This document shows, one piece after another, positions 1-64,000 of a stretch of 64,000 nucleotides of DNA (position 1 is the first letter of the stretch; each line of letters starts with the position of its first letter). The stretch lies in NCBI GenBank assembly GCA_000934665.2, contig KZ538373.1:1-64000 (forward strand). The letters are read 5' to 3'. This DNA comes from Catajapyx aquilonaris (Eukaryota). Both the position numbers and the translations under genes were made by a program. The notes under the pieces were generated by a model. The model saw only the letters and a program-made list of their open reading frames with translations. It was not told the DNA's origin and did no database searches.

Positions 1-640
1 GGGGGGGGTGTAGGGGTCCGAAAATTTGCACCCCGCCATTTTTGGACAGCCTGGTCCCAAATCAACCCAAAACCATCATAAAATCAATTTCAGCACGAAA
101 ATCCTACGGGAGCTGTTTTGATGACATACCATACCACACTATCCATTGTTGCCACTGTTTACAAATTGAGTGACTGACGCGGACGACCCAGCGACGGATC
201 TCTTCTGCCTGCGCACTCACTCATTCGATTTGTAAACAGTGGCAACAATGGAAGCGCTATCCATGGGCTGATGTTTGAATTGGCCCGCCGGACAGGGTTG
301 CCAGGTAACGCACTACAACATAAGCAGCTTAGGCCGAATTTGTCAATAGCTGCGTGATAGCTGTTCGGACAAAAAAGTTGGACCACCCTGTATATATAAG
401 CGTGAAATCGACGCAAAAAAACCACGCTTATACCAAGCGTGATCACGTCACTCATACCTATATGTGTCACTTTTGGTGACGCATATCCTCATGCATAAAG
501 CAAAGATTTTAACTCATACAGTGGCCATATGCGTGATCAAAGTACGTTTAAAAGCCACTTCACGTATAAAAATAAGAGTGATTCCATATTATCACGCATA
601 AAACGATTGTAAGCGTGATTGTATGCGTCAAAAGTTAGTG

Positions 641-800
641 TACAGTTGACTCCCGATATAACAACCTCGGCTAAGACAGATTCTCGATTATAACAGACTC
701 GAAAGGCTGTTCCCGGAATATTCCATAAGGTCCTCTATGTATATTTTTACTCTTGATGTAACAAACTCATTTTTCACATCACCTCGGGTATAACAGACCA
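641..800 (+). mobile_element. Possible Tc1/pogo(Tigger)-type MITE left-end remnant
   Basis: Starts TA-CAGTTGACTCCCGATATAACAACCTCGG with further (TA)TAACA(A/G)AC subterminal motifs, resembling Tigger/pogo-type termini. No matching right end found. Confidence 0.3.
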
Positions 801-1891
801 TTTCTGGGTCCCTTGGGAGAAAATATTTGTATTTTTGTTGATAGTTTCAATAATGAGTATATAGCAGTGTGCATTTTAGGCAGACCATGACACGGAATGT
901 CATTTAACATCAGGACAACAATTGCTGTCAGTCTTATGCCGGTTTCAGCCTTATTTGCATACATTTGCCCCAATCTTCCCTCATATTCGTTCTATTTAGG
1001 CCCACCTATCTCGCTTTTCCGGAAAAGGCTAAAATGATAGGCTCCATGTGTGCAAAGTGGGCCTTTTCAATATTACCTTACCCACCTATGAACAAAACAA
1101 CAATCCCCCACCATTTTGTTACATTCACGCGCACTAACCCAGAACTGTCAGTCACTTCTGCACTATTTCTGATGCTAAACACCCCTACGATCGAATACAC
1201 TAAAATAACTTCTGTGTATGTCCCACCCAAGTAACGTGCACCAATAAACCTTCCTGACAACTCATCTCTTGAGTGCAGTCTCTGTTAGTTGAAATTACTA
1301 GGAAATCCAAGCTAAGGATCCATCATGAGGATTGCTGTTTTTTAGTGTCCCATGGGTCATGGAAGGCGACACGCGACGATCAGATTGAGTGCGGCTCTGT
1401 TTCATCGAAAAGACAGTTAACAACAAGTCTGGTTATGATTCACTAAGTAAACTGCCATTATAGCCATTTTTGTAATTTTCAGTATTTTAAGCTCAACAGT
1501 TACATTGTTACTACTAGGCAACTCCATGCCATGTGGACCCAAATATGGAGTCTCAAAACTTAAGGGGTTCACCACAAGAGGTATGGGGTCAAATGTCAGT
1601 CTGGCGCCGATAGCCATTACGTGAATGACCTAACAGGGTGTACTAAAAATCCCCTTTTGGGCAACTTGTCCTCCCCACGTTGGCTTTTAAGCTAATGGGA
1701 CAGACTTGACTTTTTTGCGGTTTTCTGGCAAGCAACCGTGGCTAAACTTAAAATTGCATGAGAACCACTCAGGTTTACTCCCAAACGTAACATTTCTCAT
1801 TTTATTGTGGGGAAACTATAAAAAAAACGACACGTGCTTGTAGTTTTCTAGTCGAGAAGTTTAGGTCAACTAATAAGGGGTTGGAAATAGT

Positions 1892-2128
1892 AGAGATCCG
1901 TTGAAATGGAAACCGCGCTTCCTCAATCGAGAGAGATCCGTTGAAATGGAAACCGCGCTTCCTCAATCGGGGAGATCCGTTGAAATGGAAACCGCGCTTC
2001 ATCAATCGGGAGAGATCCGTTGAAATGGAAACCGCGCTTCCTCAATCGGGAGAGATCCGTTGAAATGGGAACCGCGCTTCATCAATTTGGAGAGATCCGT
2101 TGAAATGGAAACCGCGCTTCGTCAATCC
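1892..2128. repeat. Minisatellite, ~40-bp unit x6
   Basis: AGAGATCCGTTGAAATGGAAACCGCGCTTCCTCAATCGG repeated head-to-tail at ~1892, 1932, 1971, 2011, 2051 and 2091 with no unique spacers. Confidence 0.95.
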
Positions 2129-4269
2129 TACAAACTGGAGATGAACAACTACATAGTCCCAGTGATGATATGTGATGATCTTTTGTCTATTGACTCCAGT
2201 GCATATTACAAGGTGTGGATGCTACGTGTATCCACCATGTGATGTGGTGGCTATAACTCGCGTGCTTTTGGGTGATCGGATGGCTCGCATGTCCTCCAGC
2301 CATTCGCTTTCATTTGAATAATGGAATCAATGGAAGTGAAGGCTCCGTTTCGATAATGAGAAGGGGGGGGGGGGGGGGGNGGGGGGGGGGAGAACCAGAT
2401 GAATCGCCTGCTGCTCCTCCGCTCCGGGAGCAATCGCCTTCTTCTCCACCTATAGCACGCACGCACCTCATCTCACATCATATAATGTGCTTCTCCAAAA
2501 CCGGTACCTCTCCAAAAACCCTTCTTAATCACTTCTCTCGTGACCTTACAGATCCTCCCTAACATATATAGATCTGGGTCTAGATTGTCTCGAATATAGT
2601 CAAATTTCCTGTCCAACTTACGTCATACACAATACATGTGGAATGTCCTCAAAATACGGTTTGGAAAAGGGACACGACATTATTTCCGGGCATGTTCGTG
2701 ATGTCGTCAGACCGCATTGACAATTTGGATCGACTAATTGCAATCGCTCCAGGCACGATCTAATTGGTGCAACTTAGCATGGTTCTAATGTCGTTAGGGA
2801 AATGCCGCTTACACACAATATAATCTACTTTAGACAAAAATGGCACAGTATGGACAATCCAACGGAAAGAGCCACTACAATCTTCTACGCACCGTACCAG
2901 TACGGCCTACAGCTTTAGGAGTGGTGTCAAATTTTGCCCGTGTTTTCTATATTTGCAAACCACTTTTGTTTTTTGGAAACGCTGACGAGGGACTTCGTAA
3001 AACTCAAAAAACGAAAGAAAAAAGTCCGCTTCCACGGAATTCCAATTTCCGCCGTTCCAGCCGCCAGAGCGCCACCTCCTGGGGGCGACTTGCTTCTGCA
3101 CTTCACCGTCGGATGTCGATTCGATGCTGCTGATGCGGGACTCTCTCTCCACTTTCGCACTTTTGCCTAATTTTGGCAAGTTGGTGCATATAGTACAGGC
3201 TTATTGGTGCAACTTGTGTGGAAATGTCACGAAATTGACAAATTCAGTGCTTGACATGTTTCTTACATCACATAATACTTATGACAAAAATAGCACTTTC
3301 GATAACTAATATGGACAATCAAGCTGAGAGAACCGCAATAACTTATATGTATAAAAAAATTAAATGACCCTCATAAAACTGTTTATATCCCTCTAAACCA
3401 CCCGTAATACCCTTTAATTGAGGGTCTACATCAAACACGTTACAACCGACAAATCAATCCTATAAATCAACCCTCTATGGCAGAATAAACCAGCCTTAAC
3501 CTGACATATGAATGCGCAGCCATTTCCGCCTGGTTTACTCGACTTTTAAGCCTTCAATCAAGGTAAGCACTGTTTCAAAAGAGATATGGCTCAAATTACG
3601 TGCATTATTTATCTCGAGCATGTGTGTTCATGACCATGCAATGTGTCTTTTACAACCCCAAACGTCCCTCAGGATGAATTACAACCCGTCACCCCTGGGA
3701 CTTTGCAGCACCAAAAAATTGTCGATAAGAAAGTCACAATAACGGTTACACCAACCGGTTGTAAATCAGTTGGCGTGACGCAACTTCAGCTCATCCCTTG
3801 ATCAGAATTTGGAGAGGGCTCGTTAGTAATTGAATCATTTGTGTATGTGCGTGAGTTGTGTCCACTGCTGATGTAGGTATAGGTTAGAGAGTAACTGAAG
3901 AGGTGGAGGAAGCTATTTGTAGAAAGGTTCGAGGATTTATGTCCTACTGGCAATTGTTCCAACTCGCCACTTTTGCATCCAAAAAATCGGATCACGAAAA
4001 CAATCNNNGGGGGGGGGGCACTAATAAATGAGGGGCTGTAAAATTAATATTCGGTTCGAGGAGGGGGCGGGAGGAAGAAGGGGGCGCACGGTTGATTGAT
4101 TACCGTCGATTTCGAGAGGGCTGCACGCCAAATGTCATATCGGACGCAGCTCCCAAGAATAAAGATTGAAATTTGATCGATTGTTGAGGCGTTGGGCCAA
4201 ATTGCAAACCTGACGTGCATCCTTAAACTTGATGGGATTGGAAACTGCGCAGAAGCACTCTGGATTATC

Positions 4270-4740
4270 ATTTCTGCGCATAATGGCGGACCAGGCCCAT
4301 CTCCCACTTTATGTCGCATCTAACTGCTCAAAAACTGGTGTTTTAACCCGAAATTCTACACAGATCCAATCTTAGGACCTGGCACGACCAGATCAGCTTA
4401 ATGTCATCCTTCTCTGCGCAGACACGCTATGAATTGGCATAACTGCGCAAGATGGCGGACATGCGCATCTCCCACTTTATGTCGCTTCCCGCGGCTCAGT
4501 AACAGTCTGTTTCAACTAAAATCCTGCAGATATCCAATCTTAGGACCTGGCACGACCAGATAAGTTCAGCTTAATGTCATCCTTCACTGCGCAGACGCGC
4601 TATGAATTGTCATAACTGCGCAAGATGGCGGACATGCTCATCTCCCACTTTATGTCGCTTCGAGCGGCCCAAAAACAGTCTGTTTCAACTAAAATCCTGC
4701 AGAAATCCAATCTTAGGACCTGGCAGGACCTCAGCTCAAA
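4270..4740. repeat. Tandem repeat, ~170-bp unit, ~2.5 copies
   Basis: CATCTCCCACTTTATGTCGC recurs at ~4299, 4467 and 4640; ATCCAATCTTAGGACCTGGCA recurs three times. Confidence 0.9.
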
Positions 4741-5779
4741 CCTGTTTCCTAATGGCTACTACTCAATACCATTGTCATTGCTCATAGCATTAACACCGCC
4801 TCCTTTCAGAGTAGAAAGAGCGGAGGAACGATGGGCAGCAGCATGGAATCGGCCTCGGACACAATGGCCGCATAAGGCCCCCTGAGACAGTGAAGGATGG
4901 CATCGCGTCAAAGGAACAAAGGAGAAAACTCCCGAAGAGTTCCTCTCAAGTGCCCGCCGGTTCAATTCGAAGTAGCAACATATCAGAGGACTATTTACAA
5001 GAAACCCCGCTGGCTGACCTCCCAATCATTAGATTCAATGCCTCGAAGGTGGCCAGCCCACCTGTACAACCCATCTAATGGCGGCATTATCATCTGGCCT
5101 CTTAAGGCTTCAAATTGAATTGTATAACTTAATGAACAATTAGGGACCATAATAGAATTATAGGCGGTCAATAAAGCGTGCCGGAAGCTTGATTGTAGTG
5201 TTTCAGGTTCTATGTCCAATTATTCTTGGAAAGAATATTTAAATATTGATATGGCCAATATGTTCAAAATTTATGACAAACTCGATAACACTTAACAAAT
5301 TAGGCCTCCTTACGACTCGGATGTACACATATCTCCCCCTCTATCCCAACATTTATTATTTCAAAAAAATTGCGTACTGTAATCCATCACATAACCTGCA
5401 CAATCATAGGTTCAACCCCTCTTATTACCAAGATTGACTAACCCCCCACTCAGAAGGACAACCCTCGCATTGTTCACCAATTCAAATGGAAATTATAGCC
5501 AAATCAAATACACCAGGCGACGCTCAAATTACAGTAGCCTACATAATACACCATTACACTGCTCTATACCCCACCGTTTTTGGGGGGAGGAATAAGCGTG
5601 AGCCAATCTCTAGCTCTATCTTAAACCGTATTGACACAAATATTCCGCCATTTTGAAACTCACAAACCGAAACGGTTCATGACCTCTTATATCTAAGTAC
5701 CCTCATTACTGATCATATCGTGTGTGATCGACCCGGTAATAGCATTTTGCACAGTCCTTATTATAGCTATTGTTATATT

Positions 5780-6400
5780 GCTAGTTATTATTGGTTATTT
5801 ATTAGTTATTATCTTATTATTGGTTATTATTTGTTAATTATCAGTTATTTCTACATAGTTAATTTCTACTCATTATCTATTAGTAATTAGTTATTTCTAC
5901 TCATTATCTATTAGTAATTAGTTATTTCTACTCATTATCTATTAGTAATTAATTATTTCTACTCATTATCTATTAGTAATGAGTTATTTCTATTTATTAT
6001 CTATTAGTAACGAGTTATTTCTATTTATTATCATTAGTAATGAGTTATTTCTACTTATTATCTAATATTGGAAATTATTTATTATTAGCTATTTCTACTT
6101 ATTATCTAATATTGGAAATTATTTATCATTAGCTATTTCTTATTATTATCTAATATTGGAAATTATTTATCATTAGCTATTTCTACTTATTATCTAATAT
6201 TGGAAATTATTTATCATTAGTTATTTTACTTATTATCTATTATAAATCATCTGCCATTAGTTATTTTACTTATTATCTATTAGAAATCATTTGTAATTAG
6301 TTATTTTACTTATTATCTATTAGAAATCATTTGTAATTAGTTATTTCTACTTATTATCTATTAGAATTTATTATTAGTTAGTAGTAGTTATTTTAGTCAT
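5780..6400. repeat. AT-rich compound minisatellite
   Basis: TTAGTTATTTCTACTCATTATCTATTAGTAA-type units (~31 bp) grading into ~40-44-bp variants. Confidence 0.9.
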
Positions 6401-8399
6401 TAGTCATCATTAACTATTGTTAGTTGTTATGGGCGATTTCTGCTTAATATTAGTTATTATTAATTAACAGGTAACACCAGGTGTCTCTCACATCAAATCC
6501 GCCATATTAGGGCCCCCATGCCTTATTTTGATTTCTTACTCTGTGCTCCACCTGCCAGTCCACATATCATATGTAATGTGGTTCGACATGCATCGGGGAG
6601 CCCCTCTCTTTGAAGTGGCCGACACGCACATGCAACTAAGGCCATACTCTGATTGGCATCCCCTTTATCCTCTCCCACCAAAAAAAAAGACAAGTTAGAC
6701 GACGACACGACAAACTAACAAGAGCGCACGATTCTAACTACATACACATAGTGTAAGTACACTAATCAAATGGCGTGATATGAAGTGGACAGGATTTTGA
6801 CGCGTCTGACTTTGTCAATATTGAAACTACAGGCTGGCTTTTTTATATATAAAGAAAAAGGAGAGACCAATGTTTCCCACGCGATGGTGTCGCGTGTCCT
6901 GGTTTGTTTGTCCCGGACACTTCTGATTTATTTGGGGTGTGTAGCGACATCTATGAGTCGGACAGCATGCCAAGATGCCGATGGAGTCATCCATCACCAT
7001 TTTTGTGACCTGTATAACCTTTTCCCATTGGCGCCTGCCTTTTGGGGCGGCTGTAATTTTACGTATCACAGGCCGTAAACGTGACAAGTGCTTGGGGAGA
7101 ATTGCGAATTGATACAATAGGAACTAGGAACGTGACTAGGAATAGAAATTGGGAAGGGTGGACTAAAAGCCTTTGGTTTTACGATCGTAAGGGGGGAAAA
7201 AACAGGATAAGAAGTTCTGAGAAATTCATCGTATTGTTTCCCCCCCCCCCCCCAAAAAAAAAATCCAAAAATATTAATTTTATTTTAGTTAAAATAATTA
7301 ATAAGACACAGTACTGTACATTCAGGTTAAAGCGACCCCACCGGATTTTCAGTGAACTAGTCACTAGTGTACCGCTTATGTAATTTAAAGTTTATATTTA
7401 TATTTTAAAACCAGTTAAGTGTTAAAACCTGGTTAAAACCATCCATCTCACAAGATCGAGACCCTCATGCCATCTACCAGCCAACCATTGCTTCCTAATC
7501 CTGCCACTAGGCTTTCCCCTCACTCTCTCCCGCCATCTGTCCGTACTAGCCCGAACCTATTTTCTAGGTTTTTTATTTCCCTTTGGATAGATTCCGGTTT
7601 TTCCACGTGAGTTGGCTTTTTGTGAGTATTGACGTGCTGGGGTTGGATCGGTCCTACCCTCCTCATTATAGTGATGAGGGACTAATCAAAGTAAGCGGAC
7701 CAATAATGTCGTTAATTAGCCTGCATAATAACTGCATTCATTTTTTGAGGTGGTTTTTGGGACAAGCTTTTTAAGCAATATTTTCATTAGGCATTAAATT
7801 GGCACGAACTTATTCAAGGAGGACAAACCAACTATTTATAGTTACAGAGAGTAATGCAGGTATTACCAGTTTTACGTCGGGAATTGGTTCCAGCAAAATG
7901 CGCGGCGTAAAGTGAAAAGGCGTAAAACGAGACAAAATTATAATGGGAGGTAAATGAGATAGGTTCCAAGCTTTCCAAAAATTTCCCTCGGTTATTTTAA
8001 AATATCGGTTAAAAATTTCAGTTACTGTATTTTAAAGTATTCGGGTATTTAAAATTTTAGCAGCTATTTTTTGAAGTATTGTTCGAAATTTAAATTCATT
8101 TTAAAATACTGCACTATTCAAAAGTTTTACAGCTATTTTAAAATATCGTTTAAAAGTTTATCAGCTATTTTAAAGTATTATTGCTTAAAATTTTAAGTTA
8201 TTTAAAAATACCGTATTATTCAAAAATTTACCAGCTATTTTAAAGTATAGTTTAAAATTTTGACAGCTAATTTAAAGTTTGGCGTGGAGCCTTTATGGTC
8301 TGCTCACCGTAACTCTGACACAGCTAATTTAGTATATTTAAAATTTTATGTTATTTGAAACATCATTCGAAAATTTAAGTTATTCTTAAAAGCACTTTT

Positions 8400-8560
8400 T
8401 TTTACGTTACCCCGTGATAGGGCCACAGGCCCTTTTAGGGGGGTGGAATACCACCATCCTTCAGTTTTCCTGTAATTTTTCTTCTGACTCCGGTGCAAGG
8501 ATGAAAGGACGATATGCGGGGTAATGATGGGGATTTCTGGGGAGGGGACACAGGTTTAAA
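8400..8560 (-). mobile_element. 3'-end fragment of a non-LTR retroelement family (tail shared with three other loci)
   Basis: TTACCCCGTGATAGGGCCACAGGCCCTTTTAGGGGGGTGGAATACCACCAT next to a T-run. Matches the reverse complement of ~49170-49222 and partly matches 22750-22790 and 25133-25175. Confidence 0.55.
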
Positions 8561-9699
8561 AGCACTATTTAAATAGTTAACAATAATTTATTACTACATG
8601 GCTTTTTCATAGTTTTTCAAGGCGAATACTGCTGCCCCCTACAGCAGCGATAGCAACAGTAATGAAGCAATATTACATCCGTAATGAACATGCCCCCTTG
8701 AACTTCTCATTTAATTATCAACGTATTATTCGTTTATTCCTGTCCAATTATTTCGGTCCTAATGAGGTCACGTTCTTTATCCCCCTTCAGGGCTGCCTGC
8801 ATAAAACTCAGTTTTAATTAGTGCTCATTACTAATTTTCCCCTCGAGTAATACGCATTGCAGTAAAGCCACGTTTGCAAATGAGGCCAGAGACAACATTA
8901 AGTTTTAAATTATTTTTAAAATAAGGATGATCAAAATGGGGCGCATGCGCTCTCGTGACTCTGAAAAAAACCAAGTTGCCCTGAGGGGGTCAGAAGGTTT
9001 ATTTCTATAGGAGAGTCTTTGGGGGTGAGCATTCCCCGCCTGGAGTGGTCAGGTAGCTTCCCACAAGCGCCAAAATGACGGGCCTCTTAATGAAAAGCGG
9101 GATTTCACTACAGGTGGTACAAGACCAGCCCACCTGAGGCGCCACAATGAATTTTAACCAAAAAATTTATATAAAATTTTTTAAGAAATTGTGGTACACA
9201 CTACTAGTGCAATGTTCGCCTCGAAACTTAACTTGGCAAAGACTCGTTGCAAATCACTTTCAAGGCTGTTTGTCTGCATCTTCTTGAGGACAATGGCCGC
9301 GCGTGGGCCACCCCGATTGTCACCTCTGACTCACAGACGCCATATTATTATTATTTTTTGCACCATTTGCATCTAGCTAAAGGAAACAAAGAGTTCCCAA
9401 TTGACGCCAACCATTCGTTTCATATGCATGAAACCCTCTCTACATCTTAAAGGTGCCCTCTCAAGGACATGGTTCCTCCCTAAAAGACGCCCCCCTCCTG
9501 TGGTGCTAAAGGTTGCCAACTTGTCCACTAACTATTCTACTGAACTTTTCATGGAAAATTGGCTACAGGGTGCTAACCCCTGTCAGTTGATGATTTACAG
9601 GGGGCTTGGAGCCGGATTACACCCTATGCCAGCTTCAACGGCCACTCGAAGCTTTCGTGAAATATACAGTATACCGTGTTATATATAGTTATATATAAC

Positions 9700-10560
9700 T
9701 ACATGTATAAGAGTATAACTGTATATAGCTATATGTATAAGAGTATAACTGTATATAGGAATATAGCTATATGTATAAGAGTATAACTGTATATAGGAAT
9801 ATAGCTATATGTATAAGAGTATAACTGTATATAGGAATATAGCTATATGTATAAGAGTATAACTGTATATAGGAATATAGCTATATGTATAAGAGTATAA
9901 CTGTATATAGGAATATAGCTATATGTATAAGAGTATAACTGTATATAGAAATATAGCTATATGTATAAGAGTATAACTGTATATAGAAATATAGCTATAT
10001 GTATAAGAGTATAACTGTATATAGGAATATAGCTATATGTATAAGAGTATAACTGTATATATGAATATAGCTATATGTATAAGAGTATAACTACAGTATA
10101 TATAGTTATACATCTGGTTATATATAACTATAAGTTATGCACATAGTTATATATAACTATAAAGTTATGCATATAGTTATATATAACTATAGTTATGCAT
10201 ATAGTTATATATAACTATATATAGTTATACCAAGAGCTCTTGGTTATACATATAGTTATATATAACTATATATAGTTATACCAAGAGCTCTTGGTTATAC
10301 ATATAGTTATATATAACTATATATAGTTATACCAAGAGCTCTTGGTTATACTTATAGTTATATGCATAACTATGCATATAGTTATACGTCATATAGTTAT
10401 ATAGTATAGTTATACATATAGTTATATAGTATAGTTATACATATAGTTATATAGTTATACATATAGTTACATAGTTATATAGTATAGTTATACATATAGT
10501 TATATAGTTATACATATAGTTATATAGTTATACATATAGTTATATAGTTATATATAACTG
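9700..10560. repeat. TA-rich compound minisatellite
   Basis: About ten ~38-bp units TATAGCTATATGTATAAGAGTATAACTGTATATAGGAA (to ~10095), followed by TATAGTTATA-based units. Confidence 0.95.
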
Positions 10561-11559
10561 TTAGTTTATTGTCATTTTTCATTCACAGTGACATAATATC
10601 TACCATCTCCCATAATCGCAGGGATTGTTCCGAGACCATTTCGTTTGCGCCATCCCCATAATGACGGGTCTTCCCATCCACAAAACAGTATAATCTGTGC
10701 GAAAGCGCAGGTCCGGATCTCTCTTTACGACCAGAGGCCATATACAAGGTCACCACCAGACGGAACTACACACGTGTCGTGTCCCCCTTGAGCATCGATC
10801 CCCCGGATTCTCCGGGCCCACACAAAGTGGGTGTACCTGCACACCTAGTTGCTGCTCGGTTAGTCGTGTCTGGAAGCCCGTTTTCTTTGGACCCCAGCTC
10901 CACCACCAAGTCCCTCAACCCCTGCTCGCCCTCCCAGTCCCTTCGAGCCCCTCAAGGGAAACAACCCAGTGGGGCAGGTTTTCCAAGAGCGAGAGGCCAC
11001 TCCACTTGTGTAGGCTCATCGGTCAGGTTGTGTTGGTGGTTTCGTAGAGTGCGAAGGGGGGTAACAATCAACCGGATGTTGCTGATTGTTGTGGTAGCAT
11101 CGTCATCTAGAGAGACGTCTATTGGAGGCAGACGGCCAAGGTGAGAAAAACTATTCCTATCCAGACAGTCCCTCATTCCTTAAGAGATTGGTGAAGCACC
11201 TCTATTCCTCGGGTTGTCCATTTATAACACCCCGCGCCTAAAGAAACGTTCCTCTGCCAAAAATGAGGCCAATGGTGGCAGCCAGAAGGATGTAAATACA
11301 TCCCGTCATCCTGATTGTAGCCACCATTGAGGCGCCAGCCAGTTTCCTTTATAACTATGCCAGCAAAAGTCTCACTTCGAGGTCTGAATAAAGTGGTGAG
11401 TGTATAGCCAACATGCGGTTGGCGACATCTCACTCTCAATTTAGGTAAATAAATAAATAAATAGAAAAGATTAGGTGAGGGAGTGTGAGGAATTGATCAA
11501 CTGTTATCCCTCCTGGACAGTTTTCCAGCCCCCATATTAAATATTTATTAAATAATCTG

Positions 11560-12365
11560 AGTTATTGTTAAAGTTTGACAATATTTCACGATCTTATTCA
11601 CACTCCTGGACAGTTTTCCAGCCTTTACTTATTAAATATTTATTAAATAAATGCATCAACATCACAACATGTCCCTATGAGGGATAGTCAGCGTGATAGG
11701 GAAATGTCGTGATGTTGATGATGATGATTAAATAAATTACCAGAAGATTGCGAAATATTGTCTTTGAGAATAACTCGCAGTTTATTTAATACATATTTAA
11801 TAAGTAATAACGGCTCGCGAAAACAGCCCAGGAGAAGTGTGGAGATTGTGAAATATTGTCAAACTTTCATAGCTGTAAATTCGTGTGAAAGTTTGACAAT
11901 ATTTCACAATCTTCACTCCTGGACAGTTCTGCAGCTATTATTTATTTAATTAATATTTAATAAACACGTGAATATTGCGAAATATTGTCAAACTTTCAGA
12001 ACTGAGAGTTCTTCCAAAAGTTTGACAATATTTCACAAGAATTCGCAGTCTGAAAGTTTGATAGATTTCACACTCTTCTTGGACAGTTTGGAGCCTTTGC
12101 AATTTATTATTATTATTAATTAAATAAATAAATAAGAGTTGGAAAACGGCACAGAAATGTGAAATATTGCCAAACTTTCAGACTGCGAATTCTTGTGAAA
12201 TATTGTCAAACTTTCGGAACTGTGAGTTCTTCTGAAAGTTTGACAATATTTCACAATCTTCACACTTTTGCGCCGTTTTCCAGCTCGTATTTGTTTATTT
12301 AATTAATAATAATAAATGATAAAGGCTGGAAAACTGTCCAAAAAGAGTGTGAAACATTGTCACGC
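11560..12365. repeat. Array of a 20-bp motif in both orientations (foldback-like repeat)
   Basis: AAAGTTTGACAATATTTCAC or its reverse complement GTGAAATATTGTCAAACTTT occurs about ten times, with shared CTGGACAGTTTTCCAGCC flanks. Confidence 0.8.
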
Positions 12366-12912
12366 TTTTATTATTTTATTTATGTGTTTATTAAATGGGA
12401 TGTGAGCTCTTGGAGGACCACCCGGGGTTTCACAACAATGTCATAAACACATCCAAGTTTCAAAAAACAAGTTCGTTGCTCTTTGACGCCATATCTGCTG
12501 TATCCTCAGAAGCAATTAGCTGTGGACGACAGAATTAGCCACAGGGCCCTGAATACCATTTCATTTTTATACATGTGTCAGTGAGCGCATTAAAATTGTC
12601 TGGCTTCATATCAAGAATCGCTCTGAGAAACCAAGGGAAGAAGATTGTTGAAAATTGATTGTTGTGTTGGGTACGTCCTTGTGCTCAAGATCCGTGTCCA
12701 CCAGACCCATTTTCACGGAGACTGCTTGGCTCCTACTTATCACGCCACAATTACGTCATGTATGTCCACATCAACAGGACCTCCTCACAACTATACAGAT
12801 TGAGGAAGGTCTGTAATGATAGTGTTAAAAACTGTATTTTTTGAAGTAAATTTCACCTGTTGTTTTTCTCTTTTGTTTTCTTCAGGTGGGGCGTAGGTGC
12901 AGTGGCGGGGCG

Positions 12913-15900
12913 ATGGCCAAGGGCCCCTCCGCCCCCCCGCCCCCGAAACCGCCCTTTTCTCTGCGTTCCTTGCTGTTCGTTGCCGCCCTGCTGATCTGCC
13001 TTCGGGAAGGTAAACCATCGTTGTATTACCCACCCACTCAACCTTTTGCACCTGTCCTAAACTGGTACCACCCCTCAATACATATAGGGGACACTGAGGC
13101 TATCTCCTAGGAGGCTAATTTGAGCTCACTCCTAAGTAGCACAGTGGGATATCGAAATATCCAGTGGAGATTCAGTGGATATCCATAGGATCCACGTTAA
13201 AGATCCCCAGAGTGGCCAATAGGATGCGCGTTAAAGATCCCCAGAGTGGCCAATAGGATGCGCGTTAAAGATCCCCAGAGTGGCCAAATTTCCAGGAGGA
13301 CCGGTGTTGAGCCTAGTGGCAGAAATAGGCCGACGTTAAGCCCCCACTATAAAAGTGGTATAGAAGTGGCCTGTTCTTTCCAACCACAACGACGTCCGTG
13401 TGAACCCACGCCATCCAACATCAAAAAGGCCAGCAGCATTTTCAGATCTCCATCGCTTTGAATATCTTCCAAGCCGGTCTTTCTCCCCTCCTAGACTTAA
13501 GCCATGTTTCACTGCACACTGGTATTCTTTTGTGAGCAACATTCCTGGATCCCAACGTGGCAACACATCCAGGGTGTGCCAGGCTCAACAAAGGGTAATT
13601 CAAAAGAATGTTTTTCACACCGTGAAGAAAACGATGCCACATCTCCTCATCTTAAATAACTTAAAATGGCACTGGCTATAAATCGCGGGGTTATTAATAG
13701 CGGTAATTGAATGGGGGCGTGTCCTTGGCACAAAAGGGGATAGTTGAGACAATTATGGTCACGGTAGCGACCAGCTCGTGGACATTTTTTTTTTACAGCT
13801 CAACAACAGCTCTATCTGTAGATACCGCGTGATAATTATGCCCTTGAAATTTGAAGAGCCTCCCCTCTTCTTCTCTCCCCCCCCCCACCCTCCCCCACTT
13901 TTTTTTTCTAAAAGTTTTTGTGGGCCCTTCCTTTTCAATCCTCCCCTCGAGTCTGGAGGGGGGGAAAAAGAAAAGTCAAGGGTCTGTTCTTCTTCCCCCT
14001 CTTCCCCTTAACTGTGGAGCTTGTATCTGGAACGTTTTGTCAGGTTCTAAAGGCTACAAAGCGGTTGTACAGTTATCTGGTTACAGCTTCTTAAAAAGGA
14101 GTGGAAAAACGCGGGGGATATTGTCAACTGGTAGGATGATGATTAAAATGTTAAATATTTTATGTGGGGTGCAAACACGGATGATTTTGGCGAAAAAATG
14201 TGATTGGTTGGTGATGGATGACGAAGATGGCGGCGTTCAGTAGAGGCACCGGACGGCCGCCATCTTGGTGCTCCGACAGCCATATTTGCGTTCAGGCGGC
14301 GTGTTTGGCTCCAAATTTTACAAAATGAGATTTTTGACGACAATTATCGAAGTATGTGGTACCAAAGTGGGTGCCGGGGCCGCCATAGAAACCGCTCAAA
14401 TCGAGTTCGTGTTCCGCCCGGGGCTGAAAACCCTATAACTGACATGTGACACTTTCCCCTCCGCTTTCAATAGCCAGCATCAATCATGGGACCAAGCCCT
14501 AGGCGTGACTTATGCCGCGTTGCAATATGTGGAAAAACCCTTTTTCAAAAGGGGGGAGTAACTGACACTAAACGTAGGATAATTCGTGGCTTTCCAGGCA
14601 GACATGAAGAGAAAGAGAAGGATTATATATATAAAAAAAGAGGGCTTCTAAAGCATGCCTTCCCAACTTTCTTGGTCCCTACCCAACACCCAGAGATGGC
14701 TGAGTCTGATAAAGAGGACCGGCCTGCCCCTAGGCCAAGTCCACAACCCAGGCTCCACTTGATTTTCTTTTTTACTCCACCAAAGAGGCACCAACAGTCT
14801 CTGAACAATTTTTATTCTTGCAGGGTATGCGGGTTGCCGGTATGAACACTGCTCCAGGCTGTATGCGTATGCTGTGGAGGAGCACCGTGCACAGAAGGGG
14901 TCTGCTTTGGCTTACTGCTCAGTGCTGCGGTCCTATTCCACCTGTTTGCGAGGAACTGCTCGTACTTGCCGGGGGTACCTCCCATTCCACTCCATGCTCA
15001 GCCTGGTGGTCCAGTGGATGGCCAACAACAACTGCTCCCAAACCGGACCAACCCATACGCCATCAACTACCACTGCCGCCCCGTTGCACCACCACCACCA
15101 TCACCACCATCACAGATCCTCCATGTGCGAGTTCAAAGGGGATGAGAAGCACAGGTACTGCGCCTTGTTTGGAGACCCACACTTGCGGACGTTTGATGGG
15201 AGGTTCCAGACCTGCCGGGTGGCTGGAGCATGGCCTCTCATCGACAGCAAGCACTTGGCTGTGCAGGTCACCAATGAGCCAGTGGCAGCTGGTGCGACAG
15301 CTACGTACACAACCAAGGTGGGTTCCAATACACATTAATACATACATTACACATTAATACACATTATTACACATTAATACACATTATTGCTATACTGAAT
15401 ATAATAACTGATACCACTTTCATCCCCAGGTGACAGTGATATTCAAGTCGAGCGGGAAGTGTGCCTCAGAAAAAACCTATGAGGCACAATCGGATTCGCC
15501 TCTTCCGCCAACCTTCATTGATGGCTCCCAAACCAGTGGGGTAGATCATGCGGTGCGAATCGTCCAGCATCGTCCTGGTGCCCATGTGGAGCTGCAGGCC
15601 CATCACTTGGGAGCCACGCTAGTACTGCACCACACTGGGCGCCTCCTGACTTTTGCAGCCCGAGTGCCAAATTCACAGGTGGCAACATCTGGTCTTCAGC
15701 TGTGCAGCAACGGCTGTCCAGCTTCCGAGAGGCTGACTGGCCTTACAACTATGGCAGCTACAGAACAGTGCCGCAGTTACAATCTGACTGGACCGTATCT
15801 TGAAGGGTGCGCGTTTGACTTGTCTGCTACGGGTGACGAAGAGTTCATGGCAGCAGCCATCATGGCACAGTCTGACGCATGGACGTTAGGTGCTGGAGCA

Positions 15901-16008
15901 CTTAATGGAACACAAGAAGGAACAAAGAAGGCAGGCACATCCAGCACACCATCTTTAAGGGCTGGTGTCTTGTCGTTCTTTACCGTGTTTCTTTTTATTG
16001 GACGGTAA
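12913..16008 (+). CDS. RGM: Repulsive guidance molecule (RGM/DRAG-1 family) BMP co-receptor, 3 coding exons
   Basis: Exons ~12913-13009 (signal peptide), 14824-15317 and 15430-16008, with phase-compatible GT-AG splice sites. Contains the RGM N-domain (YCSVLRSYSTCL...CRGYLPFHS), the CALFGDPHLRTFD autocleavage motif, LQLCSNGCP, CAFDLSATGD and a hydrophobic GPI-type C-terminus. Confidence 0.93.
13185..13355 (+). mobile_element. 5'-truncated SINE copy (family A) with a triplicated 34-bp segment, in RGM intron 1
   Basis: CGTTAAAGATCCCCAGAGTGGCCAAATTTCCAGGAGGA...AGGCCGACGTTAAGCCCCCACT matches the copies at 43113-43269 (-) and 59704-60078 (+). Confidence 0.85.
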
Positions 16009-17094
16009 CAATGGGAGAATAACGATGGTTGATGCTTTATGGGGGAGACATATCAGAATTTTTTTAAGGAATTTGTTGCCTGCAGTAGTGGTTTACTGTT
16101 ATATACTGCAATATTCTGCAAATTAGTGATTTTCAAGTAAAAGCAGTGTTGACCAATTTTGAAAATGTAAGTTGGATTCAATATCTGATGCAAACTGCAA
16201 CTGATATTGAATCCACCATCTGGTGGCATAGATCAGGGAATTGTTGATATTTTTCCAATGAAAAATACATGTTCAGTAAAAAATACTCTTACAAGACAGG
16301 GTAAAACAGGGAAATAACCTGCAATTCATGTCCTACACACACTGCAGGCGCAACTGATCACGTGATAACTACCAGTTTCTCCGTAATCCTCGTCAACTCC
16401 CATAGAGTGTCACCACTGTAAATATGTGTCATATGCGAAGTGTGGCAAAGAAGTGCCCTGTACTCATTGCAAACTTCTGACAAAGGTGACGCAATGGAGG
16501 TTGCCAAATTCGGATGTCGCGACTGAACTGAACCTGTGAATGGAGATGCCATATTTGATAGAACGTTCGTGATAAAAGGACTGCCATATTTGAGCACTGA
16601 AAATTTATGCTGGGTATGGAGCGTTGTTTCCATGGTGGGAACTAAGACTGCGGATATCTGGACACTTGCAATGGCAGTGTTGTAAATAAGAATTTCTTAC
16701 CCTCTTTTCCCCCACCAGTCTCCTAGATTTCTTTTGAACATCAAGCTTTCACTTTACAAAACCAACATCCACGCAAAATATAATTGTTATTTAGTGTAAA
16801 CTCATACTAGACAAGTGACGTGTTCAAACCAGATTTTTAAAAAGTCTAGTCAAGTTATAGAAAACTCAGAGAAGCAGATTTTTATTGTTCTGGATGTGAA
16901 ATAAATAGACGGTAATTGTCGCCGACAGAGATCTCAGAGCTGCAAACAGCACAACGAGATTCAAACAGTGGTTTTTAAAATAATGTGTACCGACCCTGGT
17001 ATTTTTTTACTCCTGATGTTTTAATGGAAGGAAGCCTGTACAAATTTTCAATTAAAGTTAGATGAACTTGCAAACCCAAACAGCTGACCATTCT

Positions 17095-21091
<3,997 letters not shown>

Positions 21092-22736
21092 CTTCGCTTC
21101 TTATGACCGGCGAAAAAGCTGAGTAACCTATGATCTACGAATAGATCAGAATAGAAATCAACGGGCCAATCAGGAGGAAGATCGGGGCCAGACTGACCAA
21201 TCACAACACTGCAACTGGAAGATGTAAACTGAGAGCGAGCAGGAAATAGCGCAACAGCTATTATGCAAATATTAGCTATAAAACAGTTGATGCAAATTGC
21301 GGATCGTAACAATGGTCTTTAGGACCGGAAAAATGATTGTTGCGCAACTGTCTGAACGGTGCGTTGGTGTTTCATGTACCGTGTGTCATTTTACAATATT
21401 GGAGTGAGCCAATTGGTTATGTGGGCCATGTGTACAATATCAGTAGCTAATACTGTGTCCAAAGTAGCAGCTACATTTCAGCGTGACATGCAGGATCATG
21501 CTTTTATTTCACTCGCTTCCTGCTAGATGGCAGCATGTCCTAAGGGGAAAATTTTACCGCCTAATTTTGAACACTATCTGAACAACTATATGGGCCGTAT
21601 TCAGAGTCAACAACAAGAAGTTAGTGCAGTGCTTTAAACCACGTGATCCAGTTCACTAAGAAAAGTCGCATGCAGAGTCGCACTTTAGGCCTAGTTCGGG
21701 CCTAGTGCGGACTTAGTGCGATCCTGCTAAAGCGGTGCACTAAGGCAAACCTTAGTGAAGGGGACCCTATGTATCCGTAGTCAAAGGTAACAAAATGTCA
21801 TTTGAGTCAAGTCTTTATTCTGCACACATCTTCACATTCAAACTGGAGTAACCCAAGACACCTGTAAATTATCTAAGAATTCACTCATGCTGTAGGTCTG
21901 ATTGCACCACTTAGGTTTGTACTTGTTAATCATTGAAAAGAATTAACCAAACAATTATTTGCAGGCAAATCCGAGTGATGCAACTTGCTCTTAAAAACTT
22001 CATTTACCATCATAATAATGCACACAACACCAACTGCTGAAGTGTTGAATCATGCTACCATTCATGTAATGGTGTTCCATACCATTGGAGTCTAAGGTCA
22101 TACCTAGAAAAAAGCAACTTATCCATATATTATTGCCTAACCATTTCAAAATCATCCTGCAGAGTTGCCAATAAATTATGCAAACAGGAAATGGATGGAG
22201 GGGGGGATATTAAGGGTATATGAGTTTTCACCTTCACTTCTCAAGTAACATCAAGAAATTAATACGTAATTGTTCATCTTACATACCATGGATGGTTAGA
22301 TCTGACATGATGTTTGGACAGTGCAGTGTGTTGATTTAGATGAGATCTATTTGGACAAAGTGTACGAAGAGGTACCAAAGACAATATCATTGAATGGTTC
22401 AGGATGAAAGAGTTAGGGCAAAGTGATATATAACATCTGTATTTTGTACTACACCACAATAGAGTGCAGACAGTACCTAACTCGCACAACTCCAATATGC
22501 ATAAAAGGACTGATGGAAAAGATTTCAGACATTTGACAAATCTATAGAATGAACTGTTCATGTAAAATGTGAGCAAGTGCAAAAAATGGGCTTAAATTGT
22601 GGCACATGGAGAACTTGACACCACTTGTCTCGACTCATTCCCTCACTAGTTACACATGACAAACATTTGCACCCTGCTTCTGGGCCTCACTGGGAATCCC
22701 CTCTGGCTTGCAAGGGGTTCACTGGAATATTACAAT

Positions 22737-23008
22737 AATAATAATAATGGATACCCTGTGATAGGCCTCCTTGGGCCTTAGAGGGGATCATCTTTTAAAT
22801 ATCCGACTTTAATCATTGCCTGCGCTGTGATGGATTTTGATTGTGGGAGGAAACGGGAGAACCCCGAGAGATCCCACATGAACACAGAGAGAACTCATCA
22901 AAACTCTATCCACATAAGTATCCTCTGTACAACCCGGGGATCGAACTCGGGACCTTAGAGGTGGAAGGCTGCCGCGCTAACCACTCCGCCACCGTGTAGC
23001 CCAAATCA
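22737..23008 (-). mobile_element. Full-length tRNA-derived SINE (family B, V/Meta-domain-like core) with 12-bp TSD
   Basis: Minus strand shows A-box TGGCGGAGTGG, B-box GAGTTCGATCC, core TCTCCCGTTTCCTCCCACA and a (TTA)n tail. Direct repeat GAATATTACAAT at 22725-22736 and 23009-23020. Confidence 0.88.
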
Positions 23009-23987
23009 GAATATTACAATGACTTCAGTATCGATGTATATAATAAAAATTCAAAAGAATTCTGTTGGGAGAGGTCAGTTACTTATTTTAAAAGCATATG
23101 CTGGAGCACCAATGCAACGAGTGGGCCACTCGAGCATCAGCCCTGTCACACACCAACCTTCCCCATAGTACGAAAGCCAGAAATAACATCCAACTGGTTC
23201 AATAACATGGTCAAGTTTGGCTCATTCTAATACACTGCTTTCAATTACCTCTGCATTGCCTAATCCACCATATTACCATGGTGTTTCCCTGCATCTCTCA
23301 CTACAGCCTCACTCTCATCTACCCCACGAGTGTTCAATTCTCTCTCCCCTTCTTGAACAATGCCTGCACCCTCCTGTCGCCCGTCCTGATCCTCACCTTC
23401 AATGGTGCAGAACTTCACCTCAGCAACAGTCATTAGGGTGATTCAGCACCTCCATCTGATCGCTACCATGAATAATTATACATGAGAGCAATGGTACCTA
23501 GGTGGAAGAGGCACCAAGGGGTTTCCCTCTCACCAACCTGTCCTACTTGGTGCAGCCAGAGGAACTCAGACGGAAGCATGCATAAGAGCAGCTCGTGTAA
23601 TGCATCCTATTCTTGACTTTCGATGCAGACTTGAATTTTAAAATGCTAATTTCACCACATGAGGCTGAAAAAATTGCATCAAACCAACCCCCTTCAAAAA
23701 ACGGCACTCTCACAGAGCAAAACCTTGATATGCGCAAGTGGCATCAAACAATCAACGCATAAATCCTTTGCCAGTTATTCATGCATTTAGGACTGGCATT
23801 TAGCATGCAACTGGGTTACAGACGTAGGACGGTTACACAGCAATCACACGGTAACTGCCCAGTTATATCAAAATGTGATTGGACTTGTATTGATTTCGTC
23901 AACGATTTATTAACCACAACAAGGTGCAAAAATATTGTAAAAATGAGTCAACAGTTATTGCGACACCCTTCACAAATCCCCTTTGGT

Positions 23988-24617
23988 TCAAAGGTAGTGC
24001 AACAGGACCCTGGCGGCAAAGAAAATGTTGATGGCAACGCCAACACCAAAAGCAATCGCTCTTGCAGGCTGCGGCACGACGTAGATGGCGTACACTACAG
24101 TGTGCGCAACCCTTGCGATTGTGAAGATCCAGAACAGCATTTGGGCCATTGCGGCGGCCGGGTTGGTGGTCACGTACAGCAGTCCGAGGATGAAGAAGGG
24201 AACGATATTTTCCAGGTCATTCTGATGAGCTCGTCGAAGGCGCTCGACATCAGGGTCATCAAAACGAACCTTTCCCTTGCCTTTGTTTACTCTCACATCC
24301 TCTGGATTTGAAAACACCTGCAAGTCATTGTGCATGATTATATTGCGTAACACTTCCCAAATCATTACAAAAACAGTTCCTAGTGTAGTTGAAATATGAA
24401 AACTGGCGTCTTGCGATGAATTGCCCTGTGAATTACGCAATGACTCTGCAGGTCTTGATAAAAACTTGGTTTCCATCACAAACGGAGCAACACTTACACC
24501 CTTCTTCATACGTGTAGCCCCGGTGAGGCCACTCATCATCATCATTTTGACGGCCAGGATCGCAGCGCAGAACGCATACGACGTGAAGACCGTGTTGGAG
24601 GAAGAGAACACGTCCAT
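23988..24617 (-). CDS. MGST1: Microsomal glutathione S-transferase 1-like (MAPEG), copy A, 2 exons
   Basis: VFSNPED...DDPDVERLRRAHQNDLENIVPF and ARVAHT motifs. In-frame intron at ~24319-24498. Confidence 0.95.
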   Translation of the reverse strand: MDVFSSSNTVFTSYAFCAAILAVKMMMMSGLTGATRMKKGVSVAPFVMETKFLSRPAESLRNSQGNSSQDASFHISTTLGTVFVMIWEVLRNIIMHNDLQVFSNPEDVRVNKGKGKVRFDDPDVERLRRAHQNDLENIVPFFILGLLYVTTNPAAAMAQMLFWIFTIARVAHTVVYAIYVVPQPARAIAFGVGVAINIFFAARVLLHYL

Positions 24618-25265
24618 CGTTGATATATGGGGACTGGGCTTCTAACTGAAAAGGAAATCATTAAGTACCACACGCAACGTAGTAGCCCCAATGCTAATGT
24701 CGGCTAATGTCAACCGTGCAGCCAGGGAGCACCTGTTGTCCTCAGCGCACAGGCACACAGTATATCCCCCTTGATATCCCCTGAGCCCCCCAGTACCTTA
24801 CATGCAGTTGCAACGATGCAGCTGGAAGGAAGGAGGAAGGAAGAGAAGACTCTATATTTCCCACCCACCTTTTGCCCCCCCCCCCCTAGCTTCCACGTCA
24901 CGGGGACAAGGTCAAGCCCCGTCCCCTCCAACCCTCCACACCCTGCCCTCCTTACAAAGCAAGATAAACATCACATCACAAAAAACACCAACCAGTCTTC
25001 CCTTCACCAGAAGAGGACTAAAAAAAAAGTAGCTACTTATCCCAAGTAGCAGCTCCATCAAATATAGCTGATATAACTGTGGGAATTTGGTGGGAATATT
25101 AAAACAAATATTTTATTTTTATTTATTTATTTATACCCCATCTTCATTCCATTAGGGGGGTGGAATACCACCATTCAATGGGGCCAAGGATAGGGAAGGA
25201 AGCGGCTGTGGCCTATTATTATATTATTTAAGCAAATATTTGTCAGCAACTCTTTATTTGGGTCA

Positions 25266-25825
25266 TCAGATGTAATGCATGATGCCACGGATGGCAAAGA
25301 ACATGTTTATTAAGCATGGGATTAAGAAGGTGATTGCTCGGGCTGGTTGACGGACAAGGTATATGGTGTAGACGATGGTGTGGAGGATGCGGGAAATTGT
25401 GAAGAGCCAGATTAGATTGCAGGCTAGTCCGGGCGAAGGGTTTGTGGTCATGTATATTAGTGACAGGATGTAGAAGGGGATGATGTTCTCCAGGTCGTTC
25501 AGGAGGGAGCGGCGGAGGCGTTCCACTAGGGGGTCGTCATACTTCACTTTGCCGTGTCCGAAGTATTTCACGTCTTCAGGGTTGCCAAACACCTAGAAAT
25601 TTACATGGATACGAGTAATATGGTGAAGGTGTAACAATACCATTTCATCGTAAAACAGTACACTCTTAACAACACTACACTAGGCAAGTATCAAGTGCTA
25701 CTTACACCTTTATTCACTCGCACCAGACCAGTGGCATTGGCCATCAGGATCATTTTGATGGCAAGAATGCCGCAGCATACTCCATACGTAGCGAAAACTG
25801 GGTTGGACGACGAAAACACATCCAT
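25266..25825 (-). CDS. MGST1: Microsomal glutathione S-transferase 1-like (MAPEG), copy B, 2 exons
   Basis: Exon 1 MDVFSSSNPVFATYGVCCGILAIKMILMANATGLVRVNKG; exon 2 VFGNPED...VERLRRSLLNDLENIIPF...SRILHT. Intron position matches copy A. Confidence 0.92.
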
Positions 25826-27267
25826 TGCGTTGAAATTTCTAATAAATTGTAGAGTACTTGATTCTCTCCTGCACTTCGCTTGACAAAATGTGTGCTACAT
25901 ATCTAATCCATCCACTTGTAGTTATTGTGTAATGCTTACACAACCCTCAGAAGTCAACTCACATCCACAAGTAAGTTTGATCAGGGGAAAAAATGATTAC
26001 GTAACACAATATCATTTAAGAGCTAACCAGTTGCCTCGTAAAATATAGCGGACGAAGACTTGCGACTTGTAGAACACTTTTGCACGATCGTGACTTACGA
26101 GGTATGTTCATGACATTCCGACTCTGTAAACACTGGTTGTCAAAAAAATATGGATTCAAGCTCATCGCAAAAAACTGAAATATATTGCCAAGAATTGCAC
26201 ATTCTCCCAATAGTTTGGGTGAAACCCTTGATCACACATGTCACATCATGTAAACATTACTTCCGCAGAATCACGCTCGACAATTTCTTGCAGGCTGAAA
26301 CCTTCAGCAATCGTGCCCATACAAGGGATGCAAACATGTACGACTGTAAATGGAATTCCCTGGGATTAACTTTTGCTTTCACCTAGTACACAGGACATAA
26401 AAAGTGTAGAAACTATTTTACACTATAATACAAGACTCAAATTGTGAAACAGTAATATTCGAGCACATGCATAGATAATGCACTCAAAACACTCTCTTGC
26501 TGAATCGACTTGGCAAAAATGTGTTTAGGTAAATATACGGCATAGGAACTTCTGGAAAATGACAGTAATTGTATATTTGTATATCTCTCAACAGCAATTT
26601 TCTAAACGGGCCCTCTCTCTGAAGGGTTCTTTGAGATATTGCTCATCTGGCAGTGCAGATGCTGCTAATTTTTAAGCAGCTACTTTTTAAGTTACTTTTA
26701 ATTGACAATAAAAAATTATCTGCTATTATTATATTGCATAGCTTCTCAAAAATACATTTCCAATAGGAAATCAATTCAAATGTTGTATCGGGTTGGATAC
26801 ACATTTCAATTTGGCCTAATATTAGCAGCGAATACTTTTGATGGCCTCGAAAAGTAACTTTAAATGGAATTGCTTTAAAATATGCAGATTAGTGCCAAAA
26901 ACTAAGAGACATTTCAACTGCAACGCACTGTTGTGTTGCACTAGAAACAACTGCCTTCACATGAAAGGTGCCAATTACTTGTAACCTTGACAAGTGGCTG
27001 TTGAAGGTCACTCTAACACTTCAGCTGGAATGTACACAATAAAAGTATCAAAACCCGAACTACAGTTTCCTTCATTCCACTATTCACCTTTGCATTCAAT
27101 AGGTGCAACGCCAATCCCTTTCTTCAAAATTACACTGGCAGACCAATCATAATCTGAGGTTATGGAGTTCAAAATTACCTATTTCTGTTTGCCATATGTA
27201 GTTGACAATCGCTCTACAAATGTAATTTTCATAATTAGTTTTTTTTACACAAAATCCTCCCATACAA

Positions 27268-28465
27268 CTACACTCTGAGTATCTGCGGCTTGACCCCAAT
27301 CCTGTCAATCACATGTTGGGGCATGCAGAAAACTGGATTGACTTTCTGCAGATCAGGATGGTTCATTAGTGAAAGAGCTGCCAGTCCAAAGACGGTGTGG
27401 AATGGGTCAGGAAGGTCTCCAGGCCTGTCACTGAAACCGCCTGTCTCTGGGTCCTGACAGGCCATGATGAACCGAGTCATTGCTGTTTGATCAATCCAAT
27501 GGAGTCGGCCAAGGATGCTCAGGACAGCTAGCACCCACCAGGAATAGCACACATCTGGGAGCTTCTCTGGGCGACCGTTAAGTCCACCTGATGGAAGCTG
27601 ACGCTCACATAGCCACCAGCCCAGAACATCAGCATTCACCTTATCCAGGTCGCCTATAAGGTCATTGGAAGCTCAGCAAATAGTCCAGACCTTTCTGTCT
27701 CAGTTAGACAAACCTGTAATTGAGAGCATCCCAACACAGCAGTAAATCTGGCCAGCATGACTTTCCGACCCTGGTCTGCATCCAAATCCACCGTCAAAGT
27801 TCATGCAGGAGAGCACGTAGTCCACCGCTTTCGGCACATTTATGGCATCCAGTCGACCCTGTAAGACGCAATGGTCAGCTTCAATTTTGTCACACATACT
27901 AATCGGTGAAAAAGCAGGACTCACGAGTAGTGCGAGGCAGTGGACAGCGCAGAAGGAGAATCGTGTGTCCACCTCTCCCCACTTGTCCCCCTTGAAGCTC
28001 CCATCCTCGTTTTGCAGTCCAGCCACGTACTGCACCACCTTGTCCTTGTCCACCACGCACCCTTCCCCCACAGCACCGTACAGGGTCAGCACCTGCATTG
28101 CGCTCAGGGTGTACAGCAGGTGCGGGTCGTGCCCCGTGGAGGCCCCTATTCCTCCAGACTCAGGGTCCTGGCACTTCCCTATGAAGACCAGGATCTCCTC
28201 CCGACTCATGCGGTCCAGCTGACCCATCAGGGACATGGCAGTCAGGCCCCAGTACATCCCAGACATGCGCAGGTACTCTGTCATGCAAAACTCCTGCAAG
28301 AGACGGTCTAGTTAGAGCAATGCACAATAAGTGTGGTGCAAGCGCACGGCGTACGTAGTCATCCTTGTTGGATCCGTATGAGGCGATGTAGTCCGCGTGC
28401 TTCTGCAGCATGAGGACCTTCGGTACCTCCTCCTTCAGGGTCACGTCCACTAGAAGGTTGGCCAT
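27268..28465 (-). CDS. RABGGTB: Rab geranylgeranyltransferase (type II) beta subunit
   Basis: [63 protein letters not shown] and DPFHTVFG motifs across 4 exons. Confidence 0.97.
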
Positions 28466-29132
28466 CCTCTTGGGTCAGGGCAAGGCGACCTTTGACCCCA
28501 CAGGCGAAGAGCGTCCACCCAAAAGCGACTCTGCAGTGGAAGTGAGGGAATCGGATGATCCTGATAGCATATGATGGCGATACCAAATGTGATTGGTCAG
28601 GTGCCCTCCACCGAGCACTGGGAGACAACCAATCACAAGCCGGAACCAATGAAGCATAGCTGTTTTAACTGTTAAATTTATAATTTAAGGCCAATAATCG
28701 CTGTAACTGTCAAGTTTTAAGGCACACAGTCATGTGCTCTGTACAATGTATCCAGGAGACTTAATCAGTTGTAATGGGTCACAGAGATGACCTTGTTTCC
28801 CAGCCATTAATGACTTTCAGCTTTATCTTGCTTAACATGTTCATTTAAAAAATTTCAAAACTATCACGAATAATTACATAATTCACCCCAGCCAAACCTT
28901 GAAATATTTATATTATTTTTATAGGAAACAAAAAATAATAATTCGTCCTTGCACTGACCCTTCGCATGTTCAGAGTTTATGAAACTCGTGTTGGTCAGTG
29001 GTCATCTAATTATTTCATGTGGCAACAAATGAATAATCAACAGGCCAGTGCTGCGCGTGTCAGGTGTGTAGGTACACAGTCATACAGCAAAAAAATATCA
29101 ACGTCAATTCTCTTGCATAATGTACTGTACAG

Positions 29133-29170
29133 TATAAAAAGGATAGACGCTTCTTTGAAGTCGTTCATTA
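29133..29170 (+). promoter_or_regulatory. Putative TATA box and initiator for the oxygenase-fold gene
   Basis: TATAAAA at 29133, TCATT ~30 nt downstream, then ATG at 29173. Confidence 0.45.
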
Positions 29171-29172
29171 CG

Positions 29173-30243
29173 ATGCAAGCCCACATGGACACCTGGTCAT
29201 TGGCCATGACCCAGCCAATGCTGGTCAAGGCCCACTCGTTGGACGATCCTCCTCCGGCTTGGGTGGACAAAACCAGGTTCAAAAGAGGTCAGGAGTTCTT
29301 CTGGAGGTACTCGCTTCCAGTGGCCATATCGTACCTGGTGGCCACTGTAGGGTCATATGTCCAGGAGGTGCGGCTGAACGTCCCGTTCTTCAGACGAAGG
29401 GCGGAGAGTGTGTCCAAGTGTATCCAGCGCGTCTCGGACATCCTCAGTTTCGGGACACAGTGGATGGCAGGGGACTTGTGGGACCCGGAAGACCAGGGTT
29501 ATAAAACCATGGCTAAGTTGCAGAGGGTGCAGCCTCGAAACAGGAGGTGGGTACAGGAGGTGGTGGACACCAGGAAGGTGGTGTCCGTAACGCCACTGGT
29601 TATGGACAATGGACAGTTGTGGAAGAAGATTCTGGAGCAGGAGGAAGAAGAGTTGGTGGACAACGGAGTGTTCGTGTTTCCGACTTGTTCCAGAAACATG
29701 TTAAATAGCCAGTTCGACATCATCAGTGTTATGGTGACCATGCTGGCCAGTGTCATCACCTGTCCCGAGAAGATTGGGTTATTCGGGACGTCCGATCAGG
29801 ACTTGGAGGATTTTGTGCACACATGGCGGGTCATTGCTTACTACTTGGGAGTTGAGGACAGGTTCAATCCATTTGTTGGAAGTTTGCCAGAGGTCAGAAC
29901 GTACGTGGAGGATTACAAGAAGACGTTTCTTATGCCTCCAGAGGACCTTGAGATATCCAAAGAGCCTGTGTACGCCATTCAATTGCATATGAGAGCTCTC
30001 CATAAAATTGTGCCCCTTATGTCATACATGTTTCCAGTGGATTTCTTGAACATATATTCGTCCTGGATCTTTAATATTGACGCCTCTTTGCTACCCAGGA
30101 CTCGATGGTATACCAAGCTGCACTTTTTGTGTGTGAAGTTTGTGGTGGTAGTTCTGATGCGATTGGTAACAATACGAAACATTGCTAATTACTACTCAAG
30201 AAAGGTGATGAATGAATTTTTAGACGTACATTTGTTGCTATGA
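29173..30243 (+). CDS. ER-bound oxygenase mpaB/DUF2236 (rubber-oxygenase-fold) family protein, intronless
   Basis: PPAWVDKTRFKRGQEFF, SQFD and DLEDFVHTWRVIAYYLGVEDRFN match the arthropod DUF2236 family. The frame is open from 28966, but the TATA position favours ATG 29173. Confidence 0.75.
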   Translation: MQAHMDTWSLAMTQPMLVKAHSLDDPPPAWVDKTRFKRGQEFFWRYSLPVAISYLVATVGSYVQEVRLNVPFFRRRAESVSKCIQRVSDILSFGTQWMAGDLWDPEDQGYKTMAKLQRVQPRNRRWVQEVVDTRKVVSVTPLVMDNGQLWKKILEQEEEELVDNGVFVFPTCSRNMLNSQFDIISVMVTMLASVITCPEKIGLFGTSDQDLEDFVHTWRVIAYYLGVEDRFNPFVGSLPEVRTYVEDYKKTFLMPPEDLEISKEPVYAIQLHMRALHKIVPLMSYMFPVDFLNIYSSWIFNIDASLLPRTRWYTKLHFLCVKFVVVVLMRLVTIRNIANYYSRKVMNEFLDVHLLL

Positions 30244-33163
30244 TTTTGTCTGGTTGTATGGCTCTTGTAAATAAAACTACTACCTCTAAAAATATATTTT
30301 TTTTACGGCGCCAGGTATGTGTGTGATTTTCGCATGTGTTTACGCTAATTATATATGTGGCAAGACACGAAGCTACAACGGCAACTTAACTATCATAGCA
30401 ATGCTTGCAATATTAAAAATTCAAGGACATGTGTCCTTGAAATCTTTACACTATGAATGCAGTACATCGTCTTTTTAATTATTTTTTTGTATTTACGTCA
30501 TCACTATTAGCAAAAAAAGCTGTTACCCTCAAGGTCAAAATCAGGATAATACTACTGTATATCAAGTGATTTACAACAATTCAACATGAGATTGGTTGAC
30601 AAGCCAGTTGTCCTTGGCAATCATGCGACAATTGTGCCATTTTTAACTATTGAAAAAACTTCAGTCTCCGCACGTGCTGTCTCAACAATGTCCCAAACTC
30701 TCCCCGCAACAATCCATCCTCCAGCAGTATATGATCCATAGAAGCCGGATAATTCCCAAAAGCCCTCCCTATGGCAATTGCCAAAGTGACAAGTCGTGAA
30801 GAAGGCTCCACCGTAGATGAAGATCCCAAGTCCCAGGTCATATCAATCACCATCCAAAAAAGAAGGGGGCCTTTGACAGCAGCTTTTAGGCCAGTTTACA
30901 TAAAGGTCAGAAAAAAATTCACTTGACCTGGGAAATCCATATTTGGCAGGTCCCATAATCCCATAAGATATTAACAAAATGCACACTTAGCACCAGTATA
31001 CAGTAGAAGAATCTGACCTCTTGACTCTATTACCCTGAAAATCTTTAAGCCCATTCGGAGATGACCTTTAAGCCCTTTAAAGCCGGGTGTCAAGAGGGCT
31101 ATAAAAGCCATCCAGTGCCTACGGGACCATGGGCGTCGGCCTCTTCTCGCTTTCCCACAGCCTAATTCTCCAGGGTGGTATTAAGACCCTAGTGCTCCTA
31201 GACATAGTATTATACTATGAGAACTAAGGACGCAGTAGTTGGGCATTAGGATTATTCTGTGGCTAACTATAGTCCATTAAACATTCCTCCGCCTTTAGTG
31301 CACTGCGGTTAAAGTAGTTCCTACTTTATGGGACCTGATCAATTTTCAACAGTACGGCCAGTACGGGATGTAAATCAGTGCCCGGTTTTTATGGAGAAGG
31401 GACGAGGGAGTAGGTGGTTAAAATTGCAGTAAGTACTGGTTGTTGGCAGATTCGTGGATGAATCATAGATGGAGCTTTTGGTTAGTAGGGCAGAATGGGC
31501 CGGGTCACTTATGGGACTTATCATTTTTATTAGCTCTTGGGACGATTTTAACTGCGGATGTTTTGTGCTGATGAATTGACCATAGAAGGCTAGATGGAAC
31601 TTATGTCCATCTGATAGATAGTTTCAACCTTGACCTGGAGCCGTGCAGTCTGAAAGGCAACTGTCCCTCCAGGCCAGTCTATTCTTCATTGTGTATCTGT
31701 TGGAGGTCCGGATGTTCCGACATTGTTCCAGCCTCACCTGAAGACAATCTTCGGCGCTTGCGACGTCGGCTCCTGTGGGATGGCGCCAGATCGATCGTCG
31801 TCGGGGCGCCCCATACCCCGTCTGCGCGATGACATCATCCCGGCATGCAACGCGATGTGCTTCCCTTTTCCCACCCACCCACCCTCAACATCTCTCATCT
31901 CTGCTGCAGGGATGCTGTGACGGTGATGACGGCGGTCACCAAGCAGCGGAGGTGTTCCGTCCACTTCCCGGACGGACCAGGTCACCTCCTCTGACAGGTA
32001 TGTGTCCATCCAGGTACCCACAAAGAACAAACTGGTAGTTACATTACCACTATTGACCTATAGTGTACATACATATTTTTTTTCTGGCCTCAAAATTTGA
32101 GTGGGTGGGGTTGTCGACCCGCCCACTTACCACCCACTTACACCACTTTTTGGACAACGCGACACCTGCGCAATGATGTCAAATCACATGTGCTGCCCAC
32201 AACTACCTTCCTCGACAAGCCTTGTTCATTAATTATGTGTCAGCCTCCATGGTTTATTCAAGCTCCCGGCTCCATCCAGCACTTGATGCCTCCTTTCAAG
32301 AACTCTCCATCCCCAAGTGTCTCCCAGGTGACCCCTTACCCACTGGCCAAATGGCGCCTTGGAAACTACTTTTAATTTGTAATTGAAAACATGATTCCCT
32401 TGGATTGGATCTCATGACGTTTTGAGATGCTGCTGTAGGGATCAATATGGATCGATTTATGGCCTCTTGTTATGGTTCAAAACCATGTGGGGGAATTTGC
32501 ACTGAAATTCGCACTGTCGAGGATGGACCGTGCCTGGCAGGGCCGCCGGTCCTGCCAGGCACGGTCCATCCGCGACAGTTGCTGGCCTTCCTAGACAGTT
32601 GCGGGCCTTCCTATAGACAGTTGTGGGCCCTCAAATTGACTGGCAGTGCTAAACTTGTTGTCCTTCGCAGGTTAGCATCACTGTCGACGGTGAAGATCGA
32701 GAGCGAAAGGAACGGTAACCGTCCCCGAAGAACCCGTCCGTCATCAGGCCAGCCGTCTTTATAGGAGGAGGAGGAATTGACCAACGCACCAGTACAATAT
32801 AAATTAGACCAGAAGAACCTCTGTTGGTGGCGGTGGCACCGGGATGCCATCCTTGTCCGGTGGCATGGGCCATGGGCGCTGGATATGCTGCTGAGGACAG
32901 GGGGCCATGGCCGGGCCCTCTCTGTGCGTATCCGCCCCTCTGCCAATACTACTTCTGCCACCATCACCACTCTTCCTCCGACCGTCCTCTGGCCGTTTGT
33001 ATCTTGCCCCTGGGCAGCCCGCGGGCCATCACGTGGCCGTGGAAGTCTCCGCCGTCGCCGCCGTCGGAGGGCACCATGAGCGTCCCTCATCGCAGCGGCG
33101 GCGGGCACCACTGACCCCGCACCTTCCCGTCGCCTGCAGGACATGGGCTGACCCCGACAGGTC

Positions 33164-35865
33164 ATGTCAGGTCGCCGGCACATCTACGAGACTGCGTTCG
33201 ATAGCAAGGTCGAGCGTCCCAGGGAGGACCTGGACTCTGTGACCAACCATCCGCTGCTGCAGATGGCTCCGTTGGCTCCAGCAGCACCAGCAGCAGCGAC
33301 CACCACTAGTGTCCAGCAGCTGCCCTCCAGTCCTTCTTGCTCCAGGGAACCCAGCCGTCTTAGCATCTTCACCCCGAAAGAGGGCAGACGAAGAGTGTCA
33401 CTTCGGAGGGACGACGGATCTTCGAAGGTCCGAGTCCCCACCGGTATTGCCCCCAGTAAGTGCCTCATCTTGCTTAGTGTTTGTACCGGTGTTGAATGTG
33501 CGTGTCCTCGACAGAGGCTGAGGTTGAGGACGTGGACGACGAGGACATTGCGGACGATGAGGATGACCTGGAGGAAGATCCTGTCCTCCTGGTCCAGAGC
33601 ATGGGAGAGCTGCGACCCTCGGCCATCCCCAGCCCCCTTCTTCTCCAGGCCGGCACGTACAGGCCAATGTTCCAGACGCCTCCTCCCATGGCAGGATGCG
33701 CCCCTTCCCCACCGCCCCTCCGACACACCACGCCATCGCCCCCGTCCACCGCCCCTCTTCCTCTCAAGTTCCAGAACAAGGACATCCGGATGACCAACCG
33801 GAGCGTCCCTGCCATTGCCCGGCAGCACTCTTGGCGTCCCGAAGAGGTATGTCATGTCCAGTTTGTGTGTGTCCGCATCTGATGGTACACTGTTCCAGGT
33901 GAAGCAGCAGCAACAACAGCAGAAGGAAGGGGTGGGCTTCTCCAGTGTTGAGAGCATGGCCATGAGCAGCAGTAGCAGTGGAGGAGGCAGCACCCTGAGC
34001 AGCATGGAGTCCCTCAGGTCCACCAGCACCTCCAGCAGCTCCAGCAGACACAGCAGCTGCTCCTTAAGCGGAGGAGGGAACAGCAGCGGTGGGGAACTGT
34101 CCTCCTCTTCCTACTCCGCCATCCACCACCACCACCACTACCAGCACCACGTCCAGAGGCCCAGGCTGGCCCTCATGGGCAGGCAATCCTCGTTGCACGC
34201 CCTCATGTCCAGCGGAGGGAACTCCAGCAGACGACCTCGACCTAGGCTGGGTCAGAGGGTCAAACTGCATCTGCTCTCGCCCATATCGGACAGATCGCAG
34301 GAGCCCACATCCGAGGCCAGCTGCAGCGACAACAACAACAGGAACAACAACTCGCAGAAGAATTCACCTGGGGATGAAATTGACCTCAAGCCACCCTCCA
34401 GGTCAGTCTTTCATGTTCTAACAAATGGTTGCATCTGACTCGAATATTTTCAGCACGGCATTGACCATGGTCCTGTCGACGGCGACAGTGACGACGATGA
34501 CGAGCAGTGTGACGGGCGTGGCTCCGTTGGCCGAGACGGAGTTGCAGCTCTTGGGCGACGGCGCCGGTGGCAAGGACACGTCGTCGTCGGCGCCCAGACG
34601 TCGACGAGCCCAGAACCGGAACCTCCTCTGCCTGTCACTGCAGGCGTCGTCCGAGGCCGAAATACAAGGTTCCGACAGCGGAATATCCGTCGAATCGCAC
34701 GACAAACCAAAAGTCGACGAAGATTTCAGCGACTTGCCCTTTGACATGCCCAAGCTCAGGCGAAAGCTGTCAGTTGCCAAAAGCTCTCCAGGTAAAAAAA
34801 AATGGGAAAGAAATATTTTTCTAATTGGACTCATTGGAATTTATGCTTACCCAACTTATGTAGGCTACTTATTGTTATGCTAATTTCTTCGTTGATTTAA
34901 GTATTGTGCAAAAGTTGCCGTGAAGTACAGGCTGTCCCTACTAATAAATTATAATTCAGTTGAAACACGATTATTTTGTCCAATAGTCATTTTTCACTGA
35001 ATTATTGCAGATTCAATGTTCTGTGGATCATTTTAAAATATTAATTAGTATTTCAATTTAGTCGTGGCATGTAAAAGTCTAAATTGCAATTATGTTCCAG
35101 TCAAAGAAGACCTAGAGTCTTTACCATTTGACATCCCCAAACTGAGAAGAAGGCTCCGACAGAGCAACAGTGTGACAGACACCACCATGACGTCTGCATG
35201 TTCTGAATCCGCCACTGAATCAAGCAGGACCTTGCCCCTGGACACATCTCATGGTACTCGCTCCAAAAGACTGTCTTTTGGTAAGTCCATCAATAATTTA
35301 GCAAAGTTCCACCCTAATTGGCCTTTGTCTTCTAGTGAGGCCCAGCTTGTCCCTAGACTTGGGCCAACATGCAGCCGCAATATCCAAGAGTGACCTCTGC
35401 CTTGACTTTGGATTCAGACGTCTGTCCATAGCTGGAGACAGTGTGGATCCTGACGTGCCACTGGAGAAACAGGGGTATGACACCATTATTACCATAGGTG
35501 TTTGAAAGTCTCCTTTACTCCTACTGTAACTTGTAATTGTGCATTACAGGTGGTATCACGGTGCCATCCCACGCTCCTATGCAGAGAAGCTCCTTCAGCG
35601 TTGTTCTGAGGGCAGCTACCTGGTCAGGCAGAGGGAGAACCCTCACCGCGGGTTCTCAGTCAGCCTCAAGAGCGCTCGAGGGTTCATCCATGCAAGGATA
35701 GAGAGGGACTCTGCATCCTCGGGCCAGGTCACATTCCGGTTGGCAGATGGTCCTGGCTTCAACTCCGTCCCAGCCCTGGTCCATCACTACACTTCCAACC
35801 GACTGCCCCTCAGGGGGGCCACTCATCTATGCCTAATGAGGCCTGTAATTGAGCAGTTGCTCTGA
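33164..35865 (+). CDS. SHB/SHD/SHF-like adaptor with C-terminal SH2 domain (5' end uncertain; upstream exons possible at ~31.9 and 32.7 kb)
   Basis: Multi-exon, Ser/Pro/His-rich body with a repeated LPFD(M/I)PKLRR motif. Last exons encode DPDVPLEKQG|WYHGAIPRSYAEKLL...GSYLVR...FNSVPALVHHY. Confidence 0.8.
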
Positions 35866-36116
35866 GAATGGAGGAGAGTGAAGGAGAGAGAGAGACAGAG
35901 AGTGAGAGAAGATGAAGGATCTCAAAATGCCAGCAATAGCTTCCATATCTCCGTCTCCTTGTAGACTGATCGCACCTTTCCAAATAAAAATAAACAGGGG
36001 GGGTTATTAGTAATGAGTTGTTCTTGTAGTCATCCGATTTGGTAAAAAATATTATATATTAAAGCAGGGTGGATTATTTTGGCAAATTCACACAAGGCAG
36101 GTCGCAGCATGTCCAT

Positions 36117-37494
36117 TCACACTAGAGTGGATAGCTCGTGTGCATGTGACACCGAGCTCAGGTCCAGGTTGGCTACTGGGAGTGTTTGGGGCGGTTCGTC
36201 CATTTCCACAGGGGACAAAACCGTGGGCGAGACTGGAGGTGACGGCAATCCTGGACTGGCCATCCGGTTCCTCTCCTGTCAACACAGCAAAGAGATGGTG
36301 TAAGTTCCCTTGCTTTGCATTTGTCGGTTGGCAACTTTGGCTCAATACTATTGATGGCTATTGGCTATTGGCACTAAACATTGCCAGTTCATTTATTACT
36401 CTAAAACATTTATTAAATGAGCAGCCGAATGAATGGTCCAAAAAAGTTTACGGCCCGTATCCTCCTGCAAGATTGCAATGGGCATTGTATCAGTAGTCCA
36501 TACCTTCTGCCAGACAAAGACGTTGTGCACCAGTGCACATCCACAGAAGATGACTCCACAGCCTATGAACACGCTCGTGATGATGGCAGGTGTGGAGTGA
36601 AACTGGATCAGGGTGTACAGGATCACCCCTGAAAATGGATTGGATTATGCCATTATATCTCCCAGACCAAATACCACCAAAGACCATGTCCTGGTTCTGA
36701 CCTGTGAGGAAGACAGGTATAGATATGAAGAATCCTCCTACAGCACACACCCTGGTGACAGAGGCCTTCCGCAAGAACTTCCCTGTCCTGTCCCCCCCAG
36801 TCCCTCCTCCGCTCCGGGCCAGCTTGACCGCGAACAGAAACTGGATGGCACAGACCAGCAGGCAGCACAGGTTGAGCGAGAGGGTAAGGGCACAGAGGCC
36901 CAAGGTGACCTCATACACCACCACGTACTCCTCTGCAGTGATCACCCTCACTTGTTCACTCTGCAGTATCTCCCTGATATTGTCCAGCAATCCGGGAGAT
37001 ATCTTGAGGAGGAACACCAGGGCCAGGAGGGCCAGCAGGAGTGACAGAAGGCACAGGAGGCCAAGCGACGACAGCATCTGGCCCACACCAGCCTTCTTGG
37101 GGAGCAGCAGCAGGCGAGATACCGCGTTGCAGTTGCCATTGCCATTACCATTGTTGTGGTTGGGTCTTCTGGTGAGATGCAACCCTCCATTGGCCATCCT
37201 CGGTGGGTCCCCATTGGCTCTGGCTAGGGTCTGCTGCGTAAGGAAGGGTCCGTCGTGCACCGAAGGCTGCGAGTGGTCCAGACCCGTGGTCTTGGTTGCA
37301 TTGGTGGCACTGGGGCTGAGGCTACTGGAAGTACCAGCCAGGGAGTGCTTGGACGTATCAAGCGAACCCAGGGGCAGCGGTATGACAGGCAGCAAGGGTG
37401 GCGGGCTCTGGTTGAGCCGCAACGGGGGCGGCCCATGGTCGGCCGGGCAGCGTGGGGGCATCCCGCCCCCTGAGGCCAGCATGTGCTTCAGCAT
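36117..37494 (-). CDS. TMEM221: TMEM221/Jiraiya-family multi-pass membrane protein, 3 coding exons
   Basis: Hydrophobic helices, LNLCCLLVCAIQFLFAVK, VCAVGGFFISIPVFLTG|VILYTLIQF...HNVFVWQK. Final exon ends HELSTLV* (PDZ-type C-terminus). Confidence 0.8.
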
Positions 37495-38176
37495 GGCCTC
37501 TGGGACGACCACCTCCAGTCCATGGGCGCCACCAGGTCACTGCCTCCCGCTGCTTCTTCCATTACAATGCCAGTGATGCCTCTGCAAATCAAGATCAAAG
37601 AGTGAGAGCTAGTCAGGTTTGCGACACTTGGCTTTTATCATCCTTAATTCAAATCAGACAGGACTGGTCATGCAAGCCAAACGACCTGACTCACACCCCA
37701 ACGTACCTGCCTGGAATATGAATGAGCCTTACATGTACACCGTATGTAGACCATGCTACCAATGCTGATCCCCTAATTGTGCCCACTATATGGGGAGCAA
37801 AACGGTGCACCTGACCCAGAGTCCTCCACACAGCACACACATACCCAGGTTACCTAACGGGACATTTTCGCACTGCAGAGTGTCCCGCCGAAATTCGTCG
37901 CGCCGGAGCAACAACCTTCCATCCACCTCCTGCCTCCTCTCTTCTGTCCCCCTGTCCCCCAGTCCCCTCCATTCGCTGTATTTTTCTGCACTCTTGGCCA
38001 AAACAGACCCCGAGTTTTTTCCTCCCCTCTCCCCTCCCCACCCACCGATGACATAAGACGCCAAAACTGGAAAACTACCGGCTCCTTCAGGCACTCAAGA
38101 TTACTCCCTGATCGAACCCCCCTCTGCCATTCCCATAAGATCGATCCGGCACAGTGCTACACAGTGCCCCCCTCAC

Positions 38177-38371
38177 NNNNNNNNNNNNNNNNNNNNNNNN
38201 NNNNNNNNNNNNNNNNNNNNNNNNNNNNNNNNNNNNNNNNNNNNNNNNNNNNNNNNNNNNNNNNNNNNNNNNNNNNNNNNNNNNNNNNNNNNNNNNNNNN
38301 NNNNNNNNNNNNNNNNNNNNNNNNNNNNNNNNNNNNNNNNNNNNNNNNNNNNNNNNNNNNNNNNNNNNNNN
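38177..38371. other. Assembly gap (N run)
   Basis: About 195 consecutive N, followed by a poly-G run. Confidence 1.
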
Positions 38372-38899
38372 NGGGGGGGGGGGGGGCTGATCGATCATAC
38401 TGTATCATGCTGTACATTTATAATATACAGTAGTTTAAAAAAAATATGGCCGGAAACAGGCTCATTGGGACCAATGGGAACCGACCAAACCCCTTTTCGT
38501 GGGATCGGATTCCAGTCCCGATGAATAGGTTTCCCATAGGGAGAGAGGGGAGAGAGGGGTCATTTCCGTTCGGTGTTTTCCACGCATACTTAACGAGAAT
38601 CCCAACAATATAAAATGGGGGAGACTAACAATGAGAATAAAGTAGGGGGGGTATAGGGAAGTGTGGATGGTGCACGCAATGGGGGTTAGTCTACATCTTA
38701 TTACTCGAAACTGAAATTATTACACCATAAAATTATTTAATTACAATAGACGCATGACTAATTATAATACGGTTAATATATTTACATTCGGACAGCACCC
38801 CCCCCCCCCCACTCGGTTGGTCTCTATCTTATCGCTCGTGATTGTACACTCTATACTTATACACTGAAAGTTTGTACACAACTATATGAAGATTTGTCT

Positions 38900-39350
38900 G
38901 GTCTACCTAACCCACTTTCAGACTACGAAGAGTACTGAAATTTGGCACACCGATGTCTTATGTGCTACTGATTGAGGGAAAATTTCAAAAACTGCACTTT
39001 TTAAAGTTGAAATACCCAAAATTTAGGATTTTTCGACTTATTTCTAATCAAAAAAAGTCCTATAGAACGGCTCTGTCCGTCCGTCTGTCTGTCTGTGGAC
39101 AGGTATCAGGGCCCAGACCGCATGAGATAGCGACAAACGGTTTTCGGATTCGGGATTAAGCGTTCATGGTCAACTTCCGGTGACCCCCACTTCCAGTTTT
39201 ACAGATTCACTATATCGGCCAAGGTCAAGTCTTGGGTCCTTGGAAACGAAAAATGAGACTGACAACCGCTGACAACATTCTGTCATTGTAGAATTAATTT
39301 TGTTTTGGCTACGAGAAAAAAGTATACTCTAATCCCACTCGAGTGATTTG
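38900..39350 (+). mobile_element. Possible Helitron/Helentron-associated (DINE-like) repeat remnant
   Basis: CTGTCCGTCCGTCTGTCTGTCTGT microsatellite and a TGAAATTTGGCACAC motif, both typical of such arthropod elements. Ends not defined. Confidence 0.35.
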
Positions 39351-41226
39351 CCAATCTGACGTTTGGTATTTCACAGATATGGCGCTTCTAAGTTTTACAA
39401 ACTTCTCTCATTGATTAATCCCCGTACGAAGAACGGTTCCACTGCTAGTAAATACATATTCGCATAAATTCCCTCACTATCATTGTAAACACACATAAAA
39501 ATTCCGGGCAATTAAGACCACAAAAGTTTCTCAGAAAAGTACTACTCAGACCACAAAAAAAAACTGGTAAGAATGCAACCACGTTTTACGCCACGCCTGG
39601 GGTCACAACAAGGTCATCTGAATAAAGGTGATCTCAATGTCACCCGAATAACAAGAATCCTCGCCTGAGGGGGTCATCCTCTAGTAAAAAACAACGGACG
39701 ATGAGCAGTATTCGCCAATATAACGGGGTTTCGAAGTGCAAAATTGCAATTTTTTTTGGCGGGAAAAAAGCCTGCTGAAGGAGCGGGAAGTGAAGGTTTG
39801 TCCTTAGCTAGGGGAGGGGATGGAAGAGGAGGAGGGGAGGGTGTATAAAAAAGTGGTTTTACTCAAGTGACCCCCCGAGGCGGTCTGGTCGGAGGCGCAT
39901 ACCTGAATCTTTTACATACTTTACGGGAGGGATTGGCTCCCCATAATATGCCGATACACTCGCCAAAATGTTAAATTAAAGTGTCATTAATTCTTAAAAT
40001 AATTTAGCCGATTATTTCAAACTGTATGCAGATAGTAGCGAAAATGAGGCAATATGGGACATATATGGCCCATAAGGTGACATTTTTTAGCAATTTCCAA
40101 TTGGTCAACGGATTTCGAAATAATATTTTAATATTAAAATATGATTTAATGCTACATGTCGTTTTGATCCAACAATTAGAGGTTCGTACCCCCACCGACC
40201 ACTCGTTCGTACATCGTACACTCACCATACGAGTGTCCACATGTCCAACTGTCCACCTTTATATCGAACTCACTGTCCACCACTTTTTTATATATCGAAA
40301 GGCACACAGGCCACTGATCCCGGCCACGTAGAGGTTCCTCCACTACAACTCCAGACTTGCTTCGGGGGCCGACCCCCCCACCCCAAAACACCCACGGTCG
40401 AATAGAGACAATCGGGGGATGACAAGTGTCCAGATGAACCCCCAATATATCGAGAGGTTGAGGATATTTAGGCGACCAGTGGTCTGATGGTCTTCCTCGT
40501 CCCTCTTTGCGCGCCTTTCTAACGGTCTTCCATGACCCAACAGCCCAGCAGAAGCTCAACCGAAGGCCGACACAATCCGGTGTTGCCACCTCTGCATCAG
40601 TCAGAGGGTGCTTATCCGGGTGCGGCCCCTGGGTCCACGTGGAGGCGAGCATGACCCGGAGGGAGACCAGCCCAGTACTAGACAGCACCATTGTTGATGG
40701 AAACAATGCAGGGCGCTAAGAATGGGATGGATGCATCTGGAAGGATGGACATGCCCGATGTATGTGATCAGCTGTCCTTCACAAGGCCCCCCTTCTTTTG
40801 AATGTATAAGGAGCATCTGACAACAATGCGAATTGAGGCATGCGGAGGGGCCGGTCCTGCCTACCTCCCACCCTACCCACCCTCCAGTCACTCCACCACC
40901 TGCCCCAACTACCAGAGGGGGCGAACACAACAAAATAATAATAAAAAACATGATTGTAACCACCCAAGATGGATCACCAGGTTTTTTTCACTCTTCCGGC
41001 ACACTCACCTGCCCCTCCGACAGCAGGTGGAGCGTACCGCATATATTGGTATGACCGGAAATGAATGGCTGAGGTCGTCTTAAAATCATTTAATTCGTAC
41101 AACACACCAACAAAGTATTTACACTGTACAAGTTTTCTAACAGGACTAGTGGAAGCGTAACAGACAACATGCCTTCACCGCTTGTAACTATTCACCCGAC
41201 ACCTGATTCCGGGTGCATGAAAACAC

Positions 41227-42467
41227 CTATTTGGTTCTCTTTAACACAGCATCAGTTATCATGACTAAGCCCTTCTGAAACGGGGTGTCCGTCAGGAGGC
41301 TGGCGTACTTGACTGCCTGCTCGCAGTGCTCTTGGGCCAGGAAACGCGTCTGCCTTATGCTGTCCGACTTGAACACGCATTCCAGGGTGGTCTCAATGTC
41401 GCCTGGCAGCTGGAATCGCCTCTCTATCAGTTCAGAGAGGTGCGGGTGTTCCAGGGAGGCAAACAGCACTGGAGCTGTTGCCAGGCCCAGCTTCAGGTCA
41501 ACTCCTGCAGGTTTCCCCATTGTTTTGGCTGATGAGGTAAAATCCAGGATGTCATCCACTAACTGGAAGGCAATGCCTATGTGCCGACCATACTGAAAGG
41601 CAGCTTCCTGCAAAGACTCGTCTGCCCCTCCCAAGATAGCTACGGACTTGCACCCACACGCTATGAGGCTAGCCGTTTTCTTATAAGTCTTGGTGAGGTA
41701 GCGGGTCAGGCGCTCCTTGATCAATGATGGAAAAGAACTGGGTGGAAGAAATAGGGTGGGATGTTGAGTAAATATGTACATGTTGCATGCGATATGCAAA
41801 CCTACAGAACACGGCAGCCTTACCTTCCATCCTTCGCCACAAAACCTCCCATTTGCATGAACTCCCCTTGCACTAAATCTACGTACGTCCTGGCCCATAC
41901 TCGCACTACATGGGGGTTATTAAGCCTCGAAACCATTGCAGACACTACAAACAGGACGTAATCACCAGCCAGCACTGCTTTTCTGGTACCACACAATCTG
42001 TTAGTACTGTGCCTCCCTCTACGCACATCCGAATTGTCGACTACATCATCATGCATCAGTGACGCCGTGTGCACCATCTCAATTGCAACAGCCATCTTCA
42101 ACTGCGATGCCAGCACAAAGTTGCGGTGGTGTAGGTGTGTGTTAATAGCCCTGGCCATCAATGCAGTTATGACTGGACGTATTGCCTTGCCGTGGCCATC
42201 AAAGCCATACATGGACAGGGCTTCAAGGCTCTTTGATGCAGTGCGGAGCTCCTGGCGAATGTCATTGTGCAGGGTGGCAAGGTCGTCTTCCACCAACTTG
42301 TAGGGGTCGGACCTCTCTGCTGGAGCAGGGTGGTGCAGCTGGAGCGATGCCGCAGATGTCAAAAACTGCCTCATGGTGTACCGTCGTTGGTAGAGGCACG
42401 TCACTCGGATGCATAGTCGATGCCTGTTGTTCACCAGGAAGAGGATGCCAATCCTCCAAAGGGACAT
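41227..42467 (-). CDS. PDSS1: All-trans-polyprenyl (decaprenyl) diphosphate synthase subunit 1-like; start codon uncertain
   Basis: GKAIRP, FARM EMVHTASLMHDDVVD...RRG, AVLAGDY, KTYKKTASL, SARM FQLVDDILDF and DLKLGLATAPVL. One intron at ~41721-41821. Confidence 0.9.
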
Positions 42468-43112
42468 TCTTCAATGTCAGAAGGTCTTCAGCCAGGAAAA
42501 CCTTCTGCATGACTGGAAAACGCAAAGATGTAAATGTTAACTCCTTGACACGTGCATAGGAAAAGAGGTGCAATAATTTGACTGAATATGATAGGTAGTG
42601 TTTGCAATTGCCATATCCTATCTTTGAACTGGACTAGTGCAAGTTTCCTTTCTTATCAAGGATCGTAAGACTTAATTGCACTCATAACCACAGCTTATCA
42701 CTGGATGCCTACTGTGCTGATATGAAAACGGCAGCACTGGGCATAAAAACTTGTTATTGACCAAATCATTAAGCCTCCAAATTATGATGACGCCACATGT
42801 CACTTACAAGCTACGAGTACAATAACATACGGCATCTACGTAAATCTCTGATTTCTCAATTCCTGTCCTTGAAACTCACGACATGAGTTCGCTTATTTTA
42901 AAACACTACTTTATTACCCATGCAGCCTAGCTCATGTTTGCACCATCGAAATCTAATCAACCTGTCTCTGCCCCACTATTAATAACATTAGTGTCATCAG
43001 GTCATCACACATTTCCTGTTGATAACTCCATTTGTTCTGGGCCAGACAGTGCAAGATGATGCAACAGCCAGGAAAGTGCTGGTCATGTCTCTGCCGTGAT
43101 ATGCAACCTTTT

Positions 43113-43269
43113 GTACTTTAGTGGGGGCTTAACGTCGGCCTATTTCTGCCACTTAGGTCCAGTGGTCCTCCTCCTGGAAATTTGGCCACTCTGGGGATCT
43201 TTAACGTGCACCCGAGCAATGTCTCAAGCGCACGGGACCGACGGCTTTACTTCCCCTCCGAGGGAAGGC
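43113..43269 (-). mobile_element. 5'-truncated SINE copy (family A)
   Basis: Reverse complement matches 59920-60073. Flanked by CAACCTTTT at 43104-43112 and 43270-43278 (probable TSD). Confidence 0.85.
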
Positions 43270-43882
43270 CAACCTTTTCTTGTACAAACAAATGCGGTGT
43301 GTGCCACAGTATGCACCGGCACAAGTCCTGTCAGTCACATCCCAAGGGTGGCCGCACCACTTCCTGGCACGTCTCCTGTCCACACGACAGCAGTGCCAGG
43401 GTCACCCACCCACGGGCAACCCAACCATGTCAAACTCCCCATGCATGACTAGGGCATCCCAACCCTTCACCCCTGACCCAATACCACCTTACATGGCCCG
43501 TCCTCCCAGTCGCCCGATGACCCCCTCCTGACCCCTCCAGTCCGACTCATTCAGCCTGCTAATCACGATTAAACTTGAGCTCCTTCAGCACGTGCTGAAC
43601 CAACCTCCGCCATCTTGGATTCCGATACGGTACGCACACAAAAACGGTACAAAATTTTAATGCCCTTAAATATTTTTATAGAAAATAATTTAACTACATA
43701 TTTTGAGGCTCAAATTGTGTCCGGTTGTCCCGATCGGATCAGTCCACTTTTTATTTTAAACGGAATATGCTGGTCGATAGTATCTCCGTGTCCAGCTATG
43801 GAATGCAAAGTGTCCACTGCAGGTCTTGTCCAGCTGAAGATGGGACTTTTGAGTTAAGGAGGACAACCCCCAGCGCATTACT

Positions 43883-46800
43883 ATGATGGCATACTCGGTG
43901 AGTATTGTGCAGCTGGGGTCAGAGGTCATACATGTGCTAATGGTGTGTTCAGAACGTGCAGGTGCAGTTGGAGTTGGGCCACCGAGCGTCCCTGAAGAGC
44001 AAGAAGACGGTGGAGGGCTTCACACATGATTGGGAGGTGTACGTGAGGGGTCCTGATGCCAGCAACGTGCAGTATTTTGTGGAGAAGGTGGTGTTTCACC
44101 TGCACGCCAGCTTCCCCAAACCGGTCAGGGTTGTGAAGGAGCCGCCGTACTCCATCAAAGAGTCGGGGTACGCAGGGTTCATCATGATCATCGAGGTGTA
44201 CTTCCGCAACAAGGAGGAGCCCAGGAAGGTGCGGTACGAGTACGACCTGTTCCTGCAGTCGGAGGGGCCTCCTCACGGGAACACCAGGCTGGAGAAGCTC
44301 ACCTTCCAGAACCCTGCCGAGGACTTCAGGCGGAAGCTCATCAAGGGCGGAGGGGTAGATATTTTCACTGATCTTTGGACACACTTCGGTAATAATTAGC
44401 CAACAACAAAACGTGACGCTCCCGCGCAGTTAATGTTTGGAACTTCATCTTCTGGCCAAATATGTAGCAGTTTTCTCTTCCAAATTAGGGCAGTAAATGC
44501 TCGTAAAGTGGGTAATTGCCGACAATGAAGCTGAAATGTGCGTACATAAATTGTGGGCATTCTCTGTGCATTATCTGCTTAAACTTGGAAGATTAAACAG
44601 CCGTGTGGAGCCAGACATGGGGAGTGACACACATTGGTCGACAGTGCCGCATCTGTTGGATTCACATGCATCTTATCACCTGAGATGAGTTGTTTCACCA
44701 GCGTCTTAATTGCCAGACTTGATTGCAAACAGGAAGATGAGGCGTAGCAATTTTAGGTTCAATTTTCTCGGATAAGTGTGTCAAGGTGATGTTAATTGTG
44801 CAAGAACATTGTTACATGACAAACGCATGTGATACTCAGATGTGTTTTGACAGCTGAAAAAGCCGATGTTATAATCCGACTGTGTCTGGAATGTAATAGT
44901 GTTCAATGTGCGACAGTCTTTATCACTGGCTTAGACTATATTTCTGTCTCTGCAAATGTTCATAGGGCACTGAAGTGACACACTTTGCAAGAGATGGCCA
45001 TGACATTCATTGTCCAGGTGCAATGACATTACGGCTAAGCAATAGACGAGTTCTTAGAATGGCTTACTCCGGACTCTGTTGTCCTCCACTTCGGCCTGTC
45101 TTGACTTATGAATTTGCCTTTGCCAGATTGGGGTCCTGGGCTCAGATGGTGGGACCTTGATCAGCACCAACGAGAGACCAAGTCACCCTGGTGGCAGCTC
45201 AAGTTCAAGCTCAAAGTCGGCCGCTATGCAACCCAAATCAAGTGGAAGCTCCTCCTCTTCCTCTTCCTCGACTAAGAGTAAAGTTGATCTGGAACCCAAG
45301 ATTAAACACAAGGTTAAGGTACGCATTCCTTCTGCCCTACAATACCTTTGCATTGTTGCAACAATACATCAGCATTGTGCAGATTTCATGATATTGTTTG
45401 CAGCCACTTGAACCAGATCTTCCATCTCCTTTGTATTACTGGTACCAGCCCGTATCCTGCTCCTACCCCATCCTGGTCCTTTAGCAGGTATTATCCACAA
45501 CTTTTCCATACTTATTCACTATCAGGGGCAAATAAACGCTTCATAAATTCCAGACCATTGCTACCACTTTTCATTGTTTTCAGGTCAAAGCCTGGTTCCA
45601 TCACTGGAAGTAGACTAAACATTAAGGATTTACCCATTTAATTGTCTATTTTAAAAATTCAAGTGAATGAAGAATGCCTAGACTCATTCCATGATTATTG
45701 CAGGAAAGCAAGATGGAGCTGGCCAGGCCTGCCAACTCCTTTGCTGCCCTGTTTGGCCCGCCCATAAAACGGAGCAAGACGGAGCCAACACCAAAGAAGG
45801 AGTCGAAACCAGTCAAGGCAGAGCAGCACAGGCCCTCCAAAGAGCCGCCAAAAGAAATCCAAGCGCCAAGGCTTCCTATTGCCGCAAAGCATCCACCCAT
45901 CCCACCCAAGCCCGAAGCCTCGTCTGTAGACAAAAAGAGCAGTAAGAAGGAAGTGTCACCTGCAAAGAAGAAGCGCAAGCCTAAGGAGCGGGAGGAAAAA
46001 GGTTTGGTGACGAGTGGGAAGAAGATGCCGGAAAAGGTGCCTGAAAAGGTTGTGGAGAAGATGCCTGAAAAAGTTGTCGAGAAGGTGGTGGAGAAGGCGG
46101 AAAAAGCAGAAAAGTCTAAGTCAAAGGAGAAGATGGATAAGGTGAAAGAGCATAAGAAGACGACGCCAGAGAAGCCGAGGAAGGAAAAAGAGAAGGAAAG
46201 AAAGGTAGGCATCTACTTCCACACTTAGTAAATTACTGTAGTTTCATGAAATAAGGAATTCTGACCTTACGAATGTGACTGATTCCAACCCTTTATCCCC
46301 AGCAAACAAAAGTAACACCGCCGCCACTGCCACCTCCAGTGCTGAAGTCGGAAACAAGAAAGCCTCCAAAAGCACCTACAAAGAAGGTGCCGCCTGAGCC
46401 AACCCCTAAGGAAGAACCGCCACCGCCACCGCCGCCACCCCAACCCGCAAAAGAGCCGGAGCCAGCCAAAGAGAAGCCAAAGCACAAGCACAAGAAGCGA
46501 AGCCACGACCCACCTGAGAAGAAGAGGCCTGAGAAGCGTCCGGAGAAACCAAGGCCTCCAGCAAGCCGCATCAAGAAGGAAGTCCTCCTGGAGAAGTCTC
46601 CTCCGACCTCCTCCAGTGTCACCCCATCTCCACCCACCCCACCACCTCCTGTGCAGCCAACTCCTCCTCCCCCACCTGTGGCCTCTACTCCTCTACCAGC
46701 GGCTACGCCCAATGACGCAGGCCACCGTCACAGCAGGAAGAAGACTGGGCTGGACATACTACTGGCGGAGATGCCCGACTTCTCCGACTCAGAGACATCC

Positions 46801-47510
46801 GATTCCATCCCGAGTGATTCCGAGTCTGGTCCAGATAAGGCTCTGATTCTTAGCACTCCAGAGCCCACCCCTCCTCCTCCTCCCCCTCCCCCACCTCCAC
46901 CGCCAACTCAGCAACCTGAGAAGAAGTCATTAAAGCGCAAGGCAAAGAAGGAGTCTGGGCCCAAGCGGAAGTCAGCTAAATCTAAGGAGTCCAGCCTTGG
47001 GTAAGTAGAATTTCATTACTTTGGACTTTAATCAATGGCCAGTGAGCTTATCTCTGGGGGGATAATAAAACCATAACGTGAACCTGCCATCTTTCCAACC
47101 AAAGGTCATCAAAAATGGTTGTGGCTGACTTGGTTGAATCTCCACCTCTGCTGGCATGCCCTGAGCCGACACCTCGACAAGAAATGCAGTCGGCCCGAGG
47201 CGAGATGGCACCAGCACGTCCGGAAGCGACCCCGAAGCAGGAAGGGCAGCCTACCCCTCGCCCCAAGGAGGAGAGCACCAGTGATCATGTCCCGGAAGAC
47301 CCCAAATTCTCCAATGAATATCTGCAAATACTGGTGGAGCTGCAGCGTATCATCATGAACCTGGAGGACCAGGATGTCCTGCAGAAGGTTGTGGACGTCA
47401 TCCACAGCTCGGGACACCTGCAGACAACCTCCACGTCACTCGACTTTGATCTCTGTCATCTCGACAAGACCACTGTGTTCAAGCTGAAGGAATGCATCTC
47501 TGCAATGTGA
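43883..47510 (+). CDS. ENL/AF9 family YEATS-domain transcription elongation factor (MLLT1/MLLT3 orthologue)
   Basis: Exon 1 MMAYS; exon 2 YEATS domain ([11 protein letters not shown]...[11 protein letters not shown]...ESGYAGF); Lys/Pro/Ser-rich linker; C-terminal AHD ([10 protein letters not shown]...[12 protein letters not shown]). Confidence 0.95.
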
Positions 47511-48380
47511 TTTTTAAGTTTTTGTTTGTTTTTTTAAAAACGAATTATGAAGTACAATTTTTGATTTTTAAGCGAAGCGTAATGCCCAACTATGCACATG
47601 TCACGATTTTGATGTTTCTTCGTGTAGAGTGACTGCAACGACATTAAAAATGCTTTCTTGTTTATGTCCGGCTATGTTACGATAGAATTTCTGTCATGTG
47701 ATTATTGTCTCACGAAGAAGGGCAAGGGTTGCAGGGATGCAATTTTTGTATGTGCCAAAACTTCAGAAGAATGCAAAGATGGTTGTTTGAAATTCACGGC
47801 CCTTTATTTGCTACAAGTTTCCCAAATTTTTCAACCTAATTTTTACAGAATCCACGAGCCTGACACCTTGTACTTCTTAAAGATTACACTAACATGCGAC
47901 GGTCTTAACAGTCCTTTGAGTTACATTCCATATTCCACACTATGGATGCTAGTGACTGATTCGTCCTCGGGGGAAGGAACCTTTCTGTTGCTGTCTTGCC
48001 GACAAAGTAGAGCCACAAAGCGACTGGATACTTTCACACTGGTGCGTTTACATGTGAACGATTTGATCGCACGATGTCATCGCCGAGCGATAACAACGCT
48101 GAGTAACCAGAGTAACCAGTACTGTTTGAGGCGAAAATCAATTGTTACTTTCACCACAAACAATAATTTTTACTTTGCTCGGCGACAACTTCGCTCTGCT
48201 TCAATCGTCAAATCGCTCACATGTAAACGCCGCTTTACTTGTTAGTGGGCCAGGTATTGACATCATGCAGCTGAGTAAGCCAGTTACATGTAACATGTCA
48301 GAATGCCTAAAACGATTTGCAAAATCACCTAAATAACTCGAATAACTAATCCTTGAGCACTTTGGGGGCTACAAATGCCA

Positions 48381-49140
48381 TCTTAAAATCATTTAATTCG
48401 TACAACACACCAACTCTGTACAAGTTTTCTATCAGGACTAGTGGAAGTGTAAAAGACAACATGCCTTCACCGCTTGTAACTATTAACCCGACACCTGATT
48501 CCGGGTGCATGAAAACACCTATTTGGTTCTCTTTAACACAGCATCAGTTATCATGACTAAGCCCTTCTGAAACGGGGTGTCCGTCAGGAGGCTGGCGTAC
48601 TTGACTGCCTGCTCGCAGTGCTCTTGGGCCAGGAAACGCGTCTGCCTTATGCTGTCCGACTTGAACACGCATTCCAGGGCGGTCTCAATGTCGCCTGGCA
48701 GCTGGAATCACCATTGCGGACACTACAAACAGGACGTAATCACCAGCCAGCACTGCTTTCCTGGTACCGCACAATCTGTTAGTACTGTGCCTCCCTCGCC
48801 GCACATCCGAATTGTCGACTACAACATCATGCATCAGTGACGCCATGTGCACCATCTCAACTGCAATTCCAGCACAAAGTTGCGGTGGTGTAGGTGAGCG
48901 TTAATAGCCCTGGCCATCAATGCAGTTATGACTGGATGTATTGCCTTGCTGTGGCCATCAAAGCCATACATGGACAGGGCTTCAAGGCTCTTTGGTGCAG
49001 TGCGGAGCTCCTGGCGAATGTCATTATTGTGCCGGGTGGCATGGCCGTCTTTTACCAACTTGTAAGGGTCAGACCTCTCTGCTGCATCAGGGTGGTGCAG
49101 CTGGAGCGACGCCGCAGATGTCAGAAACTGCCTCATGGTG
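48381..49140 (-). pseudogene. Internally deleted, frameshifted duplicate of the PDSS1-like gene
   Basis: High nucleotide identity to 41078-41418 and ~41930-42378. About 510 bp is missing, including the intron and the SARM-encoding region, and there are additional small indels. Confidence 0.9.
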
Positions 49141-49225
49141 TGAAGAAAAATACAGAAAATAGATGGAAAATGGTGGTATTTCACCTCCCTAAGACAGCCT
49201 CTGCCCCTATCACGGGGTAATGTGA
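49141..49225 (+). mobile_element. Short 3'-end fragment of the retroelement also seen at 8400-8560
   Basis: GAAGAAAAATACAGAAAA...ATGGTGGTATTTCACCTCCCTAAG...CCCTATCACGGGGTAA aligns with the reverse complement of ~8405-8490. Confidence 0.6.
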
Positions 49226-49599
49226 AAAAGAAGGGATGCAACTATTGTATGTGCCAAAACTTCAGAAGAAATGCTACGATTGTTTGTTGCTACACGTTCC
49301 CCAAATACTTCAACCTAATTTTGATGGCATCTAGGTGCCCAACACCTCATCATTCCTAAGAATTACGCTAACATGTGACTGTCCAACAGTCCTTACTGTT
49401 ACGGCCATTCCGCTCAATCGATGCTAGTGACGGTCATTCTGCCTCAAGGGAACAAACCTTTCTATTCTCAACAAAATAGAGCCAGCAGGCTTCTAGTAGG
49501 CCAGGCCCAATTGAGATGTTGTAATGATGTCACACATCAGAGCACATACATTGTGACAGAACGCCTAAAACAATCTGCAAAGTCACCTATGATATAACA

Positions 49600-50951
49600 C
49601 TAGTCTTTAATCCCTGGCCAAAAATCCTGAAGCACTTTGGGCACTACAAAGGCATGGTTCAAACTGGGCCTCTCGGCTGGTTGCGCCTCCATCAGCGCTG
49701 CTAACAAGCACCAGATGTCGGCAACCTCCATGCTCACAAGACCTGGAAAATTCATGTCCATTCCAGGCCCATAGATCCTTAACCTGCGTGACACGTATTC
49801 CCCTCCCTGCGACAGACTGGCTGCCTTGACATAGCAGCCTTGGGCAGCCATCCAGAGCTGCAACTCAGTCCGGCTCATCTCCCAACAACGCAGGCTGTGA
49901 GCTGGGACTAATGTGATGCGGAAGTGTAGGCCCAGTTCGGAGTACCACTGGGTCAGGTGGGTTAGGAGTGTGGCCGCCTCTGACTCCAGATCGGAGGTCA
50001 TTGCTATGGCATGTGCAGAAGTGCGTTGGGGCGAAGAAGTGAGGCCTCCAGCAGAGGGATTCAGTGTATAGGTGCGTCCAATGCTGGAGAGTCGAACAGG
50101 GAGCAAGTCCAGGCGGGTACGAACCACGTAAGTGATGACAGACGGCAGCGATGCTGACCCTGCATTTTAAAATATTTAATGACTCATAAGCATAAAGCTA
50201 CTTGTGCACACAACTCACCAACAAGATGGGTGCGAGATGGCAACTCCTCACTCGCATCCTGCTCCACTTGAAACACTTTCTTTGGGTTGTCCCATTCCAT
50301 CCCGCACCCTTCCACTATGTTGCTCTTGCAAAAGTCCGATCCTACGACCCCAGCAAACCCAGCCTGTGAAAGCTTGTCTCTGAAGTAGCGACAAGCTGCC
50401 TGCTCCAGCATGGCTGCCTGGCCCAAAAGGTAGTAAGCCCCATGGTAGCAGGCAGGAGCTGGCTTCAAAACACCACATTTTTTCCCAAAGTCCAGGTGGT
50501 GCACCGCCCTTTCGATGTTCAGGACTGGATTAGAAGTGTAGACGACAACCTCGTTATCACGAGGTGTTTCAGGATGCAAGTAATTGGGAAGTTGTAACAC
50601 CCGAGGCACCAGCCCTTCCTCCATGTCCCCCCACTCTTTCATCAGCCTCTTTTGTTCCTCCCGCAACTGGCGACCCTCCTGCCGCATCTCCGGCAGGACT
50701 TCCCCTTCCCGCATCTTTGCCGCCAGCTCAACCCTGCGTTCCTCCAGGATTTTCATCCTCGACCTGACCTGCACGGCTCCCTCCCACTCATCCCACATGC
50801 TCCATAAGTCAGCCTTGATTCTTCGCCCTTTCAGTGAATTCTCCATGCGATCTAGATCGCAAAGAGGTGCAGCAAAATCCAGATACGGCTCTAGGGCCAC
50901 AAAGGCCCGGCGGGCAATCCTACCACTCACATACAAAGCAGACTGAGCCAT
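49600..50951 (-). CDS. Slimp: SLIMP: seryl-tRNA synthetase-like mitochondrial protein (non-catalytic SerRS2 paralogue), 2 exons
   Basis: SALYVSG...LEPYLDF N-terminal signature, coiled coil, LPNYLHPETP, DFCKSNIVEGCG, HLVGSAS and SIGRTY. The canonical motif-2 FRxE is absent. Confidence 0.85.
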
Positions 50952-50975
50952 TGTCTTTTACTGCAACCACCTCAT

Positions 50976-51514
50976 TTATTCGTTTGCCTTAACGTTGACA
51001 TCCATCTTTTGCTTCATGCTGTTGGGCACAAGCGTCTCCACCTTCTGTCGCCTGGCTGCAGGCTGGAAGCTGCCCATCCCGGCTGCCATCTCAGCCTCCT
51101 TCTGTGTGTACGGCTCCACCTCCAGCTGCTTCATACGCTGCTTGTGCACCTTTGAGCGGAAGTGGCCCTCAAGAGACTTGCCATCCACAAAGTACCGCCT
51201 GCAAATAGGAACCATGCAATAAGTATTTCTCAGGGTCCAATAAATGAAGACGCGCACTTACGCGCAGTGGACGCAGTAGAACTGTCCGCAGCCTGGCTTG
51301 TCGATGTCCTCCTCCTGGTTCAGAAGCTTCTCCACCGTACCCTCCTGCAGGTCCCCAACAATCTGAAATGCCCATGCCGACAAGCTTATCATCTCCAGTT
51401 GCCATGACCATGCGGCTGTTGTACCTGGTCGATGTCCCTGGTCCTCCTCCTGGTCCGGTACACTCTCTTGTTGTGAGTATCTCCAGAGTGCTGCCTCTTG
51501 CGCTTATACGTCAT
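50976..51514 (-). CDS. ZNF593: Zinc finger protein 593 / Bud20 (60S export factor), 3 exons
   Basis: [62 protein letters not shown]. Confidence 0.95.
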
Positions 51515-51727
51515 TCTCAGGGGCGGCCCCGGGGCGAAAACGGGTCAGCCTAGGCCGGGCAAGGCCTCACCAAATATCCAACAGACACGTGCTGATGAGG
51601 AAATGGCGCATGCGTGTTTGAACGCTTGAAGTACAGGCATGACAAAACATGCAACGGAAGGTCACATGACCCTTGTGCTAATTTGCGTACAAGGTGAGTG
51701 GACCAATAGGAGGAGGGCTGGTTTGAC

Positions 51728-51735
51728 TATAAAAG
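51728..51735 (+). promoter_or_regulatory. TATA box of the Tyr-rich protein gene (CCAAT ~25 nt upstream)
   Basis: TATAAAAG about 90 nt upstream of ATG 51817; CCAAT at ~51703. Confidence 0.6.
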
Positions 51736-51816
51736 CGGGTCGTCTCCCGGTCTCCATCTCTTTCGCTCATCCCTACTATACTTTCACATACCATAACATA
51801 GCTCATCCCTATAGCC

Positions 51817-52507
51817 ATGTATAAGGTAATGTATAAGGTAAGGTAGTGTGGGTTTGTTTTTATTATTTTGTGTTTCTTATTCGCAGATGCTGGTCGCTGT
51901 CTTCCTGGCCCTTGTGGCAGCCTCTTCTGCTGAGTACTACGAGATGACTCCGGCGCCCACTTCCTACGGGTACGAGCAAAAATACGAGAAGCCATCGTAT
52001 GGATATGAGCAGCCCAAGTACGAGGAGAAGTCCTACGGCTACGAGCAGCCTAAGTATGAGCAGAAGTATGAGCAGCCCAAGTACGAGGAGAAGTCTTACG
52101 GCTATGAGCAGCCCAAGTACGAGCAGAAGTACGAGGAGAAGTCTTACGGCTATGAGCAGCCCAAGTACGAGCAGAAGTACGAGGAGAAGTCTTACGGCTA
52201 CGAGCAGCCCAAGTACGAGCAGAAGTACGAGGAGAAGTCTTACGGCTATGAGCAGCCCAAATACGAGATGAAGCAGTCCTACGGTTATGAGCAGCCCAAA
52301 TACGAGATGAAGCAGTCCTACGGTTATGAGCAGCCCAAATATGAGCAGAAGCAGTCCTACGGATACGAGCAGCCCAAATACGAGGAAAAATCCTACGGAT
52401 ACGAGCAGCCCAAATACGAGGAAAAATCCTACGGATACGAGCAGAAGCAGTCGTATGGATATGAGCAGCCCAAATACGAAAAGAAGTACGAGAGCTATGG
52501 TTACTAG
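51817..52507 (+). CDS. Secreted Tyr/Glu/Lys-rich tandem-repeat structural protein
   Basis: Micro-exon ATG TAT AAG, an intron, then signal peptide MLVAVFLALVAASSA followed by repeated SYGYEQPKYE(E/Q/M)K units. AATAAA just after the stop. Confidence 0.88.
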
Positions 52508-53025
52508 AATGTTCATATTTGGTTTTAATAAAAATTAATTTATATAATGTACATATTTTCACTGTTAGAATGAACCCTAATCTCATTTGTATGACAAAAC
52601 AATGTTAGACACTACGTTGAGAACATTGGTTCCTTGGAACCATATTAGTCCCCAACATAAGCAGTAAAACTCTTGCAAATATTGCGAAAGGACAAGCTTG
52701 TCATGCAAGAATGTAGATGGGGAGATGTTCAACTCATCCCTACCAGTTCCTCAATGTCAGGAAAGAAAGAAAAAAACACTATTGCAAGAAGTCTTGAGTA
52801 GAGCCCATTCATCAAGGACTTGACAAAAGGATGACTGTATCAAACCAACTCCATAAAAAAATCAACTTAGGACGAGGAAAGACTTGGGTGTGGTGGGAGG
52901 GATGGAGCCATACAAGTCACTTGTGAGAAGGGAATCGGGGGCAGTGGTTGGGCTCTTCGGCTGAGGAACTTCTATGGGGGACTAAGAACAGTTACGGCTC
53001 AAAACAGCAACAGAAATCTGGAAAT

Positions 53026-54701
53026 ATGCTGGTCACCTCTGGATACCTGTAAGTTCCTCATGTCTCATTAATTACCATTTAGGCAAATATTATGCCTCCG
53101 TTCTGTCAAGGCCAGCCCATCCAAAGGCTCTTTGACAGTAACACTTGGCCAGTCCTTGACCGACTTATGAGTTCATGTACAAAATGTGCTTCAAGATCAC
53201 ACTATTAATTAGTAGGGACATTGATATTAATTTTAATTTGATGCAGCAAGTGCAGTGTAGTAGCACTTCTAAGAATGATGGCAATCATGGTAGCAGATGC
53301 ACATGAAGAGATGATGCCACAAGAGTCGACAGATGTTCCTTCCATGGACTCTCAAGAGGGATTCTTGGTAGAGATGGAAGATTATGACAATCAAGTGGAT
53401 GCAGTTAGCAGGTGGGGAACCTGGCAGTCAGCCAACGTGTGGCCACGGGCACCACCTCACACAAGATACTCTCTTTCAGACAAGAATATCTGGAGTGTCC
53501 CTCCGATTCAGTCTTCAAGACACGCAACAGATGCCAACGTAATGGCCAGTGGGTTGACTGCACTGTTAGCCACTGCTGCCCAGGATACGTGATACTGGCA
53601 GGTCGGTGCGTCAACATCAACAGTGACCCATGCTCCACCATAAACTTGTGCGAGCAGAACTGTGAGGTGTTGTTTGGTCGAATGGTGTGCACCTGCCGCT
53701 CGGGGTACCGCTTCAACCGGACCAACTTTGCCATGGGGGTCAGACCTGTCTGTCTGGACATAAACGAGTGCCATGAGGGGCTGCATGGATGTGACCACAC
53801 TTGCAGTAACATTGAGGGTGGTTATGAGTGTGGATGCAATGAGGGTTACAGGCTGGATGAGGACAACTCTACATGTGTTGAGGACAAAGCAGAAGAGAGC
53901 AACGGTGCAGTCGAGGTGGGAGAGGCAGCTTATCGCCACAAGAGTTACGGGGAAGGGAGGCCTGTTTGTAAGGCATCATGTCACAGCGTAGTTAAGATGC
54001 AGGAAAGGGTCAGGAAGTTGGAAGAGAAGGTGAGCCATCACACTCTTGTGCCTTTCTTGCATTTATGTGTCTGTTCTGCAACAGGTAGCTGCCTTAACAA
54101 CAGCCATACGCTTGTACAGCTTGGCCGCAGGACCTCCAGGTCCTACAGGCCCTCCTGGATCCCCTGGTGTGATTGGACCCAGAGGATTCCCAGGTGAATT
54201 AGTTTATGCACATCCTGTATAGCTCACAATCATTGAATGATGCTGTAAATCATCACAGGAGCTGATGGTGGCCGCACCAACACATGGCCATTGACAGACA
54301 ATGAGCTGAAAGATGAAGACTACGACTCGTATCAAGTCTACAAAAGAGAAGGCAAGAGGCATTATTGCAGATGTCAAAGGGGTCCAATTGTAAGTAATCC
54401 AAGACAAGGAGTCAATACTGTTCCAAACATCTGTGCACAGCATGATCTCCTTCAGGGTGAGGTGGGCCCTGCAGGCCGCATGGGTGAAAAGGGCCACAGT
54501 GGTGAGACCGGCTCAAAAGGGCAGAAGGGGGATCCGGGAGGAGTGGACTCTCTTCTCCTGCTGTTGGCCGACCTCCGACTCGATGTGGATCTCTTGCAGC
54601 AGCGGGTTTTTGGCAAGGAAGGTCCTCCCTCACACTCCATATCCTTGGCTTTCAGGGAGAAGCCTCTGATTGACGATTTCGGATCAGGAGACGGAGAGTG
54701 A
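53026..54701 (+). CDS. CCBE1: Collagen and calcium-binding EGF domain protein 1-like
   Basis: Signal-like N-terminus, CCPGY domain, EGF plus cbEGF (DINEC...CSNIEGGYEC), coiled coil and two Gly-X-Y blocks. C-terminal LLLLLADLRLDVDLLQQRVFG and DFGSGD resemble the vertebrate CCBE1 tail. Confidence 0.85.
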
Positions 54702-55075
54702 CACATGTCACTTTACGGAACTCTGAAAGAACTAGGATCACATGCTTCTCTTTCAGTCAGCCTAAGGCTCGAGAAGGGTAATGAGTAACTGAACAAAGCC
54801 TTCTGAGGATCTCTCTAGATTATGACCCATGCTTTCAAACCTAAGTTATGCATATCCTGTCCGCAGTAACAAAACTACATGTTGTAACAGTAATACCCTG
54901 CATTTTAATGAGAATTCCCACGAAAACAAATAAATGAAATCTGCCATATTACAATTCCCCGTTTCTTTATTATCGTTCATACTCTACCATACCTCATTCA
55001 CATTGTTCCCGCAGCACGCAAATATACCTATTGTCGCTTGCTCTGGTCCAGCGTTTATTATCTTGCATATGCAAA

Positions 55076-58000
55076 TTATTGCTGGCATGATAGTCCCTGC
55101 ATTGCCGAGCTGGGAAGGTCCAGAAAGGCCCTGGCCTGCTGCATGGTCTCCACGTCCACTGTGCCCAGCAGTTCCTGGAAGTGGGCCGGTCCCATCTGGT
55201 CCTGAAGCCTCCTCACCTGCTCCTGGAAGCAGCTCTGGAGTGCCACTGTGTGCACAGGGTCCATCAGAACCAGCTGGCGACTTCGGCGATCGCAGGCACT
55301 CTCACCCTCCTCGGAATAGTCACCAGAGCTGATTGAAGTCAGCGAGGTCAGAAGAAGGCTGTCAATGCAAACGAGGTTAGATGAATGAATGCAATGAGCT
55401 ATAACGCCACAGTTGTCAGCTAAAAAAAGGGGCAACATACTCCTCTTCTCCACCAGTCCCATCAGTCTTTGCCACGTCATTGAGCACTTGTACTACAGCA
55501 AGCAAAACGCCACAGAATTTTTCCATTGCAGCCGGACACCTGGAGTCCATCAGAGCCAGCAGGCCCAGGGCCAGCAGCTTCCTCTGCTCTGTCTGCCACA
55601 CCTGCCCCATCCTGTCGATCCACACCTCCATCACCCTGTCAAGAGCCTGCTCGGCCCCGACACCCTCCCTGCACCCTGCCTCACCCACCGCCAAGTAAAA
55701 TGTCTCTGCAGAGCAGAGGGTCAGACGGGCCAGGACAGTCAGGTGCCGAGTCATGGTCTGGATTGGGATAGCAGGTGAAGCGGCATCAGCACCAAAAACG
55801 CACCGCAGAATGTAGGGCAAGATAGGGGCCCAGGTTTGAGGAGCAGTGGTGGGGGAAGCTCGGAGGGAGGTCTCCACCAGGTCAAGGATCACGTTCACTC
55901 CCTCAGGGCGAAGCTCCGAGATGAGGCCGCAGCAGGTTGCCACAAGAAGAGACCCATAGTGCTGCAATGTTGATAACGACTCAGTCAAGGTGAAATACCA
56001 ATCCAAAGATGCTTCCAACTCACCCCCAGTACCTCATCCGGCGCAAGCATCACGTATGCCCTTGCTATCTGCAGACAGGTCTTCAGGTTTTCCGAGGACA
56101 GTTCCAGCAAGGGTGGGAGGTTGGCAAATAGCTGCATAACGGGTGGGGTAAGTCCCTCCGTATTGTGCACTAGGGAGAGCCAGAGGTCCAGTCCGTCCTC
56201 CAGAAGGTACAAGTGGCTGCTTTGGCTCAGGTCGGTGCTCAGTTGGATCACAGAAATAAGGAAAGTGGAAGACAGGTGCGGATCCAGGGCAAACGGGCTG
56301 CCTGTAGGGCTACTGGTTGTGGCGGTTGTGGTCGAGCTCAGTGCTTCAATCAGTTGCCTGCAAATTACGCTATTAGTAGGAGCACTGGTGCGCTTCCTGG
56401 GATTGTGTCACTACCTGAGCGTGGTTAGAATGGCACATCGCAGCATGTTTAGCTGTGCTGACTCCTGCCACAGAGACTGAAGGTACTCGGTCAGGGAAGA
56501 TGCAAAAGGCCGCACAAATGCACCTACTCGTTCAATTATGAATGACATCACGTGGAGCACCTGCATCTGTTACATCGAAATGAGAGAGGGTGTTTAGGTA
56601 AAACGCTCACCCATGATGCTTGAAACTGAATAAAAACTTATACCGACCTTGCTGTCACACTCCTTAGCCTCTCTCAGCAGATTGTAAAGGAGACCAAAAA
56701 GTCCCTGGAAATAAGGCAGAAACTGCTCTCGATTGAACTCAAAGTCGTCCACAACCTGCTTCAGGGTGTTGGCTGCAGTCAGCCGGACCAGCATATCCTC
56801 GGAGGGGTGGAGGGCAGGAACCAGGCATTCGTACAAGGATGGCCTTAACTCAGGGGACATGTTCACTCCTGCCCATTCTCCCAGAAGCCACACGATGCGT
56901 GCTCGGAGGATGCGGTAGTTAGGCTCACCAATCTTCAGTTCCGTCATCAGACTGCTGGTGAACCACTTGTCAAAGTCAACCTGGAAAATGATGAAATGAG
57001 ACTTACGCATCCAACTGACTGGGAGCAACATTCATTTTGTGTTACAAAGAATATTCTGACATGTAAAAATCAAACCTACCTCATTATACAAATCAAATGC
57101 AGTAAGTCCTATGACATTGTAAATGGCATCCTTCCTGAGGATTTCGCTGAGGTCATCTGGAGGGACGGGAGCACTCTTGGACCTCATCAGTTCCAGCACT
57201 ACAGGAATCAGGACCTTCTGGAATATCTTGAATAGCTCGAGGAACAAGTCTTCTGTACACGGCTGGTGGAAACAAAAAAGAAAAGTGTTTGGAAAAGTTT
57301 TTACTCCCAAAATCATACTAAACTCACCCTAATATCACATTTAGATGATTCTCCTCCTTCAACAGTTGCTGTGGACAGACAATTTAATTGTGTTATTCCG
57401 CAGCGATGTCAATAGGTTAGAGTACATTTTGACGATACTCACCCAGCAGTTCTGGGTCACTATCCCACATCTCAAGGTCAGCCTTTGAGAATGGGAAGTA
57501 CTCAAACACAAGCTTCGTGGCAATGTCGATCACTCTCTCCGTTGTGAAAAACTGCGAAATTAGGTTCTGTGCCTCAAGTACTAATGGGTCCTTCACCTCT
57601 GTCAAAATTGCAACACAATTAAAAACGACAGTTCAATAGACACCTAATGACCAATTAACTTACCCCCAATGTACTTCCCAGGCTTGAACCTGTACTCGAC
57701 ACAGTCCAAAATCCCTTTCATCAGATTCATGCACTGGACGGTGAACCTCTCAAAGGTGAAGGCCTTTCCCTCTGGGGTGAAAATGTAATGGTACACAAAG
57801 TCAAGGGAGGGTCGGATGAAGCGGACATAGGAGAAGGGATGCTGCTCCAGGACCTCCAGGAGGACCTTCATCATTGAAGTGACACACTTCTCGCACAGGT
57901 CCTGAATGTGTTGGGAATACGGAGCAGCTTTCTTTCCTAGGGAGTTAGAAAGCAGAGCATTGAAGCTGTCACAGCCCGAATATCTTCAGGACTTACTGTA

Positions 58001-60335
58001 TTCAAGGATGAATCTGATCCTTTCAAAAATATGGCTTAGGAATAGCACAGTAACTTCAACCTCATGTGGCTTCTTAAAGCCACGTACAACCAGCTTCCGT
58101 AACACTTTGAGAGCCAGCAACCCCTTCTCCAAACTGGCTGTGTGGCCCACTCCGTTATTCCCTTCCTAAAATCCACATCAATATGAGACACGACCTGGGG
58201 CACCACAATGAGTGCATAGCTCACCTGCTGGAAGAATGTGTCAAGGTGAAGGTTCCAGACTGTAAGGATATACCCAAATACATTTTCGGCCAGCTCGCAA
58301 AAGACCCTCCTGTCACCGGTAAGCGTCTTGGAGGACAAAACCTTGACGACATGGTGAAGAATAAGCAGCGCACGATGTTGGCAGATCTCATTGTCAGATT
58401 TAAGAGCCTCGAGGAGCGTTGGGATCAGCTCTGGCCACTCACGAGGAAATTCAAGCCTACGGAGAAACAAAAGGTTAGAGCACATGTCGTATTCATTGCA
58501 AGCATTTCCATTACCTGGCAATCCTTGAGATCAGCACTGCCAACTGCACTGCTATCTGGTTCACTGGTTCCACTACATTTGAAATCAGTCCTTGCCTGAG
58601 AAAAGTCTTCTCAGCATCAGAAATCGCACTGGAAAAAAATATTGTCATTAGTTAATCTGGAGAGGTTGGCCCATGCTCTCAAACACTCACTTGGGTGCAT
58701 TCCGTCGCCAGTAGCGGTTGATCCCATTTTTGAAATACAAAACGGCCAGGCAGCGGACATGCTGGTCATTCGAATGGTTCGAAAATATGTTCTGAAATGC
58801 AGTAATATGCTGTAGAATTCAACAAGTTCATTAAGGCACATTTCTCAAAAAACAATGTTCATTGGCAGGATGCAAAAATATGTCAACATTCTGAGCTTAA
58901 CTGCAGTTAATCTCCGGGAGCCGTTCATTATAAATTGTAATTTCATTTCATCATTTTGGCGACAGTTTTCTGCCCTTCATATATCAGTACAAACTATGAA
59001 TCATTGATGATGCCATATTGCATCATGCCAGAATATAAAGAAAAGATTAGACGCCGCCTTTTCCTGGTGATTGGAAATTGTCAACAACCTGAATCTAAAT
59101 CACCTAACACTTTGCAGGGTCTCACATGAACCGTCAAGGCCATGCACATCAATGTCATTGAACATTACGCCATCAAATAATTTTGAAATGGTACAACACT
59201 GGAAAAAACCTCGGACAAGTATTCCTCCAGGTCATATCATGTTACCCCCAACTGACACGACCTGCAACTGTACCATCTATTATGCGGATCCTTGAATTTC
59301 ACACTTCACACAGGCTGTCGACAGTTTTGGTCTTTGGTCGCGTTGACGCCGTGGACCAATCATGACACATGTAAACGAGCTGTAACAATGTGTTGCTCTT
59401 GTTTACATGAGTCATGATTGGTCCGCGGTGTCAACGCGACCAAAGACCAAAACCGGCGGCGGCCTGTGTGTATTGGCCTCTATTTTCACACGAGCGCCGC
59501 CGCATAAATTAGGCGGCACTTCTGGCCGCACGTCTCGTGTGAACGGCTTCTTATTATTCAATGCAAACATGTGGCAGCGCCCTGCCCTGCCCACCACCAG
59601 CATTTCTGGCGGCACCTGGGCAGCACTGCCAACCACATGTGAATCCACTGCATCGCTGTTCACGATGCTAAAATTAGCATTGTCAACAGCAGTGCTTATT
59701 CGCACTGGTCCCAAGGTTGTGACAGAATTGTACTGCCCGCCTTGCTCTTCCCCGCCGGGAGATTGGCACCTGGGAGGTGCGGTGCGATTGGCACCACTTG
59801 CCGGCGGCGAGGAGGGGGGAAGCTGGAGTAACCTTTGACCTTTGAGGTCACAAGGTTGTGAGTTCAAACCCGGCCTAGGTCGGTGACTTTTCTCTAGGTG
59901 GTAGAAAAGTGAGAGTACGCCTTCCTTCGGAGGGGAAGTAAAGCCGTCTGTCCCGTGTGCTTGTGACATTGCGCGAGTGCACGTTAGAGATCCCCAGAGT
60001 GGCCAAACTTCCCGGAGGAGGACCACCCCCTGGCGTCGGTATTGAGCCGTAGAGGCCGACGTTAAGCCCCACTGAACCCAGTGCTTATTCGCCTACGCAT
60101 TTACGATGAAAGTGGGCCAGTCTGTTGTGTGCGGACATAAGTGAAGGAACAAGTGTCCTATCCATAGGGGACATGTCCAGTGTCGGTGTCCCCTCACCAG
60201 CAATACGGGGTAGAACCCAGGCAGCGACTCCCACTCCTGGAGCTTGGCCTCCGCCGGCTTGAGCAGCTCCACGTCCTGACTGGCCGCCTGCTGAAGGGTC
60301 TCCAGCACCAGGGAGTATGCCCCCTGAGATTCCAT
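55076..60335 (-). CDS. IPO11: Importin-11 (karyopherin beta family), multi-exon
   Basis: LKPAEAKLQEWESLPGFY, VLYFKNGINRYWRR, EFPREWPELIP, YLLEDGLDLW, RKLLALGL and C-terminal LMDPVHTVALQ. Confidence 0.95.
59324..59453. repeat. Palindrome with ~50-bp arms in IPO11 intron 1
   Basis: GTTTTGGTCTTTGGTCGCGTTGACGCCGTGGACCAATCATGACACATGTAAAC is mirrored by GTTTACATGAGTCATGATTGGTCCGCGGTGTCAACGCGACCAAAGACCAAAAC. Confidence 0.9.
59704..60078 (+). mobile_element. Longest copy of SINE family A (tRNA-type B-box, Nin/Deu-like core) with 14-bp TSD
   Basis: CAGTGCTTATTCGC at 59690-59703 and 60079-60092; B-box GAGTTCAAACCC; core CCTTCGGAGGGGAAGTAAAGCCG...GCACGTTAGAGATCCCC; tail GACGTTAAGCCCC. Confidence 0.88.
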
Positions 60336-60847
60336 CCGTCTCTATGCCCTTGCCCCCTCCGGGTCCTTGTCCTGCGGGCAGGCAGCACCCGGGGCCAAAC
60401 TCCGGTCGGCCTCAGCTAATCCGGAGGGAGACGTCTTTCCCCAACTCCGGTCAAATCGTTAATAAATCCGGGACGGGCAACGCCGCTCATCTGTTCCAGG
60501 AATTTCCCAACATGGCCGACAACAGCTGTGCTACTTGACCCCGTAACGGTTCCTTGATGGTTGGCTATAACAGCTACATTTGGACGCGACGCCATTTGCA
60601 CGAGGCGCGTCTCCGTCCTCTCTGGGGTGATTTGGAAGCGATTTGCGGTTCCAGCAACAGGGTCCCGCCCCGGTGTCTGCCCTTGGGTGGAATCTAGGAC
60701 GAGTGGTGGGTTAGGAACAGGTCGAAGATTGGGTGGAGGGGGGGAAGGGGGAGGGTGCGGGCCGCCCCTGGGCTGGGTGGCCCTCAGTTTGGTAAATCAC
60801 TGTTATTGGCGGGGATTTTGATTGTTTGCCCCCACTTTTCCAGAGAG

Positions 60848-63800
60848 ATGGCAGGCAAAGGGCTGCCGAAGATGGTCACGGTGTATCTGGCTGAAGGAGG
60901 GCCTGGACCAAGCGGGATGCTGCCCAAATGCAGGGTCAAATGTAAGGGCTAAAGTTGGATATGGTCGGTGTGGGTGTAATAATTGGGGTGTTTTTCAGCG
61001 TTTGCTAACTTACCGAAGCACTTGCAGTCGGGTCGGAGGGATGAGGATGACATCGCAATGGTGGATGACGTGGAGAATGATCCGGAGTACGAGCCAGAGG
61101 GTGAGCTGAAAGAAGTGTCGTCCGCAGGTTTGCAGCCGATTTGTGTGTTTTTAAGATTCAAAGTATTATAGCAGATACATTTTTTTCAGATGATTCGGAC
61201 ATCCCTGAAAATGACAGGCCTCGACAGAAAAGGCAGGACAACTCACCGGTGAAGAAGTCCGCAAGAATTGAGGCGAGACGAAGCTCCAGAGCTCCAAAGA
61301 GGAAAAAGCCCTTAACTGATGACGAAGATGACGATGACGATAAGGTTGTAAGTGACAGTTTGATAATTAAGTAGTCGCTTACAAGTCAGTAGCAATGTCA
61401 AAAGTTGAAACTATAGAGCTGATGTTCTCAAGCAAAATGTTCATCCAGATATGCCTGAATTATTTGTTGTTTAATCTTTAAAACATATTTCGTCTTTTTC
61501 AAAAAAAGAGAGATCAAAGTCGACATTTGCGTAAACGTCGTACGTGTAGGACGACAGGCATGTCTGGGTTAGTAAACATTTTAGGACAATTGTTTTAAAG
61601 ATTTGTACTATGTCCTCACTGAAGGCTGTGTCAAGTCCCTCAAGAAGGAAGTGGAGTATGGCGTGGGCACATTACCATGAAGTAAATAAGAATATTGCGA
61701 GGTGCAAGTACTGTCAGAAAATGATTTCATTCCGAACCACCCTCACAAACTTAAAGGCTCACATGATATCCCAGCATAAGGATGAATGGACGGCTGCGGA
61801 GCACGAATTGATAGAGGTTAGGCATACTTCTTTTAGGGAACCTCAGTGGGAGCATGTACATTGTGGATAACTTACATTTGTACTCCCATTTTTTCTTGTC
61901 AGTCTCAGCGGATGAGTGTGGAGCCGGCGACTAGAAGGAAACGGAGCATTTTATGGACCTATTTTCAACAAGTTGGTAATGGGACAGCCATCTGCAACTT
62001 GTGTGAAAAACGAGTCTCACACAAGACCACATCCTCGAACCTGAAGCGACACTTGCAGGTGAACCACCCAACCATCACTCTTGAGTCTGGAGGGAGATCC
62101 ACGTGTGCATCAGAAGCTTCAGGGCATGAGATCAGACGAGAACGAAGCCCCGAGTATGATGAAGAGGAGCCAGATGCAGGTCAATGATTTTCATGTCATA
62201 TAATATTTTACACATGGATATTTGTTATGTAGATGTCACGCTGTTGATTTGGTGAATTGAAGCATCATGTGATTTACTTGTCCAATAGAATCAATTGTGG
62301 AAGCGGAGTTTGATCCAGAGAATTCCCAGCAGCCAACCATCACGGCTTTCCAAGGGGACAGTGAAAATGGAAGCGATGAAATGCCAGATGAGGAGGTGAG
62401 AGGTCTTGTGGAAACATCACGATTTTAAATGCGCGGCATGTGCACATTAATTCCTTGCAGCAGTGAAGTGATTCCTGGTGTGTGCTTCTCTTCACAGATA
62501 ATCCCAGACGTGAAGACACCAGCAAGTACAAAGAAGAAACGGAGCTCCCTGTGGGATCACTTTACATCCAAGGGAAACCGCATGGCCACTTGCAAACGCT
62601 GCTCGAAGCTAATCTCTTACAAGACCACAACCTCCAACATGAAGCACCATTTGAAGACGAAGCACCCCGAAGTTGACCTAGACTTATCACTTGTCTCAGC
62701 AGATAGCCAGCCTGCTGCTTCGTCTGCAGGAAACAGTGCTACAAAAAGAGTCATCATCGCCACATCTTCAGTAATAAACCAGGTCAACAGGAAAAACATT
62801 GACCGCAGCCTGATGGAAATGTTCATAAAAAACAATCAACCTTTCTCACTGCTGAAGTCGGAGAATTTCATCAAGTTCACAATCTCGTTGAACCCAAACT
62901 ACATTCCGCCATCCATGAAGCACATGACTAGAACAGTACTTCCTGCCCTGTACAAAGAGTATGTCATACAGGTCAGGTCAAAGATGCTACAAGCCACAAG
63001 AGCTTGTGTGACGGCGGATTGCTGTGACGTCGGTACTGAACGTCTGATCAGCGTCATGGCACATTACAATGACGAGAGCTTGGAAACGCACCATGTGCTG
63101 CTCGAGTGTTCGGCATTGGGTGACTTTGAAGCATGTTTTGTTGTGGCTCGAATCATGCAAGAGTGGGGATTAGACAGCAACACGGAGAGAAAGGCTTCCT
63201 TGCTGGTTACCGGTGCAGGCTTGGCTGGAGCCGAGATCAGCAACACAAGTCGGTTTGAGTGCCTGTCGTACCTGCTGGATGCAATTGTTGTGCATTCACT
63301 TGAACAGCATGCCAAGATACTGCTTGAGCAAATTAGAGCCATGGCAGACTATTTTGGGAAGAATCCGCTAGAAGAGCAGAAATCAAAGGTATGTTGGTTG
63401 TCTGAACAAGTCAAGAGTAACGAGTAATAATTCGGCACCTTGGTTGTTCCACAGGATGCGGATGTGAAACTGCTCACCCGAGATGTGGACACCCAGTGGC
63501 CCACGACCCTGCAGATGTTGCAACAGTTTGTGGAACTTGAGAACAGCATCAGAGCTGTGATTATATCAGTGTCTGAGACAGATTTTCAAGCAGCTCGTGA
63601 ATTAATTGAGATCCTGATACCGTGGGAGGAAGTGTCTGAAAAGCTGAAGAGCGATTACGTGTTGGGGGCAATGGTGGTCGTATACACAGAGGGTCTCCTG
63701 GACCACTGCAACGAGTTGAGCTGCAGACCCCGTGAAATTCTGTCAGCCACCGTCCTGGCCACGCTGACAGCGGAACTGAAGGCCTTGCTGAAAAATGTGG

Positions 63801-64000
63801 AAGACGAGGGCAGCCTAGGTCTGGCCACATTGCTGGATCCGAGGTTCAAGACACTGGGATTTCAGGACAGCGGACATGCCCGGACCGTCAGGAGTCGCCT
63901 GGAGAAAATCCTGGTTGAGCAGGATCCAGGGAGAAGCGAGGCGTCACCTGTGAAGACGCCATTGCCAGGCCGACCCATCACAGGGCTATCCATCCTTTCC
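60848..64000 (+). CDS. Multi-BED zinc finger protein with degenerate hAT transposase domain (ZBED-like), truncated by the window end
   Basis: Spliced gene with an acidic N-terminus and three BED fingers (AWAHY..CKYC..H, LWTYF..CNLC..H, LWDHF..CKRC..H). hAT-type QPFSLL..F..F...LNPNY.PPS and ATLLDPRFK follow. Confidence 0.85.

Follow-up and report, generated by a model that had tools for sequence, protein, structure and literature searches.

The window analyzed here, a stretch of 64,000 nucleotides from Catajapyx aquilonaris (contig KZ538373.1), carries on its minus strand a gene for the ribosome-assembly factor ZNF593/Bud20 followed, after only 24 nt, by a gene for SLIMP, a mitochondrial protein resembling seryl-tRNA synthetase, and the pair recurs in other organisms. 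On balance, we read the two genes as a dicistronic unit of old arthropod ancestry, comparable to those of Drosophila, in which SLIMP is probably translated by reinitiation. We infer that a single RNA molecule, transcribed from one promoter located 5′ of ZNF593 (about 51515-51886) and then spliced, would carry both ORFs. Some transcripts would probably stop at an AATAAA that overlaps the ZNF593 stop codon and so encode ZNF593 alone; on the longer ones, ribosomes would terminate at this stop and restart about 20 nt downstream at the SLIMP AUG.

The ZNF593 and SLIMP genes

The only close database relatives found were the protein P0002 for ZNF593 (79% identical) and the protein P0001 for SLIMP (55% identical), and the gene models were compared with them.

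51425-51514, minus strand: ZNF593/Bud20 exon 1, ATG 51514-51512, basic N-terminal 30 aa; completes an open 137-aa frame
51262-51362, minus strand: ZNF593 exon 2, encoding the first half of the C2H2 finger; residues 9-41 of P0002 are 82% identical
50976-51198, minus strand: ZNF593 exon 3, including the stop TAA 50978-50976; 79% identical to P0002
50219-50951, minus strand: SLIMP exon 1, starting with ATG 50951-50949 (context ACAATGG) and covering the N-helix and a putative coiled-coil arm; 55% identical to P0001
49600-50159, minus strand: SLIMP exon 2, with the degenerate class II catalytic core and the stop TAG (49602-49600); collinear with P0001

The ZNF593 model comprises three exons separated by GT..AG introns of 62 and 63 nt and encodes 137 aa. 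Exon 3 matched human ZNF593 (6lss_9, E 3.9e-17) and Bud20 (3jct_I, E 4.1e-5) in the PDB, and the single C2H2 finger, of the JAZ type, scored 24.3 bits against the Pfam zf-C2H2_jaz family (PF12171, cut-off 22.6). This finger, together with the small size of the protein and the basic (Arg/Lys-rich) N-terminus encoded by exon 1, places it in the ZNF593/Bud20 family. An extended protein search for ZNF593 relatives returned seven candidates, none of them significant.

The SLIMP model has two exons and a 59-nt intron, whose junction was confirmed by collinearity with P0001, and encodes 430 aa. Its best PDB matches were mitochondrial SerRS (7tzb_A, E 4.8e-16 for exon 1), and it groups with proteins named Slimp at NCBI, the profile matches including "serine--tRNA synthetase-like protein Slimp" of Schistocerca, Bemisia, Anabrus, Lycorma, Thrips, and Phymastichus. 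Residues 39-231 align to 7tzb_A 42-254, a range that includes the arm, with the window stretch ~20 residues shorter; the arm may thus be retained. The Pfam tRNA-synt_2b score (23.2 bits) falls below the cut-off of 29.3, the motif 2 region remained unaligned, and a Cys stands opposite the motif 3 Arg of human SerRS2. The catalytic pocket residues thus appear to have been lost, the pocket described in PMC10570016 being compared at the level of motifs. As a paralogue of mitochondrial SerRS whose core is degenerate and which may keep the N-terminal arm, the protein resembles the SLIMP/SerRS2alpha of invertebrate mitochondria (de Potter et al. 2023, PMC10570016), but the presequence of 13-40 residues that usually stands ahead of the SALY-type motif is missing.

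The initial annotation had drawn attention to this short N-terminus, in which only MAQ precedes the SALYVSG motif, and the comparison bears it out: among the best 150 homologues, all 115 that reach the N-terminal end of the profile extend further than the window SLIMP (median 23 residues more, minimum 4). Set against these 115 proteins, the usual mitochondrial presequence is absent from the window SLIMP. Its first 20 residues hold three Arg and no acidic residue, and an internal or uncleaved mitochondrial signal is possible.

Recurrence of the gene pair in other organisms

A second instance of the pair was found on L001, an intron-free metagenome contig of 1927 nt with two complete ORFs, one for ZNF593 (82-489) and one that is SLIMP-like (509-1891), separated by a 19-nt spacer. 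The ZNF593 ORF aligns to residues 4-131 of the 134 of human ZNF593 (6lss_9, E 9e-29). The SLIMP-like ORF shares 30% identity with P0001 (E 3e-45), matches mitochondrial SerRS (E 8e-20), and has its motif 2 and motif 3 residues replaced. Since L001 lacks all three window introns and has flanks of only 81 nt (5′) and 36 nt (3′), it looks as a cDNA-derived contig would. In a SLIMP tree built from 23 of 163 proteins, L001 grouped with Hemiptera, in a starred clade (99/98) distant from the window protein, whose own lineage stayed unplaced among arthropods (support 36/75, long branches). At such divergence, a DNA alignment of the window and L001 junctions is not meaningful.

The closest relative probably shares the arrangement. 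P0001 and P0002 both come from Logan, each with one member and one contig, and the contig measures 2089 nt in both cases, so that the two proteins most likely lie on one 2089-nt contig. Both run uninterrupted across the window intron sites. The first eight residues of P0002 do not match exon 1, which would mean that the contig has kept intron 1, that it is genomic, or that its first base falls within ZNF593; the last of these would fit an internal promoter. Short-read contigs can fuse two overlapping mRNAs, and therefore neither L001 nor the 2089-nt contig proves one molecule with both ORFs. With lengths of 1524-4284 nt, the other SLIMP contigs from Logan are compatible with either the presence or the absence of a ZNF593 partner.

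Scanning metagenomes with SLIMP exon 1 gave 32 pattern-matching stretches, none of them a relative, and a later scan gave four loci, of which L001 was the informative one. L002 was set aside as a weak, unrelated match, its ORF presumably resembling bacterial Lon protease. L003 and L004 each match over 27 residues only and have no SerRS-like sequence in their 3-kb flanks.

The intercistronic spacer and its flanks

51515-51886, no strand assigned: gap of 372 nt before the divergent gene on the plus strand (51887-52507); presumably holds the promoter of the unit, shared or bidirectional
50975-50980, minus strand: AATAAA overlapping the ZNF593 stop; may serve as the poly(A) signal of mRNAs with ZNF593 alone
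50952-50975, minus strand: intercistronic spacer, 24 nt; the L001 counterpart has 19 nt
50958-50975, minus strand: mini-ORF of five codons (ATG AGG TGG TTG CAG TAA), in frame with both genes, weak start context
50961-50966, minus strand: TTGCAG acceptor-like hexamer, ending 9 nt before the SLIMP ATG; not conserved
49606-49611, minus strand: ATTAAA just 5′ of the SLIMP stop; may be the poly(A) signal used by the whole unit

From the ZNF593 stop (TAA 50978-50976) to the SLIMP ATG at 50951, the minus strand reads AAC GAA TAA, ATG AGG TGG TTG CAG TAA, AAG ACA, ATG GCT CAG TCT, with ZNF593, the mini-ORF, and SLIMP in one frame and a spacer of 24 nt (50975-50952). The reading confirms the in-frame spacing, five-codon mini-ORF, AATAAA, and TTGCAG of the initial annotation. 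The neighboring genes lie 372 and 464 nt away, against 24 nt within the pair. Two complete coding sequences thus stand on the same strand at a very short stop-to-start distance, in the window as in L001. The initial view that the ORFs leave no room between them for a promoter or 5′ UTR and form a tightly coupled unit is supported, and L001 shows the same arrangement.

Taken singly, the small features of the spacer are unremarkable by chance. A shared frame is expected in one case out of three, the window has 39 copies of TAAATG, both strands counted, where a rough composition estimate predicts ~42, and TTGCAG has 56 copies. Beyond chance, however, two conserved genes stand 24 nt apart, and again 19 nt apart in another organism. 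The expected conservation of synteny and spacer was found for the pairing itself but not for the details, since the L001 spacer contains neither AG nor ATG and has no counterpart of TTGCAG or the mini-ORF. Both elements therefore seem lineage-specific and are probably non-functional, although the mini-ORF may be a relic of a lost SLIMP N-terminus or presequence.

How ribosomes would reach SLIMP is constrained by the upstream AUGs. Nine ATGs precede the SLIMP ATG in the window mRNA and 10 in L001, which makes leaky scanning unlikely and argues for reinitiation. The SLIMP AUG lies in a good context in both cases (ACAATGG in the window, GAAATGG in L001), and that of the mini-ORF in a poor one. 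Reinitiation past a 137-codon ORF is normally inefficient. TURBS motif 1, UGGGA, is complementary to 18S rRNA; within 120 nt upstream of the stop it had no match in the window or L001. Folding of the junction was weaker than in 193 of 200 shuffled sequences (z +1.73), and an Rfam search of the junction returned no match; the junction therefore does not look like a structured IRES.

Judging by the AATAAA at the ZNF593 stop, many transcripts may not extend into SLIMP. No other AATAAA was found on the minus strand between 50975 and 47808. L001 has an AATAAA 5 nt past its ZNF593 stop, which is weak evidence because L001 is AT-rich. Core-promoter scans were uninformative: no TATA match was found in the 372-nt gap, and no TATA, DRE, or Ohler motif from 51900 to 50900.

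Alternative explanations

The AATAAA overlapping the ZNF593 stop would also suit two separate, overlapping units, in which SLIMP starts inside ZNF593 (in an intron or exon 3), ZNF593 mRNAs end at this signal, and the packing reflects a kept genome compaction. Both complete proteins would then never be encoded by a single mature RNA. We regard such an arrangement as possible but doubtful. It would account for the non-exon-1 residues that open P0002, as if the contig began in or retained intron 1, and the joining of overlapping transcripts by assemblers could produce the apparent two-gene contigs; an Inr-like TCATTT at 51247 in intron 2 is weak evidence in the same direction. The FlyBase survey reports that monocistronic forms of the 3′ gene usually arise from a downstream promoter (PMC4528330). 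However, an SLIMP mRNA starting inside ZNF593 would keep several upstream ATGs in the ZNF593 frame and would need reinitiation anyway, and a promoter within coding sequence would have to persist in both a hemipteran-like insect and the Catajapyx lineage. The interval scanned (51900-50900) gave no TATA, DRE, or Ohler match, and L001, starting 81 nt upstream of the ZNF593 ATG, continues through both ORFs.

The initial annotation had also proposed events at the spacer itself, namely splicing into TTGCAG or readthrough of the mini-ORF (MRWLQ, at CAG-TAA-AAG), and the absence of both elements from L001 leaves these proposals unsupported. An operon whose precursor is cut at AATAAA and joined at TTGCAG to a spliced leader, or to an upstream exon in cis, is very improbable. 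The order AATAAA, 9 nt, TTGCAG, 9 nt, ATG does recall the short intercistronic regions in operons of tunicates and nematodes, and excerpts of the literature name spliced leaders alongside copepods and amphipods. Against this, the L001 spacer contains no AG at all, the hexamer is common in the window, and a cis-splice at TTGCAG would place TAA first in the SLIMP frame, the other two phases meeting a stop within 13 codons. The least probable reading ascribes the TAA at 50960-50958 to an assembly error or a polymorphism, or has ribosomes read through it, so that SLIMP would begin at ATG 50975, abutting the ZNF593 stop, and gain a basic leader of eight residues. The mini-ORF is indeed in the SLIMP frame, one Arg and one Lys would come with its leader to an N-terminus that is the shortest in the comparison with the 115 homologues, and in L001, too, an ATG (476) lies in frame close to the stop of ZNF593. 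Yet the context of ATG 50975 is poor (T at -3), TAA followed by A is an efficient terminator, and the start ATGGC is common to the SLIMPs of the window, P0001, L001, and P0003 (MAQ, MAR, MAK, and MAV, respectively). SLIMP would also gain an in-frame basic leader if the donor of ZNF593 exon 1 were joined to the AAAAG directly ahead of ACA ATG. Such a splice is unlikely because the site has no pyrimidine tract, the three introns of the unit end in CAG, and L001 has no such site.

A stricter form of the dicistronic reading is, in our judgment, unlikely. It would hold that ZNF593 and SLIMP have shared an obligate two-gene messenger since early arthropods, that SLIMP is made only via reinitiation, that in the Catajapyx lineage its presequence was in addition cut off by a stop, leaving the mini-ORF as a remnant, and that import there relies on an internal signal. 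If true, cells would offer a natural example of termination-reinitiation that works efficiently behind a long ORF and needs no viral TURBS motif, and the unit would tie together the outputs of the cytosolic and mitochondrial translation systems. The coupling of 60S biogenesis to mitochondrial translation proposed at the outset is, for now, speculation.

Comparison with known systems

The dicistronic unit that we favor on balance has its closest parallel in Drosophila melanogaster, for which FlyBase lists 159 dicistronic pairs, according to Crosby et al. 2015 (PMC4528330). Like the pairs described there, ZNF593 and SLIMP are two unrelated genes on the same strand with a very short stop-to-start distance and a small first cistron, and an alternative ZNF593-only form via the upstream poly(A) site is plausible. 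Unlike in those pairs, the spanning mature mRNA of ZNF593-SLIMP is a predicted one. The names Slimp, CG31133, CG3224, and SerRS were absent from the supplementary files of PMC4528330 that were searched, a set that did not include file 1, perhaps the polycistronic list. Likewise, PMC10570016 holds nothing on gene linkage, "dicistronic" being absent and "bicistronic" used only for an expression vector.

Snapin-HemK2 (Wall et al. 2005, as cited in PMC4528330) is likewise a conserved arthropod two-gene messenger with a short spacer, but its continued scanning needs an AUG-free first cistron and hence does not apply to ZNF593, with its 9 or 10 ATGs ahead of the SLIMP start. The termination-reinitiation of caliciviruses and influenza B (PMC2793014 and PMC3035654) shares a second start near the stop of a long first ORF; it differs in that the present pair is cellular, has a 19-24 nt gap instead of an overlap, and shows no UGGGA-type motif within 120 nt. 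The spliced-leader operons of nematodes and tunicates share the packed same-strand genes and a poly(A) signal followed by an acceptor-like site before the next ATG. Here, by contrast, the acceptor is not conserved, TTGCAG in the window facing a spacer without AG in L001, and the apparently mature contigs of relatives carry both ORFs.

The literature searched held no published link between ZNF593 and Slimp, as a dicistronic or bicistronic pair or otherwise. Drosophila dicistronic mRNAs are established, translation of their second ORFs being mostly unexplained. With a spacer of 19-24 nt kept across very distant arthropods, behind an AUG-rich first cistron that makes leaky scanning unlikely, nature would provide in this pair a clean test of whether ribosomes reinitiate past a long ORF. 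For annotators, the pair signals that SLIMP may have no promoter of its own, and it flags a SLIMP without a normal mitochondrial presequence.

The ZNF593-SLIMP gene pair

Two minus-strand genes, coding for the ribosome-assembly factor ZNF593/Bud20 (5′ cistron) and the mitochondrial seryl-tRNA-synthetase-like protein SLIMP (3′ cistron), are separated by a spacer of 24 nt. The features of the pair are:

51514-51425, 51362-51262 and 51198-50976, minus strand: ZNF593, three GT..AG-bounded exons, 137 aa
50980-50975, minus strand: AATAAA, overlapping the ZNF593 stop
50978-50976, minus strand: ZNF593 stop TAA, the first TAA of the junction
50966-50961, minus strand: TTGCAG, its end 9 nt from the SLIMP ATG
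50951-50219 and 50159-49600, minus strand: SLIMP, two exons, 430 aa, ATG at 50951
49611-49606, minus strand: ATTAAA, from a hexamer scan, its end 3 nt from the SLIMP stop

The junction reads AAC GAA TAA / ATG AGG TGG TTG CAG TAA / AAG ACA / ATG GCT CAG TCT on the minus strand, with ZNF593, a 5-codon mini-ORF in the spacer, and SLIMP all in one frame. Re-reading this strand bore out the spacer, common frame, AATAAA and TTGCAG described in the initial annotation. The AATAAA at the ZNF593 stop is the sole minus-strand copy between 51864 and 47808. The next downstream minus-strand ORF begins at 49136, 464 nt past the SLIMP stop, and neither AATAAA nor ATTAAA occurs in this interval (49600-49136, minus strand), which would mean either that SLIMP has a very short 3′ UTR or that transcription continues towards the next gene. 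Upstream, 372 nt of promoter-region space lie between ZNF593 and a gene on the opposite strand (51887-52507). Because the flanking gaps are 372 and 464 nt, the 24-nt gap is exceptional in this neighbourhood.

ZNF593 exon 3 matched human ZNF593 (6lss_9, E 3.9e-17) as well as yeast Bud20, and passed the Pfam zf-C2H2_jaz threshold (24.3 bits, threshold 22.6). The best matches of SLIMP exon 1 were mitochondrial seryl-tRNA synthetases (7tzb_A, E 4.8e-16). In exon 2, the class II core stayed below threshold (23.2 vs 29.3 bits), a Cys stands opposite the motif 3 Arg of human SerRS2, and the motif 2 region gave no alignment. A SLIMP profile search returned 2105 relatives at E ≤ 0.001, and several insect proteins named "serine--tRNA synthetase-like protein Slimp" were among the 20 checked by name. 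Judged by its sequence, the downstream gene probably fits the definition of SLIMP as a mitochondrial SerRS paralogue with its N-terminal arm kept and its catalytic pocket lost (PMC10570016).

Conservation of the arrangement

The sole relative of SLIMP exon 1 in a search among longer proteins was P0001 (440 aa, 55% identity), and the sole relative of ZNF593 exon 3 among shorter proteins was P0002 (114 aa, 79% identity); a word-index search of exon 3 against the longer proteins gave none. Both come from Logan assemblies, each with one member and one contig. P0001 and P0002 sit on contigs of equal length, 2089 nt, and solely from this we infer that they lie on one and the same contig. P0001 crosses the SLIMP intron site of the window uninterrupted, as P0002 does the ZNF593 intron 2 site. 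The first eight residues of P0002 are unlike exon 1, after which it continues exactly at exon 2, as expected from a retained or unspliced intron 1; the window counterpart of such reading through is a 44-aa ORF at 51258-51392.

A metagenome scan with P0002 as query gave four loci, three of them uninformative. The fourth, L001, is a 1927-nt assembled contig, RNA- or DNA-derived, that lacks all three introns of the window and carries both genes:

1-81 (81 nt): leader
82-489: ZNF593 ORF, complete, 135 aa; 6lss_9, E 9e-29
19 nt: spacer, AAACAATAAATTTAACGAA
509-1891: SLIMP-like ORF, complete, 460 aa; 30% identity to P0001, E 3e-45; catalytic motifs replaced
36 nt: tail

Support for 509 as the SLIMP start comes from the relative P0003, which likewise begins MA and has the same 31 residues ahead of SSL(I/F)ISG. 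Another ATG (476), in frame with SLIMP, lies 11 nt before the ZNF593 stop; as a start it would add 11 residues to SLIMP and overlap ZNF593 by 14 nt. On these sequences, the start at 509 agrees better with P0003.

In a 23-row tree, L001 fell inside a hemipteran clade with Lycorma and Clastoptera (support 99/98). The window SLIMP paired only with P0001 (100/100), and its deeper branching drew support of 36/75. These positions indicate that the tight arrangement is common to very distant arthropod lineages. The window and L001 have in common the short spacing, a SLIMP start of the form ATGGC preceded by a purine at position -3, and an AATAAA that overlaps the stop of ZNF593 or follows it closely, the last being weak evidence in the AT-rich L001, which has five copies on the same strand.

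A probable two-gene messenger

ZNF593-SLIMP is most likely a dicistronic unit of the kind annotated by FlyBase in D. melanogaster, where 159 such pairs are given (PMC4528330). Transcription would begin at a promoter 5′ of ZNF593, and part of the transcripts might terminate at the AATAAA, yielding ZNF593 alone. SLIMP would be translated by ribosomes that have terminated on ZNF593 and reinitiate in a coupled manner, a wholly inferred step that fits the spacing of about 20 nt kept across a long evolutionary distance. Leaky scanning is very unlikely, as the SLIMP start is preceded by nine ATGs in the window mRNA and ten in L001. The junction folded with less structure than 193 of 200 shuffles and matched no Rfam family, and a structured IRES is thus not indicated. 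The UGGGA motif of viral termination-reinitiation is absent from the 120 nt upstream of the ZNF593 stop, in the window as in L001.

A serious rival is a pair of separate overlapping mRNAs, with the SLIMP start site inside ZNF593, since assembled contigs such as L001 and the 2089-nt contig can merge two such messengers. The initial annotation had offered reinitiation, splicing into TTGCAG and read-through for the pair; the last two are not supported. AG and ATG are both absent from the L001 spacer, which leaves the acceptor-like TTGCAG and the mini-ORF of the window unconserved. Splicing into TTGCAG would moreover place a TAA first in the SLIMP frame, and the string is common in the window (56 copies), as is TAAATG (39 copies). 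Read-through of the spacer TAA has the common frame as its sole point in favour.

The literature search found no paper linking ZNF593 and SLIMP, and the SLIMP literature searched did not mention a two-gene transcript. Slimp gave no match in 12 FlyBase supplementary files other than file 1, which may be the relevant list. The pair stands out mainly for a very short spacer that is deeply conserved after a first cistron rich in AUGs, and for a SLIMP without a presequence.

The SLIMP N-terminus

The usual presequence is indeed missing in the window, as had been proposed. In a comparison with the 150 best SLIMP homologues, of which 115 extend to the N-terminal start of the profile, all 115 exceed the window SLIMP there (median 23 more residues, minimum 4), only eight by 12 or fewer. 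Three residues precede the motif in the window and 31 in L001; P0001 begins later still, at a position matching window residue 12. The first 20 residues of the window SLIMP may themselves be a mitochondrial import signal, as they contain three Arg, no acidic residue and a strongly amphipathic stretch. The in-frame mini-ORF could be the relic of a former short SLIMP leader severed by a stop codon.

Surroundings of the pair

The divergent gene (51887-52507, plus strand) codes for a secreted-looking protein in which about 20 YGYEQPKYE-type repeats come after a signal-peptide-like start; a Pfam search gave no match. SLIMP is followed on its own strand by a gene piece resembling long-chain prenyl diphosphate synthases (48688-49136, minus strand), of which 48688-48855 matches solanesyl diphosphate synthase (9k9b_A, E 2.3e-10) and whose first Asp-rich motif appears altered. 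A separate gene (41230-42470, minus strand) has good Pfam polyprenyl_synt matches, and the two may be decaprenyl diphosphate synthase subunits or a gene and its decayed copy.

Other Pfam assignments in the window are:

36493-37536, minus strand: protein with a Jiraiya domain
43941-47507, plus strand: YEATS and AHD protein, ENL/AF9-like
55079-56407, minus strand: importin-11-like TPR exons
61550-63424, plus strand: three zf-BED ORFs in succession

Over both strands of the whole window, AATAAA occurs 89 times against 46.8 expected from shuffles, none of which reached 89.
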